In this document: positions 1 to 64,000 of the stretch, piece by piece | Position numbering within the stretch: position 1 is the first letter of the stretch | How the letters are laid out: every line of letters begins with the position of its first letter | Source of the DNA: Bacilli bacterium | Lineage (GTDB): Bacteria; Bacillota_I; Bacilli_A; RF39; UBA660 | DNA: 64,000 bases | Assembly: GCA_017625395.1 (NCBI GenBank) | Contig: JAGALD010000065.1 | Span: 73,414-137,413, forward strand | Direction of reading: 5' to 3' | Notes under the pieces: generated by a model | The model's database searches: none | What the model was told of the DNA's origin: nothing | The model's input: only the letters and a program-made list of their open reading frames with translations | Position numbers and translations under genes: made by a program

Positions 1-1302
1 TATGAATTTTCTTGAATCTATTGATACTTTATCTCCAATATTATAAAAATATTTTTCTTCTACAGAAAAAGAAATACTTTCATCAGTATTTCCATTAGTA
101 TCTAAATATAAATCAGTTCTTTCATCGCTACTTCCTCTGCTTGTTGCTTGATGTTGTTCATCATTCCTACCCATTTCATTTGGTTCTCTTGTTTCATTTG
201 TTCTGTAATATTCAACTCTATTATCATCTTGTTCATAATAGTTTGAATTCTTGTTTGAGATGTCTGTTCTATCTCTTTCAAGTGTTCCACTAGAGTTCCT
301 TTCATCAACATCACTTCGTAAGTTGCTTTCTTGTGTTCTTTCAAGTATTGTAGTCTCATTATTGAATATTTGCCCATCTCGAACTGTTCCTCTGTCTGTG
401 CTACTAGATTCGGTAGAATATAATCGCCTATCTTCTTGTAAGTTAAGTTCATTATTATCTCTCCTTTCAACATGATTTCCTTTTTCATTATTATCATAAT
501 TTAATTCTTCTTTTTTATCAAATGTACGAATTTTATCTATTTCAGCAATTCGTATATTTTTTAATGATATATATATTTCTCTAATACCCATTTCAGATAT
601 ATCACTAACTGCTACACCTAATCTAGCAAGGTTATCTAAATCTTTAAAAATTGGTATATCTATAAAATCAGTATAATCAAAATATGGTTTAGGATTTATA
701 CCACTTCTATTAAGCATCATATAAGCGATACTATTTTCTAATAATTTCTTATAATTCTTTTCTATAACTCCATTATCAATACTTTCTAATCTAGTATTAT
801 ATTTGTGATCTATTAAGTCTGTTAAATAGTCTGCATAATTATCTTCCATCAAGTTAATTGCAACTGATTTAATTGCCTCTACAAAAGTTTCCTTATTATT
901 TAATTCTCCATATTTATTTTCTAATGATTCTATTACTTGTTCTTCATACACTTTAGGTACTTGCCATACCTTTAATTCTTTTCCCTTTCTTCCATAAATA
1001 CTATGGGTATCATCTACTCCCCATACATATTTAATTCCAGGTCTGCCATTATAAACTGTTAGAAGTCCAATACCAGGACAACCACTATTAATATATCTTT
1101 TATAAGTCTTATTCCATGTATCAATATCTGCACATGATACTGCTTGTGGTCTTTGAGCATAAATCAATAATTGTTCACTAAAACTATTAGTGTAATTCAT
1201 TGATGCAGTTTTTAGAAACGACTGCCAATTTTCTGAATCTTGTGATATTAAATCAATTGTTTCTTCAAATAATTCATTAACCAACTTTACTGTTGTAGCC
1301 AT
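1..1302 (-). CDS. N-terminal part (434 codons, 3' end outside the window) of a large ICE polyvalent protein: an ArdC-N-like ssDNA-binding/antirestriction domain followed by an acidic/polar low-complexity linker
   Basis: This ORF is absent from the ORF track because it has no in-window stop. I read the minus strand by hand from ATG 1302..1300. An AGGTGA SD lies 6 nt upstream and an in-frame TGA lies just upstream of that. I found no stop down to position 1. The segment ENWQSFLKTASMNYTNSFSEQLLIYAQRPQAVSCADIDTWNKTYKRYINSGCPGIGLL resembles the ArdC-N (DUF1738-type) domain. A D/E/R/N/S/T-rich linker follows, and the ORF ends in-window with EEKYFYNIGDKVSIDSRKFI. Confidence 0.6.
   Translation of the reverse strand, partial: MATTVKLVNELFEETIDLISQDSENWQSFLKTASMNYTNSFSEQLLIYAQRPQAVSCADIDTWNKTYKRYINSGCPGIGLLTVYNGRPGIKYVWGVDDTHSIYGRKGKELKVWQVPKVYEEQVIESLENKYGELNNKETFVEAIKSVAINLMEDNYADYLTDLIDHKYNTRLESIDNGVIEKNYKKLLENSIAYMMLNRSGINPKPYFDYTDFIDIPIFKDLDNLARLGVAVSDISEMGIREIYISLKNIRIAEIDKIRTFDKKEELNYDNNEKGNHVERRDNNELNLQEDRRLYSTESSSTDRGTVRDGQIFNNETTILERTQESNLRSDVDERNSSGTLERDRTDISNKNSNYYEQDDNRVEYYRTNETREPNEMGRNDEQHQATSRGSSDERTDLYLDTNGNTDESISFSVEEKYFYNIGDKVSIDSRKFI
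102..452 (-). CDS. tnpV: TnpV-like transposon-encoded protein (116 aa from the internal Met of track ORF 102..497), nested out of frame inside the ORF 1..1302
   Basis: The translation is MNLTYKKIGDYILPNL...MGKYSIMRLQYLKEHKKATYEVMLMKGTLVEHLKEIEQ...ITEQMKQENQMKWVGMMNNIKQQAEEVAMKELIYI. It matches remembered TnpV family hallmarks (GDYLIP, YLKEH, LL.G.L..HL.EI, ITE.LK, W...MNNI, E.IY). A strong SD, AAAGGAG, sits 8 nt upstream of ATG 452. Confidence 0.6.
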   Translation of the reverse strand: MNLTYKKIGDYILPNLVAQTEEQFEMGKYSIMRLQYLKEHKKATYEVMLMKGTLVEHLKEIEQTSQTRIQTIMNKMIIELNITEQMKQENQMKWVGMMNNIKQQAEEVAMKELIYI

Positions 1303-1332
1303 ATCTCACCTGCCTTTCAATTAATATTAAAA

Positions 1333-1650
1333 TTATTTCTTTTCTCGATTATTTATTAAAATAGAATAATAATCTTCTATATTTTCTTGTTCAATTCGTA
1401 CTAATAACTGCCATATCATATCACTTGCCTCATTTGGGAAGTATCTAACATCTACAAATTCAGTATCAGAGTCATTAATTCTTGGAACACTATAGGTTAG
1501 CATTTTCTTTTTTAACTTTTCAGCTATTGATGATAAGTTTTCATCATTAATATTTGCTTGGCTATTTAATTCTAAAATACTAACTAATTTATTAAATAAA
1601 CTCTTATCAAGAGTTAATTGTACTGATGGTTTTCTTTTTTCATGTGACAT
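1333..1650 (-). CDS. Hypothetical small ICE protein (105 aa)
   Basis: Track ORF. It is translationally coupled to the upstream ORF, with start and stop sharing position 1650. No family was recognised. Confidence 0.5.
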   Translation of the reverse strand: MSHEKRKPSVQLTLDKSLFNKLVSILELNSQANINDENLSSIAEKLKKKMLTYSVPRINDSDTEFVDVRYFPNEASDMIWQLLVRIEQENIEDYYSILINNREKK

Positions 1651-1877
1651 TATCTTTCTACCTCCCTATTTTTATCTAATGAATAAAAACTTTTAGTAAT
1701 ATTTGCATTCTTAACTTCTACTTGTGTACATTCACTTAATAAACTCTTAAACTTCTCATCTGTTATACTTTCAATCGTATCTTTCAAAATCCTATCAGCT
1801 TCCTCTTTATTTTCTGCTAATACAGTTAAATCCATTCTGCAATTAAAATTTGCTTTGTAATCATATTCATTATTCAT
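1650..1877 (-). CDS. Hypothetical small ICE protein (75 aa)
   Basis: Track ORF. It overlaps its neighbours by 1 and 8 nt in an operon-like arrangement. No family was recognised. Confidence 0.5.
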   Translation of the reverse strand: MNNEYDYKANFNCRMDLTVLAENKEEADRILKDTIESITDEKFKSLLSECTQVEVKNANITKSFYSLDKNREVER

Positions 1878-2109
1878 TTATCTTTCCCTCTTTCTTTTCT
1901 TCTTTACAACTTAAAAAAGCAATTAGTTTCTTACTCTTAATTGCTCTTTTTAAATCAATAATTATTGATATATCAGTTGATGATATATCTGGTATTTTTT
2001 CTAAATCTTCCAATTGTATCGCAAGTATTCCTTTTTCATCTATGAATCCTGCATTAAATATTTTTTCTAATAACTTTGTAATATTAGACAAAGTATATTT
2101 TTTACTCAT
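1870..2109 (-). CDS. Hypothetical small ICE protein (79 aa)
   Basis: Track ORF. It overlaps the sortase stop by 8 nt. No family was recognised. Confidence 0.5.
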   Translation of the reverse strand: MSKKYTLSNITKLLEKIFNAGFIDEKGILAIQLEDLEKIPDISSTDISIIIDLKRAIKSKKLIAFLSCKEEKKEGKINE

Positions 2110-2788
2110 TTTCTATATCCTCCATTAATTCAAATATAAATATTATTTGTTTTTCTGTATTATGCTTACAAGTAACTAGTGTCATAGTTGTTTTATTAGC
2201 ATTTCTTACAATATTTGCTTTACCTGTTTTATCTATTTCATAAGAATTAACTAACTTATATCCATATCTTCCACCATTATAGTAAACATAAGCAATATCT
2301 CCTATTTCTAACTTATTTAGATTCTTAAAATATGCAATTCTTCCATTACCACTATGCCCAGCCAAAATAAAATTACCATTTAATTTATCAGGCATATCTG
2401 ATTCTTTTAAGATTTGAATATTTTTATCTACATTGTTATTAGATGAACTTTTATCAAATAAGCCCTTTTTCAAGTTAATTTTAGGTATCTCTAAAACTGC
2501 AATATAGTTTGGAGTTGATACTTTTTCTTCACTTTTAGGTTCTTCTTTTAGTTCTTCTACGACACTTTCTTCTACATAAGTTTCATTAATAGGTATATTT
2601 TTTTGTTCTTCAATAAAACTATCTATCATAACTTGTTCTTCTTGATATATACGATTCAAGTTATAATACTTAAATCCAATAACTGATATTCCTATAATAA
2701 TTAAAAGAAAAGAGCCAACTATTATAAGATGACTCTTGTTAAATCCTTTCTTTTTATTTTCTTTTTTTCTTTTTACTAACATAAACAA
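2102..2788 (-). CDS. Sortase-family transpeptidase (ICE-encoded) with an N-terminal membrane anchor
   Basis: It has an N-terminal TM segment (LIIVGSFLLIIIGISVIGF), the LAGHSG motif (catalytic His) and the TLVTC motif (catalytic Cys). It lies directly downstream of a surface protein that carries a sorting signal. Confidence 0.8.
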   Translation of the reverse strand: MFMLVKRKKENKKKGFNKSHLIIVGSFLLIIIGISVIGFKYYNLNRIYQEEQVMIDSFIEEQKNIPINETYVEESVVEELKEEPKSEEKVSTPNYIAVLEIPKINLKKGLFDKSSSNNNVDKNIQILKESDMPDKLNGNFILAGHSGNGRIAYFKNLNKLEIGDIAYVYYNGGRYGYKLVNSYEIDKTGKANIVRNANKTTMTLVTCKHNTEKQIIFIFELMEDIENE

Positions 2789-5564
2789 TAGCTCCTATCC
2801 CTACAATGATTAAACTTGTTCCAACTATTTCAGTTAAATAGTTAGCATTTGTATCAGTATTAGGTACTTCAATAATAACTTTTTCATTTACCATTGTAGC
2901 TTTAATTATTTCTCCATCTTCTTTAATTTCAAAAAACATTTTTTCTTCATTTAGAATATAGCCATCAGGAGCTTCTTTTTCTAAAATAAAATATTTATTT
3001 TTTCTTAATTCGTTGATAACAATCATTCCATTTTCATCAGTTCTACCAGAAAATACTAATTCATTATCTTCTGTATATATTTCAATTAAAGTATTTGGCA
3101 ATGGTTCTCCACTTGAATAATCAACTTTTGAAAACTCTAATGTTCCAGTAATTGGTTTATTTTTCATTTCAGCTTTTACAATTTCTCCATTATCTTTAAT
3201 TTCAAAATAAACTATTTCATCAGTTAAAACATAATTTGAGTTACTTTCTACCTCAATTATGAAATACTTTCCTACTTTTAAATCTTCTATAACAATTTGT
3301 CCATTAGAATCAGTCATACCAGAGAATACTAACTCTTTTTCTTCAGTATAAACCTCGATTAAAGTATCTGGTATTGGCTCTCCATTAACAAGATCAGTTT
3401 TAGTAAAAACTAAATCTCCTTTTTTTAATTTATTATTTACTTTTAATATTTCTGACACAATTGCAGTTTTGTTATCTATTTCTGTTAGTTCTATTTCATA
3501 TTCTTTTTCATCTAGTACATATTCATTTAATGTTTTTGATTCTTTTACTAGATATTTTCCAAGATAAAGATTCTCAAAAGCTGCACTTCCATTATCATCA
3601 GTAATTACTTTACCTACTAAATCTCCTTTTTTATAATGAGTAATTCCATCTAATGTAGTAATATCTTCATTAGCATAAATTGAAAACTCAATTCCACCTA
3701 ATTCTGTAGTTTCATAACTAAAATTACCATTGCTTACACTAAATAAATCTCCAGTCTTTTCTATTTTAACTGTTCCCATAATTTTCTTATTAACAAATTC
3801 AACAGTAATATAGTTTCCATATTCTTTATCTACTGTGATATTACTATTTTCATCTATTGAAAAAATAATTCCTTCTTCATTTAATAAATATCCTTGAGGA
3901 GATGATATTTCTTCTAGTAGATATTTTTTAGGCATCAATGGATATGGAGTAATAAACTCTCCATTATCATCTGTTTTAAATTCACATAATTCTTTTTGGC
4001 TAGGATAAGAAATCTTTTGACATACATAACTATCATTAGATAAGTCTTTAATCTTGAATGTTACATTAGCATAATTAATTCTTTGTTTTGAATCAGCATC
4101 AATTTTTACTAGTTTTAATTTTGCAGTAATTGGGGCATTAGAAAATGATAAATTAATTACTTCCTCTGAATCTTCATTTACTGTAACAACAAAATCTTCT
4201 ATTTTTTCATATCCATGAGTTGTAGTCACTTGTTTTCCTGTATATGTTCCATAAGGTAAATTCAAAGTAGCATAACCATTTTCATCAGTAACTACTGTTG
4301 CCACAAGTTTATTATCTTTATCATAGAATTCAAACTTAATATCTTTTTCTGGTAAAAGATTTCCAGTTTCTCCATTAGCATAATACTTATGAATTTGAAT
4401 TTGTCTTTTAATTACTTGTTCATAAACTGTAATAGTTGGATTTAATTCTTCTTCTGTTATCTCAAATGTATACTCTTTTAAATCTAATTCGTATCCTTTA
4501 GAACTACTAATCTCTTTTAATTTGAATTGACCTACATAAGGCAAGTAATCACTAGTTACTTTTCCATCTGCACCTGTAACTATTTTGGTAATTAAATTGT
4601 CAGACATATCGTATATACCATAGGTAGCATTTTCTAAAACACCCTCTCCTAATCCTACTGGTTCTCCAGTATCACGATCTAGTTTTTGAAGTGTTAATTT
4701 TCCTCCAATTATTTTAAAGTTTAATAAAGTTCTACTTGGGTCTAAATTACCAACCCTCATGATGTTTTGAGTACCTGTTGCATAATACAAAACAGGATCT
4801 GTGTCATATAAATTATGTGTTTTTGTAAAAGTTACTGCTCCATTACCTAATCCTGTTGGAGTAATTGTTATTTCATTACCATTAGTAGTAACTTTAACAT
4901 TATCAGAACTATTTACTGTGTAACTACTTAATACACCATTCTCATCAGTAAAAGTATAACTTTGTCCCATATTAAAAGTATCAGTTGTTAATTTGATACT
5001 TGGTTTTTTCTTATGATTTTGTACTAATGACTCTAACTCTGCAATTTCACTAGCAAATAAACTATCATTTCTAGTACCATTTAAAGTATTAGTAAAATAT
5101 ATTTGGCTAGTTGGTTCAACAGTTCTCCAAATCAAAACTTGGGTAATAGCATACCATTTATGGTCAGAGTGATTATAACCTTCTTGATTATAACTGTACC
5201 CATAATAAGCATATAATGCTATTTTTTGCCATTGTTCTTCTGTTAGACCTAATATTGCAGCATAATCAGAACGAGCTACATTATAAACATAAGTATTATC
5301 TATTTCTACATAAGGTTGTAAACAATATACAAACTTATTATCTTCACTTCTTCTTATGAATCGTGCTTGTTGCCATTTTATATATCCATCTGGTTTTTCT
5401 TTCTTAATGTAAATATTACTAATAAATTCACTAGGCCACATAGCTTGACCAGTATATTTTTCTGCTTTTACATTAATACTTCCAGTAAAAAATAAAGTCA
5501 TAGTTATTGCTATGACTCCAATTAAATATTTTGGTATCTTCATTATTTTCCTCCTTTTCTCCAA
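2754..5564 (-). CDS. Cell-wall-anchored adhesin: thioester (TQxA-type) domain followed by repeated CnaB/SpaA-like domains and a C-terminal sorting signal
   Basis: It has a signal peptide. VYCLQP (Cys) and YAITQVLIW (Gln) fit a Cys-Gln thioester domain. Repeated roughly 85-aa modules are present, for example GEPIPDTLIEVYTEEKELVFSGMTDSNGQIVIEDLKVGKYFIIE and GEPLPNTLIEIYTEDNELVFSGRTDENGMIVINELRKNKYFILE. The C-terminus reads EVPNTDT, then a hydrophobic stretch, then KKKKRK. Confidence 0.85.
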   Translation of the reverse strand: MEKRRKIMKIPKYLIGVIAITMTLFFTGSINVKAEKYTGQAMWPSEFISNIYIKKEKPDGYIKWQQARFIRRSEDNKFVYCLQPYVEIDNTYVYNVARSDYAAILGLTEEQWQKIALYAYYGYSYNQEGYNHSDHKWYAITQVLIWRTVEPTSQIYFTNTLNGTRNDSLFASEIAELESLVQNHKKKPSIKLTTDTFNMGQSYTFTDENGVLSSYTVNSSDNVKVTTNGNEITITPTGLGNGAVTFTKTHNLYDTDPVLYYATGTQNIMRVGNLDPSRTLLNFKIIGGKLTLQKLDRDTGEPVGLGEGVLENATYGIYDMSDNLITKIVTGADGKVTSDYLPYVGQFKLKEISSSKGYELDLKEYTFEITEEELNPTITVYEQVIKRQIQIHKYYANGETGNLLPEKDIKFEFYDKDNKLVATVVTDENGYATLNLPYGTYTGKQVTTTHGYEKIEDFVVTVNEDSEEVINLSFSNAPITAKLKLVKIDADSKQRINYANVTFKIKDLSNDSYVCQKISYPSQKELCEFKTDDNGEFITPYPLMPKKYLLEEISSPQGYLLNEEGIIFSIDENSNITVDKEYGNYITVEFVNKKIMGTVKIEKTGDLFSVSNGNFSYETTELGGIEFSIYANEDITTLDGITHYKKGDLVGKVITDDNGSAAFENLYLGKYLVKESKTLNEYVLDEKEYEIELTEIDNKTAIVSEILKVNNKLKKGDLVFTKTDLVNGEPIPDTLIEVYTEEKELVFSGMTDSNGQIVIEDLKVGKYFIIEVESNSNYVLTDEIVYFEIKDNGEIVKAEMKNKPITGTLEFSKVDYSSGEPLPNTLIEIYTEDNELVFSGRTDENGMIVINELRKNKYFILEKEAPDGYILNEEKMFFEIKEDGEIIKATMVNEKVIIEVPNTDTNANYLTEIVGTSLIIVGIGAIVYVSKKKKRK

Positions 5565-5583
5565 AATAAAAAGCCCATTAGGG

Positions 5584-6279
5584 CTAACTTAAACTCAACA
5601 TTACTCCAATAAAATCTCCAGAATAACTTTTCACTTCATAACACCAATAATCAGTATAATCTTGATACCACTCTCCTGTTTGTTCATTTACTTTAAAACT
5701 TGTTGCATCTTCTCCTGCAACATAACAACTATTAAAATCTGTGTGTGTTACTTTTTGCCAACTAATCATTGGACTATGATAATATTCATATTCAGTTATT
5801 CCTAATTCATCCCATACTTCTAATTTTTTAGTTTCTTCTTGAACTGGTGGATTTGTAATTGTTGAAGTTTCTTGTTTTTGTTCAGTAGTATTATTCTCTT
5901 GTTTTTCATCTACTTTTGTTTCTTGTTTCTCATTGTTAGTAATTTCTGTTTTATCAACAGTTTGTTGTTCTTCTTTTTTGCTAGTTTCCACTTTTTCTGT
6001 GGATTTATTTTTTTCTTGATTCACATTTGAAGAACTACTTGTAGGTTTTTCTTCGCTTTTAGAATTATTATCCACAATTTCTGTTGATTCTTTCTCAACA
6101 TTTGAACTATCCACATTCTCAACTTGATTTGAATTTATCTCAACCTCTTTTTCAACAACTTCATCATCAACAATATCTGCAACTGCAGTTGATTGTCCAT
6201 TAAATGCTGATCCAATACCTACAAACAAACTAATCAAAACAAAAAGTATAAATGCTCGTATCAATTTCATTTTCCTCAC
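5584..6279 (-). CDS. Secreted ICE protein of unknown function: signal peptide, S/E/K/N/T-rich low-complexity region, Cys-containing C-terminal domain
   Basis: Track ORF. The N-terminus MRKMKLIRAFILFVLISLFVGIGSA is signal-like. The C-terminal ~80 aa (WDELGITEYEYYHSP...CYVAGED...WCYEVKSYSGDF) are non-repetitive. Confidence 0.6.
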   Translation of the reverse strand: MRKMKLIRAFILFVLISLFVGIGSAFNGQSTAVADIVDDEVVEKEVEINSNQVENVDSSNVEKESTEIVDNNSKSEEKPTSSSSNVNQEKNKSTEKVETSKKEEQQTVDKTEITNNEKQETKVDEKQENNTTEQKQETSTITNPPVQEETKKLEVWDELGITEYEYYHSPMISWQKVTHTDFNSCYVAGEDATSFKVNEQTGEWYQDYTDYWCYEVKSYSGDFIGVMLSLS

Positions 6280-6423
6280 TCCTTTTCTTGCCTACATCCT
6301 AGCATTATCACAACTATTTGTCATATCTACAATTTTATATATTCTTTTTCAGTTAGTAATAATAGTTAGTATTTTTTTAGGGTGGATTGTAAGGAGGGAC
6401 TTTTTAGAAAACATACTCCCATA

Positions 6424-7401
6424 CTACCTTTCTTGCCCATTTCTTTCTCGCATTTTTTTGAGATATTTGTCATACCATTTGACAGCTTTGATAACATACT
6501 CCTCTCGCTCTCTATCATTTCTCAAATTAGATGGGAGTACAGATTTTAATTTATTCATACTTACTCGTAAAGTTGGAGTTTGATTTGGTTTTTCTTCATT
6601 AAGTAAATCTTCCATTTTTTCTACTGTAAATGTTTTACTTTGACTCATCTCTTTTAAATCTATCGCTTGTGATTGAGATGGTGTTATTTGATAAAAGTCT
6701 ATATAATCTAACAAACATTCTTGTTCTTCTTTTGTTAAATATGAAATCTCTACTGCTGGACTTAATGCGATACTTAATTTTTCTTTATCTTTTAAGACAG
6801 AGTTATCAACATATTCTAAAAGTTTTGGTAATAGATATGTTAATCTTATATATCTTCTTATTTTATCTTCACTTTCTCCTACTTGTTCTGCGACAACTTG
6901 TCTTGATGTTTTAGACTTCTGTGCAATTTCAACAGAAGTTAAATCATTTCTTTTTCCTTGATGACTTAAAGCCTCCAGTTTCATTTTATAAGCAAATGCT
7001 TTTTCACTTGGTAATACCTTTTCTCTTTGCATATTACTGTCAACCATTATAATTGTAGCTTCATCATCAGTTAACTCCCTAACAATACATGGGATAGTAT
7101 CCATATTTGCAAGTTCACTTGCTTTCTTTCGTCTATGACCTGAAATCATCTCATATTTCCCATTATCTTTTTTTCTTACAAGTGCAGGAGATAATACTCC
7201 CTTTTCTTTAATACTTGTTGCCATGTCTTTTAATTCATCATTGACAATAACTTTAAATGGATGGTCTGGGAAGTCATCAATATCATTTAATTTAATATTA
7301 ACTACTTTTTCTAAATCTGCCTCATCTCTAGTCTTTTGATTAGTGAACAAATCATCTAGCGATGGTAGATACATTTTTTCGCTTTTCTTTTCCACTTTCA
7401 T
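6424..7401 (-). CDS. parB: ParB-like partition/nuclease-domain protein (ICE-borne)
   Basis: It has the ParB N-terminal box (VLSPALVRK...YEMISGHRRKKASELA) and lies directly downstream of parA. The real start may be the internal Met at 7374. Confidence 0.85.
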   Translation of the reverse strand: MKVEKKSEKMYLPSLDDLFTNQKTRDEADLEKVVNIKLNDIDDFPDHPFKVIVNDELKDMATSIKEKGVLSPALVRKKDNGKYEMISGHRRKKASELANMDTIPCIVRELTDDEATIIMVDSNMQREKVLPSEKAFAYKMKLEALSHQGKRNDLTSVEIAQKSKTSRQVVAEQVGESEDKIRRYIRLTYLLPKLLEYVDNSVLKDKEKLSIALSPAVEISYLTKEEQECLLDYIDFYQITPSQSQAIDLKEMSQSKTFTVEKMEDLLNEEKPNQTPTLRVSMNKLKSVLPSNLRNDREREEYVIKAVKWYDKYLKKMRERNGQER

Positions 7402-8194
7402 CTACCTCCTTTGCAAATTGATAATAAGCATCTGCTACTTTGCTATTTTTATCATAAGAAAAAATACTCTTACCTGCTGAAGTTGATTTAGCAACCTTAA
7501 CTCCAATAGGTATAGTATTCTTATATACATTTATATACTTACCATACTCGTTTTTAACAGTATCTTTTATCTCTTGTGATAAATTAGTCCTATTATCATA
7601 TAAAGTTAATAAAATACCACCTATTTCTAAATTAGGATTAATCTGTCTTTTTACCCTAGATACTGAATCCATAAGTTGACTTACTGACTTTAATGATAAG
7701 TATTGTGTCTGAACTGGTATTACAACCTTATCTGCTGCTGCAAGTGCATTAATGGTTATCATTCCTAAACTTGGCATACAATCAATGAGTATATAATCAT
7801 AATTGTCCTTTACTTCCTTTAAACAATTCTTAATTACTACTTCTCGATTCATAGCATTAAGTAATGGTATTTCCATTGCAGATAAATCCAAGTTAGATGG
7901 TATCAAATCAATATTTTCTTCATGATGCAAAATAACATCATTAATATCTAATGGTATATCATTTATATAACTACCTATCAATGTTGCTATTGTTTTCATC
8001 TTATCTTGATTATTTTTATTCAACTCTTGTTCATAATACCCCATACATACAGTTAAATCTCCTTGTGGATCTGCATCCAGTAATAATACTTTCTTTCCTA
8101 ATTTAGATAAAGCAACTCCTAAACTTAAAGTTGTTGTTGTCTTTCCAACTCCACCTTTTTGATTAGATATAGCAATTACCCTACAATTTGACAT
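7352..8194 (-). CDS. parA: ParA/Soj-type partition ATPase (ICE-borne)
   Basis: It has the deviant Walker A NQKGGVGKTTT and the segments LLLDADPQG and ILIDCMPSLG. Confidence 0.9.
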   Translation of the reverse strand: MSNCRVIAISNQKGGVGKTTTTLSLGVALSKLGKKVLLLDADPQGDLTVCMGYYEQELNKNNQDKMKTIATLIGSYINDIPLDINDVILHHEENIDLIPSNLDLSAMEIPLLNAMNREVVIKNCLKEVKDNYDYILIDCMPSLGMITINALAAADKVVIPVQTQYLSLKSVSQLMDSVSRVKRQINPNLEIGGILLTLYDNRTNLSQEIKDTVKNEYGKYINVYKNTIPIGVKVAKSTSAGKSIFSYDKNSKVADAYYQFAKEVDESGKEKRKNVSTIAR

Positions 8195-8220
8195 TCAGTT
8201 CCCTCCTTTCTTTAATATTT

Positions 8221-8246
8221 AGCTACCTTATATAAATAAGATAGCT
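8221..8246. promoter_or_regulatory. Inverted repeat (11-bp arms, one mismatch, 4-bp spacer) in the promoter region of the ICE parAB operon; candidate operator or centromere-like site
   Basis: The sequence AGCTACCTTAT-ATAA-ATAAGATAGCT lies 27-52 nt upstream of the parA start. It overlaps a TTGTAA-N17-TTATAT promoter-like element on the minus strand. Confidence 0.35.
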
Positions 8247-8412
8247 ATGTACTTACAATAAAAAAAAGAATTGAATAATTCATCAATTCCTGTTATGTTT
8301 TGTTAGGTTAAAATATATCAATTTTAGTTACTTAAGATAATGTCACCCTATAATATAGAGTGCAGAATTTATATTAATTTTTACTCAAATTTATCTTTTT
8401 TTGGTGATTTTA

Positions 8413-8748
8413 TTAATTTCTTATTTTTGCTTTTTTCCTTATTTTATAAGGCTTTGTAGGGTTGTTACTTAATAAAATGTCAGTATCTATATGGAGTATT
8501 TTTCCAGGAAGATAAAAAAATTCATTCCTTTCTAAATTTATTTCATTATTTAATTGTTTTGTTATTTTATCATCATCTTCTATTTCTTCATGTATTTCTT
8601 TTCTTAAATCATTAATGTTGCTATCTGCAATTAAACGTATATTTACTCCTTTGAGATATGCAATATTTTCTTTAATATCTATTATTTTAAACAAAATATC
8701 ATTTTGATGTGAATTTCTACTTACATAGTCTCCAATATTAAAAAGCAT
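8413..8748 (-). pseudogene. yabG: 5' fragment of the sporulation-specific protease gene yabG (about 90 homologous codons plus a 21-codon foreign tail), interrupted by the ICE
   Basis: MLFNIGDYVSRNSHQNDILFKIID...IRLIADSNINDL...FFYLPGKILHIDTD matches the remembered B. subtilis YabG N-terminus (QIGDMVARKSYQMDVLFRIIG...VRLIADSDFSDL...YFHMPGKVLHLDGD). Full-length YabG is ~290 aa. The gene sits directly downstream of rsmA, as in Bacillus. Confidence 0.7.
8441..8478. repeat. Imperfect dyad (ATTTTATAAG-N17-CTTAATAAAAT) at the point where yabG homology ends; candidate attR of the ICE
   Basis: The arms at 8441-8450 and 8468-8478 are reverse complements apart from one extra base. The centre at ~8459 falls inside the non-homologous tail of the truncated yabG ORF. 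The layout resembles serine-recombinase att sites. Confidence 0.35.
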
Positions 8749-8807
8749 ATAATCATCTCCAAATAATTATATGCTTTTTGTTTATTATTATTCTTTTTTT
8801 ACATTTT

Positions 8808-9596
8808 CTATAATTTAAAATTATTACTTATTTCTACAAAAATTTCTAGCGGTAATTCTTCTGCTCTAACACTTTCTGATAAATTATTTCTTTTTAGTAT
8901 CTCGTATACTTTTTCAAAATCATAGTCTTTTAAATTATTTTTTAATGTTTTTCTTTTTTGCTTAAAACTATCTCTTACTAATTTAAAAAAATGATTTTCA
9001 TCTATTACATTAGGCTTATTTTCTTTTTTATTTAACGAAATAATAATACTGTCTACGTTTGGCTTCGGAATAAATGCATTTTTTGAAACTATAAATTCTT
9101 TTTTTATTTTAAAGAAATAGTTCAAGAATACTGTTATAGATGAATAGTCTTTTGTACCTTTTGTTGCAGAGAATCTTTCTCCAACTTCTTTTTGTACCAT
9201 TATAACCATCTTCTCTAAATCTATTTTTTCTTCTATTAATTTGGTTATTATTGGCGTTGTTATGTAATATGGCAAATTTGCAACCACATATAGCTTATTA
9301 TACTTATATTTCTTTATGTCATCTTTTATATTTCTTTGTAAAAAGTCTTCAAATATAAAATCTACAGTATTATTTTCGAATTCTTTCTCTAAATAATCTT
9401 TTAATTCTATATCTATTTCATATGCAAGAACTTGGGCTTTTTCAACTAAATATTTTGTTAAAGCTCCTCTACCTGGACCAATTTCAATTATTAAGGAATC
9501 TTTTTCTATATTAGCTGTTTCAACTATTTTACGTATTATGTTATTGTCCTGTAAGAAATTTTGCCCAAATTTCTTTTTAAAATTATGGTCTATCAT
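8808..9596 (-). CDS. rsmA: 16S rRNA (adenine1518/1519-N6)-dimethyltransferase
   Basis: It has the FGQNFL and EIGPGRGALT motifs, and its length is typical of KsgA. Confidence 0.9.
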   Translation of the reverse strand: MIDHNFKKKFGQNFLQDNNIIRKIVETANIEKDSLIIEIGPGRGALTKYLVEKAQVLAYEIDIELKDYLEKEFENNTVDFIFEDFLQRNIKDDIKKYKYNKLYVVANLPYYITTPIITKLIEEKIDLEKMVIMVQKEVGERFSATKGTKDYSSITVFLNYFFKIKKEFIVSKNAFIPKPNVDSIIISLNKKENKPNVIDENHFFKLVRDSFKQKRKTLKNNLKDYDFEKVYEILKRNNLSESVRAEELPLEIFVEISNNFKL

Positions 9597-9635
9597 AAAA
9601 TCACCTGGTAATAATATATCATAAAAATCTATATT

Positions 9636-9662
9636 AATAAAAAAAATCTGATAATTCAGATT
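9636..9662 (-). terminator. Rho-independent terminator after the yabE-like gene
   Basis: The stem is AATCTGA/TCAGATT with a 4-nt loop. On the minus strand it is followed by a U-run (plus-strand A8). Confidence 0.7.
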
Positions 9663-10242
9663 ATTTTTTCTTTGTAACCTCTAGGGAAATCATATTGTAC
9701 CCGCGATATCCTCTATCGATAACACTTGATTTATTTTGAACATAAAGATCTATTTTTTCTGCTTTATAGCATGCACCACAAGTATCAAGTATTATTCCTT
9801 TGTATTCTTTACCATCAATTGTTAATGTAACTTCGTCATAATATTTAAAGTATAATTTGTTTTCTTTTACCCCAAATTTATTTTGAAGATATGTTGTGGC
9901 TGCTGCTAATACTATTTTACCTTTATAAGTATACCAACCATATTTATTAACTTGAAAATCATCAGTACATAAACCAGAACCCGTACAATGGCCACTTGCA
10001 CACTCATCACCTGGATAATATGATGTTAATCTATATTTATGTAATTCATTTTTTTCTACTTTAATTTCTTCTTTTTGTTTCAATTCAGTTACTAAATGCG
10101 AAGATTGTAACGAACTAATTCCAGAAACATTATATGTTGTTATTTTATTTGTTTCTCCAACTTTTGCTAAAATTACAAATATTGCAATTACATATAGAAT
10201 AACAAAAGTTTGATTTCTTACCATTAATAAGGTCCTTTTCAT
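9661..10242 (-). CDS. Membrane-anchored 3D/RlpA-like domain protein (YabE-like cell-wall protein)
   Basis: It has an N-terminal TM segment and a C-terminal Cys-rich 3D-like domain (LTSYYPGDECASGHCTGSGLCTDD...GIILDTCGACYKAEKIDLYV). Its position between tatD and rsmA matches yabE in Bacillus. Confidence 0.65.
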   Translation of the reverse strand: MKRTLLMVRNQTFVILYVIAIFVILAKVGETNKITTYNVSGISSLQSSHLVTELKQKEEIKVEKNELHKYRLTSYYPGDECASGHCTGSGLCTDDFQVNKYGWYTYKGKIVLAAATTYLQNKFGVKENKLYFKYYDEVTLTIDGKEYKGIILDTCGACYKAEKIDLYVQNKSSVIDRGYRGYNMISLEVTKKK

Positions 10243-10315
10243 GGTATCTCCTCACTATTCTTTGATAATTTGATAATAGCATAAAAGGTTTTTTTAGTCA
10301 AATTATATAATTAAA

Positions 10316-11071
10316 TTACTCTATTCCAAATAGTTCTTTAACATTTTTTGTTGTTTCTTCTTCTACCGTTTCTTTTAATATATCTTTAATATTTGCTATT
10401 TCTTCTGCTATTATAGGAATATATTTAGGAGCATTTTGTGTTCCTCTATAAGGGGTTGGTGCTAAATATGGGGAATCAGTCTCTAGAACTAAGTTTTTTA
10501 AAGATAGTTCTTTAATAACTCCTTTTAAATTAGTATTTTTAAATGTTATTACTCCACCAATTCCAAGGAAAAAACCTAAATTTATGTAATTTTTTGCATT
10601 TTCTAAACTGCCACTAAAACAATGAATAATCCCATGTGATTTTTTTTCTTTTAAAATATCATATGTATCTTGATATGCATCACGTGAATGAATAATTACT
10701 GGCAAATTCAATTCATTTGCAAGATCTAACATTATTTTAAATAGTTCTTTTTGTTTGTCTTTATTATCTTTTACCCAATAATAATCTAGTCCAATTTCTC
10801 CAATTGCAACCACTTTTTCATTATTTGTAACTATTTTTTTCAATTCATCTATATCACTTTGAGATATTGAGTCTACTTCACTAGGATGATATCCTAACGA
10901 TAAATAAACATTTTCGTATTTTTTTGCTATTTCCAATGATTCTTTAATACTATCTTTATCACACCCACTGATTATGAGCTTTTTTACATTATTTTTTTCT
11001 GCATCTTTAATAATTTGATCTATGTTGTCATAGTCTTTTTTTGAAATATGACAATGTGTATCTATGTACAT
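10316..11071 (-). CDS. tatD: TatD-family metal-dependent DNase/hydrolase
   Basis: The N-terminus is MYIDTHCHI, the internal segments GEIGLDYYW and IIHSRDA are present, and the gene is syntenic with metG. Confidence 0.9.
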   Translation of the reverse strand: MYIDTHCHISKKDYDNIDQIIKDAEKNNVKKLIISGCDKDSIKESLEIAKKYENVYLSLGYHPSEVDSISQSDIDELKKIVTNNEKVVAIGEIGLDYYWVKDNKDKQKELFKIMLDLANELNLPVIIHSRDAYQDTYDILKEKKSHGIIHCFSGSLENAKNYINLGFFLGIGGVITFKNTNLKGVIKELSLKNLVLETDSPYLAPTPYRGTQNAPKYIPIIAEEIANIKDILKETVEEETTKNVKELFGIE

Positions 11072-11116
11072 AATTCCTCCTTATTAAGAAAAAGAAGACA
11101 GATTATACTGTCATTC

Positions 11117-12661
11117 TTATTTATTTTCTTCTATTTCTTTTAATTTTGCTTCTTTATCAATTCGTTGAAACAACGGTGTTGGTGTATTCGTTTTATAATT
11201 TAATTCCTCTTCATATTTTTCATTTATATTTTCAATATTTAACTGTTCTAAAATATTTTTGCTTGTATCTGGCATAAATGGTTTTAATTCAATTGCACAT
11301 ACTCTTATTGCCTCTAATAAATTATAAATTACAGTTTCAAGTTTGTCTTTTTCACTTTCTTCTTTTGCTAATATCCAAGGAGTTGTTTCATCAATGTATT
11401 TATTACTTCTTCTTAAAACTTCAAAAATTTCATCCAATGCAGCACCAATTTCTAATTTTTCCATTTTTTCCGTAACTTTATTATCTAAAGAATTTATTTT
11501 TTCAATTAGGTCACTGTCATACTCTGTTTGAACTTTTTTATTAGTAACAGCACCTGAAAAATATTTGTTTGCCATTGATATTGTTCTATTTACCAAATTT
11601 CCTAAAACATTTGCCAAATCACTATTTATTCTTTCAATCATTAAATCGTAAGTAATTGAACCATCATTTGCAAATGGTATTTCGTGTAATACATAGTATC
11701 TTACTGCATCTACTCCAAAATACTTAACTAAATCGTCAGCATACATAATATTTCCTTTAGATTTACTCATTTTATCATTTGCAAATAATAACCAAGGATG
11801 TCCAAAAACTTGTTTTGGTAGTGGTAAATCTAATGCCATTAAAATGATTGGCCAATAAATAGTATGGAATCTTATAATGTCTTTTCCAATTAGATGTAAG
11901 TCTGCAGGCCAATATTTCTTGAATTCTTCTGTTGGGTTTTCAACATCATATCCAATATTAGTGATATAGTTTGATAATGCATCTATCCAAACATATATTA
12001 CATGTTTTGGATCAAAATCAACTGGTACTCCCCATGAAAATGAAGTTCTTGATACACATAAATCTTGAAGTCCTGGTTTTAAGAAGTTATTAATCATCTC
12101 ATTTTTTCTAGATTCTGGTTGAATGAATTCTGGATGTTCTTCAATGTATTTAATTAATCTATCTTGATATTTTGAAAGTTTAAAGAAGTAAGCTTCTTCA
12201 CTTGCGCTATGTACCTCTCTACCACAGTCAGGACATTTTCCATCTATTAATTGTGTTTCTGTAAAGAATGATTCACAAGGTGTACAATATAGTCCTTCAT
12301 ATTTTCCTTTATAAATATCACCTTGATCATATAGTTTTTTGAATATTTTTTGAACTTGTTCTTCATGTTTTTTGTCTGTAGTTCTAACAAACCTATCATA
12401 ACTTGTATTCATTATATCCCAAATATCTTTTATTTGTGATGCAATTTCATCAACATATTCTTGAGGTGAAACACCTTTTTCTTCTGCTTTTAGTTGGATT
12501 TTTTCACCATGTTCATCTGTTCCTGTTTGAAAATATACATCAAACCCTTTTTGTCTTTTATGTCTTGCAATAGCATCAGCTAATACGATTTCATATGTAT
12601 TTCCTATGTGAGGCTTTGCTGATGTATATGCAATTGCTGTACTTATATAATATCTTTCCAT
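11117..12661 (-). CDS. metG: Methionine--tRNA ligase (start moved to the internal Met; the track ORF extends to 12697)
   Basis: It has the HIGH motif (KPHIGNTYE), the KMSKS motif (DKMSKSKGN) and a Zn knuckle (CPDCG). AGGAGG lies 9 nt upstream of ATG 12661, one nt after the upstream gene's stop. Confidence 0.95.
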   Translation of the reverse strand: MERYYISTAIAYTSAKPHIGNTYEIVLADAIARHKRQKGFDVYFQTGTDEHGEKIQLKAEEKGVSPQEYVDEIASQIKDIWDIMNTSYDRFVRTTDKKHEEQVQKIFKKLYDQGDIYKGKYEGLYCTPCESFFTETQLIDGKCPDCGREVHSASEEAYFFKLSKYQDRLIKYIEEHPEFIQPESRKNEMINNFLKPGLQDLCVSRTSFSWGVPVDFDPKHVIYVWIDALSNYITNIGYDVENPTEEFKKYWPADLHLIGKDIIRFHTIYWPIILMALDLPLPKQVFGHPWLLFANDKMSKSKGNIMYADDLVKYFGVDAVRYYVLHEIPFANDGSITYDLMIERINSDLANVLGNLVNRTISMANKYFSGAVTNKKVQTEYDSDLIEKINSLDNKVTEKMEKLEIGAALDEIFEVLRRSNKYIDETTPWILAKEESEKDKLETVIYNLLEAIRVCAIELKPFMPDTSKNILEQLNIENINEKYEEELNYKTNTPTPLFQRIDKEAKLKEIEENK

Positions 12662-12662
12662 A

Positions 12663-13151
12663 TTATTTTTCCTCCTTGTTTGTGGATCCAATTCCACCTT
12701 TTCTTATATTTTTTATTTCTTTTTCATCATCCACTGTTAAGAAATTTGTAAATATGCCTTGACATATGGCATCTCCTTTTTTAACAATGTAATCATTTGT
12801 CCCTTCGTTTTGAATTTTTAACCACGCATGTCCCTCGTTAGATTCATTGTTGTAGTAATCGCTTTCGAATATTCCTACTTGATTACACATCCGTATATTG
12901 TATTTAAATCCCATACTACTTCTTACTAATAACATCATCATTTCATTTGATTTCATTTTTACTTTTATTCCCGTAGGTATTTTCATAATTTCTCCTGGTT
13001 TTAAAATGAAATCATATAGTGCAAAAAAATCATATCCAGCACTAAATTTTGTACTTCTTTTAGGTAAAGAGTATTCCTCGTATAGTTTATAATCATCGAA
13101 TACATCTTTTTTAAATTGTTCATAGCTTATTTTTTCGAATCCTCTTTCCAT
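12663..13151 (-). CDS. dUTP diphosphatase-like protein (YncF/YosS-type trimeric dUTPase family)
   Basis: The segments KRSTKFSAGYDFFA, VRSSMGFK, GIFESDYY, GDAICQGIF and RKGGIGST are characteristic dUTPase motifs. Confidence 0.75.
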   Translation of the reverse strand: MERGFEKISYEQFKKDVFDDYKLYEEYSLPKRSTKFSAGYDFFALYDFILKPGEIMKIPTGIKVKMKSNEMMMLLVRSSMGFKYNIRMCNQVGIFESDYYNNESNEGHAWLKIQNEGTNDYIVKKGDAICQGIFTNFLTVDDEKEIKNIRKGGIGSTNKEEK

Positions 13152-13164
13152 ATATATCTCCTTA

Positions 13165-13390
13165 TAAAAAAACTCATCCAGTAAAGGACGAGCTTAATCG
13201 TGGTACCACCTTAATTAATAGATATTCTATCTATTCTCTTGTTTAATAACGCATTTTTGCGTACCAGTCTAAAAAATATTCGACCAGTCTGTTCGGGAAC
13301 CATTTTCAATAACTATCTATATCTTTTTTCACCATTCAAGACTCTCTTTGATAGAATCATTATATCTCTTTCCGTCTTTACATTTAAAAT
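13165..13390 (-). promoter_or_regulatory. T-box riboswitch leader, probable Met (AUG) specifier, with terminator/antiterminator
   Basis: Read on the minus strand, the leader shows stem I elements (CAAAGAGAGTC...AATGGTGAAA) and a specifier-loop candidate (TTGAAAATGGTTCC). The conserved T-box sequence is AATTAAGGTGGTACCACGATTAAGC. The terminator is CTCGTCC-TTTACT-GGATGAG followed by T6. Confidence 0.8.
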
Positions 13391-13398
13391 ATAGGGTT

Positions 13399-13427
13399 AT
13401 TGTAGCATAAAAAAAATTATTCTTCAA
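13399..13427 (-). promoter_or_regulatory. Sigma-A-type promoter for the T-box leader
   Basis: Minus strand: TTGAAG, 17-nt spacer, TGcTACAAT (extended -10). Confidence 0.55.
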
Positions 13428-13944
13428 CATTTTTACCTAAAAATTGTGAAGCAATATTTACTATGTTTTTTTCATTTTCTCCTAGTTTTTTTTCTGAAAT
13501 TAATATAACTAATCCAATTACATCACCATTTGCAGTTATTGGTGAAATAATATAATTACATTCCAAATAATCTTCTTCTGTAAAATATAATCTTTTATAT
13601 TCCTCTTCATTAATCTTTGTTCTATTTGATATACATTCTTCTAAGAATTTGCTAATTTGTTTATTTAAATATTTCTTTTTATGTATATTTGGGCAAGAAA
13701 TTATGTAATCTCTATCTGTTATAAATAATTCCACTTTCATAGTATCATATACTGTTTCTGAATATATGTTAGCAACTTCTACCAAATTGTTCATTGTTGA
13801 ATATTTTTTTAAAGCAACCATATCTTTTTCAACATATATTTCTAATGATGCACCATCTTTGATTCCCAAGGTTCTTCTTATTTCTTTCGGTATAACTATT
13901 CTACCCAGTTCATCAATTCTTCTTACTACTCCAGTTGTTTCCAT
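13417..13944 (-). CDS. spoVT: Stage V sporulation regulator SpoVT (AbrB-type N-terminal domain plus GAF-like C-terminal domain)
   Basis: The N-terminus TGVVRRIDELGRIVIPKEIRRTLGIKDG is the SpoVT/AbrB swapped-hairpin motif. The 175-aa length and the position downstream of mfd match Bacillus. Confidence 0.85.
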   Translation of the reverse strand: METTGVVRRIDELGRIVIPKEIRRTLGIKDGASLEIYVEKDMVALKKYSTMNNLVEVANIYSETVYDTMKVELFITDRDYIISCPNIHKKKYLNKQISKFLEECISNRTKINEEEYKRLYFTEEDYLECNYIISPITANGDVIGLVILISEKKLGENEKNIVNIASQFLGKNVEE

Positions 13945-14003
13945 TTTTTTCCTCCCGTCTATTACATAATTATTATTTTCAATCTTCTGTTTTTTATACA
14001 GAA

Positions 14004-14023
14004 AATTTACTTATAAGTAAATT
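14004..14023. repeat. Perfect 20-bp palindrome AATTTACTTATAAGTAAATT, 60-80 nt upstream of spoVT
   Basis: Read directly from the sequence. It overlaps or abuts a minus-strand TATAAT. Confidence 0.8.
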
Positions 14024-14065
14024 ATAATATCTTTAGAGGTTGTTTTCCTTTGGTAATTTTTACCA

Positions 14066-14090
14066 AACAAAAAAACTCATTACTGAGTTT
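14066..14090 (-). terminator. Rho-independent terminator after the 211-aa ORF
   Basis: The stem is AAACTCA/TGAGTTT with a 4-nt loop, followed by a U-run on the minus strand. Confidence 0.7.
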
Positions 14091-14724
14091 ATTCTGTAGT
14101 TCTCTTATTTAAATCTAAATATTTATTGTATGATTCATTACACATGTTCTTTAATGATTCGTCTCTGAATAAAGTTTCTTCTTTTATCCTACTTATTATT
14201 GTATTATTAAATAATATATTTATTCTACTATTAATTCTCTCTTCTTGTTCCTTATTTTCCAATTTATATTTTTTTATTATTTTAGGAAAAAATTTTGTAC
14301 ATATTTCGGTCTTTAGCAACAAATCCAAATCATCATTCATTTTTTGTGTTTCATTACTTAATTCTTGATAATATTTATTTAAATATTCTTCTGTTATAGT
14401 ATTTTCTTCTATATCTTTTGAAAGAAAGTTTTCTTTTATACTTACTTTTTTTTCTTCAATTCTTGTATTTACAATATTGTTTATTTCATTCTTTTCTCTA
14501 TATAGTAATCCTAACAGTTCTTCTTTTTTAAATGATATATTAGTTTCGTTAAAATATTTTGTAAAGAAAATTGCTAGCTTATTTATTTCTAGTGCAACAC
14601 AGTTATCTGTTGTATTCTTTAAGGCTTCTAAGTTTCTTTCCATTTCTAAAGATAAACTATTTCTAAAAATTTCTTTATTTTTATCTTGGAACATTTTATT
14701 TATATCCATATCCATAAATAACAC
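14089..14724 (-). CDS. Hypothetical protein (211 aa, K/E/N-rich, predicted helical)
   Basis: Track ORF between mfd and spoVT, with its own terminator. No family was recognised. Confidence 0.5.
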   Translation of the reverse strand: MLFMDMDINKMFQDKNKEIFRNSLSLEMERNLEALKNTTDNCVALEINKLAIFFTKYFNETNISFKKEELLGLLYREKNEINNIVNTRIEEKKVSIKENFLSKDIEENTITEEYLNKYYQELSNETQKMNDDLDLLLKTEICTKFFPKIIKKYKLENKEQEERINSRINILFNNTIISRIKEETLFRDESLKNMCNESYNKYLDLNKRTTE

Positions 14725-14780
14725 CTTTTTCTATTTTATATTATGATATTAACAAATATGTGTAAACTAGTCAAGAATTG

Positions 14781-17700
14781 CTAGTATCTAAACTCTACTT
14801 TATCAAGTAATTTTGTTAATAAGAATACATAATGTTCATCTAATTTTATTGTATCTAAAATTACTATTAAACAATTATTTTTCATTTGGAATCTAAACAT
14901 TCTAGAAATATTAAAAGCATCAACAAATATTTTTTCTCCATTAATTTTTGCTGAAGAATCTTGTGAAAAAACTAATTCTATTGAGTTTTTATTTTGATTT
15001 ACTTTTTCTATACCTAATTTTTTAGCTTGTTTTTCAAACCATTCTTCATACATATATATTAATACTTTTTCATTTATTTTACCAAATCTATCTTCTATTT
15101 CTTCTTTTACAGTTAAAAGTTTTTCGTATGAATCAATTTCATTAATCTTTTTATGAATTTCGATTTTTAAATTGTTATCGTTAACATATTCATCAGAAAT
15201 ATGTGTTTCGACTGTTAACAAAGGTCTTTCTTCAGTTTCTTTTTGTTCTTCTTCAATTTGTTCACCTTTTAATTTAGAAATTTCTTCATTCAAAATTTTC
15301 ATATATAATTCTATTCCAATATTATCAATAAATCCAGCTTGTTCACTTCCAAGTATGTCTCCTGCTCCTCGAATTGATAAATCTCTAGTTGCTATTGAAA
15401 ATCCACTACCTAATTCTGTAAATTCTTTTATTACGTTCAATCTTTTTATAGCGGTTTCATTTAGCATTTTATTAGGATCATACATTAAATATGCGTACGC
15501 TATTTTGTTACTTCTTCCGACTCTTCCTCTTACTTGATATAGTTGACTTAATCCAAATCTATCTGCATTTAAAATTATTATGGTATTTACATTTGGAATA
15601 TCTATTCCGGTTTCTATTATAGTAGTACATAATAAAATATCGTATTTATGCTCAATAAAATCTATCATTTTATTTTCTAGTTCTAATTTATTCATTTGAC
15701 CATGTGCATAAATTATTTTTGTTTCTGGAAGAATTCTCTCTAATTCTATTTTTTTTAATTCAATATCCTCAACTTTGTTGTACAAGATAAAAACTTGTCC
15801 TCCACGAGACAATTCTTTGTATACTGCATCCTTTATTATATGAATATTTTCTTCCATTACATATGTTTGTATTGGATATCTGTCGACTGGTGGTGTTTCA
15901 ATTAATGATAGACTTCTAAGTCCTGACATGGACATTTGAAGAGTTCTTGGTATTGGTGTTGCTGTCAATGTTAAAACATCTACATTTTCTTTATACTCTT
16001 TTATTTTTTCTTTGTGAGTTACTCCAAATCTTTGTTCTTCATCAATTATTAATAATCCTAATTTACTTGGTCTTATATCATCGCTTAATAATCTATGTGT
16101 ACCAAATAGAATATCTATTTTACCTTCTTTTAGTTCCTCGACAATTTTTTTTGTGTCTTTTGATGAAGTAAATCTATTTAATAATGAAATATTTACAGGA
16201 AAGTTTTTAAATCTTTGTACTGCATTTTCATATTGTTGTTTTGATAAAATTGTTGTTGGACATAAATATAAAACTTGCTTTCCATCGTTTACCGCCTTGA
16301 AAATTGCTCTAAATGCTACTTCCGTTTTTCCATAACCAACATCACCACATAATAGTCTATCCATTGGAACAATTGATTCCATGTCTTTTTTTATTTGTTC
16401 TGTAACGAATAATTGATCTTTCGTTGGCTCATAAGGAAATTCCTGTTCAAACATTATTTGTAATTCATTATCTTTACTAAATTGAAATCCTTTTTTCATC
16501 TCTCTTATTGCATAAAGTTTTAATAGTTTTTCTGCAATATCTTTTACTTTTGTTTTTACCCTTAATTTAGTTTTCTGCCATTCAGTTCCACCTAATTTAT
16601 TAACTTTAGGTACTATTCCCTCTTTTCCTGTAAATTTGCTAATCAATTCTATTTTTTCTACTGGAATATATAATTTATCTTTTCCTTGATATAAAATTTC
16701 TAGAAAATCTTTTAGAAATTCGTGTTGCTTTAATGTTTTTATTCCATTATATATACCGATTCCATGTAGACTATGCACTACATAATCTCCAATTTCTAAG
16801 TTGTTTATATTTTTTATCTTGGAAGAATATTTAAAATTGGTCTTATATTTTGCTTTATTTACATGTTTAGAAAACAATTCTGACTCCGTTAATATTACAT
16901 ATTTTCCGTAGATAAAACCTTTATTTAACGGCATATTTATTATATTAATACTATTATCTATTATATTGGCATATGTTGTTAAAATATAATTTTGTTCTAA
17001 AAATTTAGAAAAACTTTTTATTTGATAATCTTTTAATGCTATTATTATTGTTTTATTTATATATAAATTGTCAGATATAAATTTATTAATGGATTCTATG
17101 TTTTCATTAAAGTTATTTATCTCTTTGATATTAAAATTTATTATTTGATTTGAATTTAAATTTTCTATTATATTGTTAATAGTATTATAATAAATAACTT
17201 GATCAACTTTTATATCTTCTAATTTAAACATATACTCATCTTTAAAATCTATATCTCTATCTGATTGATATTCAAATATTTGTTGTAATTGGTTTTCATA
17301 ACTTACTTTTATTTGTTGATAGTTCTTAAAAATTGTTATTGGATTTTCTAAATATTCTGAAATTGATTGAATTGGTTCTTTAGACAATTGTTTTAAGTAT
17401 TTTTGTTTATTATTACTTGAATCAAAAAAATCATCTATTAAAAATTCAGTATTAGGTAATATTGTACAGCAATCTATTGTTTGTATAGTTTTTTGGGTTT
17501 CTTCATCAAAAACTCTTATAGATTCTATTTCATCACCAAAGAATTCTATTCTAATTGGATGAATATTTTCTATGGGAAATATATCTATTACAAATCCTCT
17601 AATTCCTAATTCACCTGTTTTAGTTACTATTGTTTCTTTTATGTATCCTATTTCTATTAGTTTTCCAATCAATAATTCTCTTGGATATTCCTGATTAACT

Positions 17701-18086
17701 TTTAGTTCAATAATACTTCTTTTATACTTATCTTTATTAGGTAAATATCTTAAATATCCATTTAAATGTGTTATTATTATCTTTTTTGTTGGTGATAGTG
17801 TTTTATTAAGAGTTTCTAATCTTGTTATTTTTAAGTCAGGACTCATTGCAACAGATTCACTTGTTAAAAAATCATCCATTGGAAAAAGATGGATTTTATT
17901 TGTATATGATGATAAATAATTAGTTAATAAATTTGCTTCAAACAATGTAGGTGTTACTATTATTATGTCTTTTTCTTGTGTTTCAAACAATTTATTTACA
18001 TACAACGAAAAAAATTCGTCGTTTAATCCGACCAATCCTTGTTCTTTTTCGTTATTTACTTTTACTAAATCATTAAGTAAATTCAT
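14781..18086 (-). CDS. mfd: Transcription-repair coupling factor
   Basis: It is 1101 aa. Helicase motifs include LLCGDVGYGKTEVA, LIIDEEQRFGV and QLYQVRGRVGRS. The CarD-like region contains GDYVVHSLHGIG. Confidence 0.95.
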   Translation of the reverse strand: MNLLNDLVKVNNEKEQGLVGLNDEFFSLYVNKLFETQEKDIIIVTPTLFEANLLTNYLSSYTNKIHLFPMDDFLTSESVAMSPDLKITRLETLNKTLSPTKKIIITHLNGYLRYLPNKDKYKRSIIELKVNQEYPRELLIGKLIEIGYIKETIVTKTGELGIRGFVIDIFPIENIHPIRIEFFGDEIESIRVFDEETQKTIQTIDCCTILPNTEFLIDDFFDSSNNKQKYLKQLSKEPIQSISEYLENPITIFKNYQQIKVSYENQLQQIFEYQSDRDIDFKDEYMFKLEDIKVDQVIYYNTINNIIENLNSNQIINFNIKEINNFNENIESINKFISDNLYINKTIIIALKDYQIKSFSKFLEQNYILTTYANIIDNSINIINMPLNKGFIYGKYVILTESELFSKHVNKAKYKTNFKYSSKIKNINNLEIGDYVVHSLHGIGIYNGIKTLKQHEFLKDFLEILYQGKDKLYIPVEKIELISKFTGKEGIVPKVNKLGGTEWQKTKLRVKTKVKDIAEKLLKLYAIREMKKGFQFSKDNELQIMFEQEFPYEPTKDQLFVTEQIKKDMESIVPMDRLLCGDVGYGKTEVAFRAIFKAVNDGKQVLYLCPTTILSKQQYENAVQRFKNFPVNISLLNRFTSSKDTKKIVEELKEGKIDILFGTHRLLSDDIRPSKLGLLIIDEEQRFGVTHKEKIKEYKENVDVLTLTATPIPRTLQMSMSGLRSLSLIETPPVDRYPIQTYVMEENIHIIKDAVYKELSRGGQVFILYNKVEDIELKKIELERILPETKIIYAHGQMNKLELENKMIDFIEHKYDILLCTTIIETGIDIPNVNTIIILNADRFGLSQLYQVRGRVGRSNKIAYAYLMYDPNKMLNETAIKRLNVIKEFTELGSGFSIATRDLSIRGAGDILGSEQAGFIDNIGIELYMKILNEEISKLKGEQIEEEQKETEERPLLTVETHISDEYVNDNNLKIEIHKKINEIDSYEKLLTVKEEIEDRFGKINEKVLIYMYEEWFEKQAKKLGIEKVNQNKNSIELVFSQDSSAKINGEKIFVDAFNISRMFRFQMKNNCLIVILDTIKLDEHYVFLLTKLLDKVEFRY

Positions 18087-18096
18087 TGTATCACCA

Positions 18097-18657
18097 TTAT
18101 TTTCTATTATATTTATTCATTAATCTATCAAATTCGATAATATTAAAGTCTTTTAATATATTTATTACTGTATCTGAAATTTCTTGAATTTTCTCTTTTT
18201 CTTCAATGCTAAACTTTCCTAAAACATAATCTTTGGTATCTATTTTTTTATTATTTGCAATCCCTATTTTTAATCTTTTAAAATTTTGTGTGTTAAGATG
18301 TAATTCTATATTTTTTAAGCCATTATGTCCACCACTTGAACCATTTGGTTTTAGTCTGATTCTTCCAAAGTCCATATCTAAATCATCACTGATTATTAAA
18401 ATATCCTCTATATTTATTTTGAAAAAATTTACAAATTTTATAACAACCTCTCCGGAAAGATTCATATATGATAAAGGCTTTAGTAATATGACTTTTTCAT
18501 TTGAAATGTATGTTTCAGCATATAATCCATTAAATTTTTCCTTAGATATTGTTATGTTTTGCGATTGTGCTAATTTATCAATAAAAATATACCCTATATT
18601 ATGTCTTGTATTCTCATATTCTTTACCTGGATTTCCAAGTCCTACTATAAGTTTCAT
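18097..18657 (-). CDS. pth: Peptidyl-tRNA hydrolase (start at the internal Met; the track ORF extends to 18720)
   Basis: It begins MKLIVGLGNPGKEYENTRHNIG and contains GGHNGLK. AAGGAG lies upstream of ATG 18657, immediately after the upstream stop. Confidence 0.9.
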   Translation of the reverse strand: MKLIVGLGNPGKEYENTRHNIGYIFIDKLAQSQNITISKEKFNGLYAETYISNEKVILLKPLSYMNLSGEVVIKFVNFFKINIEDILIISDDLDMDFGRIRLKPNGSSGGHNGLKNIELHLNTQNFKRLKIGIANNKKIDTKDYVLGKFSIEEKEKIQEISDTVINILKDFNIIEFDRLMNKYNRK

Positions 18658-18658
18658 T

Positions 18659-19390
18659 TTATTTCTCCTTTGTTGAAAAGATTTTTTTAATTTCTTCTTT
18701 ATAGTCACCATTCGGTTCATGAACCACTAATGGTGGTAATATTTTTAAACCAGGATTCCCATTCTTTCTTCCTTCAATCAATACCATATTTGATTCAGAT
18801 CCTTCTTTTGGATAAATTAACTGAATTTTTTTTGGTTCTATATTATTTTTCTTAAATAACTCAATTATCTCTATTAACCTATCAGTTCTATGAACCATTG
18901 CAAAAATGCCATTATTATTTAAAAATTTCTTTGCTATTTCTACTATTTCATTCAACTTGATTTCTTTTTCATGTCTTGCTATTGTTTTTTGTATATTTTC
19001 ATTTACATTTGAACTTTCATCAACTCTGAAATACGGTGGATTGGATACTATTACATCAAATGAATTTAATAAAAAATAGTTTTCCAAATTTTTCATATTA
19101 TCGTTTATTATTGTTATTCTATCAGTTAAACTATTTATTTTTACTGATTCTATAGCTAAATCATATACTTCTTTTTGCAATTCTATTCCATATAATTCTG
19201 CATTTGTTAGTGTAGATAATATCAATGGTATAGGAGCATTCCCAGTACCTAAATCAAGAATTTTTTTAATTCCTTTATTGAGTGTAACAAAATTTGGTAA
19301 TAATACTGAATCTAATGAAAAATTAAAATATTCATTGTTTTGTACTATTTTCATTCCATTATAGTTTAATAAATCATTTACTACTTTCAT
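18659..19390 (-). CDS. SAM-dependent N6-adenine methyltransferase, YabB/TrmN6-like
   Basis: It has the LDLGTGNAPIPL SAM motif and the VSNPPYF (NPPY) motif. Its position downstream of yaaT matches Bacillus yabB. Confidence 0.7.
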   Translation of the reverse strand: MKVVNDLLNYNGMKIVQNNEYFNFSLDSVLLPNFVTLNKGIKKILDLGTGNAPIPLILSTLTNAELYGIELQKEVYDLAIESVKINSLTDRITIINDNMKNLENYFLLNSFDVIVSNPPYFRVDESSNVNENIQKTIARHEKEIKLNEIVEIAKKFLNNNGIFAMVHRTDRLIEIIELFKKNNIEPKKIQLIYPKEGSESNMVLIEGRKNGNPGLKILPPLVVHEPNGDYKEEIKKIFSTKEK

Positions 19391-20174
19391 GTTTTTCTAT
19401 CTCTATTTCTATTAATGTTTTATCATTTTTTTCTACTGTATATGTTCCTTTAAACAAGTTATGGGAAATAACTTTTCCTTCTACTTCTGAATTTTTCAAT
19501 TTAGTTCCTATTGGTGGAAAATCTTTTTTCATTTCTGTATAATTTTCATCTTCGTATTTTAAGCAGCATAAAAGTCTGCCACATAATCCATTTATTTTTG
19601 TTGGATTCAATGACAAATATTGGTTTTTAGCCATATTTATTGATACACTGTTAAAATCATTTAGAAAAGTACTACAACATAAAAATCTTCCACAAGGTCC
19701 TATTCCACCTATTTCTTTTGCTTTATCTCTTACGCCTACTTGTCTTAACTCAATTCTTGTTTTATAAATTGCAGCTAGTTTTTTTGCTAGTTCCCTAAAA
19801 TCAATTCTTTCATCAGCTAAAAAGTTATAAACCAGTTGATTTCTATCAAGAGTAAAACTACAATCAATAAATTTCATATTTAATTCAAATTTTTTTGCAT
19901 GCTTTTTTGCATTTTCTAATGCCTCAATTGCTAATTTTTCATTTTCTTCCTGCCTTTTTAGATCTTCTTTTGTTGCCATTCTTATTATGGGCCTTAAAGG
20001 TAATACTAATTTATCTTCTGACATTTCTATTACATCTGTGCAAGCGATACCAATTTGTATTCCTCTTTCAGTTTCTACTACAACTTTATCTTGTTTTTTT
20101 ATAGATAAATTATTATGGGAAAAATAATACACTCTTTTAGAATTTATAAAATTAATTCCTATTACTTGATACAT
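19374..20174 (-). CDS. ricT: PSP1-domain protein RicT/YaaT (stage 0 sporulation protein)
   Basis: The Cys clusters GPCGRFLCCSTFL and GLCGRLLCCLKYE are typical of YaaT, and the gene is syntenic with holB. Confidence 0.8.
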   Translation of the reverse strand: MYQVIGINFINSKRVYYFSHNNLSIKKQDKVVVETERGIQIGIACTDVIEMSEDKLVLPLRPIIRMATKEDLKRQEENEKLAIEALENAKKHAKKFELNMKFIDCSFTLDRNQLVYNFLADERIDFRELAKKLAAIYKTRIELRQVGVRDKAKEIGGIGPCGRFLCCSTFLNDFNSVSINMAKNQYLSLNPTKINGLCGRLLCCLKYEDENYTEMKKDFPPIGTKLKNSEVEGKVISHNLFKGTYTVEKNDKTLIEIEIEKHESSK

Positions 20175-21024
20175 TTATATCAACTCCTGTCATAAGTATA
20201 ATAAGCTTGTCCAATAAAAGTTTCATATTTGCATTATATTTAATTCTTTCAATACATTCACTTATAGCATTTGTTTTTACTTTAATTGTTATTATTGTAT
20301 TTTTATCTGCTATTTTATTTATAAAATCTTCATTATCTTCAAAATATTGTATTGGTAAGCCTATTTTTTTATGCAATACATCATTATATACATATAGCAT
20401 ATTGTTTAGAAGCTCTGCAAAATTTTGTCTATCACTTAAATCTTTTATGTCGAAATCATTTATATAAGCAATGCTTTGTTCCTTCTTTTCTTCAATACAC
20501 ATTATTATATTAAATAATTTTTCAACTTCTTCAAAGTTAAAACCAAAATTCAATTTTTCTTTAACATAGTATCTTATAATTTGACATCTCGACACTATTG
20601 TGTTTATTACTATATTTCTGTTGCTTGTAATTAATATTGCAATTATATTCTCTTCTGGTTCTTCTAAAAATTTTAATAAAGTATTTGCTGACGAGCTGTT
20701 TAATTTTTCTGCTTCTTCTATTATGTATATTCTCTTTGAATTATATATAGATTTTGTCTTAAAGTTTTCTTTTATCTTTAAAATTTCTTCTTTTTTGATA
20801 GTTTGTAAATCTGTTTTTAATATTTGTAAATCATAATTTATATTTAATTGCTCTATATTATTATTTTCTTCAAAACTTAATATTTTTTTTACTAATTCCT
20901 TTGCAATTTCTATTCTATTATCGAAATTTGTCTCTATTAAGTATGCATGATTAATTTTATCTTTTTTTATATATTTATCTAATATATTTGAAAATTCTAA
21001 TATATTTCCTTTAAATGCATCCAT
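20152..21024 (-). CDS. holB: DNA polymerase III delta-prime subunit
   Basis: It has NHAYLIE, an AAA-like fold lacking a full Walker A, and SRCQIIRY. The synteny is dnaX...recR...holB. Confidence 0.75.
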   Translation of the reverse strand: MDAFKGNILEFSNILDKYIKKDKINHAYLIETNFDNRIEIAKELVKKILSFEENNNIEQLNINYDLQILKTDLQTIKKEEILKIKENFKTKSIYNSKRIYIIEEAEKLNSSSANTLLKFLEEPEENIIAILITSNRNIVINTIVSRCQIIRYYVKEKLNFGFNFEEVEKLFNIIMCIEEKKEQSIAYINDFDIKDLSDRQNFAELLNNMLYVYNDVLHKKIGLPIQYFEDNEDFINKIADKNTIITIKVKTNAISECIERIKYNANMKLLLDKLIILMTGVDINVSSNRN

Positions 21025-21032
21025 ATTTCCTC

Positions 21033-21218
21033 CTAATAAAATAGTTTTAATACAATAATTAACAATGCAATTCCTGGTAGATCTAATAACGATACTATAG
21101 TAATTGTAATATAATTAATTGGAATTATTAATCCAAATGATTTTGCTAAAATATTATATGTATATATTAAAAATACTGCTAGAATAATTTTTTTTATTAT
21201 ATAAAATAATTTTTTCAT
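21033..21218 (-). CDS. bofA: Small membrane protein, BofA-like (pro-sigma-K processing inhibitor family)
   Basis: LIIPINYITITIVSLLDLPGIALLIIVLKLF resembles the remembered BofA C-terminus IHVPINLVTTAISGILGIPGIAALVVIKQF. The position after recR matches Bacillus. Confidence 0.55.
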   Translation of the reverse strand: MKKLFYIIKKIILAVFLIYTYNILAKSFGLIIPINYITITIVSLLDLPGIALLIIVLKLFY

Positions 21219-21256
21219 AGTCTCTCCTCGGTTAACTCTATGAAAAAATTATTTTT

Positions 21257-21853
21257 TTATTCTATTTCTTTTCTATCAGTTAAAGCTCTTTCTAATGTCA
21301 TTGAATCGATAAATTCAATATCTGTTCCTATTGGAATACCACTTGCTATTCTTGTTACTTTTATTTTCATATCTTCTATTATTTTTTTTATATACAAAGC
21401 AGTTGTTTCTCCTTCAATACTAGGTTTAACAGCAATTATTATTTCTTTATAATTTCCCTTTTGAATTCTTTTTACTAATTTTTCTAATCCTATATCATCT
21501 GGATCAATTCCATCTAATGGAGAAATAAGACCATCTATAACATGATATTCTCCATTATAGGTTCCTACTTTTTCAAATAAAAATATACTTTTTGGGTCTT
21601 CAACAACACATAATAGATCTTTTTCGCGTAAATGATTATTGCATATATCGCATATTTCTTGATCTGTTATGCTATTACATATAGAACATTTTCGTATTTT
21701 TTCCTTTGCTTCTTTTATTGACTCAGCAAAAAAAGTTGTTTTTTCTTCTTCTTCATTTATTAAATAAAAAGCTAATCTTTCTGCAGTTTTATCACCTATT
21801 CCTGGCAATAATTTAAAGCTCTCTATTAAATTTTTTAAGCTTTTTGGATACAT
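21257..21853 (-). CDS. recR: Recombination protein RecR
   Basis: It has the N-terminal HhH segment (LPGIGDKTAERLAF), a C4 zinc finger (CSICNS...CDICNN) and a Toprim domain. Confidence 0.95.
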   Translation of the reverse strand: MYPKSLKNLIESFKLLPGIGDKTAERLAFYLINEEEEKTTFFAESIKEAKEKIRKCSICNSITDQEICDICNNHLREKDLLCVVEDPKSIFLFEKVGTYNGEYHVIDGLISPLDGIDPDDIGLEKLVKRIQKGNYKEIIIAVKPSIEGETTALYIKKIIEDMKIKVTRIASGIPIGTDIEFIDSMTLERALTDRKEIE

Positions 21854-22149
21854 TAAAATATACCTGGAATATTTCCAAATTTTGACATTTTTTGTTCCTT
21901 GAAATTATCAACTTTTTTAAATGTATTATTCAAAGCAACTAATAACATATCTTCTAATAGCTCAATATCGTCTGTTTCTAGTTTTGCGTTTTTATCTATT
22001 TCTATTGATAAAACTTCTTTTTTTCCATTAACTTTTACTTTAACTAATGAACTTTCTCCATCAAAAGTTGTTTTTTCTATTTCTTCTTGGACTTTTAACA
22101 TATCTTTTTGTAAGTTTTGTGCTTGACGCATTAATGCTTGCATATTCAT
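21853..22149 (-). CDS. ybaB: Nucleoid-associated protein YbaB/EbfC (start at the internal Met; the track ORF extends to 22179)
   Basis: It begins MNMQALMRQAQNLQKDMLKVQEEI. AGAGGGAA lies upstream of ATG 22149. It sits between dnaX and recR. Confidence 0.9.
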   Translation of the reverse strand: MNMQALMRQAQNLQKDMLKVQEEIEKTTFDGESSLVKVKVNGKKEVLSIEIDKNAKLETDDIELLEDMLLVALNNTFKKVDNFKEQKMSKFGNIPGIF

Positions 22150-22165
22150 TTTACATTCCCTCTTT

Positions 22166-23734
22166 CTATATATCTTCAAATAAAGCTTTAGCTTTTTCTT
22201 TTAATGTTAATTCTGTATTTTTTATATTTTCATGTTCTTCACAAAATTTAAAATAATTTTTATCTTTTTTATATTGTTCTATATATTCATTCCATTCTTT
22301 TTCTGATATACATATTACTTTATATTTTTTCATAAATATCTTTTCAAATATTTTATCTACAATATATATATCACTATTTAATTGTTCTGCAAGGCCATTA
22401 AGCTTGGATATTAATATCACATTTGTATCACTTGCTGCTACAGGAATAATATCAGAACTTAATAATCTTGCGATATTTCCGAATTCTTTATCAAATGCTA
22501 GATCTTTCAATTTTATCCAACTACTTCTAATATTGGAAATTATATTTTTTTGTGGATTACATAACGTATTTCCAATTCTTATTTGCTTAAAAGAAGAATT
22601 ATCAACTATACTTTCCTCTACTTCTTGACTACTTATATTATTATTGTTATTTGATAACTGCTTTTCGGACTCATCCTTTTTTGTTTCTTTCAATAAAACA
22701 TTTGTTTGGTCATTGTTATATTCTACTAAAAGATTTAATAGACATACTTCAAATATTATTTTTGGATTCTCTGATTTTCTAATTTTTTCTGATAATGAAT
22801 CTAATTCTTTTATAATAAAACATTCATGTGAATTATATTTTTTTTCATTTATTATTTTATTACTTAAATATTCAATAACACCATTTATTAGTTTTGTTAA
22901 ATCTACACCTGATTCATAATATTTATCAATTTTATCAATCAAACATGCAAAATCCTTTTTTTCATATAAATCGAGAAACTCTTCTAATTCTTTTTTCGAT
23001 ATATTACCAGAAATTTCCTTTATAGTATCAACATCAATTTTCATTTCATTATACGAATTTGCTTTTTCTAAAATTCCAATAGCATCTCTTAATCCACCAT
23101 TTGAATATCTTACGATTTCATCTATTGCATCTGACACAATATTGATATTTTCTTTTTCAGATATTTCTTCTAATTTTTGGTGCATTGCGTTATCACTAAT
23201 TTTATTAAATTCCAACGTTTGACATCTAGAAATTATTGTTGCCGGAACCTTATTCAACTCTGTTGTTGCTAATACAAATATTGCATGTTCAGGCGGTTCT
23301 TCTAATGTTTTTAATAATGCATTAAATGCACCAGGAGAAAGCATATGAACTTCATCCACAATATATACTTTATATCTTAATTCAGACGGAACAAATGAAA
23401 TTTTATTTTTTAATTCTCTAATTTCATCTACTCCATTATTAGATGCTGCATCTATTTCTATTATATCTATACATTCTTTTTCATGAGTTGCAATACAATT
23501 ACTACATTTTCCACAAGGTATTTGTTCATCAGATAAATTTAAACAATTAACTGTTTTTGCAAATATTTTTGCAATTGATGTTTTACCCGTACCTCTTGGT
23601 CCATAGAATAAATATGCATGCGCTACTTTTTTATTTTTAATAGCATTTTTCAAAATTTTTAATGTTACATTTTGACCAGCCACTTCATTAAAATTTTTTG
23701 GTCTATATTTTCTATATAATGCTTGGTAATTCAT
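22166..23734 (-). CDS. dnaX: DNA polymerase III tau/gamma subunit
   Basis: It has GPRGTGKTS (Walker A), VYIVDEVHMLS, SRCQTLEF and a Zn module (CGKCSNC). Confidence 0.95.
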   Translation of the reverse strand: MNYQALYRKYRPKNFNEVAGQNVTLKILKNAIKNKKVAHAYLFYGPRGTGKTSIAKIFAKTVNCLNLSDEQIPCGKCSNCIATHEKECIDIIEIDAASNNGVDEIRELKNKISFVPSELRYKVYIVDEVHMLSPGAFNALLKTLEEPPEHAIFVLATTELNKVPATIISRCQTLEFNKISDNAMHQKLEEISEKENINIVSDAIDEIVRYSNGGLRDAIGILEKANSYNEMKIDVDTIKEISGNISKKELEEFLDLYEKKDFACLIDKIDKYYESGVDLTKLINGVIEYLSNKIINEKKYNSHECFIIKELDSLSEKIRKSENPKIIFEVCLLNLLVEYNNDQTNVLLKETKKDESEKQLSNNNNNISSQEVEESIVDNSSFKQIRIGNTLCNPQKNIISNIRSSWIKLKDLAFDKEFGNIARLLSSDIIPVAASDTNVILISKLNGLAEQLNSDIYIVDKIFEKIFMKKYKVICISEKEWNEYIEQYKKDKNYFKFCEEHENIKNTELTLKEKAKALFEDI

Positions 23735-23924
23735 AATTCCTCCTTTCTTTTTTCCTATTATATTATAGCATATTTATATTTTTTTACTTAACTTTATTTT
23801 GTTTTTTTGTTTAAATATTTTTAATCTACTTTAAGCATTCATATCTAATAACTTTATTCACATCAAACATAATATTTTTTATTAGATATACATTTATATT
23901 CTCAATTATTTTTTCCCCTTCATG

Positions 23925-23940
23925 TGTTTCACGTGTAACA
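23925..23940. promoter_or_regulatory. parS: parS site (ParB/Spo0J binding), perfect match to the consensus
   Basis: TGTTTCACGTGTAACA has the reverse complement TGTTACACGTGAAACA, which equals TGTTNCACGTGAAACA. Confidence 0.75.
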
Positions 23941-23956
23941 TTATATTTTACTGTTT

Positions 23957-23972
23957 TATTTCCCGGGAAATA
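23957..23972. promoter_or_regulatory. Noc-binding site (NBS), perfect 16-bp palindrome
   Basis: TATTTCCCGGGAAATA contains the B. subtilis NBS consensus ATTTCCCGGGAAAT. Confidence 0.7.
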
Positions 23973-24034
23973 TTTTATTTTCTTCGTTTTACCTTTTATT
24001 TGTTTTTTTATTTTTTTCTTTTTCCACTTTTATA

Positions 24035-24050
24035 TGTTTCACGTGTAACA
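24035..24050. promoter_or_regulatory. parS: parS site, perfect match to the consensus
   Basis: TGTTTCACGTGTAACA, identical to the unit 1 site. Confidence 0.75.
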
Positions 24051-24066
24051 TTATCTTTTACTGTTT

Positions 24067-24082
24067 TATTTTCTGGAAAATA
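24067..24082. promoter_or_regulatory. NBS-like variant palindrome
   Basis: TATTTTCTGGAAAATA differs from the NBS by a symmetric C-to-T / G-to-A change in the arms and by one central base. Confidence 0.4.
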
Positions 24083-24143
24083 TTTTATATTCTTCGTTTT
24101 ACCTTTCATTTGTTTTTTTATTTTTTCTTTTTCCACTTTTATA

Positions 24144-24159
24144 TGTTTCACATGTAACT
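24144..24159. promoter_or_regulatory. Degenerate parS-like site (2 mismatches)
   Basis: TGTTTCACATGTAACT has the reverse complement AGTTACATGTGAAACA. Confidence 0.35.
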
Positions 24160-24175
24160 TTATCTTTTACTGTTT

Positions 24176-24191
24176 TATTTCCTGGGAAATA
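24176..24191. promoter_or_regulatory. NBS-like site (1 mismatch)
   Basis: TATTTCCTGGGAAATA. Confidence 0.55.
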
Positions 24192-24295
24192 TTTTTTTCT
24201 TCTCCGTTTTTTCTTTGATTTGTTTTTTTTATTTTTCCTTTTTCCACAACTTTTTGTTTATGTTCATATTTACTCTTTTTTTCATCTTTCTTATT

Positions 24296-24311
24296 TATTT
24301 CCCGGGAAATA
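24296..24311. promoter_or_regulatory. Noc-binding site (NBS), perfect
   Basis: TATTTCCCGGGAAATA, 25 nt from the tadA stop. Confidence 0.7.
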
Positions 24312-24334
24312 TTTTTTGATAAAAAAAAAGACAA

Positions 24335-24748
24335 TTATTTGTCCTTTTCTCTTATTTGCTTAAATGCATTTTGGATTATTATTGTGCTTTTTTCTATTAT
24401 TCCTTTATCTTTTATTTGGATAAATTTATTTTCTGTTAAATCATTATTATTATTTGTTGATACTGCTGCATACACTATTTTGCTTATTTTACTACTTTTA
24501 ATTACTTCCTTACACATATTACACGGTTCTAGTGTGGTATATAAAATACAATCGTTTAATCTCCAATTTTTTTTCTTTTTATTTGCTTTTTCTATTGCTA
24601 TAATTTCTGCATGCCTAGTAACTATATTACTACTATCTCTTTTGTTATGTGCCCTTGATAATACCTTTCCATCGCATACTATTACCGCACCTATTGGAAT
24701 TTCATTCTCTTTATATGCTATTTCTGCTTCTTTGTATGCTATTTTCAT
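24335..24748 (-). CDS. tadA: tRNA-specific adenosine deaminase (start at the internal Met; the track ORF extends to 24853 across the SRP RNA gene)
   Basis: It begins MKIAYKEAEIAYKENEIPIGAVIV and has the HAEIIAIE (HAE) and EPCNMC (PCxxC) zinc motifs. Confidence 0.85.
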   Translation of the reverse strand: MKIAYKEAEIAYKENEIPIGAVIVCDGKVLSRAHNKRDSSNIVTRHAEIIAIEKANKKKKNWRLNDCILYTTLEPCNMCKEVIKSSKISKIVYAAVSTNNNNDLTENKFIQIKDKGIIEKSTIIIQNAFKQIREKDK

Positions 24749-24782
24749 ATAATATTTATCTTCTTTCAACCTAATCAACTCC

Positions 24783-24866
24783 AAAAAAAATGATGCACAT
24801 AAGTATAAAAACATTAAGGCTGCTATTTTCCAATCCTGACCTGGTTCTGCCATACTTATTGCATCG
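24783..24866 (-). ncRNA. ffs: Small-type signal recognition particle RNA (4.5S/scRNA-like) with terminal U-run
   Basis: The minus strand reads GATGCAATAAGTATGGCAGAACCAGGTCAGGATTGGAAAATAGCAGCCTTAATGTTTTTATACTTATGTGCATC followed by T8. The domain IV core is CCAGGUCAGG-AUU-GGAA-AAU-AGCAGCC, compared with E. coli CCAGGUCAGG-UCC-GGAA-GGA-AGCAGCC, so the stem change is compensatory. The 5' and 3' ends pair (GATGCA.ATAAGTAT / ATACTTAT.TGCATC). Confidence 0.75.
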
Positions 24867-24923
24867 ATATAATTTTACTATAAATATTAAAAAAAAACAA
24901 ATAAATTAAAAAAAAAGAAGATA

Positions 24924-27362
24924 TTATTCTTCTTCTATAATTTCTTCTTCTTTATATATTGTTGCAATTGTAGATACTTTTTGATTATTTTTTAGGTTTA
25001 TTAATCTTACCCCTTGTGTATTTCTACTTAATGTTGAAACTTGTTCAATTGAAATTCTTATTGTCATTCCATTATCAGTAATAATAATTAGATCTTCGTC
25101 ACCTTTTATTGTCTTTAATGAAACAATATTTCCATTTTTCTCTGTTACATTTAATGTTTTTACACCTTTACTTCCTCTATGAGTTAATCTATATTCATCT
25201 AAAGGTGTTTTTTTACCATATCCATTTTCTGTAACTACAAGTACTTCATCACTTTTTTCAACAACTTCTGCACCTACAACTAAATCTGATTCTTCAATTT
25301 CAATTCCTTTTACTCCTGAACTTCCTCTACTCATAACACGAACTTCATTTTCATTGAATCTTACTAATCTTCCATTACTTGCTCCAATTATTATTTCTTT
25401 TTCTCCATTTGATTTTCTTACGGAAATTAATTCATCATCTTCTTTCAAGATTATTGCTTTCTTTCCATTTGTTCTTATGTTATCAAATTCACACATTTCA
25501 GTTTTCTTAATTAATCCTCTTTTTGTTGAGAAAACTAAATATTTATCTTCCTCATTTTCTGCGCTTACCATTAATGTTGACGTTATTCTTTCACCTTTCT
25601 CTAATGGTAATAAATTAACAATTGGCAGTCCTTTTGACTGTCTGCTAAATTCTGGAATTTCGTAACCTTTCATTCTATAAACTTTACCTAAATTACTAAA
25701 CATCAATAAATAATCATGAGTTTTCATTGATACTAATTTTTCTGGGAAATCCTCTTCGTTTGTTGTCATTCCTTTTATACCTACTCCACCTCTATTTTGT
25801 GTCTTAAAGGTATCATTTGGAACTCTTTTTATATATCCTTTATTTGTTAATGCTATTAATATATTTTCCACAGGAATCAATGATTCATCTTCAATATAAT
25901 CTATTGCTGACATATCTATTGTAGTTCTTCTCTCATCTGCATATTTATCTTTAATTTCAAGCATTTCATTCTTAATGATTTCATTTATTCTTTCTTCACT
26001 TGCTAAAATTGCTTTTAATTCGCTTATTAATGCTAATGTTTCAGCTAAGTCTTGTTCTATTTTATCTCTTTCTAATCCTGTTAATCTACGTAATTTTAAT
26101 TCTAATATTGCATCTGTTTGAGCTTCACTAAGTCCGAAACTACTCATTAATTTTTCTTTTGCTATTTGATCTGTTTCAGCATTTCTGATTATTTTTATTA
26201 CTTCGTCTAAGTTATCTAAAGCTATTTTATATCCTTCTAATATATGTGCTCTTGCTTCTGCTTTTTTCAAATCAAATTCTGTTCTTCTTGTTATAACTTC
26301 TCTTTGATATTCTACATATTTACTTATAATTTCTTTTATATTTAATGTTTTTGGAACACCTTTGTCTAGCATTAGGAAAATAATTCCAAATGTTGATTGT
26401 AGAGGTGTATGTTTATATAAATTATTTAATACTACGTTAGGATTTGCTTCTTTCTTTAATGTAACGACTATTTTTACACCATTTTCTATATTTGTTTCTT
26501 CGTGATAATCTGCAATTCCTTCTAAAACTTTATCTCTTACAAGTTCTGCAATTCTATTTTTTAATTCTAATGTATTAATTCCATAAGGAATTTCTGTAAT
26601 TACTATTCTATGTTTGTTATTAGTTTCTTCTATATTTGCTTTACATCTTAATGTTATTGTTCCTCTACCTGTTTCATAAGCTTTCTTTATTCCGCTACTT
26701 CCAAGTATTATTGCTCCAGTAGGAAAATCTGGTCCTTTTATATAGTTCATTAATTCGAATGGTGTAATATCATTATTATCTATATATGCTATACATCCAT
26801 CTATTACTTCCCCTAAATTATGTGGAGGAATGTTTGTTGCCATACCTACAGCAATTCCCATTGTTCCATTTACTAAGATATTTGGAAATCTACTTGGTAT
26901 TACTTCTGGTTCTTTCTCTGTTTCATCAAAGTTTGATACAAAATTTACTGTATCTTTATTTAAATCCTTCAATAATTCCAAACTTATTTTTGATAATCTT
27001 GCTTCGGTATAACGCATTGCTGCTGCACCATCGCCGTCCATGTTACCAAAGTTTCCATGTCCATCTACCAGCATATAACGATAACTAAAATCTTGTGCCA
27101 TTCTTACCATTGCTTCGTAGATACTAGAGTCTCCATGTGGGTGATATTTACCCATTACATCTCCAACAATTCTTGCACATTTACGGTGTTGTTTATCTGG
27201 TGTGTACCCTGATTCATACATGGAATATAAAATTCTTCTATGTACTGGTTTTAATCCATCTCTTAAATCTGGCAATGCACGTGCTACTATAACACTCATT
27301 GAATATTCTAAGAAGGATGTTTGTACCTCTTTTACTATGTTATTTTGTTCTAATCTGTCCAT
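24924..27362 (-). CDS. gyrA: DNA gyrase subunit A
   Basis: It has DGLKPVHRR, the AAMRYTE active-site region (Tyr) and C-terminal beta-pinwheel repeats. Confidence 0.97.
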
Positions 27363-27371
27363 ATAAACCTC

Positions 27372-30408
<3,037 letters not shown>

Positions 30409-30517
30409 TAATTATCAAAAAAATGCTCATTTTTTCACCTTACCCCATTATTAGTAGTCCTATACATACGGTAATATTATATCATAAATTAAGCCTTAAA
30501 ACAAAGAAAAAAAGGAT

Positions 30518-30976
30518 TTATATCCTTTTTTTTGCATTTATTCTCTTTTTAATAATTGATTCTAGTCTTGTTGCTCTATAAATTTGGTTATCTAGTGAAA
30601 GTTTCGATGTTTCCACAAGAATTTCTTTATCATTATTAAATACTATTTTTGAATTTTTTCCACATTTTTCAACTTTTTTTATGCTGTTTAAATTTATCCA
30701 ACAGCAATCATCTAATAATGATGATTTAATAGGAAAGAATATTAAACAACTACTTTCTTCTACTAGTATTGGAAGTTTATAACTACATTCTAACATTGAT
30801 TTTGCAGCTTTAAGTCTTCCATTGTAACTACTTCCGTAATATTGACAACTTTCATCCATCACATTGTATGCATCATTATTTACTAGATATTCACATTCCT
30901 TTTCGATAATTCTAGTTTTTCCAACGTGTTCTGCTATTACAGCATATGTTTCATCATTAATTTCATAATTTTCCAT
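30518..30976 (-). CDS. comK: ComK-family competence transcription factor homologue
   Basis: YAVIAE...IIEKECEYLVNNDAYNVMDESCQYYGSSYNGR...YKLPILVEESSCLIFFPIKS...CCWINLNSIKK...NQIYRATRLES aligns along its length with remembered B. subtilis ComK (IIEKDCVFYVN...DRSCRFFGSSYAGR...KPPIMVD...FLFPTLS...CGWIS...NQVYRTAWL). Confidence 0.7.
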   Translation of the reverse strand: MENYEINDETYAVIAEHVGKTRIIEKECEYLVNNDAYNVMDESCQYYGSSYNGRLKAAKSMLECSYKLPILVEESSCLIFFPIKSSLLDDCCWINLNSIKKVEKCGKNSKIVFNNDKEILVETSKLSLDNQIYRATRLESIIKKRINAKKRI

Positions 30977-31066
30977 AAAATAATATCCCCCTTTTGAAAA
31001 TTATATGGGTAATATTATCATTAATTTTTATCGAAATTTGTCTAATTTTGTTTGGAATTGTTATTT

Positions 31067-32197
31067 TTAGTATGTTCTTATTGGTACAACTAGTTGAATT
31101 AGACCATCTTCTTTTTTATTTTTTATAGTTATAGGTTTAACTTCTCCTACAAAAGATAGTTCTATTTCTTCTGTATTTAGTGCATTTAATGCTTCCATCA
31201 TATATTTTGCGCTAAATGCTATTGTGATATCTTCATTATTATCTTTTTTAACAGTCATTTTCATTTCTGCTTTTCCTTTTTCATTAGCCACTGATCTAAC
31301 TGTTAATAAATCTCCATTTGTTGATAGAGATACTATATTTTTTTCTTTATCTGTTGTTAAAATACTTGCTTGCCCTATTACATTATATAATTGAGAAAGA
31401 TTTGCTGTAATTTTTAATATAGAATCTTCTGGTATAAGTTTTGAAGTATTTGGATAATTTCCACTTATTAACCTTGATTGAAATAGTAAATTATCTTGTT
31501 CAAAAAGTATTTTATTATTAAATATATGTAATTTAATATCACTCTTCTTTTCATCAATTATTCTGCTAAATTCTACTAAATTTTTACCTGGAATAATTAT
31601 ATTATAAATTTCTTCAACTGGTTTATTAAGTCTTAATTCTTTTTTAGCTAATCTATATGAATCTGTTGCACTACATTCTAAAATATCTCCATTTATTTTA
31701 AAACTTATACCTGTTAATACTGCACGTGATTCATCTGTTGATGTTGCAAATGCTGTTTCTTTAACAATATTTAATAAGTCTTCTGAATTAATAACAACAT
31801 GATTTTCATTTTTTTCAAGATCTACATTCGGATAATCATTTTTATTAATAACATTTAAGTCATATTTAATTTTTTCATCATCTGTATAAATTAAAACTTT
31901 GGATTCATCTATAACTTCTATATTTATTTCTTCTTCAGGAATAATTCTTACGATATCAAGAATATCTTTTCCTTGTATTATGATAACTCCTTCTTCATCA
32001 ATATTCATATTTTCATCATTAATGATTATTGTTTTTTGAATAGTAATATCATTATTAGATGCTGTTAGTGTTAATCCTTCCTTTGTTAAGTCAAATTTTA
32101 TTCCTGCTAATGTTGGAATTAAATTTTTTGTTGATATTGCTTTCGATACTTTGTTTAGATTGTCTAGTAATAAGTCTCTTTTAATTTTTAATTTCAT
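31067..32197 (-). CDS. dnaN: DNA polymerase III beta sliding clamp
   Basis: It is 376 aa with a three-domain clamp pattern, sits directly downstream of dnaA, and ends LVVPIRTY. Confidence 0.95.
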   Translation of the reverse strand: MKLKIKRDLLLDNLNKVSKAISTKNLIPTLAGIKFDLTKEGLTLTASNNDITIQKTIIINDENMNIDEEGVIIIQGKDILDIVRIIPEEEINIEVIDESKVLIYTDDEKIKYDLNVINKNDYPNVDLEKNENHVVINSEDLLNIVKETAFATSTDESRAVLTGISFKINGDILECSATDSYRLAKKELRLNKPVEEIYNIIIPGKNLVEFSRIIDEKKSDIKLHIFNNKILFEQDNLLFQSRLISGNYPNTSKLIPEDSILKITANLSQLYNVIGQASILTTDKEKNIVSLSTNGDLLTVRSVANEKGKAEMKMTVKKDNNEDITIAFSAKYMMEALNALNTEEIELSFVGEVKPITIKNKKEDGLIQLVVPIRTY

Positions 32198-32240
32198 ATG
32201 TTTATTCTCTCTTTCTTTTTTAAGTTTTTTATATTATTAG

Positions 32241-32311
32241 TGTGGAAATTGTTAATAAGTCACTTTTTCCTTGATTTTTCAATATTTTTATCAACTGTTT
32301 CTTGTGGATAA
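32241..32311. other. oriC: oriC, dnaA-dnaN intergenic part: DnaA boxes and an AT-rich candidate unwinding region
   Basis: A perfect DnaA box, TGTGGATAA (TTATCCACA on the minus strand), lies at 32303-32311, and a relaxed box, TGTGGAAAT, at 32241-32249. The spacer between them is very AT-rich. Confidence 0.6.
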
Positions 32312-32327
32312 CTTGTTAATTTAATTG

Positions 32328-33689
32328 TTAATTATGTATATCTTTTTCTAATTTATCAATAATTTCTGCAAAGTTTTTGTTATTTTTTATCTCCTGTTCT
32401 ATTTTTTCATAGGAATGTATTACAGTAGTATGATCTTTTCCTCCAAATTCCATTCCTATTTTTGGATATGATTCATCAGTTAGTTTTCTACAAAGGTACA
32501 TTGCAATTTGTCTAGGAAATGCAATATCTGCATGTCTTTTTTTAGATTTTAAATCTTCAATTGATACTTTAAAGTAATCTGCGACTATTTTTTGAATTCT
32601 ACTAACATCATTTTTTTCACTATATCCTGCATTTACATAGTCCTTTAATGCTTCAATTGCAAGTGGTAGGTCTATTTCTGCACACATCATTGTTGAATAT
32701 GCCATTAATCTGTTAACGCTACCTTCTAGTTGTCTTATGTCTGTTCCTATGTTTGAAGCCATATATTCTATTACTTGTTCTGGAATTTCTGCATTTAGTG
32801 ACTCCCCTATTATCCTTTTCTTTAATATTGCTATTTTTAATTCAAAGTCTGGGGGGTATATATTTACAGGTAATCCCCAACTAAATCTTGTTCTTAAACG
32901 ATCTTCGAAGACTTTTAAGTCGTTTGGAGATCTATCGGATGATATTATAATTTGTTTGTTTTCTCCATATAAATTGTTGAATGTATGGAAAAATTCTTTT
33001 TGCGACTCTGTTGCTCCTGCTAAAAATTGAATATCATCTATTATAAGAACATCTATATTTCTATATTTTTGTTTGAAAAAATCGATATATTCAAAATTAT
33101 TTTTATTTTCTTGTTTTTTTGTTATTTCTACAAATTCTGCAACGAATGTTTCACTTGTTACATATAAAACTTTCTTTTTACTGTTTTTTTCGATATAGTT
33201 TCCAATAGCGTGCATTAAATGGGTTTTTCCTAATCCACTATTTCCATATATAAATAAAGGATTATATGTTTCTCCAGGCTTTTCTGCTACTGCTAATGCT
33301 GCAGCTTGTGCAAATCTGTTACTATTTCCGACAATAAATGTATCAAAGGTATACTTTTTATTCAAATTAGATTCAAATGTATTTTTATCATATATATTTT
33401 CTTCTATTATGTTTTTATTTTCTTCTTCAGTTTCGTTAATTAATTCTTCTTGTATTAAGAATTCAAGTTCAACTGTTTCCCCTATTTCTTCAATAAAACA
33501 CGATGTTATTAGTTTTTTATAGTGATTTGCTAAATGATCTTTGTGTAATGCATAAGGTACTAATATTTTAGCAATTCCTTTATTTAATTCATATAATTTT
33601 GTTTCTTCAAACCAGGTTTGATATGATAATGAGTTTATTTCATTTTTAATTTTTTCTAAAATTTTGGACCACAAAAGTGTATTATCCAT
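32328..33689 (-). CDS. dnaA: Chromosomal replication initiator DnaA
   Basis: It has the AAA+ Walker A GNSGLGKTHL, the segment LIIDDIQF, and the C-terminal DNA-binding signature (FGGKDHTTVIHSYEKI). Confidence 0.97.
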   Translation of the reverse strand: MDNTLLWSKILEKIKNEINSLSYQTWFEETKLYELNKGIAKILVPYALHKDHLANHYKKLITSCFIEEIGETVELEFLIQEELINETEEENKNIIEENIYDKNTFESNLNKKYTFDTFIVGNSNRFAQAAALAVAEKPGETYNPLFIYGNSGLGKTHLMHAIGNYIEKNSKKKVLYVTSETFVAEFVEITKKQENKNNFEYIDFFKQKYRNIDVLIIDDIQFLAGATESQKEFFHTFNNLYGENKQIIISSDRSPNDLKVFEDRLRTRFSWGLPVNIYPPDFELKIAILKKRIIGESLNAEIPEQVIEYMASNIGTDIRQLEGSVNRLMAYSTMMCAEIDLPLAIEALKDYVNAGYSEKNDVSRIQKIVADYFKVSIEDLKSKKRHADIAFPRQIAMYLCRKLTDESYPKIGMEFGGKDHTTVIHSYEKIEQEIKNNKNFAEIIDKLEKDIHN

Positions 33690-33738
33690 TTCATTATCAC
33701 CCCCTGTGACGTAAATCTATAAGATATTTTAACTTAAA

Positions 33739-33965
33739 TGTGGAAAAAAGAAAAGATAAAAATATTAAAAAAAAATATCCACAAGATATCCACAAAGTTT
33801 TCCATAGATAATAACTTTATTTGTAAAGGAAAAAATAAGTTATCCACATTATCCACAATTTTTTATTAACATGGTATTTTATAGTTATTAACACCCCTGT
33901 GAATTCTGTTAATAAGTACTTAATTTAATGTAGATTTTTTAAATAATTCACAAAATTGTGAATAA
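33739..33965. other. oriC: oriC, dnaA-upstream DnaA-box cluster
   Basis: Boxes found are ATATCCACA at 33775-33783 and 33786-33794, abutting perfect TTATCCACA at 33840-33848 and 33849-33857, TGTGGAAAA at 33739-33747, and TGTGAATAA at 33957-33965. Confidence 0.8.
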
Positions 33966-34001
33966 TATTGTTAACTTTTTATTTTTATGTTATGATTTTA
34001 A

Positions 34002-34031
34002 TTGACAAATTGTTCTTTTTATTATTATAAT
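34002..34031 (+). promoter_or_regulatory. Sigma-A-type promoter of rpmH
   Basis: TTGACA (34002-34007), 18-nt spacer, TATAAT (34026-34031). Confidence 0.55.
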
Positions 34032-34060
34032 AATGGAGATTTTAGTTTGGAGGTGGAATT

Positions 34061-34180
34061 GTGAAAAGAACTTATCAACCAAATAATAGAAAAAAAGCTA
34101 AAAAGCATGGTTTCTTTGCTCGTATTAAAACAAAAGTTTTAAATAAAAGAAGAAGTAAAGGTCGTAAGAAATTAGTATAA
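34061..34180 (+). CDS. rpmH: 50S ribosomal protein L34 (GTG start; not in the ORF track)
   Basis: Hand translation gives [47 protein letters not shown] lies upstream. The position upstream of rnpA is the classic arrangement. Confidence 0.9.
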
Positions 34181-34186
34181 AGAATT

Positions 34187-34210
34187 CCACTGTAATCCAG
34201 TGGCTTTTTT
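34187..34210 (+). terminator. Rho-independent terminator/attenuator after rpmH
   Basis: Stem CCACTG/CAGTGG, followed by CTTTTTT. Confidence 0.7.
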
Positions 34211-34235
34211 GTTATAATGTATTTGAGGTGTACTT

Positions 34236-34577
34236 ATGAACAAATATCATACTGTTAAGAAAAATGTAGAATTTTCCAAAATTATTGGGAAAGGGCTTTT
34301 TTTTAAGAATAGAAGCTTTGTTATTTATTTTGATAAAAATGACCTTAATAAATATAGATTTGGTATATCAGTTAGTAAAAAATTAGGAAATGCTGTTTAT
34401 AGAAATAAGTATAAAAGGCAACTTCGTTCTATAATAGACAAATACAAAAAAAACTACCAAAATGATATTGATTATATTATAATAATAAGGAATAGTTATA
34501 TTAATTTAAATTTTGAAGAAAAAGAAAAAGATTTTTTATATCTATTAAATAAAATTAATAATTTTTACAATAAATGA
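34236..34577 (+). CDS. rnpA: RNase P protein component
   Basis: It has KKLGNAVYRNKYKRQLR (RNR motif) and follows rpmH. Confidence 0.9.
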   Translation: MNKYHTVKKNVEFSKIIGKGLFFKNRSFVIYFDKNDLNKYRFGISVSKKLGNAVYRNKYKRQLRSIIDKYKKNYQNDIDYIIIIRNSYINLNFEEKEKDFLYLLNKINNFYNK

Positions 34578-34592
34578 TAAAGGAGACTTCAA

Positions 34593-35510
34593 ATGAAGAA
34601 AAAAAATAAGAATAAATTGATTATATTGCTTTTGCTAGTAATGTTTGTAACTGTTGGTTGTACTACACAATTAACGGATAAAGATGGTAAAAAAGTAAAA
34701 AATCCAACAACAGGGCAAGAACTTACTGAAAATATTTTATGTAGGCCAACCGATGAAGAAACTATTGATATTTATATAAATAATGGAGTTAATTTAGAAG
34801 AGTTACCTACTTGTAAAGATTTTAATGTTACTAGTGGTGGATATGATGGTCTTTGGACAAGTTTATTTGTAAAACCACTTGCTTGGCTTATTCTTACAAT
34901 AGGGGAATTTGTTAAAAGTAATGGTTTAGCACTTATAATTGCAAGTTTACTTATTAGATTAGTAGCATATCCAATTACTAAGAAAACTGCTATGCAATCA
35001 GAGCTTATGAAAAAAGCAAAGCCAGAGTTAGATAGATTAGAAAAGAAATATGAAAATAAAACTGATAATGATTCAATGATGAGAAAATCACAAGAAATGA
35101 TGATGATTTATAAGAAATATAATATAAATCCTGTTTCTGGATGTTTATTTGCATTTATTCAGTTACCTTTGTTTATTGCATTTTTTGAAGCAATAAATAG
35201 AGTACCAGCAATATTCGAAGAAAATTTTGTTGGGTTCCAATTAGGTACAACTCCTTTAACTGGTATATCTAATGGTTCATATATTTATATAATTTTAACT
35301 GTTATAGTTGGATTATCTACATTTTTCTCACTTAAATTTAATTCAGCATCAAATCCAGATAATCAACAAGTAAAAACAATGAATAAGGTAATGTTTTTTA
35401 TGATTTTGATTATGTCACTGTTTATGTCTTCAGCTCTTAACATATATTGGGTAACAACTAATTTATTTACAGTGGTTCAAAATTTATTAGTAAAAAGAGA
35501 GAAGGTATAA
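34593..35510 (+). CDS. yidC: Membrane protein insertase YidC/SpoIIIJ-type lipoprotein
   Basis: It has a lipobox (VTVGC) and a YidC/Oxa1 core (PITKKTAMQSELMKKAKPELDRLEKKY, NPVSGCLFAFIQLPLFIAFF). Confidence 0.9.
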   Translation: MKKKNKNKLIILLLLVMFVTVGCTTQLTDKDGKKVKNPTTGQELTENILCRPTDEETIDIYINNGVNLEELPTCKDFNVTSGGYDGLWTSLFVKPLAWLILTIGEFVKSNGLALIIASLLIRLVAYPITKKTAMQSELMKKAKPELDRLEKKYENKTDNDSMMRKSQEMMMIYKKYNINPVSGCLFAFIQLPLFIAFFEAINRVPAIFEENFVGFQLGTTPLTGISNGSYIYIILTVIVGLSTFFSLKFNSASNPDNQQVKTMNKVMFFMILIMSLFMSSALNIYWVTTNLFTVVQNLLVKREKV

Positions 35511-35511
35511 T

Positions 35512-36123
35512 ATGAAGAAGTACACATTTATAGGTAAAACAGAGGAAGAAGCATTAAATCTTGCTTATGATGAGTTATCAGTAACGAAGGATGAGATTTT
35601 TTATAAATCAACTGAACAAAAAGGTGGTTTGTTTAAAGCAAAAAAAATTGAAATAGAAGTTATCAAAAAGTCTGACGTTAATGATTTTATTAAAGAATAT
35701 ATATTAAAACTTACTACTGATATGGGATTTGATGTAAAGTTAGAGACTAAGAATAGAGAAGATGGTTTGTATATTACTCTTTATAGCGATAATAATAATT
35801 TGTTAATTGGAAAAGATGGGAAAAATATGACTGCTTTAAGTGTTATTGCTAGACAAGCTGTTCATAATGAACTTGGTTTTTTCTATAAGTTTAATTTAGA
35901 TGTAGGTGAATATAAATTAAAACAACAAAAAAATATTGAAAGAATGGCTATTAGAGTTGCAAAAGATGTTGCAAAGTCTCATGTAGAAGCAAAACTTGAT
36001 CCTATGAATTCTTATGAAAGAAGATTGGTACATAATGTATTAACTGATTGGAAAGATGTTTATACAGAAAGTACTGGTGAAGAGCCAAATAGATGTGTGG
36101 TTATTAAGCCAAGAGAAGAATAA
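35512..36123 (+). CDS. jag: Jag/KhpB RNA-binding protein (Jag_N, KH, R3H)
   Basis: It has a KH-like segment (LIGKDGKNMTALSVIARQ) and the R3H motif (SYERRLVHNVL). It follows yidC. Confidence 0.85.
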   Translation: MKKYTFIGKTEEEALNLAYDELSVTKDEIFYKSTEQKGGLFKAKKIEIEVIKKSDVNDFIKEYILKLTTDMGFDVKLETKNREDGLYITLYSDNNNLLIGKDGKNMTALSVIARQAVHNELGFFYKFNLDVGEYKLKQQKNIERMAIRVAKDVAKSHVEAKLDPMNSYERRLVHNVLTDWKDVYTESTGEEPNRCVVIKPREE

Positions 36124-36205
36124 ATAAAATGACCTGTGTGTCATTTTTTTCTTATATTGATATTAATTTTTAATAGTTATAAAATAATTGTATTGGAGGT
36201 AGTTT

Positions 36206-37561
36206 ATGAATGATGTAATTGTTGCAATATCTACTGCGTTAGGAAAAGGTGCTATTTCTATTGTAAGACTTAGTGGTGAAGGAGCTATTGAACTTGTTAA
36301 TTCTTGTTTTAAGGGTAAAGATTTGACTACTGTTAATAGTCATACAATTAATTATGGATATATTGTTAATGATGAAATGGTTATAGATGAGGTTTTAGTT
36401 TCTATTATGAAAGCTCCAAAAACCTATACTAAAGAGGACGTTGTTGAAATAAATTGTCATGGTGGTATAGCATCTACTAATAAAATTTTAGAAACTATGG
36501 TGTTAAAGGGAGCAAGATTAGCGGAACCTGGTGAATTTACAAAACGTGCTTTTTTAAATGGAAGAATTGATTTGGTTAAAGCTGAAGCTGTAATGGATTT
36601 AATCAATTCGAAGACAGAAAAGGCTAGAGTAGTATCCATTAATCAATTAGAAGGAAGACTTACTGGAATTATTAGAAAATTTCGTCAAGAATTGTTGGAA
36701 TTGCTTGCAAATGTTGAAGTAAATATTGATTATCCAGAATATGAAGATATTGAGGTTGTTACTATTGATAATATAAAGAATAAAGTTAGTAATATGAAAA
36801 AAAGTCTTATTGAAATAATTAATGAATCAGAATCAAGAAAAATTATTAAAGATGGTATAAATGTTGCTATTGTAGGAAGACCTAATGTTGGTAAAAGTAG
36901 CATTTTGAATAGATTATTAGGAGAAAACAAAGCTATTGTTACAGATATTGCTGGTACTACTCGTGATATTGTAGAAGGAAGCATTACTATTAATGGTATA
37001 GCACTTAATTTTATTGATACAGCAGGTATTAGAGAAACTGATGATGTTGTTGAGAAATTTGGTGTTGAACGTAGTATAGAAGAAATTAAAAAAGCAGATT
37101 TAGTAATACTTGTTTTAAACAATAATGAAGAAATTAATAATGATGATATAGAATTGATAAATAAAATAAATGATAAAAAATATCTTGTTGTTGTTAATAA
37201 AAAAGATTTAGATAAAAAACTATCATTAGATGGTTTTGCTTTAAAAAATATTATATATACGGATACTGTTAGTACCGATGGTATTGTTTCATTAAAAGAA
37301 AAAATAGTTGAATTATTTAATTTAGATGAAATAGAACAAAATGATTATGAAATTTTTACTAATACAAGACAAATTACTTTAGCTAAAGAGTCTTTAGATA
37401 TTCTTAAAGATGTTGAAATTGGTATTGAAAATGATGTTCCAGTTGATATGGTTGCGATAGATATTAAAAGAATTTGGACTAAACTAGGGGAGATTCTTGG
37501 TGAAAATTATAGTGAAGAATTAATTGATCAATTATTTAGTCAGTTTTGTTTGGGTAAATAG
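36206..37561 (+). CDS. mnmE: tRNA modification GTPase MnmE
   Basis: It has the G1 motif GRPNVGKSS, the DTAGIR segment, and the C-terminal FCLGK. Confidence 0.95.
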   Translation: MNDVIVAISTALGKGAISIVRLSGEGAIELVNSCFKGKDLTTVNSHTINYGYIVNDEMVIDEVLVSIMKAPKTYTKEDVVEINCHGGIASTNKILETMVLKGARLAEPGEFTKRAFLNGRIDLVKAEAVMDLINSKTEKARVVSINQLEGRLTGIIRKFRQELLELLANVEVNIDYPEYEDIEVVTIDNIKNKVSNMKKSLIEIINESESRKIIKDGINVAIVGRPNVGKSSILNRLLGENKAIVTDIAGTTRDIVEGSITINGIALNFIDTAGIRETDDVVEKFGVERSIEEIKKADLVILVLNNNEEINNDDIELINKINDKKYLVVVNKKDLDKKLSLDGFALKNIIYTDTVSTDGIVSLKEKIVELFNLDEIEQNDYEIFTNTRQITLAKESLDILKDVEIGIENDVPVDMVAIDIKRIWTKLGEILGENYSEELIDQLFSQFCLGK

Positions 37562-37574
37562 TTATTTTATATAG

Positions 37575-37608
37575 GAGCAAAAACGTTTGTAATTTGCTCT
37601 TTTTTTTT
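37575..37608 (+). terminator. Rho-independent terminator after mnmE
   Basis: Stem GAGCAAA/TTTGCTC, followed by T9. Confidence 0.75.
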
Positions 37609-37653
37609 GTTATGATTTATTGTATAATACAGTAGATTTATGGAAGTGATATT

Positions 37654-39513
37654 ATGAATTATGATGTTATTGTTATAGGTGGGGGGCATGCTGGATGTGA
37701 AGCTTGTCTTGCTACTAGTAGATTAGGTAAGAATACTTTACTTATTACAGGAAATAAAAAAAATATTGCAGATATGCCTTGTAATCCTTCAATTGGTGGG
37801 CCTGCTAAAGGAATTATTGTAAGAGAAATTGATGCCTTAGGCGGAGAAATGGGAAAAAATGTTGATAAAAGTTTTCTTCAAATGAAAATGCTTAACACTA
37901 AAAAAGGACCTGCTGTTAGAGCATTAAGGGCACAAGCTGATAAAATAACTTATAAAGAAGAGATGATAAAGACTATTGAATCCCAAGAAAATCTTACTAT
38001 TCTTGAGGCAATGGCTGAAGATTTAATAGTAGAAAATGGAATAATTAAAGGTGTTGTTCTTGCTGATGGAAAAGAGATATATGCTTCTGTTGTTATTGTT
38101 ACAACAGGGACATATCTTAAAGGTGTTATTCTTTATGGTTCAACTAGAATATCTAGTGGTCCACATGATGAGAAACCTTCATTGCATTTAAGTGATGCTT
38201 TTAAAAGATTAGGTTTTACTATAAAAAGGCTTAAAACTGGAACTCCTCCTAGAATAAAAAAATCAAGTATTGATTATTCTAAAGCAGTTATTCAACCTGG
38301 CGATGAAGAAATGCATAATTTTTCTTTTTCTAACAAACTTAATTATAATGTAGATGAACAATTACCTTGTTATTTGATTTATACAACAGAAGAGACACAT
38401 AATATTATTAAAGAAAATCTTACTAAATCTAGTATGTATGGTGGGTATGTTGAAGGTGTTGGTCCTAGATATTGTCCATCAATAGAAGATAAAATTGTTA
38501 AATTTGCTGATAAAGATAGACATCAAATATTTTTAGAACCAGAAAGTATTTATTATGATGATATTTATATTCAAGGATTTTCTACTAGTATGCCGCATGA
38601 TGTTCAAGAAAAAATGGTTCATAGTTTACCTGGATTAGAAAATGCAGAAATTGTTAAATATGCTTATGCAATAGAGTATGATGCGATAGATTCAATGCAA
38701 TTAAAGCCGTCATTAGAAACAAAATTGGTTGAAAATTTATATACTGCTGGTCAAATTAATGGTACTAGCGGATACGAAGAGGCTGCAGGTCAAGGTCTTA
38801 TTGCAGGAATTAATGCTGCTAGAAAATTAGATGGAAAAGAACCAATAATTCTAAAAAGAAATGAAGCATATATTGGAGTTTTAATTGATGATTTGGTTAC
38901 TAAAGGTGTAATAGATCCTTATAGACTTCTTACTTCTCGTGCTGAATATAGATTATTATTAAGACATGATAATGCTGATATGAGACTTATGCCATATGGT
39001 AGAGAGATTGGTCTTATAAATGATGATACTTACTCAATTTATACTGATAAAATTAATGGAATTAATAAGTTATATGATAAGTTAAAAAGCATAAAACTCA
39101 CTCCTAAAGAGGAAGTTAATAGGTATTTAGAGTCTTTGGGAAGTGCTACTTTATATGATAGTATTACTCTTTATGATTTATTAAAACGTCCTGAAATAAG
39201 TTATGAAAATATAAGACAATATATCGATGAAGATTTTTCTTTAGAGGTTATAGAACAAGCTGTTATAAATATAAAATATGATGGATATATAGCAAAAGCA
39301 AATAAAGAAGCGTTAAAGATGCTTGAATATGAAAAAATTAAGATTAGTGAAGATTTAGATTATTCGTTAGTTCCAAATCTTGCTAAAGAAGCAATTCAAA
39401 AACTTAATGAAATAAAACCTGTTTCTGTTGGTCAGGCAATTAGAATTAGTGGAGTAAATCCTGCTGATATTTCAATGCTTTTATTATATTTAAGAAGAGG
39501 TAATCATGAATAA
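37654..39513 (+). CDS. mnmG: tRNA uridine-5-carboxymethylaminomethyl modification enzyme MnmG
   Basis: It has the FAD motif VIVIGGGHAGCEA, and its 619-aa length is typical of GidA. Confidence 0.95.
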   Translation: MNYDVIVIGGGHAGCEACLATSRLGKNTLLITGNKKNIADMPCNPSIGGPAKGIIVREIDALGGEMGKNVDKSFLQMKMLNTKKGPAVRALRAQADKITYKEEMIKTIESQENLTILEAMAEDLIVENGIIKGVVLADGKEIYASVVIVTTGTYLKGVILYGSTRISSGPHDEKPSLHLSDAFKRLGFTIKRLKTGTPPRIKKSSIDYSKAVIQPGDEEMHNFSFSNKLNYNVDEQLPCYLIYTTEETHNIIKENLTKSSMYGGYVEGVGPRYCPSIEDKIVKFADKDRHQIFLEPESIYYDDIYIQGFSTSMPHDVQEKMVHSLPGLENAEIVKYAYAIEYDAIDSMQLKPSLETKLVENLYTAGQINGTSGYEEAAGQGLIAGINAARKLDGKEPIILKRNEAYIGVLIDDLVTKGVIDPYRLLTSRAEYRLLLRHDNADMRLMPYGREIGLINDDTYSIYTDKINGINKLYDKLKSIKLTPKEEVNRYLESLGSATLYDSITLYDLLKRPEISYENIRQYIDEDFSLEVIEQAVINIKYDGYIAKANKEALKMLEYEKIKISEDLDYSLVPNLAKEAIQKLNEIKPVSVGQAIRISGVNPADISMLLLYLRRGNHE

Positions 39514-40210
39514 AGAACAATTTGTTTTAGAAGTACAAAAATTAGGTATAAAAATTGATGATGATAAACTTTTAAAGTTAGAAAAATTCTATGATTTACT
39601 TATAGATTGGAATAATAAGATAAATTTGACTACTATTGTGGAGAAAGAAGATGTTTATTTAAAGCATTTTTATGACAGTTTAACATTATTTAAAGAAATT
39701 GACTTGACTACTGATTTAACTTTATGTGATGTTGGAAGTGGGGCCGGATTTCCTGGAATTGTTTTAAAAATATTTTTTCCAAATTTAAGAATTACTTTAG
39801 TTGATTCTTTGAATAAAAGGGTTATTTACTTAAATGAAATAATTAAAGAACTTAAGCTTGAAGATATTATTGCAGTTCATTATCGAATGGAAGATTTTTC
39901 TAGAATTAATGAAGAGGTTTTTGATGTTATAACTGCAAGAGCTGTTTCTAATTTAAGTGTTTTATCTGAAATATCAGTTAGAGCCTTAAAAGTTGGTGGG
40001 AAACTTGTATTTATGAAAGCTAATTGTGATGAAGAATTAGAAAACATTAGTAATATCTATAATAAACTTGGGTTGAAACTTAATTCTGTTAATAAATTTG
40101 TTTTACCTATAGAACAAAGCAATAGGGCACTTGTATGTATAGAAAAAACAAAAACTACAGATAAAAAATATCCAAGAACTATTGATAAAATAAAAAGAAA
40201 TCCATTGTAA
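39506..40210 (+). CDS. rsmG: 16S rRNA (guanine527-N7)-methyltransferase
   Basis: It has DVGSGAGFPGI and follows mnmG. Confidence 0.9.
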   Translation: MNKEQFVLEVQKLGIKIDDDKLLKLEKFYDLLIDWNNKINLTTIVEKEDVYLKHFYDSLTLFKEIDLTTDLTLCDVGSGAGFPGIVLKIFFPNLRITLVDSLNKRVIYLNEIIKELKLEDIIAVHYRMEDFSRINEEVFDVITARAVSNLSVLSEISVRALKVGGKLVFMKANCDEELENISNIYNKLGLKLNSVNKFVLPIEQSNRALVCIEKTKTTDKKYPRTIDKIKRNPL

Positions 40211-40275
40211 TTTTGGATTTTTTATTTTATAATGTATGATAGATAGGAATATAAAAGAGAATAGAGGGTGTTATT

Positions 40276-41646
40276 ATGGATAGCAACAATGAAGTAGTTT
40301 ATTTATATTTAGATGATATTATTCCTAATAGATTTCAACCAAGAGAAGTTTTTGATGATCAAGCTTTAAAAGAATTAGCTGTGTCAATTAAAGAACATGG
40401 TGTCATTCAACCTATAATTGTTCGAAAAGTTGAAAATAAGTATGAGATTATTGCTGGTGAAAGAAGATATAAAGCTTCAACTATGGCTGGTCTTACAAAA
40501 ATTCCTGCTATAGTTAAGAATTTAGATGATAAGGAAAGTTCTAAAGTTGCTTTAATTGAAAATTTGCAAAGAAGAGATTTAACACCAATTGAAGAAGCTA
40601 GAACTTATCAAAAAATATTAGAACTTGAAAGTAATATGACTCAAGAGCAATTGGCTCAAACTATGGGAAAAACACAATCTGTTGTTTCTAATAAGTTAAG
40701 ACTTTTAGCGTTACCTGATGAAGTACAAGATGCTTTATTAAAAGAAAAAATATCAGAAAGACATGCAAGAAGTTTGTTAAATATTGAAAATAAAAATGAT
40801 CAGATAAAGATGTTAGACAGAATAATAGCAGAGAGAATGACTGTAAGAGAACTAGATAAGGAAATTAAGAGTATGAATGATAATCAAAATAATAGTATGA
40901 ACTTGTTTGGAAGTATGGGAATTAATCCAGCACCTGTAAGTATTACAGAACCAACCGTTGAAGCACCAGCTGTTGCAACACCAAGTGTTGGTCCTACAAT
41001 ATCTATTAATAATGATTCTAATAATAATGCTAATGTTAATACTAATACTAATAGTAGTGTTTCTGTAGATAATATTTTTAATCCAACTGCTGTTGATATA
41101 AACAAAATAAGAGAAAATGCAGTTGATATTGTTGCTCCAAGTGCTCCGACTGTGGATGTAAAAGATTTAATGAAGGATAATTCAGATAATAGTCCTAAAG
41201 ATTTTAAATTCGTTCCATCTTTTGGTAGTAATACGGAACAAGAAAAAACTGTTAATAATCCAGCACCTTCATTTGGTTCATTTGGATTGTTTGGTGCATC
41301 TAATAATAATTCATCTAGCGTTAATTCATTAAATAGTGATAATAGTGTTGCATCTGTTCCTGTTACACCACCAGTTGCACCTAATTTTGGATTTTTTGGA
41401 AATACTTCTGTAACTCCTACAGTAAATGATGAATCTTCTAACAATAACGTAGCAAGTACAATTGCTGCTCCTAAATTTAGTATTAATGCTTTTGGTGGAA
41501 GTAGTAAGAAAGATGTTACTCCAGCAGTTACAGATATAAAAAGTGCAATAACTGGTCTTGAGTCTAAAGGATATAAAGTAGTATTTGAAGAATTAGATTC
41601 AAATGATACTTATCAAATGACAATTAAGATAGATAAAAATGTTTAG
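40276..41646 (+). CDS. noc: Nucleoid occlusion protein Noc (ParB paralogue) with a long internal low-complexity insert
   Basis: It has a ParB N-domain (IIPNRFQPREVF, IIAGERRYKAS). The HTH region GKTQSVVSNKLRLLALP...ISERHARSLL matches remembered B. subtilis Noc (GKKQSTIANKLRLLKLP...ITERHARAL) rather than Spo0J. The C-terminus IKSAITGLESKGYKVVFEELDSNDTYQMTIKIDKN resembles the Noc C-terminus. It sits between rsmG and soj, as in Bacillus. Confidence 0.8.
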   Translation: MDSNNEVVYLYLDDIIPNRFQPREVFDDQALKELAVSIKEHGVIQPIIVRKVENKYEIIAGERRYKASTMAGLTKIPAIVKNLDDKESSKVALIENLQRRDLTPIEEARTYQKILELESNMTQEQLAQTMGKTQSVVSNKLRLLALPDEVQDALLKEKISERHARSLLNIENKNDQIKMLDRIIAERMTVRELDKEIKSMNDNQNNSMNLFGSMGINPAPVSITEPTVEAPAVATPSVGPTISINNDSNNNANVNTNTNSSVSVDNIFNPTAVDINKIRENAVDIVAPSAPTVDVKDLMKDNSDNSPKDFKFVPSFGSNTEQEKTVNNPAPSFGSFGLFGASNNNSSSVNSLNSDNSVASVPVTPPVAPNFGFFGNTSVTPTVNDESSNNNVASTIAAPKFSINAFGGSSKKDVTPAVTDIKSAITGLESKGYKVVFEELDSNDTYQMTIKIDKNV

Positions 41647-41655
41647 TATTTAGAA

Positions 41656-41681
41656 AAAAGACTTTATAGAGTCTTTTTTTT
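41656..41681 (+). terminator. Rho-independent terminator after noc
   Basis: Stem AAAAGACT/AGTCTTTT, followed by a T-run. Confidence 0.8.
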
Positions 41682-41753
41682 GTAAAAAAGATTTATTAAT
41701 TAGATAATGTTTGATAAAATAGTGTTACATAGTTTAAGAAAAGGTGATGTTAG

Positions 41754-42545
41754 ATGGGGAAGATGATTTCATTAGTTAATCAAAAAGGTGGGGTTGGTAA
41801 AACAACAACAAGTATTAATCTTTCTGCATCTTTAGCATATTTAGGAAAGAAAGTTTTATTATTAGACTTGGATCCTCAAGGAAATACTACTACTGGTATT
41901 GGTATGAATAAGGGAGATATTGATAAAACAATTTATGATGTCTTAATTGGCAGGTGTGATATTAAAGAAGCTATAATTCATACAAAATATAAAAGATTAG
42001 ATTTATTACCTGCTACAGTTAATCTTAGTGGATTAGATACTGAATTTTTTGAAAGATCTAAAGAAGAACCTAATTTTGTTAAAGGTGCCCAGTTAAAAAA
42101 TAAAATTGAATTAGTTAGAGATGAATATGATTTTATAATAGTGGATTGTCCACCATCTCTTAGTATAATTACAATTAATGCATTAACTGCTTCAAATTCT
42201 GTAATAATACCTGTTCAGTGTGAGTTTCTTGCTTTGGAAGGAATTATGCAATTGTTAAATACAATTATGATGGCTCAAAAGCAATTAAATCCAGAACTTG
42301 ATATAGAAGGTGTTTTACTTACTATGTTAGATTCAAGAGCAAATCTTGGTTTTGAAGTAGTTGAGGAAATTAGAAAGTATTTTAAAGAAAGAGTATATAA
42401 TACGATAATCCCTAGATTGGTACGTCTTGCTGAGTGCCCTTCACATGGGAAACCTATAATTGCATATGATCCTAAATGTAGGGCTACTGATGCATATTTA
42501 AATTTAGCTAAGGAAGTGATTGAAAGAAATGGACAACAATTATAA
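41754..42545 (+). CDS. soj: Chromosome partitioning ATPase Soj/ParA
   Basis: It has the deviant Walker A NQKGGVGKTTT and the segments LLLDLDPQGN and IIVDCPPSL. Confidence 0.92.
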   Translation: MGKMISLVNQKGGVGKTTTSINLSASLAYLGKKVLLLDLDPQGNTTTGIGMNKGDIDKTIYDVLIGRCDIKEAIIHTKYKRLDLLPATVNLSGLDTEFFERSKEEPNFVKGAQLKNKIELVRDEYDFIIVDCPPSLSIITINALTASNSVIIPVQCEFLALEGIMQLLNTIMMAQKQLNPELDIEGVLLTMLDSRANLGFEVVEEIRKYFKERVYNTIIPRLVRLAECPSHGKPIIAYDPKCRATDAYLNLAKEVIERNGQQL

Positions 42546-43410
42546 GAGAAGAGCATTAGGAAAAGGTCTTGAAGAACTTTTCAATAATGAACAAATTGAT
42601 TTTGATAGTATTGAAGAAAAAATAATTGATTCAACTCCAAAGGATGAAATTGTAGAATTGGAACTTAGTGAGTTGAGATCAAATCCTTATCAGCCAAGAA
42701 AAGTTTTTGATGAAGATAAACTTTTAGAACTTTCAAATTCTATTAAAGAACATGGTGTTTTTCAACCAATAATAGTTAAAAAAAGTTCTGTAAAGGGTTA
42801 TGAGATTATTGCTGGTGAACGTCGTGTAAAAGCTTCAATTATGGCTGGTCTTACACATATACCGGCAATTGTTAGAGAATTTACTGATTCTGAAATGATG
42901 GAAATAGCGCTTCTTGAAAATTTACAGAGAGAAAATTTAAATGCTATTGAAGAAGCAATGGCATATAAAAATTTGATTAATAGTATGTCAGTAACACAAG
43001 AAGAACTTGCAAAAAGACTTGGAAAAAGTAGAAGTCATGTTACTAATATGTTAGGGCTTTTGTCGTTACCTGAAGAAGTAAAAGATATGATTATTGATAA
43101 TAAAATTTCAATGAGTCATGCAAGAGTTCTTAGTAAAATGGAAAACAAAGATGAAGTAATTGCTTTGGCTAATAAAATTATAAGTGAGAATTTGAATGTT
43201 AGAGACTTGGAAAGTGTTTCTAAAAATGAAAATATTGAAAAGATTCATAAAATAAAGAAAAAATCAAATTCTGAATATTCATATGTTGAAAATATGATGT
43301 GCGAAAAACTTGGAACTAAGGTTAAGATTAATAATAATAAGATAAATATTTCATTTAGTAATGTTAATGATTTAAATAGAATTTTAGAAATTTTAAATAT
43401 TAATGAGTGA
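42520..43410 (+). CDS. spo0J: Chromosome partitioning protein Spo0J/ParB (the start may be the Met at 42529)
   Basis: It has the N-terminal RALGKGLEELF, the segments PYQPRKVFDE and IIAGERRVKAS, and the HTH region GKSRSHVTNMLGLLSLP...ISMSHARVL. Confidence 0.9.
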   Translation: MKEMDNNYKRRALGKGLEELFNNEQIDFDSIEEKIIDSTPKDEIVELELSELRSNPYQPRKVFDEDKLLELSNSIKEHGVFQPIIVKKSSVKGYEIIAGERRVKASIMAGLTHIPAIVREFTDSEMMEIALLENLQRENLNAIEEAMAYKNLINSMSVTQEELAKRLGKSRSHVTNMLGLLSLPEEVKDMIIDNKISMSHARVLSKMENKDEVIALANKIISENLNVRDLESVSKNENIEKIHKIKKKSNSEYSYVENMMCEKLGTKVKINNNKINISFSNVNDLNRILEILNINE

Positions 43411-43603
43411 TGTTATGAATGATGAAAAAAAGTTTGATATAGGTACTGTAGTTACTATGAAGAAAGGGCATCCTTGTGGAGCTAATGAGTGGGAGATTGT
43501 TCGATTAGGAGCTGATCTTAAACTTAAATGTGTTAACTGTGGTAGATTAGTCATGATGCCTAGAATCGATTTTAATAAGAAAGTTAAAAAAATTATTAGG
43601 TAG
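43403..43603 (+). CDS. DUF951-family small protein (YyzM-like)
   Basis: GHPCGANEWEIVRLGADLKLKCVNCGRLVMMPR is typical of DUF951. It follows spo0J. Confidence 0.7.
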   Translation: MSDVMNDEKKFDIGTVVTMKKGHPCGANEWEIVRLGADLKLKCVNCGRLVMMPRIDFNKKVKKIIR

Positions 43604-43610
43604 GTGACTT

Positions 43611-45209
43611 ATGTTAAAGAAAAGAAAAATTAAATTTAAAAAAATAACATTACATCCAATTACCTCTTTTATATTAATGACTTTAGGGGTAATGATACTT
43701 AGTTCAATATTTTCAATATTTGAATTACAAGCAAGTTACTCGAAGATAAATCCTGCAACAGTTGAACTTGAAAATGTTATAGTAGCAGTAGAAGGAATGT
43801 TTAATTTTGAAGGTTTTAAATTTTTAATAAGTAATGCTGCTAAAAACTTTGTATCATTTACGCCACTTAGTACTTTGTTAATTGGTCTTATAGGACTTTC
43901 TGTTGCACATGCTAGTGGATTTATAGATGCTTTTATTAAAAGAGGTACACTGCATATAAATAATAAAACAATTACATTTATCTTAATATTTATTGCTACA
44001 ATATCTAGTATTATAAATGAGGTTGGTTATGTAATATTGATTCCTCTTTCCGCACTGGTTTTTCTGGCAAATGGAAGAAATCCTCTTTTGGGAATAACTG
44101 CAAGTTTTTGCGGAGTGGCATTTGGTTATGGTGCAACTATTTTTGCAGGTTCTGCAGAAATAAGTTTGGTACCAATAACAAATCAAGCTGCTTATTTGAT
44201 AGATTCTGGTTTTCATGTTAGTATGTTATCTAATTTAATTGCCATAATAGTTTCTTCTATAGTTGTTTCTGTTGTTGGAACTTTTATTGTAGAAAATATT
44301 TTACTTAAGAAAATTGGAAAATATAAAATTAATGAAGAAGAATTGCTAGGTGAAACTAGAGAGATAAAAATAGAGCTAGTTGAAGCAGAAGAGCAAAAAA
44401 GATTAGAAGTAGAAACTAGAGAAAAAAAAGGATTGAAAAATGCTTTTATAGCAGCAATGATTGTGTTAGTATTATTTATTTATATGATAATACCTAATTT
44501 ACCAGGTTCTGGTCTTTTACTTGATATGAATGAATATGCATATATAAATCAGTTATTTGGGCCAAATTCTTATTTACAAGATGGATTTACTTATCTTGTT
44601 TCAGTATTGTTTTTTGCAACTGGTATAGCTTATGCTATGGGGGCTAAAACAATTAAGAATGATAAAGATTTAGTTGAAAAAGCCTCTATTTATTTGAAAG
44701 ATGTTGGATACTTAGTTGCACTTATATTTTTTGCTGCTCAATTTATTGCAGTGTTTAAAAAGACAAATATTGGTACTATTATAGTTGCTTTTATTTCTAA
44801 TATAATTAAGAATATATCTTTTAGTGGATTGCCTTTAATTATTGGTGTTTTAGTCTTAATTGCTGTAAGTGGTTTATTTGTGACTACTCAATCAGCTAAA
44901 TGGACTATTTTATCACCTGTTGTTGTACCTCTTTTGATGCAATCTAATGTGTCTCCTCAATTTGCTCAATTTATTTTTAGAGCTGGAGATTCTATGGCTA
45001 AAGGTATTACACCAATACTTGCTTATTTTGTTATTTATTTGGGGTATTTAAATATTTATAATAAAGATAAAGAACCTATAACTATTAGAAAAGCCTTGTC
45101 TTTTGTATCACCTTATTGTTTAATAATTAGTATTACATGGATTTTAATAGTTGCATTGTTATATATTGTTGGTTTTCCTATTGGACCAGGAATATATCCA
45201 AGTTTGTAA
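43611..45209 (+). CDS. AbgT-family (p-aminobenzoyl-glutamate/antimetabolite) transporter
   Basis: It is a 532-aa polytopic membrane protein. The N-terminal K-rich segment followed by HPITSFIL, and the overall topology, resemble the AbgT family. Confidence 0.65.
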   Translation: MLKKRKIKFKKITLHPITSFILMTLGVMILSSIFSIFELQASYSKINPATVELENVIVAVEGMFNFEGFKFLISNAAKNFVSFTPLSTLLIGLIGLSVAHASGFIDAFIKRGTLHINNKTITFILIFIATISSIINEVGYVILIPLSALVFLANGRNPLLGITASFCGVAFGYGATIFAGSAEISLVPITNQAAYLIDSGFHVSMLSNLIAIIVSSIVVSVVGTFIVENILLKKIGKYKINEEELLGETREIKIELVEAEEQKRLEVETREKKGLKNAFIAAMIVLVLFIYMIIPNLPGSGLLLDMNEYAYINQLFGPNSYLQDGFTYLVSVLFFATGIAYAMGAKTIKNDKDLVEKASIYLKDVGYLVALIFFAAQFIAVFKKTNIGTIIVAFISNIIKNISFSGLPLIIGVLVLIAVSGLFVTTQSAKWTILSPVVVPLLMQSNVSPQFAQFIFRAGDSMAKGITPILAYFVIYLGYLNIYNKDKEPITIRKALSFVSPYCLIISITWILIVALLYIVGFPIGPGIYPSL

Positions 45210-45222
45210 AGGGGGAATAGAA

Positions 45223-46320
45223 ATGAGTCTTAAAGCTGGAATAGTTGGCCTACCCAATGTTGGTAAGTCAACTTTATTTAATGCAATAACAAAGAAAAAT
45301 ATTTTAGCAGCAAATTATCCTTTTGCTACAATTGAACCAAATGTTGGGGTTGTTATAGTTCCTGATAAAAGATTAGATAAATTAACAGAAATTTATAATC
45401 CCGAGAGAACAATTCCTACTGCATATGAATTTACTGATATTGCTGGGCTTGTAAAAGGGGCTTCTGTTGGCGAGGGACTTGGAAATAAGTTTTTGTCACA
45501 TATAAGAGAAGTTGATGCAATAGTAGAAGTAGTAAGATGTTTTGAAGATAATAATATAATACATGTAGAGAATACTGTTGATCCTATTAGGGATATAGAA
45601 ATTATTAACTTAGAATTATCTTTAGCTGATTTAGAGATTGTTAATAGTAGAATTGATAAAATAAAAAAGAAAGCTGAAACAAACAGAGATAAAGAAGCAT
45701 TGGAAGAATATTCAATCTTGAAAAAAGCAAAAGAGGCTTTAGAAGTTGGAACAGCTCTTAGAAGAGTAGATTTTTCTCGTGAAGAGCTTTTATATCTAAA
45801 AAGTTTTAATTTGCTTACAGCTAAACCAATAATTTATTTAGCAAATGTTGTTGAAGATGAACTTACAATAGATAATGAACATGTTAAGAAAGTTATTGAA
45901 TTTGCTTCACGTGAAGAAGCTAAAGTAATTAAGATATGTGCAAAAATGGAAGCTGATTTAAGTGATTTAACAGATGATGAAAAGAAAGAGATGCTTGAAT
46001 CTGTTGGTATCGAGGAAAGTGGATTAGATTTACTTGTAAAAGCAACATATGATTTATTAGGACTTGAAACATATTTTACTGCTGGTAGCGATGAAGTTAG
46101 AGCATGGACATATAAAAAAGGTATGAATGCTAAAGAATGTGCTGGTATAATTCATACAGATTTTGAAAAAGGATTTATTAAAGCTGAAATTATGTCCTAT
46201 GAAGATTTAGTAACATATGGAACTGAATTAAAGGTTAAAGAAGCAGGTAAAACAAGACTTGAAGGAAAAGATTATTTAATGCAAGACGGAGATATTTGCT
46301 ATTTTAGATTTAATGTATAA
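45223..46320 (+). CDS. ychF: Ribosome-binding ATPase YchF (start at the internal Met; the track ORF starts at 45151)
   Basis: It begins MSLKAGIVGLPNVGKSTLFNA. AAGGGGGAA lies upstream of ATG 45223. The C-terminal TGS-like segment is MQDGDICYFRFNV. Confidence 0.95.
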   Translation: MSLKAGIVGLPNVGKSTLFNAITKKNILAANYPFATIEPNVGVVIVPDKRLDKLTEIYNPERTIPTAYEFTDIAGLVKGASVGEGLGNKFLSHIREVDAIVEVVRCFEDNNIIHVENTVDPIRDIEIINLELSLADLEIVNSRIDKIKKKAETNRDKEALEEYSILKKAKEALEVGTALRRVDFSREELLYLKSFNLLTAKPIIYLANVVEDELTIDNEHVKKVIEFASREEAKVIKICAKMEADLSDLTDDEKKEMLESVGIEESGLDLLVKATYDLLGLETYFTAGSDEVRAWTYKKGMNAKECAGIIHTDFEKGFIKAEIMSYEDLVTYGTELKVKEAGKTRLEGKDYLMQDGDICYFRFNV

Positions 46321-46380
46321 TTTTTAAAAGTATTAATTTGATATTAATGCTTTTTTTGTTATAATTTTCTTGGTGATGTT

Positions 46381-47094
46381 ATGAGACCAATGATTGGTAT
46401 AGTGTCTAGAGTTGAATATCCTGGTGACACTGATAAGTTAGTTATAAATGATGAATATAGAAGAATGATTGTTGAATGTGGTGGTGATCCGTTTTTAATA
46501 CTTCCTCCACAAATAATTGATTATGGTGCTACTAAAGGTAGTGAAATTGCTCCTTTGACACAAAAAGAGGAAGAAATGATAGTTAGACAGTTAAAGATGT
46601 GTGATGGGATTTTAATGCCTGGTGGTTTTAAATTGCTTAATTATGATTTTTTTATTTTAGATTATGCGATAAAGAATGATATTCCAATTTTAGGTATTTG
46701 TATGGGAATGCAAGTGATGGCTAATTATAAAAGAGATGTTTGGAATGAAAAAAATGATCCTGATGGTATTTGCCATAGAGTTGAAGATAAGGAATATGTA
46801 CATTCTGTAGATATTTTAAAAGATAGTTTGTTATTTTCAATAATTGGCGAGTCTCATTTTATGGTTAATAGTTTGCATAATTATCATGTTTTACCAAGTG
46901 ATTATTATAGGTCTGTTGGTTATAGTGAAGATGGACTTATTGAAGCAATTGAATATCCTTATAATTCTTTTAATATAGGTGTTCAGTGGCATCCTGAAAA
47001 AAATTATAAGACAGATATTGTTTCAAGAAGACTTTTAGAAATGTTTATTAAAAAAGCAATGATTCGTTGTAATTTTAGTGAGGTAGCTGTTTAA
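46381..47094 (+). CDS. Class I glutamine amidotransferase-like gamma-glutamyl hydrolase (peptidase C26 / PuuD-like)
   Basis: It has the nucleophile elbow GICMGMQ and the segment GVQWHPE. Confidence 0.75.
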   Translation: MRPMIGIVSRVEYPGDTDKLVINDEYRRMIVECGGDPFLILPPQIIDYGATKGSEIAPLTQKEEEMIVRQLKMCDGILMPGGFKLLNYDFFILDYAIKNDIPILGICMGMQVMANYKRDVWNEKNDPDGICHRVEDKEYVHSVDILKDSLLFSIIGESHFMVNSLHNYHVLPSDYYRSVGYSEDGLIEAIEYPYNSFNIGVQWHPEKNYKTDIVSRRLLEMFIKKAMIRCNFSEVAV

Positions 47095-47109
47095 TATTAA
47101 AAAAAAATG

Positions 47110-47138
47110 TAGACAAATTATAACTTTGCTGTTATACT
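47110..47138 (+). promoter_or_regulatory. Sigma-A-type promoter of the rpsF-ssb-rpsR operon
   Basis: TAGACA, 17-nt spacer, TGtTATACT (extended -10). Confidence 0.55.
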
Positions 47139-47140
47139 AC

Positions 47141-47203
47141 TTTCGAGTATTTCGATACTCCTTGCCAAGTAATTGGCCATAAGTCCAAAAGGAGGTGTAA
47201 AAA
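47141..47203 (+). promoter_or_regulatory. Structured 5' leader of rpsF with two tetraloop hairpins; possible S6:S18 autoregulatory leader
   Basis: The first hairpin is GAGTAT-TTCG-ATACTC (47145-47160). The second is GCCAA-GTAA-TTGGC (47164-47177). They lie immediately upstream of the SD GGAGG. Confidence 0.4.
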
Positions 47204-47494
47204 ATGAGAAAATATGAAATTATGTTTATCGTTAAACCTGATTTAGAGGAAGGTGCTGTTAAGTCTGTTTTTGATTCTGTTAAGACTTTGTTAGAAGAAC
47301 AAAAAGCTAACATTGTTGAAGCAAAAGAAATGGGACAAAAAGAATTAGCATATGAAGTAAACAAATACAAGAATGGATACTATTTCTATTTCTTAGTTGA
47401 GACAAATGATGCAAAAGCTGTTAAAGAATTTGATCGTGTTGCTTTAATTAATGAAAATATTATTCGTCACTTAGTTGTTAAAGTTGAAGAATAA
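47204..47494 (+). CDS. rpsF: 30S ribosomal protein S6
   Basis: It begins MRKYEIMFIVKPDL. The operon is completed by ssb and rpsR. Confidence 0.95.
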   Translation: MRKYEIMFIVKPDLEEGAVKSVFDSVKTLLEEQKANIVEAKEMGQKELAYEVNKYKNGYYFYFLVETNDAKAVKEFDRVALINENIIRHLVVKVEE

Positions 47495-47509
47495 GAAAAG
47501 AGGTAATTA

Positions 47510-47992
47510 ATGAATAAAGTTTGTTTAGTTGGGCGTCTTGTTAAAGATCCAACATGTGAATATGTTAATACAAGTAATGGTAGTGTAGCTCGTTCTAGAT
47601 TTACAATTGCAGTTGATAGAAGTTTTGTTTCTAGTAATCAAGATGGACGTAATACTGCGGATTTCATTAGTATTGTTGCATGGAGAAAACAAGCAGAGAA
47701 TATTGCTAAGTTTCAAAAGAAAGGAAACCAAGTAGCTGTTGATGGAAGAATTCAAGTAGATAGTTATGCAGGTAAAGATGGAAACACTGTATGGACTACA
47801 TATGTAGTTGCTGATTCTATTCAATTCCTTGATAGAAAAGGAGATAGTGTTTCAAATGGAAATTTTGAAACAAGTAGCTATGATAGTATTACTCCAAGTG
47901 ATTTCTCTAGTGATTCAAGTGAGCAAGGTGCTAGTGTATGGGATTCAGGTTCAAATATTGAAATCGATCCAGGAGAGTTACCGTTCTATTAA
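47510..47992 (+). CDS. ssb: Single-stranded DNA-binding protein
   Basis: It has an OB fold (NKVCLVGRLVKDP) and an acidic C-terminal tip ending DPGELPFY. Confidence 0.95.
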   Translation: MNKVCLVGRLVKDPTCEYVNTSNGSVARSRFTIAVDRSFVSSNQDGRNTADFISIVAWRKQAENIAKFQKKGNQVAVDGRIQVDSYAGKDGNTVWTTYVVADSIQFLDRKGDSVSNGNFETSSYDSITPSDFSSDSSEQGASVWDSGSNIEIDPGELPFY

Positions 47993-48009
47993 GAAGGGAG
48001 ATAAATTAA

Positions 48010-48225
48010 ATGGCAGAATTTTTCAGAAAAAAGAAAAAAGTTTGTTACATGTGTACTGGTCATGATATAGATTATAAAGATGTTGAAACATTAAGAAAAT
48101 ATGTAAACGAAAGAGGTAAAATATTACCAAGACGTGTTACTGGAAACTGTGCTAAACATCAAAGACATGTAGCTATGCAAGTAAAAAGAGCAAGAGCAAT
48201 TGCTTTATTACCTTATGCAAAATAG
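48010..48225 (+). CDS. rpsR: 30S ribosomal protein S18
   Basis: It has [26 protein letters not shown] and CAKHQR. Confidence 0.95.
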
Positions 48226-48227
48226 TA

Positions 48228-48254
48228 AAATATCCTTTTTGGATATTTTTTTTT
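48228..48254 (+). terminator. Rho-independent terminator after rpsR
   Basis: Stem AAATATCC/GGATATTT, followed by a T-run. Confidence 0.85.
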
Positions 48255-48341
48255 GTAAAATTGTCGTAAAGTTGTCTATTTTGTTGTTCGATATTGTTCA
48301 AAAAGTGTTTTTGTAGTGCTAAAATATAATCGAGAAAGTAG

Positions 48342-48665
48342 GTGATAGTTCTTATGGCAAAGAAAGTTGTAAAAAAGAAACCAAAAAAGAAAGCTTTAAG
48401 GGTTTTGTTATTTGGTGTTGCTAGTTGTGCATTTATGATTTACTTTTTTGGATTTGTTGTTAATGTTTCTTTAGATATTGTAAACAAATATAAAGAAAAA
48501 GAGATATTAAATGATAAACTTTTAGAACTTAAAGAAGAGGAACAAGAATTATCACTTGATGTTGAAAAACTTAAAGATCCTGAATATATAGCAAGATATT
48601 TAAGGGAGAAGTTTTTATATTCAAAGGAAGATGAATATATTATTAAAATACCACAAGGGGAATAG
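48342..48665 (+). CDS. Septum formation initiator family protein (FtsB/DivIC-like); the start is probably the Met at 48354
   Basis: It has a basic N-terminus, a single TM segment, then a coiled coil (LNDKLLELKEEEQELSLDVEKLKDPEYI). Confidence 0.7.
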   Translation: MIVLMAKKVVKKKPKKKALRVLLFGVASCAFMIYFFGFVVNVSLDIVNKYKEKEILNDKLLELKEEEQELSLDVEKLKDPEYIARYLREKFLYSKEDEYIIKIPQGE

Positions 48666-48744
48666 TCTATAAAAAGGGGATTTAAGTCTTCTTTTTCTTG
48701 CTAATGGCTTAATTTTTTTATAGAATATTATATGGTGACTATTT

Positions 48745-50070
48745 GTGAAAAAAGTAATAGAATTTTTAGAAAGAGATATTAGACTAAAGGAAAATGATAC
48801 GATTATTCTTGGAAATAGTGGTGGGCCTGATTCAATGTGCCTATTTTCTATTTTATTGCAATTAAGGGAAAAGTATCATTTAAATCTTGTTTGTGCACAT
48901 GTTAATCATAATGTAAGAAGAGAAAGTGCTGATGAAAAAGAATTTTTAATGAATTTTTGCCAAGAAAAAAATGTTCTTTTTGAATCAATGACGATTGAAA
49001 GATATGGTGATGATAATTTTCATAATCAGGCAAGAAAAATTAGGTATAATTTTTTTAATGATTTAGTAAGAAAATACGGGGCTAATTATTTAATGACTGC
49101 ACATCATGGTGATGATTTAGTAGAAACGGTTCTTATGAGACTGGTGAGAGGCTCTACTTTAAAAGGGTATAGTGGTTTCAATAAGGTGTTAGATAATGGT
49201 GATTATAAGACTGTTAGACCATTAGTGTTTGTGTCTAAAGATGATATATTAAGATATGATGAAGAAAATAATATTCCGTATGTTATTGATAAATCTAATT
49301 TTAAAGGTAAATATACAAGAAATAGATATAGAATGAATATTTTACCATTTTTAAAAGAAGAAGATAAAAAAGTTCATGAGAAATTTATTAAATTTAGTGA
49401 AACATTAGAAGAATATGATTCTTTTATAAATAATGAGATTAGAAGGTCAATTAAGAAGGTATATAGTGAGAATAAAATTGATATTTTAGAATATAAAAAA
49501 CTTGATTATTTAATTCAGAAAAAAATTATATATTATATTTTAGAAGATATTTACAAAGATAATTTACTAATTATTAATGATAAACATGTAAAACTTATTG
49601 TTGATTTACTAAATTCTAAAAGGGCAAATGCTAAAATTTGTTTACCTCATAATATAGAAGCTGTTAAAAATTATAATGAATTAGAGTTTAGTAAAGAGAT
49701 TAAAGAAACAATTAGTTATGAAATAGAACTTATTAAATTTGCTACTTTACCAAATGGTCATAAATTAGAATTTGTATCGGATTGCGATACTAATGGAAAT
49801 GATATTTGTAGAATAGATGTTGAAGATGTGTCGTTACCTCTTTATGTTAGAACTAGAAAATATGGCGATAAAATGTTCTTAAAAAAGTTAAATGGTTACA
49901 AAAAATTGAAGGATATTTTTATTGATTGTAAAGTTCCTTTGAAAGATAGAGATAAATGGCCGGTGGTTGTTGATTCAAAAGATAAGATAATTTGGGTTCC
50001 TGGGTTAAAAAAATCCAAATTTACAAAGCTAAAAAATGAAAAGTATGATATAATAATTAAATATAGTTAA
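48745..50070 (+). CDS. tilS: tRNA(Ile)-lysidine synthase (GTG start)
   Basis: It has the PP-loop SGGPDS. Its 441-aa length and position upstream of ftsH fit TilS. Confidence 0.9.
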   Translation: MKKVIEFLERDIRLKENDTIILGNSGGPDSMCLFSILLQLREKYHLNLVCAHVNHNVRRESADEKEFLMNFCQEKNVLFESMTIERYGDDNFHNQARKIRYNFFNDLVRKYGANYLMTAHHGDDLVETVLMRLVRGSTLKGYSGFNKVLDNGDYKTVRPLVFVSKDDILRYDEENNIPYVIDKSNFKGKYTRNRYRMNILPFLKEEDKKVHEKFIKFSETLEEYDSFINNEIRRSIKKVYSENKIDILEYKKLDYLIQKKIIYYILEDIYKDNLLIINDKHVKLIVDLLNSKRANAKICLPHNIEAVKNYNELEFSKEIKETISYEIELIKFATLPNGHKLEFVSDCDTNGNDICRIDVEDVSLPLYVRTRKYGDKMFLKKLNGYKKLKDIFIDCKVPLKDRDKWPVVVDSKDKIIWVPGLKKSKFTKLKNEKYDIIIKYS

Positions 50071-50082
50071 AGGAGGCGTAAT

Positions 50083-52041
50083 ATGAATAAGAAAAACGTT
50101 AAAAAAGGTTTATTACCATATGCATTATTATTGATTGTTATGTTAGTTATCTATTATATTTTAACAGTTGGTAGTTTTAAAGTTAATGATTTAACTTATG
50201 ATGTGTTTTTATTAGAAATAAAAGCTGGAAATGTTTCAGAAGTTGTTATAACTCCTTCTTCAAGCGAAGGTACTTATAATATAACTGGTAAACTTAAAAG
50301 CTATGATGAAAATGAGTCGTTTTCTGTAAAAGCTCCGCTTACTGATACTGTTGTATCTCAAATTGTTGCAATTGACTCAGAGCTTAATTATAAAATTGAG
50401 ACAGAATCTGACCCAGGATCAAGTCCGCTTTTATTTATTTTATTAAACATTTTACCTATTGTGTTATTGGTAGGAGTTGGTTTTTGGTTCTTTTCTAAAC
50501 AAATGAGTAGTGCTGGAAAATCAATGGATTTCGGAAAAAGTAGAGCAAGACTTAATAATGATAAGAATAAAGTTACATTTAAGGATGTAGCTGGTCTTAA
50601 GGAAGAAAAGGAAGAGGTTAAAGAACTTATTGATTTCTTAAAGAATCCTAAGAGATTCCAAAAATTAGGTGCAAGAATTCCTAAGGGAGTGTTGCTTGTA
50701 GGTCCACCTGGTACTGGTAAGACATTACTTGCGAAAGCTGTTGCAGGTGAAGCAAATGTTCCATTTTATTATATAAGTGGATCTGACTTTGTTGAGTTAT
50801 TTGTTGGTGTTGGTGCTAGTCGTGTAAGAGATATGTTTAAACAAGCTAAGCATAATGCTCCATGTTTGATTTTTATAGATGAAATTGATGCTGTAGGACG
50901 TCAACGTGGAACTGGTCTTGGTGGAGGACATGATGAAAGAGAACAAACTCTTAACCAATTATTAACAGAAATGGATGGTTTTGGTGCTAATGAAGGTATT
51001 ATCATTATTGCTGCTACAAACCGTGCTGATGTTTTGGATCCTGCGCTTTTAAGACCTGGAAGATTTGATAGACAAGTTACTGTTAATTTACCAGATGTTA
51101 AAGGAAGAGAAGAAATTCTTGAAGTTCATGCTAGAAATAAAATATTAGCTCCAAGTGTGACTCTTAAAAATTTAGCTAAAAGAACTCCGGGATTTAGTGG
51201 TGCTGATTTGGAGAACTTATTAAATGAAGCTGCCCTTCTTGCTGTTCGTTCTAACAAAGAACAAATAACTATGAAGGAAGTTGATGAGGCAACTGATAGA
51301 GTTCTTATGGGACCTGCTAAAAAGAGTAAGAAATATACTGAAAATGAAAGAAGAATGGTTGCATTCCATGAAGCAGGACATGTTGTATTAGGATTAAAGT
51401 TAAATGATGCAAATGATGTTCAAAAAGTAACGATTATTCCTAGAAGTTATGCTGGTGGATATGCCATGATGATTCCAAAAGAAGAAAGATATACTTCTAC
51501 TAGAAAAGAATTAATTGAGCAAATAACTGGTTTATTAGGTGGTAGAGTTTCTGAAGAATTGAATTTTGGAGAAGTTACTACAGGTGCTCATAATGACTTT
51601 GAAAAAGCTACCAAGATAGCTCGTTCTATGGTTACTGAATATGGTATGAGTGATTTAGGGCCTGTTCAGTTAGAACACCAAGAAGGTGGGGTTTTCTTAG
51701 GAAGAGATTACAATAAGAGTAAAAATTTCTCTAATGAAGTTGCTCATGAAATTGATTTGGAAATTCGTAAGATTATAAATGAATGTTATGAAAATGCTAA
51801 AAAGATTTTGGATGAACATAAAGATTTAGTTAAGTTAATTGCTGAGACTTTATTGGAGTATGAGACATTAACAAAAGAACAAATTGAGTATCTTGTTAAA
51901 AATGGTTGTATGCCTGAGGAAGAAAATTATGATGATAATACTTTAGATGAGCTAAAAGAAAAAGCTAAAGAAAAAGGTATCAAAGGTTATACAAAAATGT
52001 CTAAAGAAGAACTTAAAGATGTTCTTAAAGATGAAGAATAA
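50083..52041 (+). CDS. ftsH: ATP-dependent zinc metalloprotease FtsH
   Basis: It has two TM segments, the AAA segment [13 protein letters not shown], and the zinc motif HEAGH. Confidence 0.97.
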
Positions 52042-52046
52042 TAAAT

Positions 52047-52076
52047 AGCTTAAGTTTTACACTTAAGCTTTTTTTT
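52047..52076 (+). terminator. Rho-independent terminator after ftsH
   Basis: Stem AGCTTAAGT/ACTTAAGCT, followed by T7. Confidence 0.9.
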
Positions 52077-52106
52077 GTTATGTGTTATAATTTTTGTGGT
52101 GATTTT

Positions 52107-53090
52107 ATGTGGAAAATTGGAAATGTTGAAATAAATAATAGAGTAGTGTTGGCACCTATGGCTGGAATATGTAATTCTAGTTTTCGAAGAATTGTCAAAG
52201 AAATGGGGTGTGGTTTAGTTTATGCTGAAATGGTTAGTGATAAAGCAGTTTTTTATAGCAATAAAAAAACATTAGAAATGCTTTATATGACTGATTTTGA
52301 AAGACCTTTGTCTCAACAAATTTTTGGAAGTGATAAAGAGTCTTTTGTTGCAGCAGCAAAATATATTTGTGAAGTAATGAAACCGGATATTATTGATATT
52401 AATATGGGTTGTCCTGTTCCTAAAGTTGCAATGAGGTCTCAGGCTGGTTCTGCACTTTTGAAAAGTCCTGAAAAGATACGAGAAATTGTTAGTGCAGTTG
52501 TAGAGTCTGTGTCAGTTCCTGTTACTGTTAAGATAAGAAGTGGATGGGATAATAATTCTATTAATGCTGTTGAGGTGGCTAAAATATGTGAAGAGGCTGG
52601 TGCTAGTGCAATATGCGTTCATCCAAGAACTAGAAGCCAAGGCTATAGCGGAAAAGCCGACTGGAGTATTATAAAAGCTGTAAAAGAAGCTGTTAATATT
52701 CCTGTTATTGGAAATGGTGATATTATAGATATTTATAGTGCAGAGAAAATGCTTTCTGAAACTAAATGTGATGCAATAATGATAGGAAGAGGTAGTCTTG
52801 GAAATCCTTGGTTAATAAAGGAAGTAATTGAATATATTGAAAATGGTATAATAATTGATAAACCAACTCCGTTAGATAGGGTGGAAATGTGTTTGAAACA
52901 TCTTAATTATTTAAAAGAAATTAAGGATGAAAAGGTTGCTGTATTAGAAATTAGAAATCATGTTTCTTGGTATTTGAAGGGGTTAAAAAATGCCAATGAG
53001 GTTAAAAATCAGGTGTTTTTAACAAAAAGTATTGTTGACATAATAAATATATTAGAAAAATATAGATTGTATATAAAGGAGGAATATTAA
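52107..53090 (+). CDS. dusB: tRNA-dihydrouridine synthase (start at the internal Met; the track ORF starts at 52080 inside a TGTGTTATAAT promoter element)
   Basis: It has VLAPMAGICNSSFR, IDINMGCP and the segment GNGDI, giving a TIM-barrel Dus pattern. Confidence 0.9.
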   Translation: MWKIGNVEINNRVVLAPMAGICNSSFRRIVKEMGCGLVYAEMVSDKAVFYSNKKTLEMLYMTDFERPLSQQIFGSDKESFVAAAKYICEVMKPDIIDINMGCPVPKVAMRSQAGSALLKSPEKIREIVSAVVESVSVPVTVKIRSGWDNNSINAVEVAKICEEAGASAICVHPRTRSQGYSGKADWSIIKAVKEAVNIPVIGNGDIIDIYSAEKMLSETKCDAIMIGRGSLGNPWLIKEVIEYIENGIIIDKPTPLDRVEMCLKHLNYLKEIKDEKVAVLEIRNHVSWYLKGLKNANEVKNQVFLTKSIVDIINILEKYRLYIKEEY

Positions 53091-53680
53091 TGAAGGCATA
53101 TTTTTTACAAAGATGTATTGCTTATTTTATCGATATTTTTATTGTAGTTTTAGTTAGTATGGTTTTTAGTTTTTTTATTCCTGTTACTGAAAAATATAAG
53201 GATTCTTTGGAAAAACAGGAAATTATATTAAATCAATATGAAAATGAAGAGATTAACTATGATGAATATGTTAAATTGTATAATAATAATTCCTATTCAA
53301 TGGCAAAAGAATCGATGATTTTTGATTTTTTTTCTATAATAATTACTCTTGCATATTTTGGAGCATATTCATATTATAAAGATGGAATGACTATTGGAAA
53401 AAAATGTATGAAGATTAGAATTGTTGATAATAATGGAAAACATCCTTCATACCGTAAATTTGTTATTAGGGCAGCATTATTGCATGGTCCTGTTATGTCT
53501 ATATTACTTGCATTGTCATTAATATTTCTTAGCAAAGATATTTATTTTTTAGTATCTAGTGGAATTAATTTTGTTTATACAATTTTTTCATTTTTTTGTA
53601 TATTCTTAGTTGCTGTTAGAAAAGATGGAAGAGGTTTGCATGATTTAATTTCTGGAACTAAGGTTATTGCATTAAAATAA
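53090..53680 (+). CDS. RDD-family membrane protein
   Basis: It has three or four TM segments. RKDGRGLHDLISGTKVI is the typical RDD C-terminal motif. Confidence 0.65.
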   Translation: MKAYFLQRCIAYFIDIFIVVLVSMVFSFFIPVTEKYKDSLEKQEIILNQYENEEINYDEYVKLYNNNSYSMAKESMIFDFFSIIITLAYFGAYSYYKDGMTIGKKCMKIRIVDNNGKHPSYRKFVIRAALLHGPVMSILLALSLIFLSKDIYFLVSSGINFVYTIFSFFCIFLVAVRKDGRGLHDLISGTKVIALK

Positions 53681-53761
53681 TGTGTTTGTTTAGTGAAATT
53701 TCGTTATATTTATTGTATTTGATTAATATATTGGTGTATAATTGTTTACGAGGAGGATATA

Positions 53762-55165
53762 ATGAAAAAGCATAATTTATTTAAGGTTGTTATGCTGACA
53801 ATTGCGTTTGTGGTATTACTATCTTGGTTATTACCTGTTTCGTATTTTTCAAAGGGCAGCCTTATAGAAGAAGCTAGAACTCAAATTGGATTATTTACTG
53901 TAATGAATTATGTTGGTATTGCTATTCAATATTTTAGCCATATTGGTTTATATGTTTTAGCAATAGGTGGTTTCTATGGTGTGCTTCATAAAATTTCAGG
54001 TTATCGTAATCTTTTAGATAAAATTGTATCTGGATTTAAAGATCGCGAATGGATTTTTATGACTGTTATTATGGTGATCTTTGCAGTTTTATCTGCAATG
54101 GCTGGTTTGTCACTATCACTAATGTTATTATTCCCATTTGTTATTTCTGTTATATTATTGATGGGATATGATAAAATTACTGCTGCTATGGTAACTGTTG
54201 GTTCTACAGTAATTGGTTTAATTGGGTCAGTATTTGCTGTAACTAATACAGAAGGAATTGATGTTGTTATTGGAACATCTGCTGATGGAGATGCATTATT
54301 AAAAATATTATTATTAGTTGTGTCTTTGGTATTGTTGATTTATAATGTTTTAACTTATAGTAAAAATCATAAGAGTGCTAAAGAAGTATTAAATAGTGAT
54401 TTTGCTCCTGAAGTGAGTACAAATAAGAAACAAAAAGTATGGCCTTTAGTTGCTATAATTGATTTTATGATTTTAATTTTAATCTTATCTTTTGTTTCTT
54501 GGGATTTATTTGGAGTTAAATTTTTTGCTAAGGCATTTAATAGTGTTACATCGTATGAGTTGTTTGGTTTTCCAATATTAAAAAATATTTTTGGATTATC
54601 AAATCCGTTCGGTAAGTGGTCTTTAACTGAATTAACTGTAATGATATTAGTATTTAGTTGGTTTATTTCATTTATATATAAAGTTAAGTTTAATGATTAT
54701 ATTACTAACTTTATGAATGGTGCTAAAAGAGCAATTAAGCCAGCTGTATTGGTTGTATTGGTATATATAGTTTTGATTGTTACTACTTATGTTCCAACTA
54801 TACTTACAGCATTAAAACCATTATTAACAAGTACTAATGGATTAAATATATTTGTAATGGCAATTGCTGCATTTATAACATGTGTATTTTCAGTTGAATT
54901 GTATTATGGTGCTACTTCAGTATTACCATATGTTACAGGTGTATTATTTACTGGATTAGTTGCAAAAGATATTACAATTCTTTCACTTATTTGGCAATCA
55001 ATGTATGGTGTTGCAATGTTAGTTGCACCAACTAGTGTTGTGTTGATAGCTACATTGTCATATTTACATATACCATATCAAAATTGGTTAAAGAGTATTT
55101 GGAAATTGTTATTAGAACTTGTTGTAGTACTATTAATAATATTTACAATAGTATCATTTATGTAA
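53762..55165 (+). CDS. Polytopic membrane protein, putative transporter (YfcC / ion-transporter-superfamily-like)
   Basis: It is 467 aa with 10 or more hydrophobic segments. Resemblance to YfcC-type carriers is weak, so the function is uncertain. Confidence 0.45.
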   Translation: MKKHNLFKVVMLTIAFVVLLSWLLPVSYFSKGSLIEEARTQIGLFTVMNYVGIAIQYFSHIGLYVLAIGGFYGVLHKISGYRNLLDKIVSGFKDREWIFMTVIMVIFAVLSAMAGLSLSLMLLFPFVISVILLMGYDKITAAMVTVGSTVIGLIGSVFAVTNTEGIDVVIGTSADGDALLKILLLVVSLVLLIYNVLTYSKNHKSAKEVLNSDFAPEVSTNKKQKVWPLVAIIDFMILILILSFVSWDLFGVKFFAKAFNSVTSYELFGFPILKNIFGLSNPFGKWSLTELTVMILVFSWFISFIYKVKFNDYITNFMNGAKRAIKPAVLVVLVYIVLIVTTYVPTILTALKPLLTSTNGLNIFVMAIAAFITCVFSVELYYGATSVLPYVTGVLFTGLVAKDITILSLIWQSMYGVAMLVAPTSVVLIATLSYLHIPYQNWLKSIWKLLLELVVVLLIIFTIVSFM

Positions 55166-55196
55166 GAAGAAATTTTATTATTTCTTCTTTTTTTGT
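55164..55196 (+). terminator. Rho-independent terminator
   Basis: Stem AAGAAGAAA/TTTCTTCTT, followed by a T-run. Confidence 0.8.
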
Positions 55197-55253
55197 TTAT
55201 TTTTTGAAATAGATTCTCATTATATACATAGTATGTATATGAAAGGGGCATTT

Positions 55254-57521
55254 ATGTTCTTAAAATTTGATGAGGAAGTAAGAAAAATATTATTAGGTGC
55301 TAAAAGAGAAATGAAGTTATTAAAACATCCTTATATTGGTACTGAGCATTTAGTACTTTCAATTATAAAAAGAAATAATTTTATTACTAGTTTATTAAGT
55401 GATAAAAATGTTACATATGAAGTTTTTTATAATGAAGTTATATCTTTGATTGGTATGGGAAATAAACAGTCAAATTTGTTTATTTATACTCCTCTTTTGA
55501 AGAAAATTATTCAAAATGCAATGGTTATTAGTAAAGAAAGAAACTTAAAGGAAGTAAATTTAAATTCCCTTTTCGCTGCATTGCTAGAAGAGGGAGAGGG
55601 AGTTGGAATACGAATTTTTATTTCAATGGGAATTGATGTTGATGAACTTTATGAAGAAGTAAATATAAAAAGGAAACAAAAAAAATTAAAAAACAAACTG
55701 TTAATTGATGATTTTGGTGTTAATTTGAATAAAAAGGCTTTAGATGGTGAATTAGATCCAGTGATTGGAAGAGATGATGAGGTTTTAAGAGTTATTGAAA
55801 TTCTTTGTAGAAGAACTAAAAACAATCCTTTATTAATAGGTGATGCTGGGGTTGGAAAAACGGCAATAGTGGAAGAACTTAGTAGAAGAATTGTTAATGG
55901 TAAAGTACCACTTAAGCTTTTAAATAAAAGAATTGTGTCTATATCGATGGCAAGTTTAGTGTCTGGTACTAAATATAGAGGTGAATTCGAAGATAGAGTT
56001 ACGAAAATGCTTTCCGAGGTAGAAGAAGCAAATGATGTTATTATTTTTATAGATGAAATTCACACTTTGGTTGGTGCAGGTGGTGCTGAAGGTGCTATTG
56101 ATGCATCTAATATTTTAAAGCCTGCATTAGCTCGAGGAAAAGTAAATATAATTGGGGCTACTACTACTTATGAATATAAGAAAATTATGGAAGATGATAA
56201 AGCTTTAGCTAGAAGATTTCAAAATATAGTGATAGAAGAACCAAATGTTGAAAAGGTTTATGATATATTAACTAGGATTAAACCAATATATGAAGAATAC
56301 CATAATGTGTTAATAAGTGAAAAAGTTTTAAAATTAATTGTTAATCTATCAGATAAATATTTATATAATCGAAAGCAACCGGATAAGTCTATTGACATTT
56401 TGGATGAAGTTTGTTCTAAGTTATCAATTGTTGAAGACGAATTTATCAAAAAGAATACGCATTATAAAAATTTATTGAAAAATGTTGTATCAAGAAAGAA
56501 TGATGCAATTATTAATGGACGTTTTAATGATGCTATTTGTTTAAGAGAAGAAGAGATAAAATTAGAAGGTCGTATTAATAGGCTTGAGATTAAAATTATG
56601 AAACATGATTATAAAAGAGAAGTAACTTGTGATATGGTTGCAAATGTTATTAAGCAAAAAAGTAATATACCAGTTTATGAGTTTGAAAGGCCAATGGATG
56701 TTATTAATAGCTTGAAAAAATATTTATTATCTAATGTTATTGGGCAAGATTTTGCAATAGAAAAATTATGTAATATTACTAAAAAAATGTTTTTTGGTAT
56801 TAAAGCTGATAAAAGGCCTATATCTTTTTTGTTTGTAGGGCAAAGCGGTGTTGGAAAAACTCATTTAGCTAAAGAATATAATAAGTTTTTATTTAGGGAT
56901 GAGAACCTAATAAGAGTTGATATGAGTGAATATAAGGAAGAACATTCTATTAGTAAAATTATTGGTTCTCCTCCTGGTTATGTTGGTTATCAAAATAAAT
57001 CTACTCTTCTTGAAGAAATAAAAGATAAACCTCATTCAGTGGTTTTACTTGATGAGATAGAAAAAGCTCATTCTAGTGTGTTGAATTTGTTTTTACAAAT
57101 ACTTGATGAAGGACATATTAAGGATTCTAATGGTAATATTTATAGATTTGATAATAATATTATTATTATGACATCAAATGCTGGATGTGATGTTAAAAAT
57201 ATTGGTTTTGATAATTCAAAAGTAAATGTTGTTGATATAATAAAGAATAGTTTTAGTTCTGAATTTATTAATAGAATCGATAATATTATTTTATTTAATT
57301 CATTTAATTATAATGATGTTTTTGAAATTACTAAAAGATTATTGGAGTCAATTGTTAATAAATTTAAAGTTAATTTTAATTATGATGATAATTTTATTGA
57401 CTCAATTGTTAAAGAATCTAAATATGATAAATTTGGCGCAAGAAAGTTAGAAAAAATTATTATGGAAAAACTTGATTTTTGTTTGTTTGATAATTCAATA
57501 AACAATGGTGTGTTAATTTAG
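55254..57521 (+). CDS. clpC: ATP-dependent Clp protease ATP-binding subunit (ClpC-like, two AAA+ modules); start at the internal Met
   Basis: It has a Clp_N repeat (PYIGTEHLVLSII), NBD1 GDAGVGKTA and NBD2 GQSGVGKTHLAKE. AAAGGGG lies upstream of ATG 55254. Confidence 0.85.
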   Translation: MFLKFDEEVRKILLGAKREMKLLKHPYIGTEHLVLSIIKRNNFITSLLSDKNVTYEVFYNEVISLIGMGNKQSNLFIYTPLLKKIIQNAMVISKERNLKEVNLNSLFAALLEEGEGVGIRIFISMGIDVDELYEEVNIKRKQKKLKNKLLIDDFGVNLNKKALDGELDPVIGRDDEVLRVIEILCRRTKNNPLLIGDAGVGKTAIVEELSRRIVNGKVPLKLLNKRIVSISMASLVSGTKYRGEFEDRVTKMLSEVEEANDVIIFIDEIHTLVGAGGAEGAIDASNILKPALARGKVNIIGATTTYEYKKIMEDDKALARRFQNIVIEEPNVEKVYDILTRIKPIYEEYHNVLISEKVLKLIVNLSDKYLYNRKQPDKSIDILDEVCSKLSIVEDEFIKKNTHYKNLLKNVVSRKNDAIINGRFNDAICLREEEIKLEGRINRLEIKIMKHDYKREVTCDMVANVIKQKSNIPVYEFERPMDVINSLKKYLLSNVIGQDFAIEKLCNITKKMFFGIKADKRPISFLFVGQSGVGKTHLAKEYNKFLFRDENLIRVDMSEYKEEHSISKIIGSPPGYVGYQNKSTLLEEIKDKPHSVVLLDEIEKAHSSVLNLFLQILDEGHIKDSNGNIYRFDNNIIIMTSNAGCDVKNIGFDNSKVNVVDIIKNSFSSEFINRIDNIILFNSFNYNDVFEITKRLLESIVNKFKVNFNYDDNFIDSIVKESKYDKFGARKLEKIIMEKLDFCLFDNSINNGVLI

Positions 57522-57525
57522 ATAA

Positions 57526-57549
57526 AAGACTTAAAACAAGTCTTTTTTT
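57526..57549 (+). terminator. Rho-independent terminator after clpC
   Basis: Stem AAGACTT/AAGTCTT, followed by T7. Confidence 0.85.
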
Positions 57550-57581
57550 GTGTTATAATTTTAGTGATAATGGAGGTTTTT

Positions 57582-58680
57582 ATGGAACTTTATGAATTGA
57601 ATAAAAATATTAATGATTATTATGTCAGAGTAAATGATTTGTGGAGGTTACTTTGACATAGATTCTAAAAAGAATAAAATAGAAGTACTTGAAGCTAAAA
57701 TGTTAGAGCCTAATTTTTGGGATGATTCTAAAGAGAGTGGTAAAGTTATTGAAAATTTAAACTCTTTAAAGTCAGTTGTTAAAGATCTGGATTTATTGGT
57801 TAATCGTGTTAATGAACTTAAGGAATTAATATCAGGTGCTGTTGATGATGAGACTCATATGCTTATAGAAGAAGAAGTAATTTTATTAAGAGATGATGTT
57901 GAAAAAATGGAGCTTCTTTTGTTGTTAGACGGTGAGTACGATGGTAATAATTGTATTTTAGAAGTTCATTCTGGTGCAGGAGGAACTGAAGCTTGTGATT
58001 GGGCTTTGATGTTATATAGAATGTATACAAGATGGTGTGATAAAAAGGGATATAAATATACTGTTATTGATTATCAAGATGGTGATGAAGTTGGGATTAA
58101 AAGTGCTTCGTTATTAGTTAATGGGATTAATGCATATGGATATTTAAAATGTGAAAAAGGAATACATAGATTAGTTAGACTTTCCCCTTTTGATGCTAAT
58201 AATAAGAGGCATACTTCTTTTGCATCTGTTGATGTTACTCCTGAATTTGATGATAATGCGAGTGTTGAAATAAATGAAAAAGATTTAAAGATAGATGTGT
58301 ATAGATCTAGTGGATGTGGGGGGCAAGGCGTTAATACTACTGATTCTGCTGTTCGAATTACTCATTTACCTACCAAGATAGTCGTTACATGTCAAAATGA
58401 AAGAAGTCAAATTCAAAACAAAGAGCAAGCTATGAAGATGTTAAGAAATAAGCTTATGCTTTTGGAAATTGAAAAGAAAAATAATGAACTTAATCAAATA
58501 AGAGGAGAATTAAAAAACATAGAATTTGGTTCTCAGATAAGGAGTTATGTAATGCATCCTTATTCTATGGTAAAAGACCATAGAACATCTTATGAAACAA
58601 GTAATGTTCAAAAGGTGTTAGATGGAGAAATAGACTTGTTTATTGAAAAAAAATTGAAGGAGGATCGAAATGAAAAATAA
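57582..58680 (+). CDS. prfB: Peptide chain release factor 2, expressed through a programmed +1 frameshift at 57651-57657 (CTT TGA C)
   Basis: Frame 0 reads ATG 57582, MELYELNKNINDYYVRVNDLWRLL, then TGA at 57654. An internal SD-like GGAGG lies 3 nt upstream of CTT TGA C. The +1 frame continues DIDSKKNK and contains the SPF and GGQ motifs (RLSPFD, SGCGGQGVN). Confidence 0.9.
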
Positions 58681-59527
58681 GAGATTAAAAGGAAAACTTT
58701 TAAATAAAAATAGAATTGTGAGATTTGTGCAGTTTTTGTCAGGGTTATTCTTGTTTTCTTTTGCATTTAATTTCTTTTTACTTCCTAATAATTTAGTTTT
58801 TGGCGGGGTAAGTGGTCTTTCAATTTTATTCAAAGAATTGTGTGACCCTTCTATGTTTGTGTTAATTGCGTCTATTGTTCTTTTGTTGGTTAGTTTAATT
58901 TTTTTAGGAAAAGAAAAAACTGCTGGTTCAGTTTTAGGATCGTTATTGTTGCCTTTGTTTTTGAAAATTACTGAATTACTTACTGTTTATGTAAAGTTTG
59001 AAGCAACAGAAATATTTTTAGCTGCAATTTTTGGTGGTGTGCTTTCAGGTATTGGTTTAGGGCTTGTTTATAAAGCTGGATTTACTACTGGTGGAACGGA
59101 TATTGTTAATCAAATACTTCATAAATATCTAAAGATTAGTCTTGGTAAATGTATGTTTTTATCTGATGGATTAATAGTTGGTTCTAGTATATTTATTTTT
59201 GGTTTAACAAAGTTCATGTATGCTGTAGTAGTGCTTTATATAATTAGTATTTTAACTGATAAAGTATTGCTTGGTATTAGTAGTTCAAAAGCTTTCTATA
59301 TTGTTACTAATAGGGTTAATGAGGTTAGAAATTTTGTCTTGGTTAAATTAGGTCATGGTATTACTATTTTTGATGCTGTTGGAGGTTTTTCTAAAGAAGA
59401 TCAGAAGGTTTTGTTTTGTGTTATTCCTACTAGAGAATATTTCAAATTGAAAGAGGGAATTCATGCGATAGATAAGGAAGCGTTTTTTGTTGTTACTGAT
59501 GCATATGAGGTGTTTGGTGGTGAATAA
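58670..59527 (+). CDS. YitT-family membrane protein (DUF2179 C-terminal domain)
   Basis: It contains NNLVFGGVSGLSIL, five or six TM segments and a C-terminal soluble domain ending AFFVVTDAYEVFGGE. Confidence 0.8.
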   Translation: MKNKRLKGKLLNKNRIVRFVQFLSGLFLFSFAFNFFLLPNNLVFGGVSGLSILFKELCDPSMFVLIASIVLLLVSLIFLGKEKTAGSVLGSLLLPLFLKITELLTVYVKFEATEIFLAAIFGGVLSGIGLGLVYKAGFTTGGTDIVNQILHKYLKISLGKCMFLSDGLIVGSSIFIFGLTKFMYAVVVLYIISILTDKVLLGISSSKAFYIVTNRVNEVRNFVLVKLGHGITIFDAVGGFSKEDQKVLFCVIPTREYFKLKEGIHAIDKEAFFVVTDAYEVFGGE

Positions 59528-60395
59528 TAAAATAAAATTGTTTGTAAAAAAGTTTAAAGAAGAAAACTATTTTTATAAATATTCCATTTTAGTTATTACT
59601 ATGTTTGTAGCTGCAATAAATTATAATTTGTTTTTAAGACCTTTAAAGATTGTAGCTGGTGGTACAAATGGATTATCTATTATTATTGAGAAAATATTTT
59701 CTATAGAACCGTCGTTTTTTATTTTAATTTTTTCTGTGGTGGTTCTTATATTAGGATATTTTACTGTAGGAATAAAAAAAGCTTCGAGTGCTTTGGTTGC
59801 TTCATTTGTTTATCCGGTATTTGTTGATGCGACAGAGATAATTACATCTTTTGTTAGCATTAATGAATCTGATATTTTAGTAGCATCGGTATTTTCAGGT
59901 ATTCTTAGTGGTTGGGTATATGGGCTTACTTGTAAAATTGATTTAAGTCAAGGAGGCGTTTCTTTGATTAGTCAAATTTTATTTGAAAAGTTTAAATTAT
60001 CAATTAGTGGTACAAGTTTTTTAATTAATTTTTGTATTATTTTAGTTGGTGGATATTATTTTGGTGTTACAAGTGTTTTGTGTGCAATTATACTTTTATA
60101 TATAAACAGTATTACAATTGATAAAGTAATGCTTGGAGTATCTACTCATAAATATTTTTATATTATTACAGATAAGCAAGTGGATGTAAAAAAATATATA
60201 TTGGATGAACTTAAAAGTGGTGTTACATTATGCGATGTTAAAGGTGGTAGGGAAAATGATGATAAATCAATTATGATGGTATCTATTCCTAACGACTTAT
60301 ATTATAAAGTTACCAAACGAATTAAGTTAATTGATAAAAAGGCTTTTTTTGTAGCTACTGATTCTTATCAAGTTATTGGTGGACATAATAGTTAG
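59520..60395 (+). CDS. Second YitT-family membrane protein (tandem paralogue). A likely GTG start at 59520 overlaps the upstream stop. The track ORF starts at 59487.
   Basis: It contains LKIVAGGTNGLSII and ends AFFVATDSYQVIGGH. GAGGTG lies 7 nt upstream of GTG 59520. Confidence 0.7.
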   Translation: MNNKIKLFVKKFKEENYFYKYSILVITMFVAAINYNLFLRPLKIVAGGTNGLSIIIEKIFSIEPSFFILIFSVVVLILGYFTVGIKKASSALVASFVYPVFVDATEIITSFVSINESDILVASVFSGILSGWVYGLTCKIDLSQGGVSLISQILFEKFKLSISGTSFLINFCIILVGGYYFGVTSVLCAIILLYINSITIDKVMLGVSTHKYFYIITDKQVDVKKYILDELKSGVTLCDVKGGRENDDKSIMMVSIPNDLYYKVTKRIKLIDKKAFFVATDSYQVIGGHNS

Positions 60396-60451
60396 TATTT
60401 TTGTTTAAAATGTGTTATAATATGGTTTGAAAGATAGAGGTGAGGCATTTA

Positions 60452-61150
60452 GTGGAATTAATTAGTTTAAAGAAAGTAAATAAAAAGTACAAGAATGGTG
60501 TAACTGCTATTTACGATTTAGATTTAAAAATAAAAAAAGGTGAATTTGTTTTTGTAATTGGAGGTTCTGGTAGCGGTAAATCTACACTTATAAAAATGTT
60601 ATATAGAGAAGAAAAACCATCATCTGGAGAGATAATGATTGGTGGTAAAAATGTTGCTAAACTTCGTAATAGTAAGGTTTATAAACTTAGACGAAGGCTT
60701 GGTATAGTATTCCAAGATTATAGGTTGTTACCTAAACTTACTGTTTACGAAAATGTGGCGTTTGCACTTGAAGTAATTGGAGAAAAGAGTAATGTTATTA
60801 GAATTAATACGTTGAAAGCTTTGGAATTGGTTGGATTAAAAGGTAAAACAAGAAATTATCCTGATCAGCTTTCTGGTGGTGAACAACAGAGAGTGGCTAT
60901 TGCAAGGGCCATTGTTAATAATCCTAAATTACTTATTTGTGATGAACCTACTGGTAATTTAGATCCTCTTATGAGTGAAGAAATTGTTAATGTTTTAGAT
61001 GATATTAATAAGACTATGGGTACTACTGTTATAATGGCTACACATAATAAAGATATTGTTAATAAATTTAAGAAAAGAGTTGTAGCATTGAAGGATGGTC
61101 GAATAGTAAAAGACTATGAAGAGGGGGCATATGATAATGAAATTATTTAG
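60452..61150 (+). CDS. ftsE: Cell division ABC ATPase FtsE (probable GTG start at 60452; the track ORF starts at 60440)
   Basis: It has Walker A GGSGSGKST, signature LSGGEQQR and Walker B LLICDEPTGNLD. Confidence 0.9.
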   Translation: MELISLKKVNKKYKNGVTAIYDLDLKIKKGEFVFVIGGSGSGKSTLIKMLYREEKPSSGEIMIGGKNVAKLRNSKVYKLRRRLGIVFQDYRLLPKLTVYENVAFALEVIGEKSNVIRINTLKALELVGLKGKTRNYPDQLSGGEQQRVAIARAIVNNPKLLICDEPTGNLDPLMSEEIVNVLDDINKTMGTTVIMATHNKDIVNKFKKRVVALKDGRIVKDYEEGAYDNEII

Positions 61151-62042
61151 AATGATTAGATTTGGTATTAGAGATGCTTTTAAAAGCGTTGGTAGAAATT
61201 TCTCATTATCAATTGCTTCTATTTCTTGTATTAGTATTACACTTTTAGTTGTTTCACTTGCTTTAATTGCATCGTTTAATGTAAAGAGTTTTTCTAAAGA
61301 TATAAAAAGTGATGTTACCATGGTTGTTTTTTTGAATTTAGGTGTTACACAAGACGAAGTGGCATCATTTGAAAAAAATCTTAATAATATATCTAATGTT
61401 TCTTCGGATTGGGAATCGAAGGATCCGACTGAAAGGAAAGAAATGTTGGCTGCTGATGGAGAATTTTGGAGTTCTGTTGCAGAATCTATAGATAATGAGG
61501 CAGAAATTTTCCATTACAGTTATTTAGTTAAGGTAAAAGATATTACTAAGATGAAAGAAACCGTAAGTGAAATTGAAAATATGCCAGTTGTTGATTATGT
61601 TAATTATGGCGAAACTATGGTTGAAAAGCTGATAACAATGTTTGATATTGTTGAAAAAATTGCGTTTGTAATTGTTATTGTTTTGGTTATTGTTACTGTA
61701 TTTTTAATTGTTAATACAATCAAACTTACTATCTTTTCAAGAAAAAGAGAAATCTCTATTATGAGAGTAGTTGGTGCTAGTAATTGGACAATAAAAAATC
61801 CGTTTGTTATTGAAGGATTTCTAATTGGCTTACTTGGATCTTTATTTCCTATTATAGTAACTATTTACGGATACGCTGCTTTTTATAATTCTCTTGATAA
61901 TGGTCAATTATTTTCGTCTTTAATTAAACTTATTGATCCATATCCATTTGTGTATATTATATCGTTGATTTTGGCTGCTATTGGTGTTTTAGTTGGTATG
62001 TTTGGTAGTGGCAGAGCAGTAAGGAAGTATTTAAAAGTATGA
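61137..62042 (+). CDS. ftsX: Cell division permease-like protein FtsX (start at an internal Met; the track ORF starts at 61116)
   Basis: It has four TM segments, a large first extracellular loop and an FtsX C-terminal pattern. It overlaps the ftsE stop. Confidence 0.85.
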   Translation: MKLFRMIRFGIRDAFKSVGRNFSLSIASISCISITLLVVSLALIASFNVKSFSKDIKSDVTMVVFLNLGVTQDEVASFEKNLNNISNVSSDWESKDPTERKEMLAADGEFWSSVAESIDNEAEIFHYSYLVKVKDITKMKETVSEIENMPVVDYVNYGETMVEKLITMFDIVEKIAFVIVIVLVIVTVFLIVNTIKLTIFSRKREISIMRVVGASNWTIKNPFVIEGFLIGLLGSLFPIIVTIYGYAAFYNSLDNGQLFSSLIKLIDPYPFVYIISLILAAIGVLVGMFGSGRAVRKYLKV

Positions 62043-63244
62043 TGAAGAAAGTTATATTATTAGTTTTATTATTTTCTGTTTCTTTTCAACTTTTCGTTCC
62101 AATACAAGCGGATGCTATTACACTTGGTGAATATGAGGCTAAACTTGAAAAATATAAAAAAGATGCTTATGACAATAAAACGGCGATTAATAAAACAGAA
62201 TCGGAAATTAATTCTGCAAATAAGGAAATAAACAATTTAAAGAATGAGTTACTTCAACTTGGAAATGAGATTAAAGAGTTGACTAATGAAATTGATGATT
62301 ATAAAAAGAAGATAGAAGAAAAATTGATTCAATCTAGACAAGTTTTAGAATATTTACAATTATCTACTGGTGAAAATATGTTTATTGAATATATTTTTGA
62401 TGCAGATACTACTACAGAGATGATTTATAGATCTGCAGTTGTTCAAGAATTAATTGATTACAATAATAAAGCTGTTGATGAAATGAAACAATTAATTAGT
62501 GATAATGAAAATAGACAAAAAGAGATTGATAAAAGAAAGTTACAGATTAACTCCAAAGAAGAGCAGTTAGTTGAAAAGATTGAAACTTTAGGTGAAAAAA
62601 AAGAAACATTAACTGAAGCTGGTGTTTCTGTTTCACAACAAATAAAGATTTATGAGGAATTAGTGGCAAGTTACAAGAAACTTGGTTGTACTAGTAAAGA
62701 TGTTATTGGTGTTGATTGTGCTGTTAGTAGTGAAGCTGGAGTTTTTAGAAGACCTACAAAAACAGGATATATCACACAAGAAGCATATTACTCTAAGTCA
62801 TATACTCATAGAGGCGTTGATATAGGAAGTTATAATAGAAAAAAAGAAAAGATTTATCCTGTTGCAAATGGAAAGATTATTGCAAAATATAAAGACTACT
62901 ATGGTGCTTTGGTTATTGCTATTGAACATTATAATTCAAAAAATAAAACATGGTATACATCTTTGTATGCACATTTAGATTCATATGCTCCTAATTTGTA
63001 TGTTGGTAAAAATGTTACTACCGATCAATATATAGGATATATGGGTGAAACTGGATATTCTTTCGGTGTTCATTTACATTTTGAACTTATCCCTTGTAGG
63101 TTATATAATTGGTCGGAAGGAAAATGTTCTACATGGAATTCTTATGTAGCGTATGCTCAAAAAGTTTTAAAAGATGGCTATAAGGGGCCAAGAGCTTTAA
63201 TTGTTTTTCCTAAGGGAACGTATAACTCATGGAATTCTAGATAA
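62039..63244 (+). CDS. Secreted coiled-coil plus M23 (LytM-type) peptidoglycan endopeptidase, genetically coupled to ftsEX
   Basis: It has a signal peptide and a long coiled coil (about aa 30-200). The M23 motifs are HRGVDIG and GVHLHFE. An ATGA overlap joins it to the ftsX stop. Confidence 0.85.
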   Translation: MMKKVILLVLLFSVSFQLFVPIQADAITLGEYEAKLEKYKKDAYDNKTAINKTESEINSANKEINNLKNELLQLGNEIKELTNEIDDYKKKIEEKLIQSRQVLEYLQLSTGENMFIEYIFDADTTTEMIYRSAVVQELIDYNNKAVDEMKQLISDNENRQKEIDKRKLQINSKEEQLVEKIETLGEKKETLTEAGVSVSQQIKIYEELVASYKKLGCTSKDVIGVDCAVSSEAGVFRRPTKTGYITQEAYYSKSYTHRGVDIGSYNRKKEKIYPVANGKIIAKYKDYYGALVIAIEHYNSKNKTWYTSLYAHLDSYAPNLYVGKNVTTDQYIGYMGETGYSFGVHLHFELIPCRLYNWSEGKCSTWNSYVAYAQKVLKDGYKGPRALIVFPKGTYNSWNSR

Positions 63245-63277
63245 AAAAATATTCACATTAATTGTGAATATTTTTTT
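63243..63277. terminator. Bidirectional rho-independent terminator between convergent genes
   Basis: An 11-bp stem, AAATATTCACA/TGTGAATATTT, is flanked by an A-run and a T-run. Confidence 0.85.
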
Positions 63278-63279
63278 AA

Positions 63280-63783
63280 TTATTTCTCGCAAGTAGCTCC
63301 CATTGCTTCGTATAATTTTGTTATTCCATCAACTGTTAATTCGTTTTTATCATTAACATATTCTTTCATAACAGCATTATCATTAACATATTTATTTAAA
63401 TCCATTTTTGTATAATCAATTTCAACATTTGAAGTTAGTTTGTCATCAGTTGTTTTAATTTCGTATGTGTATCCACCATAGTTTTTGTTTGTTTCTTCAT
63501 ATTGGTTGTTAAGTGTTTGTTCAAAATATGTTAATATTTCTTTTTGATGTGCAATTACTGTTTCCACAGTTTTAACTTTAGTTACGATATTATCTTCTGC
63601 ATAGATTGTTATATCTGAATCAACTTTATATCCGCTTGTAGATTGTTGATCATTTACAATAGTACATTTTATTGTTTTTTCATTTACTTCTTTATCTTTT
63701 TCTTTTTCGTTACTTTCTCCTTGACATCCAACTAAAGTAAGTACTGCAACTAATAATAGCAATATTTTTCCAAATTTTTTCAT
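63280..63783 (-). CDS. Lipoprotein (YehR/DUF1307-like)
   Basis: It has a signal peptide with lipobox LTLVGC. Its size and beta-rich composition resemble DUF1307 lipoproteins. Confidence 0.6.
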   Translation of the reverse strand: MKKFGKILLLLVAVLTLVGCQGESNEKEKDKEVNEKTIKCTIVNDQQSTSGYKVDSDITIYAEDNIVTKVKTVETVIAHQKEILTYFEQTLNNQYEETNKNYGGYTYEIKTTDDKLTSNVEIDYTKMDLNKYVNDNAVMKEYVNDKNELTVDGITKLYEAMGATCEK

Positions 63784-63864
63784 TAAATCCTCCTTCTTAT
63801 ATATTTTTATTATAGTATGATGGTAGTGATTTATAAAGTATATTTTTGTTTTTTTACACTTCTA

Positions 63865-63893
63865 TTGACGGACAAATGTTCGTGTGATAAAAT
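63865..63893 (+). promoter_or_regulatory. Strong sigma-A-type promoter for the gene starting at 63998 (only the ATG is in the window)
   Basis: TTGACG, 17-nt spacer, TGaTAAAAT (extended -10). A GGAGG SD precedes ATG 63998. Confidence 0.55.
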
Positions 63894-64000
63894 TTAAAGT
63901 GTTGTTTTGTAATCTGTGTTTGCAAAATATAAAACAAAATGTTATAGTGTTTCAGTAATTATTTTATCTATATTATTATAATGTTTAGGAGGAAAATATG

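Follow-up and report, generated by a model that had tools for sequence, protein, structure and literature searches.

A tnpV gene nested in the +1 frame of a giant polyvalent-protein gene: comparative evidence for a probable overprinted pair on one strand

Can one strand of bacterial DNA encode two proteins over several hundred nucleotides, or is one of two coinciding open frames without function? This question is raised by the beginning of the window analysed here (the whole stretch of 64,000 nucleotides of contig JAGALD010000065.1 from a Bacilli bacterium), where two long frames of the minus strand are open at the same time. From ATG 1302 the larger one, the giant ORF, runs without a stop to position 1, covering 434 codons of the window. 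The smaller one is free of stops from 497 to 102, has its real start at ATG 452 and constitutes a tnpV coding sequence (102-452, minus strand; 116 codons and a stop at 102-104), which lies wholly within the giant ORF in its +1 frame, giving an overlap of 351 nt. A previous sequence-only reading had described both minus-strand ORFs, the giant one with 434 codons without a stop from 1302 to position 1, and the ORF scan and translation returned the same coordinates, frames and extent. In our interpretation the segment 102-452 very probably specifies two proteins on one strand, the linker of the giant protein and TnpV in the +1 frame; their production has not been demonstrated.

The giant ORF opens with an ArdC-like N-terminal domain, assigned by predicted fold (505-1302, minus strand; residues 1-266 of the giant polyvalent protein). 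Within 1-504 it continues as an open linker rich in R, E, N, S, T and D (about residues 267-410), which is the part overlapping tnpV, and 3′ of it the next small module begins, the ORF going on to the left of the window. The AF2 model of the N-domain has a pLDDT of 88, with disorder beginning at residue 263. Among PDB structures it resembles ArdC of plasmid R388 most closely (Foldseek prob 0.99, E 0.054), and comparison by VIA aligned it with the ArdC structures 6i89 and 6sna over 214 and 212 residues (Z 10.5 and 9.9; rmsd 4.8 Å and 6% identity for the best match), the next best structure having Z 5.4. With such a high rmsd and 6% identity, the likeness of the model to ArdC is a distant one. 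The 501-aa protein encoded by the complete ORF matched no family, ArdC-N included, in Pfam (E ≤ 1) or NCBIfam (E ≤ 0.1), hmmsearch of PDB sequences with a profile of 42 N-domain sequences gave no ArdC and only chance-level matches, and inspection of residues 1-285 of the protein (P0001) did not reveal the HExxH metalloprotease motif. Invariant residues of the domain are D154, N155, D158 and Y159. The ArdC-N-like domain claimed earlier is consequently upheld by predicted fold (Z 10.5) but not by any Pfam or NCBIfam profile.

The product of the smaller frame matches the Pfam family TnpV (PF14198) along the whole model (1-111 of 111; E=1.2e-34, 119.1 bits at a curated cut-off of 27 bits), so the TnpV-family similarity proposed before was confirmed, and profile searches did not refute it. 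Its AF2 model has a pLDDT of 89, and TnpV would be a folded 116-aa protein, composed of a beta-hairpin and helices and subject to ordinary purifying selection. Foldseek search of the PDB with this model gave nothing below E=4, and the best match of an exhaustive VIA search (Z 6.1) was within the background for helical models, which allows no conclusion on fold novelty. The profile search of PDB sequences yielded chance-level matches only, and the ESM Atlas feature search outside PF14198 no usable match.

For comparison about 90 related elements were used, the locus counts being made over 80 loci from different species, with N-domain identity of 40-73%. In 80/80 loci tnpV directly follows the N-domain at a frame offset of +1; the giant frame passes through tnpV without a stop in 79 of them and is open to the locus edge in 75, exceeding 1600 codons in most full-length loci. 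Nested tnpV is present also in plasmids of E. faecalis and C. perfringens, and hhalign (99.7%) shows that the giant protein of C. perfringens has an N-domain homologous to that of the window. The carriers include the cultured strains Anaerofustis butyriciformans HA2171, Acetivibrio mesophilus N2K1 and Thermotalea metallivorans B2-1, as well as plasmids of the p1207_3 type. The check suggested at the outset, whether both frames stay open in homologues, has in this way been passed, and a stop ending the ArdC-like ORF before tnpV, which would have refuted the pair, was found in no relative. It must be remembered that the 80 loci share ancestry and that 79/80 does not equal 79 independent trials.

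At this offset each giant-frame codon combines the last base of a tnpV codon with the first two bases of the following one, hence one rule is enough to keep the giant frame open: no tnpV codon ending in T may stand before a codon starting with AA, AG or GA. The rule is followed almost without exception. Codons ending in T occupy 1/1817 stop-prone sites of tnpV and 877/3687 (23.8%) of the remaining ones; two-fold Y-ending codons carry C at all 425 of 425 stop-prone sites, while elsewhere C accounts for 52%. The window copy itself has T at none of 37 stop-prone sites and at 16 of 78 others. When synonymous codons within tnpV were permuted, only 0.1% of 2000 trials kept the long frame of the window free of stops, the average being 4.6 stops; across loci the median probability of an open giant frame after such a shuffle was 0.017 (0.001 for the window).

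These counts bear directly on the possibility that the long frame is open merely by chance on a purine-rich, T-poor strand, the ArdC-like and helicase genes being separate genes that flank tnpV. The minus strand of the interval indeed contains 65% purine and 21% T, and the long ORF of this genome stops 204 nt outside the window. However, the third sense frame of the same interval holds 27 stops (6-30 in every locus), because of which the caveat raised earlier, that purine richness lowers the number of stops in all frames, fails to explain the open frame. Stand-alone tnpV genes have 2-22 stops in the frame corresponding to the giant one, and those of equally AT-rich genomes (contig C84 of this genome and another genome of the same genus) have 21-22; the copy on contig C84, with 21 stops, carries T at 21 of 37 stop-prone sites. 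Together with continuation of the frame in the relatives, the rarity of an open frame after shuffling and the near absence of T at stop-prone sites, this leaves practically no room for chance, which the counts have already refuted. Between the two options formulated by the sequence-only reading, a genuine overprinted pair or one non-functional frame, the read-through in 79/80 loci, the avoidance of stop codons and the different stand-alone controls decide in favour of the former. As far as sequence comparison can tell, the locus is a genuine and old nested pair on the same strand, with both frames intact and both kept by selection across relatives.

Selection acts differently on the two frames. 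Entropy by codon position (0.96/0.67/1.19 bits) has the coding pattern expected for the TnpV frame, per-frame identity tracks the same frame, and the amino-acid identity of TnpV tracks that of the N-domain. Pairwise identity of the giant frame over tnpV (0.349) is lower than that of the non-coding third frame (0.396), thus the giant frame is without amino-acid constraint in this part. A check proposed earlier, for extra synonymous-site constraint in the overlap, gave a negative result: at conserved residues tnpV and the non-overlapping N-domain have equal fractions of synonymous differences, from which it follows that the host frame imposes stop avoidance only. Over tnpV the giant frame would be a hydrophilic, disordered linker, whose sequence may drift freely as long as stops are excluded.

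One could still regard the TnpV frame as a relic without function, or as a mimic of TnpV, and suppose that only the giant protein is made, as the giant gene is all that PGAP annotates here in plasmids of E. faecalis and C. perfringens. We find this scarcely tenable in view of the full-model match of 119 bits, the confident fold prediction (pLDDT 89) and the substitutions, which follow the TnpV frame, with TnpV identity tracking that of the N-domain. Moreover, the ATG and a length of 113-119 aa are kept in 79/80 relatives, that is in all 79 with a complete copy, and the Shine-Dalgarno sequence is conserved along with the ATG. The third open frame listed in the earlier reading (251-475, plus strand; 74 codons) does exist, but it has no family match above threshold (a single sub-threshold Pfam match, E 0.041). 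The antisense frame contains 4 stops within tnpV in the window and 1.3 stops on average in the relatives, being free of them in 23/79 loci, and we judged the ORF to be a by-product, not a gene.

The signals which might direct expression of tnpV lie inside the giant ORF. A Shine-Dalgarno sequence, GAAAGGAG, read from the sequence at 461-468 (minus strand), precedes ATG 452 by 8 nt, exactly as had been claimed, and encodes Glu-Arg in the giant frame; a similar motif is located 6-9 nt upstream of the tnpV start in essentially all 80 loci. Further upstream a promoter-like site was noticed (493-521, minus strand), with the −35 element TTGATA (521-516), a 17-nt spacer and the −10 element TATGAT (498-493), scoring 10/12 consensus matches; 40 nt separate the end of the −10 element from the tnpV ATG. 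This −35/17 nt/−10 layout is common to all loci, and among 59 distinct 50-mers the information content is highest at both hexamers, the spacer having little. Within the −10 element, positions 2, 5 and 6 hardly vary, and the base which sets D/H/N/Y in the giant frame is variable. Promoter-like matches in the window are not in excess of those in shuffled sequence (16 versus 12.1 ± 3.2), and a terminator scan of 1-1700 found none. Function of the site is only inferred: tnpV would probably be transcribed in two ways, as part of the giant-gene mRNA and from this internal sigma-A-type promoter, which sits within the final codons of the ArdC-like domain, and ribosomes would begin TnpV separately at ATG 452, guided by the Shine-Dalgarno sequence in front of it. 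Both the internal promoter and independent initiation are deduced from conservation alone, as there are no expression data for either frame.

TnpV might alternatively be the C-terminal part of a fusion, produced by programmed +1 ribosomal frameshifting from the ArdC-like domain, and database proteins with the N-domain and TnpV in one frame do exist (P0023, P0025 and P0099). These come, however, from one to three metagenome contigs each, and they switch frame at differing points, like random frameshifts or assembly errors. Many loci, in addition, have a TnpV-frame stop directly or a few codons before the ATG, and the Shine-Dalgarno sequence and ATG are conserved at a fixed spacing. We consider such a fusion highly improbable, and independent initiation of TnpV is preferred.

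To the left of the window the long ORF stops after 204 nt, reaching 501 aa in total, and a 1-nt frameshift separates it from an ORF of 1861 aa in which the protein goes on. The frameshift is located at an A7 run 132-138 nt from the window edge. Two expectations formulated from the window alone are hereby fulfilled in part. A long ORF ending just outside the window had been regarded as refuting; the stop is there, but it arises only via the frameshift. Extension into helicase and methylase domains holds for the relatives, which read on into methylase and SNF2, but is split here. The frameshift stems either from an error of assembly or from a recent mutation; in the latter case this genome would not produce the host protein at full length. 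It is quite possible, if short of probable, that the giant gene is, in this genome alone, a true pseudogene due to a 1-nt deletion in the A run, the overlap being a frozen remnant and the functional products being limited to TnpV and the 501-aa N-terminal fragment. The frame change at the A7 run between the two ORFs, the lack of an obvious Shine-Dalgarno site before the 1861-aa ORF and the uninterrupted homologous stretch in relatives L007 and P0007 agree with this. On the other hand, a single-base homopolymer error in a draft assembly of 110 contigs is equally plausible, no further decay is visible (no T at the 37 stop-prone tnpV sites, and both parts otherwise intact), and the frame could be restored by low-level slippage on A7.

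If read through, the giant protein would have about 2370 aa, with the predicted order of ArdC-like N-domain, linker, small modules, N6-methylase-like region and SNF2 helicase; related giant proteins are single ORFs of 2300-3200 aa. Protein P0002 matches SNF2, ResIII and Helicase_C in Pfam, and the methylase motifs were seen by eye only, without a Pfam match. In the neighbourhood of the giant gene there are genes for a relaxase, a DUF3991-Toprim protein, a sortase and an adhesin. Judged from sequence features, the giant gene, although split here by the frameshift, meets the definition of a polyvalent-protein gene, namely several conflict-related domains in one polypeptide in the context of a conjugative element.

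As to the origin of the nested state, we infer as likely that the tnpV frame, which is folded and constrained, came first and that the linker frame was superimposed on it later. The opposite order, in which tnpV arose de novo by overprinting in the linker of a polyvalent protein and later escaped several times to Tn4451-type transposons, appears rather unlikely to us. It is nevertheless consistent with the greater diversity of nested copies (identity of 29-35% for those in C. perfringens and E. faecalis plasmids, 36-45% for free copies), with the position of free-standing copies among nested ones in the TnpV tree, and with faintly TnpV-like ORFs of 140-150 codons in the +1 frame of the linkers of more distant giant genes, the similarity to TnpV being no more than faint. 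The tree (79 nested and 18 free-standing copies, 117 columns, no outgroup) contains 6 state changes, its well-supported branches do not exclude a single one, and the order of origin stays unresolved.

The role of TnpV is not established. The "excision-accessory" function ascribed to it is an old, untested guess which finds no support in the present analysis, and in Tn4451 TnpX alone is reportedly enough for transposition, which argues against an essential role of TnpV in excision. With low confidence, we would guess that TnpV is a small DNA-processing accessory factor of mobile elements with large serine recombinases, possibly produced early together with the anti-restriction protein. The genome carries 12 large serine recombinases, therefore their co-occurrence with TnpV says little. 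The second tnpV copy of the genome, on contig C84, is free-standing beside such a recombinase; the window tnpV is without this Tn4451-type context, the nearest recombinase genes (C36:30955-33403) being about 40 kb off.

Long, fully nested overlaps on the same strand with clear selection on both frames are rare in bacteria. The one described here, conserved from Clostridia to Enterococcus plasmids over 351 nt, can be recognised by a simple and almost absolute codon rule, and it shows how genes flanking a third one can become or stay fused by reading across it. Such loci are handled wrongly by annotation: tnpV is omitted in the E. faecalis and C. perfringens plasmids, and in Monoglobus tnpV is retained but the giant gene is cut by about 1000 codons. 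Databases are consequently biased in their gene counts, in the statistics of the TnpV family and in the architectures recorded for polyvalent proteins. Elements that carry resistance often contain TnpV, a family whose function is unknown, and its fixed place beside an anti-restriction module provides a starting point for finding that function. No description of nested tnpV was found in the literature on TnpV, judged by titles, or on overprinting with conjugative elements.

Among known systems, Rz/Rz1 of phage lambda likewise consists of a small gene lying wholly in a larger one, on the same strand, in the +1 frame and with its own start, both genes being functional. The products of Rz and Rz1 act as subunits of a single complex, and each frame encodes structured, constrained sequence, whereas here the labour is split between a folded protein and an unconstrained linker needing only to stay open, the overlap is longer (351 nt), and whether TnpV and the host protein are functionally linked is not known. 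In Bacillus subtilis comS is a small out-of-frame gene within the very large multi-module gene srfAB; comS counts 46 codons, occurs in a narrow group only and relies on the promoter of the host gene for its transcription, while tnpV, with its 116 codons, represents a widespread family found also free-standing and seems to have a promoter of its own.

The giant protein shares the architecture of polyvalent proteins, in which methylase and SNF2 helicase modules come after an N-terminal ArdC-like domain (Iyer et al. 2017, PMC5512222); that paper mentions neither TnpV nor an overlapping frame. The best structural match of its N-domain is ArdC of R388, from which it differs by the absence of an ArdC-N profile match and of the HExxH protease motif. 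TnpV of the window belongs to the same family (PF14198) as TnpV of Tn4451/Tn4453 and Tn6104-6106 over its full length and is of the same size. In its classical form tnpV stands free next to the gene of a large serine recombinase (PMC3158075), a layout repeated in the C. coli plasmid copy and on contig C84, and in free-standing copies the frame left open in the window copy is interrupted by many stops. Unlike the copy of Tn4451, the window tnpV is placed inside another gene, some 40 kb away from the nearest recombinase genes.

Two reading frames of the minus strand are open together over positions 102-497, as the sequence-only reading had proposed. One belongs to the giant gene of a polyvalent protein, which by reading-frame analysis starts at ATG 1302 and meets no stop as far as position 1, and the other, running from 497 to 102, is shifted by +1 relative to it. 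The shorter frame matches the Pfam TnpV family (PF14198) over the entire model (E=1.2e-34, 119 bits at a cut-off of 27), which bears out the similarity claimed for it. The gene it contains, tnpV, comprises 116 codons (102-452) and begins at ATG 452, which is conserved among relatives; the Shine-Dalgarno sequence ascribed to it, GAAAGGAG, is present at 468-461, 8 nt upstream on the same strand. Reading-frame analysis also recovered the 74-codon plus-strand open frame reported at 251-475.

The N-terminal domain of the giant protein (N-domain; 505-1302, minus strand) was used as a profile to scan one genome per species, which gave 591 relatives, and the best 80, of 40-73% identity, were retained. 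In all 80 loci tnpV directly follows the N-domain, always in the +1 frame, and in 79 of them the giant frame crosses the whole of tnpV, so that both frames stay open in homologous elements; only in Lutispora thermophila does a stop fall inside tnpV. The giant frame is open to the locus edge in 75/80 loci, exceeding 1600 codons in most of those with full flank, and stops later, past tnpV, in 4/80. Nested tnpV was adjacent to 8/8 full-length N-domain matches in a phylum sample, and plasmids of E. faecalis and C. perfringens carry further copies; by hhalign (99.7%), the giant protein of the latter species shows homology at its N-terminus to the window N-domain. Two giant genes with related but diverged N-domains contain, in the +1 frame of the linker (the giant-frame stretch overlapping tnpV), minus-strand ORFs of 140-150 codons (L126:2042-2461 and L127:1640-2089) with faint TnpV similarity (21-22 bits against the TnpV profile built here, under Pfam's cut-off), and the nested arrangement may extend past the detection range of the Pfam model. 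At L092:4001-6271 a 756-aa version of the protein ends within the methylase motif I region, with separate helicase-fragment genes after it; it is a broken giant gene whose nested tnpV is still intact, and it is very widespread, the same protein occurring in 399 further collection blocks.

It had been cautioned that a purine-rich, T-poor strand lowers stop frequency in all frames, in which case the double opening could be fortuitous. The third sense frame over tnpV holds 27 stops in the window, hence the strand is not generally stop-poor, and 6-30 stops in every relative locus. Each giant-frame codon joins the last base of a tnpV codon to the first two of its successor, therefore a stop can arise only where a T-ending tnpV codon precedes a codon starting with AA, AG or GA (a stop-prone site). 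The window tnpV has T at 0/37 stop-prone sites and at 16/78 others. When synonymous codons were shuffled among positions within tnpV in 2000 trials, the giant frame stayed open in 0.1% of them, with a mean of 4.6 stops; the test errs on the conservative side, since the codons being shuffled are themselves depleted of T. For the 79 complete tnpV copies the median open-frame probability under shuffling is 0.017, and T-ending codons occupy 1/1817 stop-prone sites versus 877/3687 (23.8%) elsewhere. At stop-prone and other sites of the relatives, respectively, two-fold Y-ending codons carry C in 425/425 and 52% of cases, four-fold codons end in T in 0.1% and 15%, and ATT is used in 0% and 23%. Because the relative loci share descent, sites and loci do not count as independent trials; at 40-70% protein identity, however, synonymous positions have been replaced many times over. 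The double open frame is not a product of chance.

In free-standing tnpV genes the equivalent frame is interrupted. It contains 4-14 stops in four plasmid copies named 'TnpV protein' (Salmonella IncHI2, Campylobacter coli, Ligilactobacillus, Pusillibacter), 22 in a genome of the same genus and 2-22 in the free-standing copies of a 400-genome phylum sample, versus 0 in the nested copies of that sample, where the frame is open for >260 codons upstream. The second tnpV of this genome (contig C84, L125:6443-6793), which immediately follows the gene of a 417-aa serine recombinase (L125:4560-5813), has 21 stops and T at 21/37 stop-prone sites; its G+C content is 19% versus 34% in the nested window copy.

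The two overlapping frames are constrained differently. The first, second and third codon positions of the TnpV frame have entropies of 0.96, 0.67 and 1.19 bits, as is usual for coding sequence, and pairwise identity averages 0.516 for the TnpV frame, 0.349 for that of the giant gene and 0.396 for the third, unused one. Extra synonymous-site constraint in the overlap, suggested earlier as a mark to look for, was not found on comparing tnpV with the non-overlapping N-domain, conserved residues showing the same proportion of synonymous differences in both. TnpV identity follows N-domain identity through all divergence bins. TnpV is thus under ordinary purifying selection and co-inherited with its host gene, and the linker frame is selected solely for staying open. 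The linker has a high content of R, E, N, S, T and D, and confidence of the N-domain model drops from residue 263 on. Since the folded, constrained frame is that of tnpV, we favour an older tnpV over which the linker frame was laid later, the opposite order not being excluded. When 79 nested and 18 free-standing TnpV proteins were placed in one tree, the two states came out interleaved, with 6 changes; the well-supported branches are compatible with a single change.

A Shine-Dalgarno motif stands 6-9 nt upstream of the conserved ATG in 79/80 loci. In many loci the TnpV frame has a stop immediately before the ATG, which argues against expression as a frameshift fusion. Scanning the window located a promoter-like pair of hexamers (TTGATA, 17 nt, TATGAT; 521-493, minus), which is present in every locus with the -10 ending 28-43 nt before the ATG. 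Across 59 distinct sequences both hexamers are peaks of information content, with little in the spacer. Positions 2, 5 and 6 of the -10 hexamer are near-invariant and the base setting giant-frame Asp/His/Asn/Tyr is variable, the reverse of what protein-level constraint would give. This is comparative evidence for a putative internal promoter, not proof. A scan of positions 1-1700 revealed no terminator-like site.

The genome (1.49 Mb, 110 contigs) allowed 15 kb left of the window to be added. The long ORF itself stops 204 nt outside, at 501 aa in total, and 42 nt further a 1861-aa ORF begins which contains SNF2, ResIII and Helicase_C domains and, as recognized by eye, methylase-like motifs; the anticipated helicase domains do follow, though across a break. 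One extra A at an A7 run (L003:14862-14868, 132-138 nt left of window position 1) would restore a single ORF of about 2370 codons. Relatives read the homologous stretch straight through, and a motif conserved in them is encoded in the frame of the 1861-aa ORF ahead of its ATG; the two ORFs are therefore parts of a single giant gene broken by a 1-nt frameshift. The frame change may reflect an error of assembly, a recent mutation that inactivated the gene, or a sequence prone to slippage. The locus belongs to a conjugative element, since genes for a MobA/VirD2-type relaxase, DUF3991-Toprim, DUF3848, two DUF6664 proteins, a sortase and an adhesin adjoin it. Large serine recombinase genes number 12 in the genome, over several contigs; two, in tandem at 30955-33403 of the window's contig and some 40 kb to the left of the window, may stand at the far end of the same element.

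Database annotation misrepresents these loci. On the plasmids of E. faecalis and C. perfringens RefSeq annotates the giant gene alone, and in Monoglobus pectinilyticus (NZ_OY725736.1; L086:7151-14830) PGAP/RefSeq retains tnpV but has the giant gene, an 'SNF2-related protein', begin about 1000 codons late, at 10262, within a frame that is already open at 7151 and spans 2559 codons. On a Cohnella herbarum plasmid an opposite-strand hypothetical gene is annotated across the N-domain. In three metagenome proteins (P0023, P0025, P0099) the N-domain continues in frame into TnpV, the frame changing at a different place in each; these probably represent frameshift mutants or errors of assembly and account for Pfam TnpV matches on ~400-aa proteins.

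TnpV is known as a free-standing transposon gene whose involvement in excision is only postulated (PMC3158075); in the literature searched it appeared only in that form, never nested, and the polyvalent-protein paper (PMC5512222) mentions neither TnpV nor overlapping frames. Its predicted model (pLDDT 89) is a beta-hairpin followed by five helices, and structure, PDB-sequence and Atlas feature searches gave no convincing relative outside its own family. As for the ArdC-N-like domain claimed earlier, the N-domain has neither an ArdC-N profile match nor an HExxH motif, and 'ArdC-like' is therefore a statement of fold only; in fold, however, its predicted model (pLDDT 88) resembles ArdC of plasmid R388, the best PDB match (Z 10.5 versus 5.4 for the next entry).

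Follow-up and report, generated by a model that had tools for sequence, protein, structure and literature searches.

Between tadA and dnaX, about 9.4-9.5 kb from the DnaA boxes of a Bacilli replication origin, lies a tandem array in which parS sites alternate with Noc-binding sites (NBS) and which is probably an origin-proximal composite centromere, that is, a tandemly duplicated module predicted to load ParB/Spo0J at parS and an anchor-less Noc at NBS. ParB and Noc are the textbook pair of duplicated DNA-binding proteins, ParB serving segregation and Noc serving division control via membrane tethering, each from different sites. The array and its relatives present a natural counter-example, with the two operators joined at one locus in more than 100 species and with the feature critical to Noc's mechanism removed, and this combination of a paired layout and an anchor-less Noc suggests that Noc works at the centromere in these bacteria. 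No description of a composite parS-NBS array was found in the literature searched, in agreement with an earlier note on this DNA whose author was aware of none. The locus is a probable centromere for an abundant, uncultured group of gut bacteria without prior cell-biological characterisation. We refer throughout to the whole stretch of DNA that was analysed (64 kb) as the window; its features are collected in Table 1.

The array and its sites in the window

Tandem Repeats Finder reports a period of 110, 3.1 copies, 89% matches and a score of 523 over the span 23910-24247, and a repeat search gives three 110-nt copies (starts at 23906, 24016 and 24125) along with four copies of a 32-nt sub-repeat that contains the NBS, the last of them at 24284-24315. 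The array holds three parS (two perfect, one with two mismatches) and four NBS, and the centres of paired parS and NBS stand 32 bp apart. The 16-mers agree exactly with the sites defined by experiment, namely parS, the 16-bp inverted repeat TGTTNCACGTGAAACA, of which perfect copies are also found in relatives, and NBS, in which the palindrome ATTTCCCGGGAAAT is set within the 16-mer TATTTCCCGGGAAATA. They occur far above chance: at three or fewer mismatches the 64-kb window contains 15 strand-matches to parS against 1.5 expected, a number reached in 0 of 100 shuffles. Outside the array, no parS with fewer than two mismatches and no NBS with fewer than three was found in the 64-kb window, and a BLAST search of the window with the unit as query returned the three tandem copies only, which rules out a dispersed repeat. 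The earlier note had proposed most of this, namely the three units and degenerate fourth, the 32-bp spacing, the textbook identity of both palindromes and the lack of further perfect sites in the 64 kb, and these proposals hold. Its description of the second NBS as a symmetric variant applies to the arms of that site and fails at its centre, TG, which is not symmetric. A plus-strand ORF of 98 aa (23922-24218) also crosses the array.

Table 1. Features of the array, its flanking genes and the origin region (window coordinates)
Feature	Position	Strand	Remarks
dnaX	22166..23734	-	Downstream of array; ORF, translation, homologues with DNA pol III gamma/tau Pfam domains
Tandem array	23906..24315	.	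Three 109-110 bp units and a degenerate fourth with NBS only
parS-1	23925..23940	.	TGTTTCACGTGTAACA; 0 mismatches to TGTTNCACGTGAAACA on minus strand
NBS-1	23957..23972	.	TATTTCCCGGGAAATA; perfect
parS-2	24035..24050	.	TGTTTCACGTGTAACA; 0 mismatches to TGTTNCACGTGAAACA on minus strand
NBS-2	24067..24082	.	TATTTTCTGGAAAATA; degenerate, 3 mismatches, all transitions
parS-3	24144..24159	.	TGTTTCACATGTAACT; 2 mismatches
NBS-3	24176..24191	.	TATTTCCTGGGAAATA; 1 mismatch (CpG to TpG)
NBS-4	24296..24311	.	TATTTCCCGGGAAATA; perfect; oriC-proximal array end, no partner parS
tadA	24335..24748	-	Upstream of array; ORF; deaminase Pfam matches in relatives
SRP RNA (ffs)	24777..24875	-	Rfam RF00169, 55.9 bits; present in 16 relatives too
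dnaA	32328-33689	-	Adjoins DnaA-box cluster
DnaA-box cluster / oriC	33739..33965	.	TTATCCACA repeats; upstream of dnaA; GC-skew switch
rsmG(gidB)	39506-40210		ORF before noc
noc	40276..41646	+	456 aa; NBS-type ParB paralogue, Q173 K179 A184 R201; long FG/N/S-rich linker
soj	41754..42545	+	ParA-family ATPase; adjoins spo0J
spo0J/parB	42529..43410 (ORF 42520-43410)	+	R173 M179 S184 S201; N-terminal LGKGL ParA-interaction motif

The array is on the lagging side of tadA-dnaX, and its proximity to the origin is evident from the DnaA-box cluster together with the GC-skew switch at about 33-34 kb of the window. The gene order rsmG(gidB)-noc-soj-spo0J is found beside oriC, with noc-soj-spo0J 16-18 kb from the array, across the origin. 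The gene upstream of tadA is, as a correction, that of the SRP RNA; since the longer tadA ORF overlaps it, we have placed the tadA start at an internal ATG (24748) that is probably the real one. A third conserved motif was considered and dropped, as no k-mer is enriched across the arrays of the clade and the window has no excess of relaxed DnaA boxes (17 versus 12 expected). The candidates, AGTGGAAAAAG/TGTGGAAAA (a DnaA box with one mismatch) and AAACGRAG, recur in the units of the window's sub-clade.

The spacing of the sites was examined at two levels. The earlier note had placed all seven sites on one face of the helix and had seen phased T-tracts between them; however, with 10.5 bp to the helical turn, 110 bp amounts to 10.5 turns and successive units would fall on opposite sides, and the T-tract centres of the window's array are no more periodic at 10-11 bp than those of unit-preserving shuffles. 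On these two grounds the reading of a common helical face and intrinsic curvature was rejected for the window. Across the clade, the favoured NBS-parS centre distances among the matches listed are about 26, 36-37, 46-48 and 57 bp, or roughly n+0.45 turns, in relation to which the 32 bp of the window is off-peak. The clade spacings are weakly periodic at ~10.5 bp among the matches listed, which hints at a stereospecific arrangement, although the phasing signal at the level of the clade is only suggestive.

Noc and Spo0J of the window

Specificity for NBS has been traced to Q173 and R201 with a lysine at 179 or 184, and specificity for parS to R173 (PMC7383237). The four specificity positions read Q-K-A-R in the window's Noc, which accordingly has Q173, R201 and a basic residue (K/R) at 179 and/or 184, and R-M-S-S in Spo0J, a parS-type ParB encoded together with a ParA partner; 16 Noc homologues of the clade read Q-K-[S/A/T]-R. 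In comparisons with solved structures, the Noc ORF is closest to Noc (7ng0, 1e-61) and weaker against Spo0J (4e-51), the ranking being the reverse for the Spo0J ORF (best 6sdk, 1e-61). The CTP-binding boxes GERR and ENLQR are intact in both proteins. Against the NCBIfam profile TIGR04285 (nucleoid_noc), the window's Noc scores 290.2 bits, below the 315-bit cut-off, and the Spo0J ORF scores 237.5, less than Noc; the match is confined to profile positions 1-200 because of Noc's long linker. Both paralogues are kept throughout the clade. At the level of sequence, then, the identities of the sites, the match between these sites and the specificity residues of their cognate genes, and the integrity of the CTP-binding boxes are established, and the pairing of noc and spo0J with the two operators that the earlier note had drawn from Noc-type and Spo0J-type signatures agrees with the residues.

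That note had also taken Noc to be canonical, which it is not. The N-terminal amphipathic membrane-targeting helix (aa 1-10) is absent from the predicted Noc of the window, whose first residue corresponds to residue ~26 of Geobacillus Noc, a start supported by an in-frame stop 8 codons upstream and by a GAGGG ribosome-binding site 7 nt before the ATG. The start point is identical in 16/16 homologues of the clade, and the predicted Noc proteins of the clade are without the helix and roughly 25 residues around it and carry a linker of 100-220 aa. The B. subtilis variant NocNdelta10 binds CTP and clamps DNA, does not bind membrane and is inactive in occlusion (PMC4331003, PMC8429893).

Conservation of the pairing in relatives

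An exact-sequence look-up returned no sequence identical to the window's DnaX, and relatives were reached via homologues. Eight lineages picked solely by DnaX similarity (99, 77, 66, 64, 63, 60, 56 and 52% identity) serve as an unbiased sample, and in all eight, parS and NBS are interleaved in the region upstream of tadA or dnaX. A motif scan with one genome per species, which required one adjacent parS-NBS pair and is thereby a survey of carriers only, yielded further loci with such a pair in at least 119 species-level genomes, nearly all from uncultured gut Bacilli. The earlier note had made its claim depend on conservation of the two palindromes in relatives, and both samples display it; the comparison establishes that the pairing of the predicted sites is deeply conserved at one locus. 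As a control, no parS or NBS sites were present at dnaX in 75 loci of unrelated bacteria (among the metagenome DnaX matches listed). The named relatives are entered in the NCBI taxonomy only as 'Bacilli incertae sedis', and their finer placement is probably in RF39/RFN20-type orders (GTDB).

Among the matches listed, the clusters are located in gyrA-ffs-tadA-dnaX in nearly all cases, and in most relatives the array falls between gyrA and the SRP RNA gene. Three or more consecutive alternating pairs occur in 30 of 135 loci among these matches, with up to 12 parS and 13 NBS, copy numbers that may reflect collapsed repeats, since most were taken from short-read assemblies; two relatives with the same DnaX protein (L206 and L207) have 1 parS and at least 8 pairs, respectively. 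Many of the loci listed are parS clusters with one to three NBS, so that strict 1:1 pairing is a feature of sub-lineages and not of the whole clade. Across lineages the arrays have periods of anywhere between 55 and 197 bp and unrelated spacers, while both palindromes remain perfect; it is therefore the two palindromes that are conserved, an indication that the sites themselves are under selection. That selection acts on NBS as DNA is supported independently by the NBS 16-mer inside dnaX (~30 species, 34 copies among the matches listed), which is read there as ISREI or, in another frame, as YFPGN. The restriction of NBS to the array, as described in the earlier note, consequently holds for the window and not for the relatives. 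The flanking DNA of relatives also contains isolated NBS, roughly one every 22 kb, and Noc may therefore also be distributed chromosome-wide, as in B. subtilis.

Readings of the array and comparison with known systems

In the reading that we favour, each parS copy would nucleate ParB-CTP clamps and each NBS copy Noc-CTP clamps, and alternation of the two sites every 20-60 bp would cause both proteins to accumulate on the same few hundred bp. The resulting mixed nucleoprotein complex, ~9.5 kb from oriC, would move with the segregating origin. DNA-membrane tethering of the kind known from B. subtilis is not expected, given that Noc is without the membrane helix; Noc would instead be a second clamp species in or beside the partition complex, and its linker, long and variable, would be free for other contacts. 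Binding of Noc and ParB at the array, their co-loading and a physiological output are what we infer from the site and residue matches, and the likely purpose, which is speculative, would be to make a process under Noc control, either the choice of division site or the initiation of replication, depend on where the origin is. A more far-reaching version, which we put forward tentatively, is that Noc of this clade has been converted from a membrane-tethering occlusion factor to a component of the partition complex, and that the composite unit loads ParB and anchor-less Noc side by side in helical phase (periods of about whole turns, parS-NBS distances of about half-integer turns), so that at the origin the two CTP clamps could directly interact with or control one another.

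Noc bound at NBS might, alternatively, limit the sliding of ParB clamps (perhaps also of SMC), concentrating ParB and sparing the gyrA, ffs, tadA and dnaX units. Tightly bound proteins do stop ParB-CTP sliding in vitro and in vivo (PMC7053999), and the arrays are often capped by NBS, which stand at both ends in the window and in two relatives (L214, L210), number two extra on the oriC-proximal side in two others (L001/L002) and recur in many species 1-2.5 kb downstream, inside dnaX. Noc is, however, itself a clamp that quits its site after CTP binding and would make a leaky barrier (PMC8429893), and strict alternation would put a barrier beside every loader, choking spreading instead of bounding it. 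Moreover, NBS have no consistent polarity relative to oriC, as 126 short pairs run NBS-to-parS and 116 parS-to-NBS in the gyrA-to-dnaX direction among the matches listed. We consider a boundary function unlikely.

It is also improbable that parS and NBS have been selected separately near oriC and merely share the permissive gyrA-tadA-dnaX spacers, with alternation arising as a by-product of tandem duplication and no coupling between the two. Since the copies within the window's array are recent duplicates (89% identical), alternation within it is not independent evidence of coupling, and the parS clusters with few NBS and the solitary NBS of nearby genes would be natural outcomes of separate selection. 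Yet arrays that are unrelated in unit length and spacer repeatedly show the two sites close together, with centres 21-60 bp apart, as do 8/8 lineages of the unbiased sample; arrays have expanded independently many times, with both sites in the unit every time, and modulation of the spacing by the helical repeat is not predicted by a neutral model.

There is only a slim chance that the CCCGGG-centred palindrome is taken by a transcription factor or a restriction-modification component, or that one ParB-family protein acts on both palindromes. The window's Noc has A and not K at 184 and falls below the NCBIfam cut-off for Noc, degenerate copies carry CpG-to-TpG changes of the sort expected for methylated C, and ParB variants of dual specificity exist in the laboratory (PMC7383237). 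Nevertheless, the match spans the whole 16-bp NBS, well beyond CCCGGG, both paralogues are retained in every part of the clade, and Q173, K179 and R201 suffice for NBS specificity, R173 of Spo0J being the parS determinant (PMC7383237). That the repeat binds neither protein, and is a coding repeat, a structured RNA or a terminator/attenuator of dnaX, is scarcely credible: the 98-aa ORF does run across the array and the palindromes could form hairpins in a tadA-dnaX read-through transcript, but neither 109 nor 110 is divisible by 3, the period varies from one relative to another, no protein family matched the ORF, no Rfam family was found inside the arrays of the window and 17 relatives, no terminator-like site was found, and the 16-bp palindromes are loop-less and match two known operators exactly, so that the coding and RNA readings were rejected.

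The composite centromere, if such it is, raises the question of what role an anchor-less Noc clamp plays and of whether the clamps of ParB and Noc cooperate with, obstruct or recruit one another where they occupy the same DNA. Arrays with defined spacings of 26, 32, 36 or 47 bp would be well suited to in vitro clamp-loading, roadblock and single-molecule work.

Among known systems, the chromosomal parS of the B. subtilis type is similar in its 16-bp consensus, its proximity to the origin, its R173-type ParB and the adjoining Soj/ParA gene. The roughly ten parS sites of B. subtilis stand singly across hundreds of kb and include one within spo0J, whereas here all of the good sites of the 64 kb are gathered in one tandem array, each beside an NBS, and spo0J contains no parS. 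The F plasmid centromere sopC consists of 12 x 43 bp with a SopB-binding inverted repeat in each, and resembles the array in its head-to-tail repeats with a palindromic site for a ParB-family CTPase and in its variable copy number. Centromeres of the sopC type are, however, plasmid-borne, with a single operator type beside their own parAB genes, whereas the present array is chromosomal, combines operators of two types, one for each paralogue, and is separated by oriC from its par genes; tandem repeats aside, neither the single operator type per repeat nor the adjacent parAB is found. The parS clusters of Caulobacter, Corynebacterium, Streptomyces and Myxococcus likewise have several copies within a few kb near oriC but, unlike the window's array, they are not regular tandem repeats and include no operator for a second ParB-family protein.

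The Noc-NBS occlusion system of B. subtilis and S. aureus shares with the window an identical 16-bp NBS, the order rsmG-noc-soj-spo0J and, in Noc, Q173, K179, R201, the CTP-binding boxes and a similar C-terminal domain. NBS of the known kind are spread along the chromosome arms and are lacking near the terminus. They are scattered single sites, and Noc function requires the N-terminal amphipathic helix (PMC4331003, PMC8429893), whereas here the NBS are clustered with parS and Noc has the long linker and no helix. Noc is confined to Firmicutes (PMC7383237). In B. subtilis, Spo0J and Noc jointly affect placement of the Z-ring (PMC6852036), so that concerted action of the two paralogues from the region of the origin has a functional precedent; that case differs from the arrangement described here in being a genetic interaction between proteins at separate, dispersed sites, without a shared cis element.

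An array of paired sites beside the origin

In the window, tadA and dnaX both lie on the minus strand, co-oriented with replication leaving oriC, and the spacer between them is filled by a tandem repeat. Each full unit contains TGTTTCACGTGTAACA, whose reverse complement TGTTACACGTGAAACA matches the Firmicute parS consensus and is a predicted Spo0J site, together with TATTTCCCGGGAAATA, a predicted 16-bp Noc-binding site (NBS) centred 32 bp beyond parS. The parS copies show 0, 0 and 2 mismatches to consensus and the NBS copies, in order, 0, 3, 1 and 0, in agreement with the earlier note's counts for parS and for the two perfect and one singly mismatched NBS; every departure is a C-to-T or G-to-A transition, and several hit the central CpG. 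There are 15 parS-like matches in the window against 1.5 expected, a number reached by no shuffle. Beyond the array, every parS-like match in the 64 kb has at least 2 mismatches and every NBS-like match at least 3, which bears out the claim that no other perfect copies are present. Within the window, the reading of the unit as a dispersed repeat was ruled out.

The sign switch of GC skew at ~33-34 kb and the positions of dnaA and its boxes put the array on the dnaA flank of oriC, at a distance of 9.4 kb. Gene order on the array side is gyrB, gyrA, SRP RNA, tadA, array, dnaX, ybaB, recR, and on the far side of oriC rnpA, yidC, jag, mnmE, mnmG, rsmG, noc, soj, spo0J. The longest tadA ORF runs into the SRP RNA gene, and tadA translation probably begins with the ATG at 24748. 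Units also carry a third element, AGTGGAAAAAG, found as well in the units of L001, L004, L207, L208 and L212 (L-numbers denote loci of relatives); in oriC-proximal degenerate units it becomes TGTGGAAAA, i.e., TTTTCCACA, one mismatch away from a DnaA box. A fourth, AAACGRAG, is common to array units of the window's sub-clade. Neither element is enriched clade-wide, nor are relaxed DnaA boxes enriched in the window.

Features of the window, with positions in window coordinates
Feature	Position	Strand	Source or remark
T-box leader	13181-13387	minus	Rfam, 111.9 bits; upstream of ORF 12663-13151; unrelated to array
Tandem repeat, period 110, 3.1 copies, 89% matches	23910-24247		Tandem Repeats Finder
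Three 110-nt repeat copies	starts 23906, 24016, 24125		repeat search of window
32-nt sub-repeat, fourth occurrence	24284-24315		repeat search of window
Third element AGTGGAAAAAG	24022-24030, 24131-24139, 24240-24248		
Longest tadA ORF	24335-24853	minus	
SRP RNA gene	24777-24875		Rfam, 55.9 bits
dnaA	32328-33689	minus	
DnaA boxes TTATCCACA	33739-33965		
noc	40276-41646		
soj	41754-42545		
spo0J	42520-43410		

Conservation, copy number and spacing among relatives

Contigs were sampled through DnaX homologues of falling identity, irrespective of motifs. Both palindromes are present and interleaved in all eight lineages chosen by DnaX similarity alone, so that the pairing described in the earlier note is kept in relatives at this locus.

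Sites upstream of tadA or dnaX at loci sampled by DnaX identity to the window
DnaX identity	Loci	Sites
99%	L001, L002	6-7 parS, 8-9 NBS upstream of tadA or dnaX, period ~109
77%	L003	2 parS, 2 NBS upstream of tadA, at contig end; tadA-dnaX spacer just 41 bp
66%	L004-L006	4-6 perfect parS alternating with NBS, period ~125
64%	L208	6 parS, 7 NBS, period ~116
63%	L207	at least 8 pairs, period 83
60%	L210	3 parS, 3 NBS
56%	L212	3 parS, 4 NBS, period 105
52%	L214	5 parS, 6 NBS, flanking tadA on both sides

A motif scan of one genome per species, conditioned on one adjacent NBS-parS pair (exact NBS core 6-36 nt from a parS core), returned at least 119 such stretches. Among the matches listed, the hosts are almost all uncultured "Bacilli bacterium" metagenome-assembled genomes (MAGs) from animal guts, and include Clostridium sp. 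CAG:710, CAG:1000 and CAG:417, Ca. (Allo)scybalousia, and MAGs under Mycoplasma, Tenericutes or Erysipelotrichaceae labels; cultured Bacillus, Staphylococcus, Listeria and Clostridium are absent from among them. Eight records (L015, L016, L024, L043, L051, L061, L072 and L080) bear Muribaculaceae or Bacteroides helcogenes labels; these contigs have the Bacilli-type gyrB-gyrA-tadA-dnaX order at ~25-30% GC and are probably mis-binned or mis-labelled MAGs.

Three or more consecutive alternating pairs occur in 30 of 135 clade loci. The longest array among the listed loci, L091, has 12 parS and 13 NBS (period 79); L090 has 9 pairs (period 75) and L069 has 11 across 2.5 kb. Other clade loci have clusters of 5-10 parS with one to three NBS. 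When clusters were located by tblastn with the window's proteins, 70 among the listed loci lay between gyrA and tadA, 21 between tadA and dnaX, ~50 at equivalent contig ends, and 7 elsewhere, mostly within dnaX; DnaX identity at these loci falls as low as 36%. This placement and the position of the SRP RNA gene, directly upstream of tadA in 16 of 17 loci checked, give the general map gyrA, (array), ffs, tadA, (array), dnaX. Among 80 metagenome dnaX loci, sites of any kind were found in five, the closest low-GC ones, and neither parS nor NBS in the other 75.

Copy numbers, which come mainly from short-read assemblies, are 3 units in the window versus 6-7 in the near-identical L001/L002. L206 (4830-4930) and L207 (1-650) have identical DnaX, with 1 parS and 2 NBS in the former versus at least 8 pairs in the latter, a discrepancy that reflects either short-read repeat collapse or real copy-number hypervariability.

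The proposal that all sites in the window face one side of the helix fails, as 110 bp is 10.5 turns, though 32 bp is 3.05; nor do the window's T-tracts show the phasing ascribed to them. Clade-wide, distances between adjacent NBS and parS centres peak at ~26, 36-37, 46-48 and 57 bp (Rayleigh at 10.5 bp, p 3e-9 for raw counts and 2e-4 with similar spacers collapsed), with a preferred phase of ~n+0.45 turns, and in 17 independent regular arrays the period tends towards whole turns (R 0.46, p ~0.03 at 10.5 bp). The period loci include L009, L013, L020, L023, L053, L057, L068, L081, L090, L091, L126, L207, L208 and L212. The window's lineage, with its 32/110 bp spacing, is an exception to this clade phasing, which is suggestive only, because the distances span a short range, part of which was set by the scan itself, and the lineages share ancestry.

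An anchor-less Noc and readings of the array

The best solved matches to the window's noc product are Noc structures (7ng0, 1e-61; B. subtilis 7ol9, 5e-55), with Spo0J 6sdk weaker (4e-51); the spo0J product ranks them oppositely (6sdk 1e-61 versus Noc 5e-47). Jalal et al. identified four specificity positions, RTAG in ParB and QKKR in Noc, of which Q173 and R201 require lysine at 179 or 184, R173 being invariant among parS binders (PMC7383237). The residues are Q-K-A-R in the window's Noc and R-M-S-S in its Spo0J, so the Noc-type and Spo0J-type recognition helices claimed in the earlier note hold; the GERR and ENLQR CTP-binding boxes are kept in both proteins.

That note missed that the window's Noc has no membrane-targeting helix at its N terminus. 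Geobacillus Noc residue 26 aligns with its residue 5-6, there is an in-frame TAA eight codons upstream, and the ATG has a GAGGG ribosome-binding site before it. All 16 clade Noc homologues read share this start, and all have Q-K-[S/A/T]-R and a conserved C-terminal domain. Their linker is 100-150 aa and mostly acidic; in the window's 456-aa protein it is ~220 aa and FG/N/S-rich, splitting the match to the NCBIfam Noc model, which therefore scores 290 bits, below the 315-bit cut-off. For B. subtilis the helix has been described as extremely well conserved across Noc homologues, and it is needed for function there (PMC4331003); NocNdelta10 retains CTP binding and clamp closure and loses liposome binding (PMC8429893).

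The most economical reading of these sequences is that the array is the chromosome's centromere, an amplified module that would nucleate both ParB and Noc. ParB and Noc proteins alike are clamps gated by CTP, each loading at its own site and then sliding (PMC7053999, PMC8429893), so interleaving their loaders should produce a domain of ParB and Noc together at one fixed place beside oriC. DNA-to-membrane tethering of the B. subtilis kind is not expected of a Noc without an anchor, which is more likely a second component of, or regulator at, the partition complex. A rival would have Noc serve as a boundary against ParB sliding.

Another rival is neutral hitch-hiking, the NBS being carried along in a duplicating spacer. 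Copies within any one array are indeed recent duplicates, so that evidence for selection must come from comparison between lineages, where unit length (55 to 197 bp) and spacer sequence vary and both palindromes remain perfect. A perfect NBS 16-mer also lies within the variable dnaX linker of ~30 species (34 copies), ~1.02-1.18 kb from the gene start (L008, L014, L016, L021, L029, L031, L035, L036, L038, L040 and ~20 more). It mostly reads (I/N)ISREI and in a few cases, in a different frame, NYFPGN, so the DNA palindrome is conserved and not the peptide; these copies would be a second, independent line of evidence for selection on the NBS. The window's own dnaX has no embedded NBS. Recurrent NBS copies also occur in the 243-aa methyltransferase gene downstream, and ~930 kb of flanks, clusters excluded, hold 43 perfect NBS versus 6 parS. 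Binding of the CCCGGG palindrome by another protein and non-protein readings of the array are both weak.

For a centromere nucleating both proteins, B. subtilis offers a precedent of paralogues acting jointly from the origin region (PMC6852036), and S. aureus reportedly one of Noc affecting initiation (PMC5540599). Full-text literature searches turned up the expected ParB/Noc papers and no account of parS and NBS in pairs or in alternation, nor of a helix-less Noc. The site types and the proteins are already known; what appears to be new is that the sites form a composite tandem array, that this organisation is kept at one locus throughout a large clade, and that it goes together with an anchor-less Noc.
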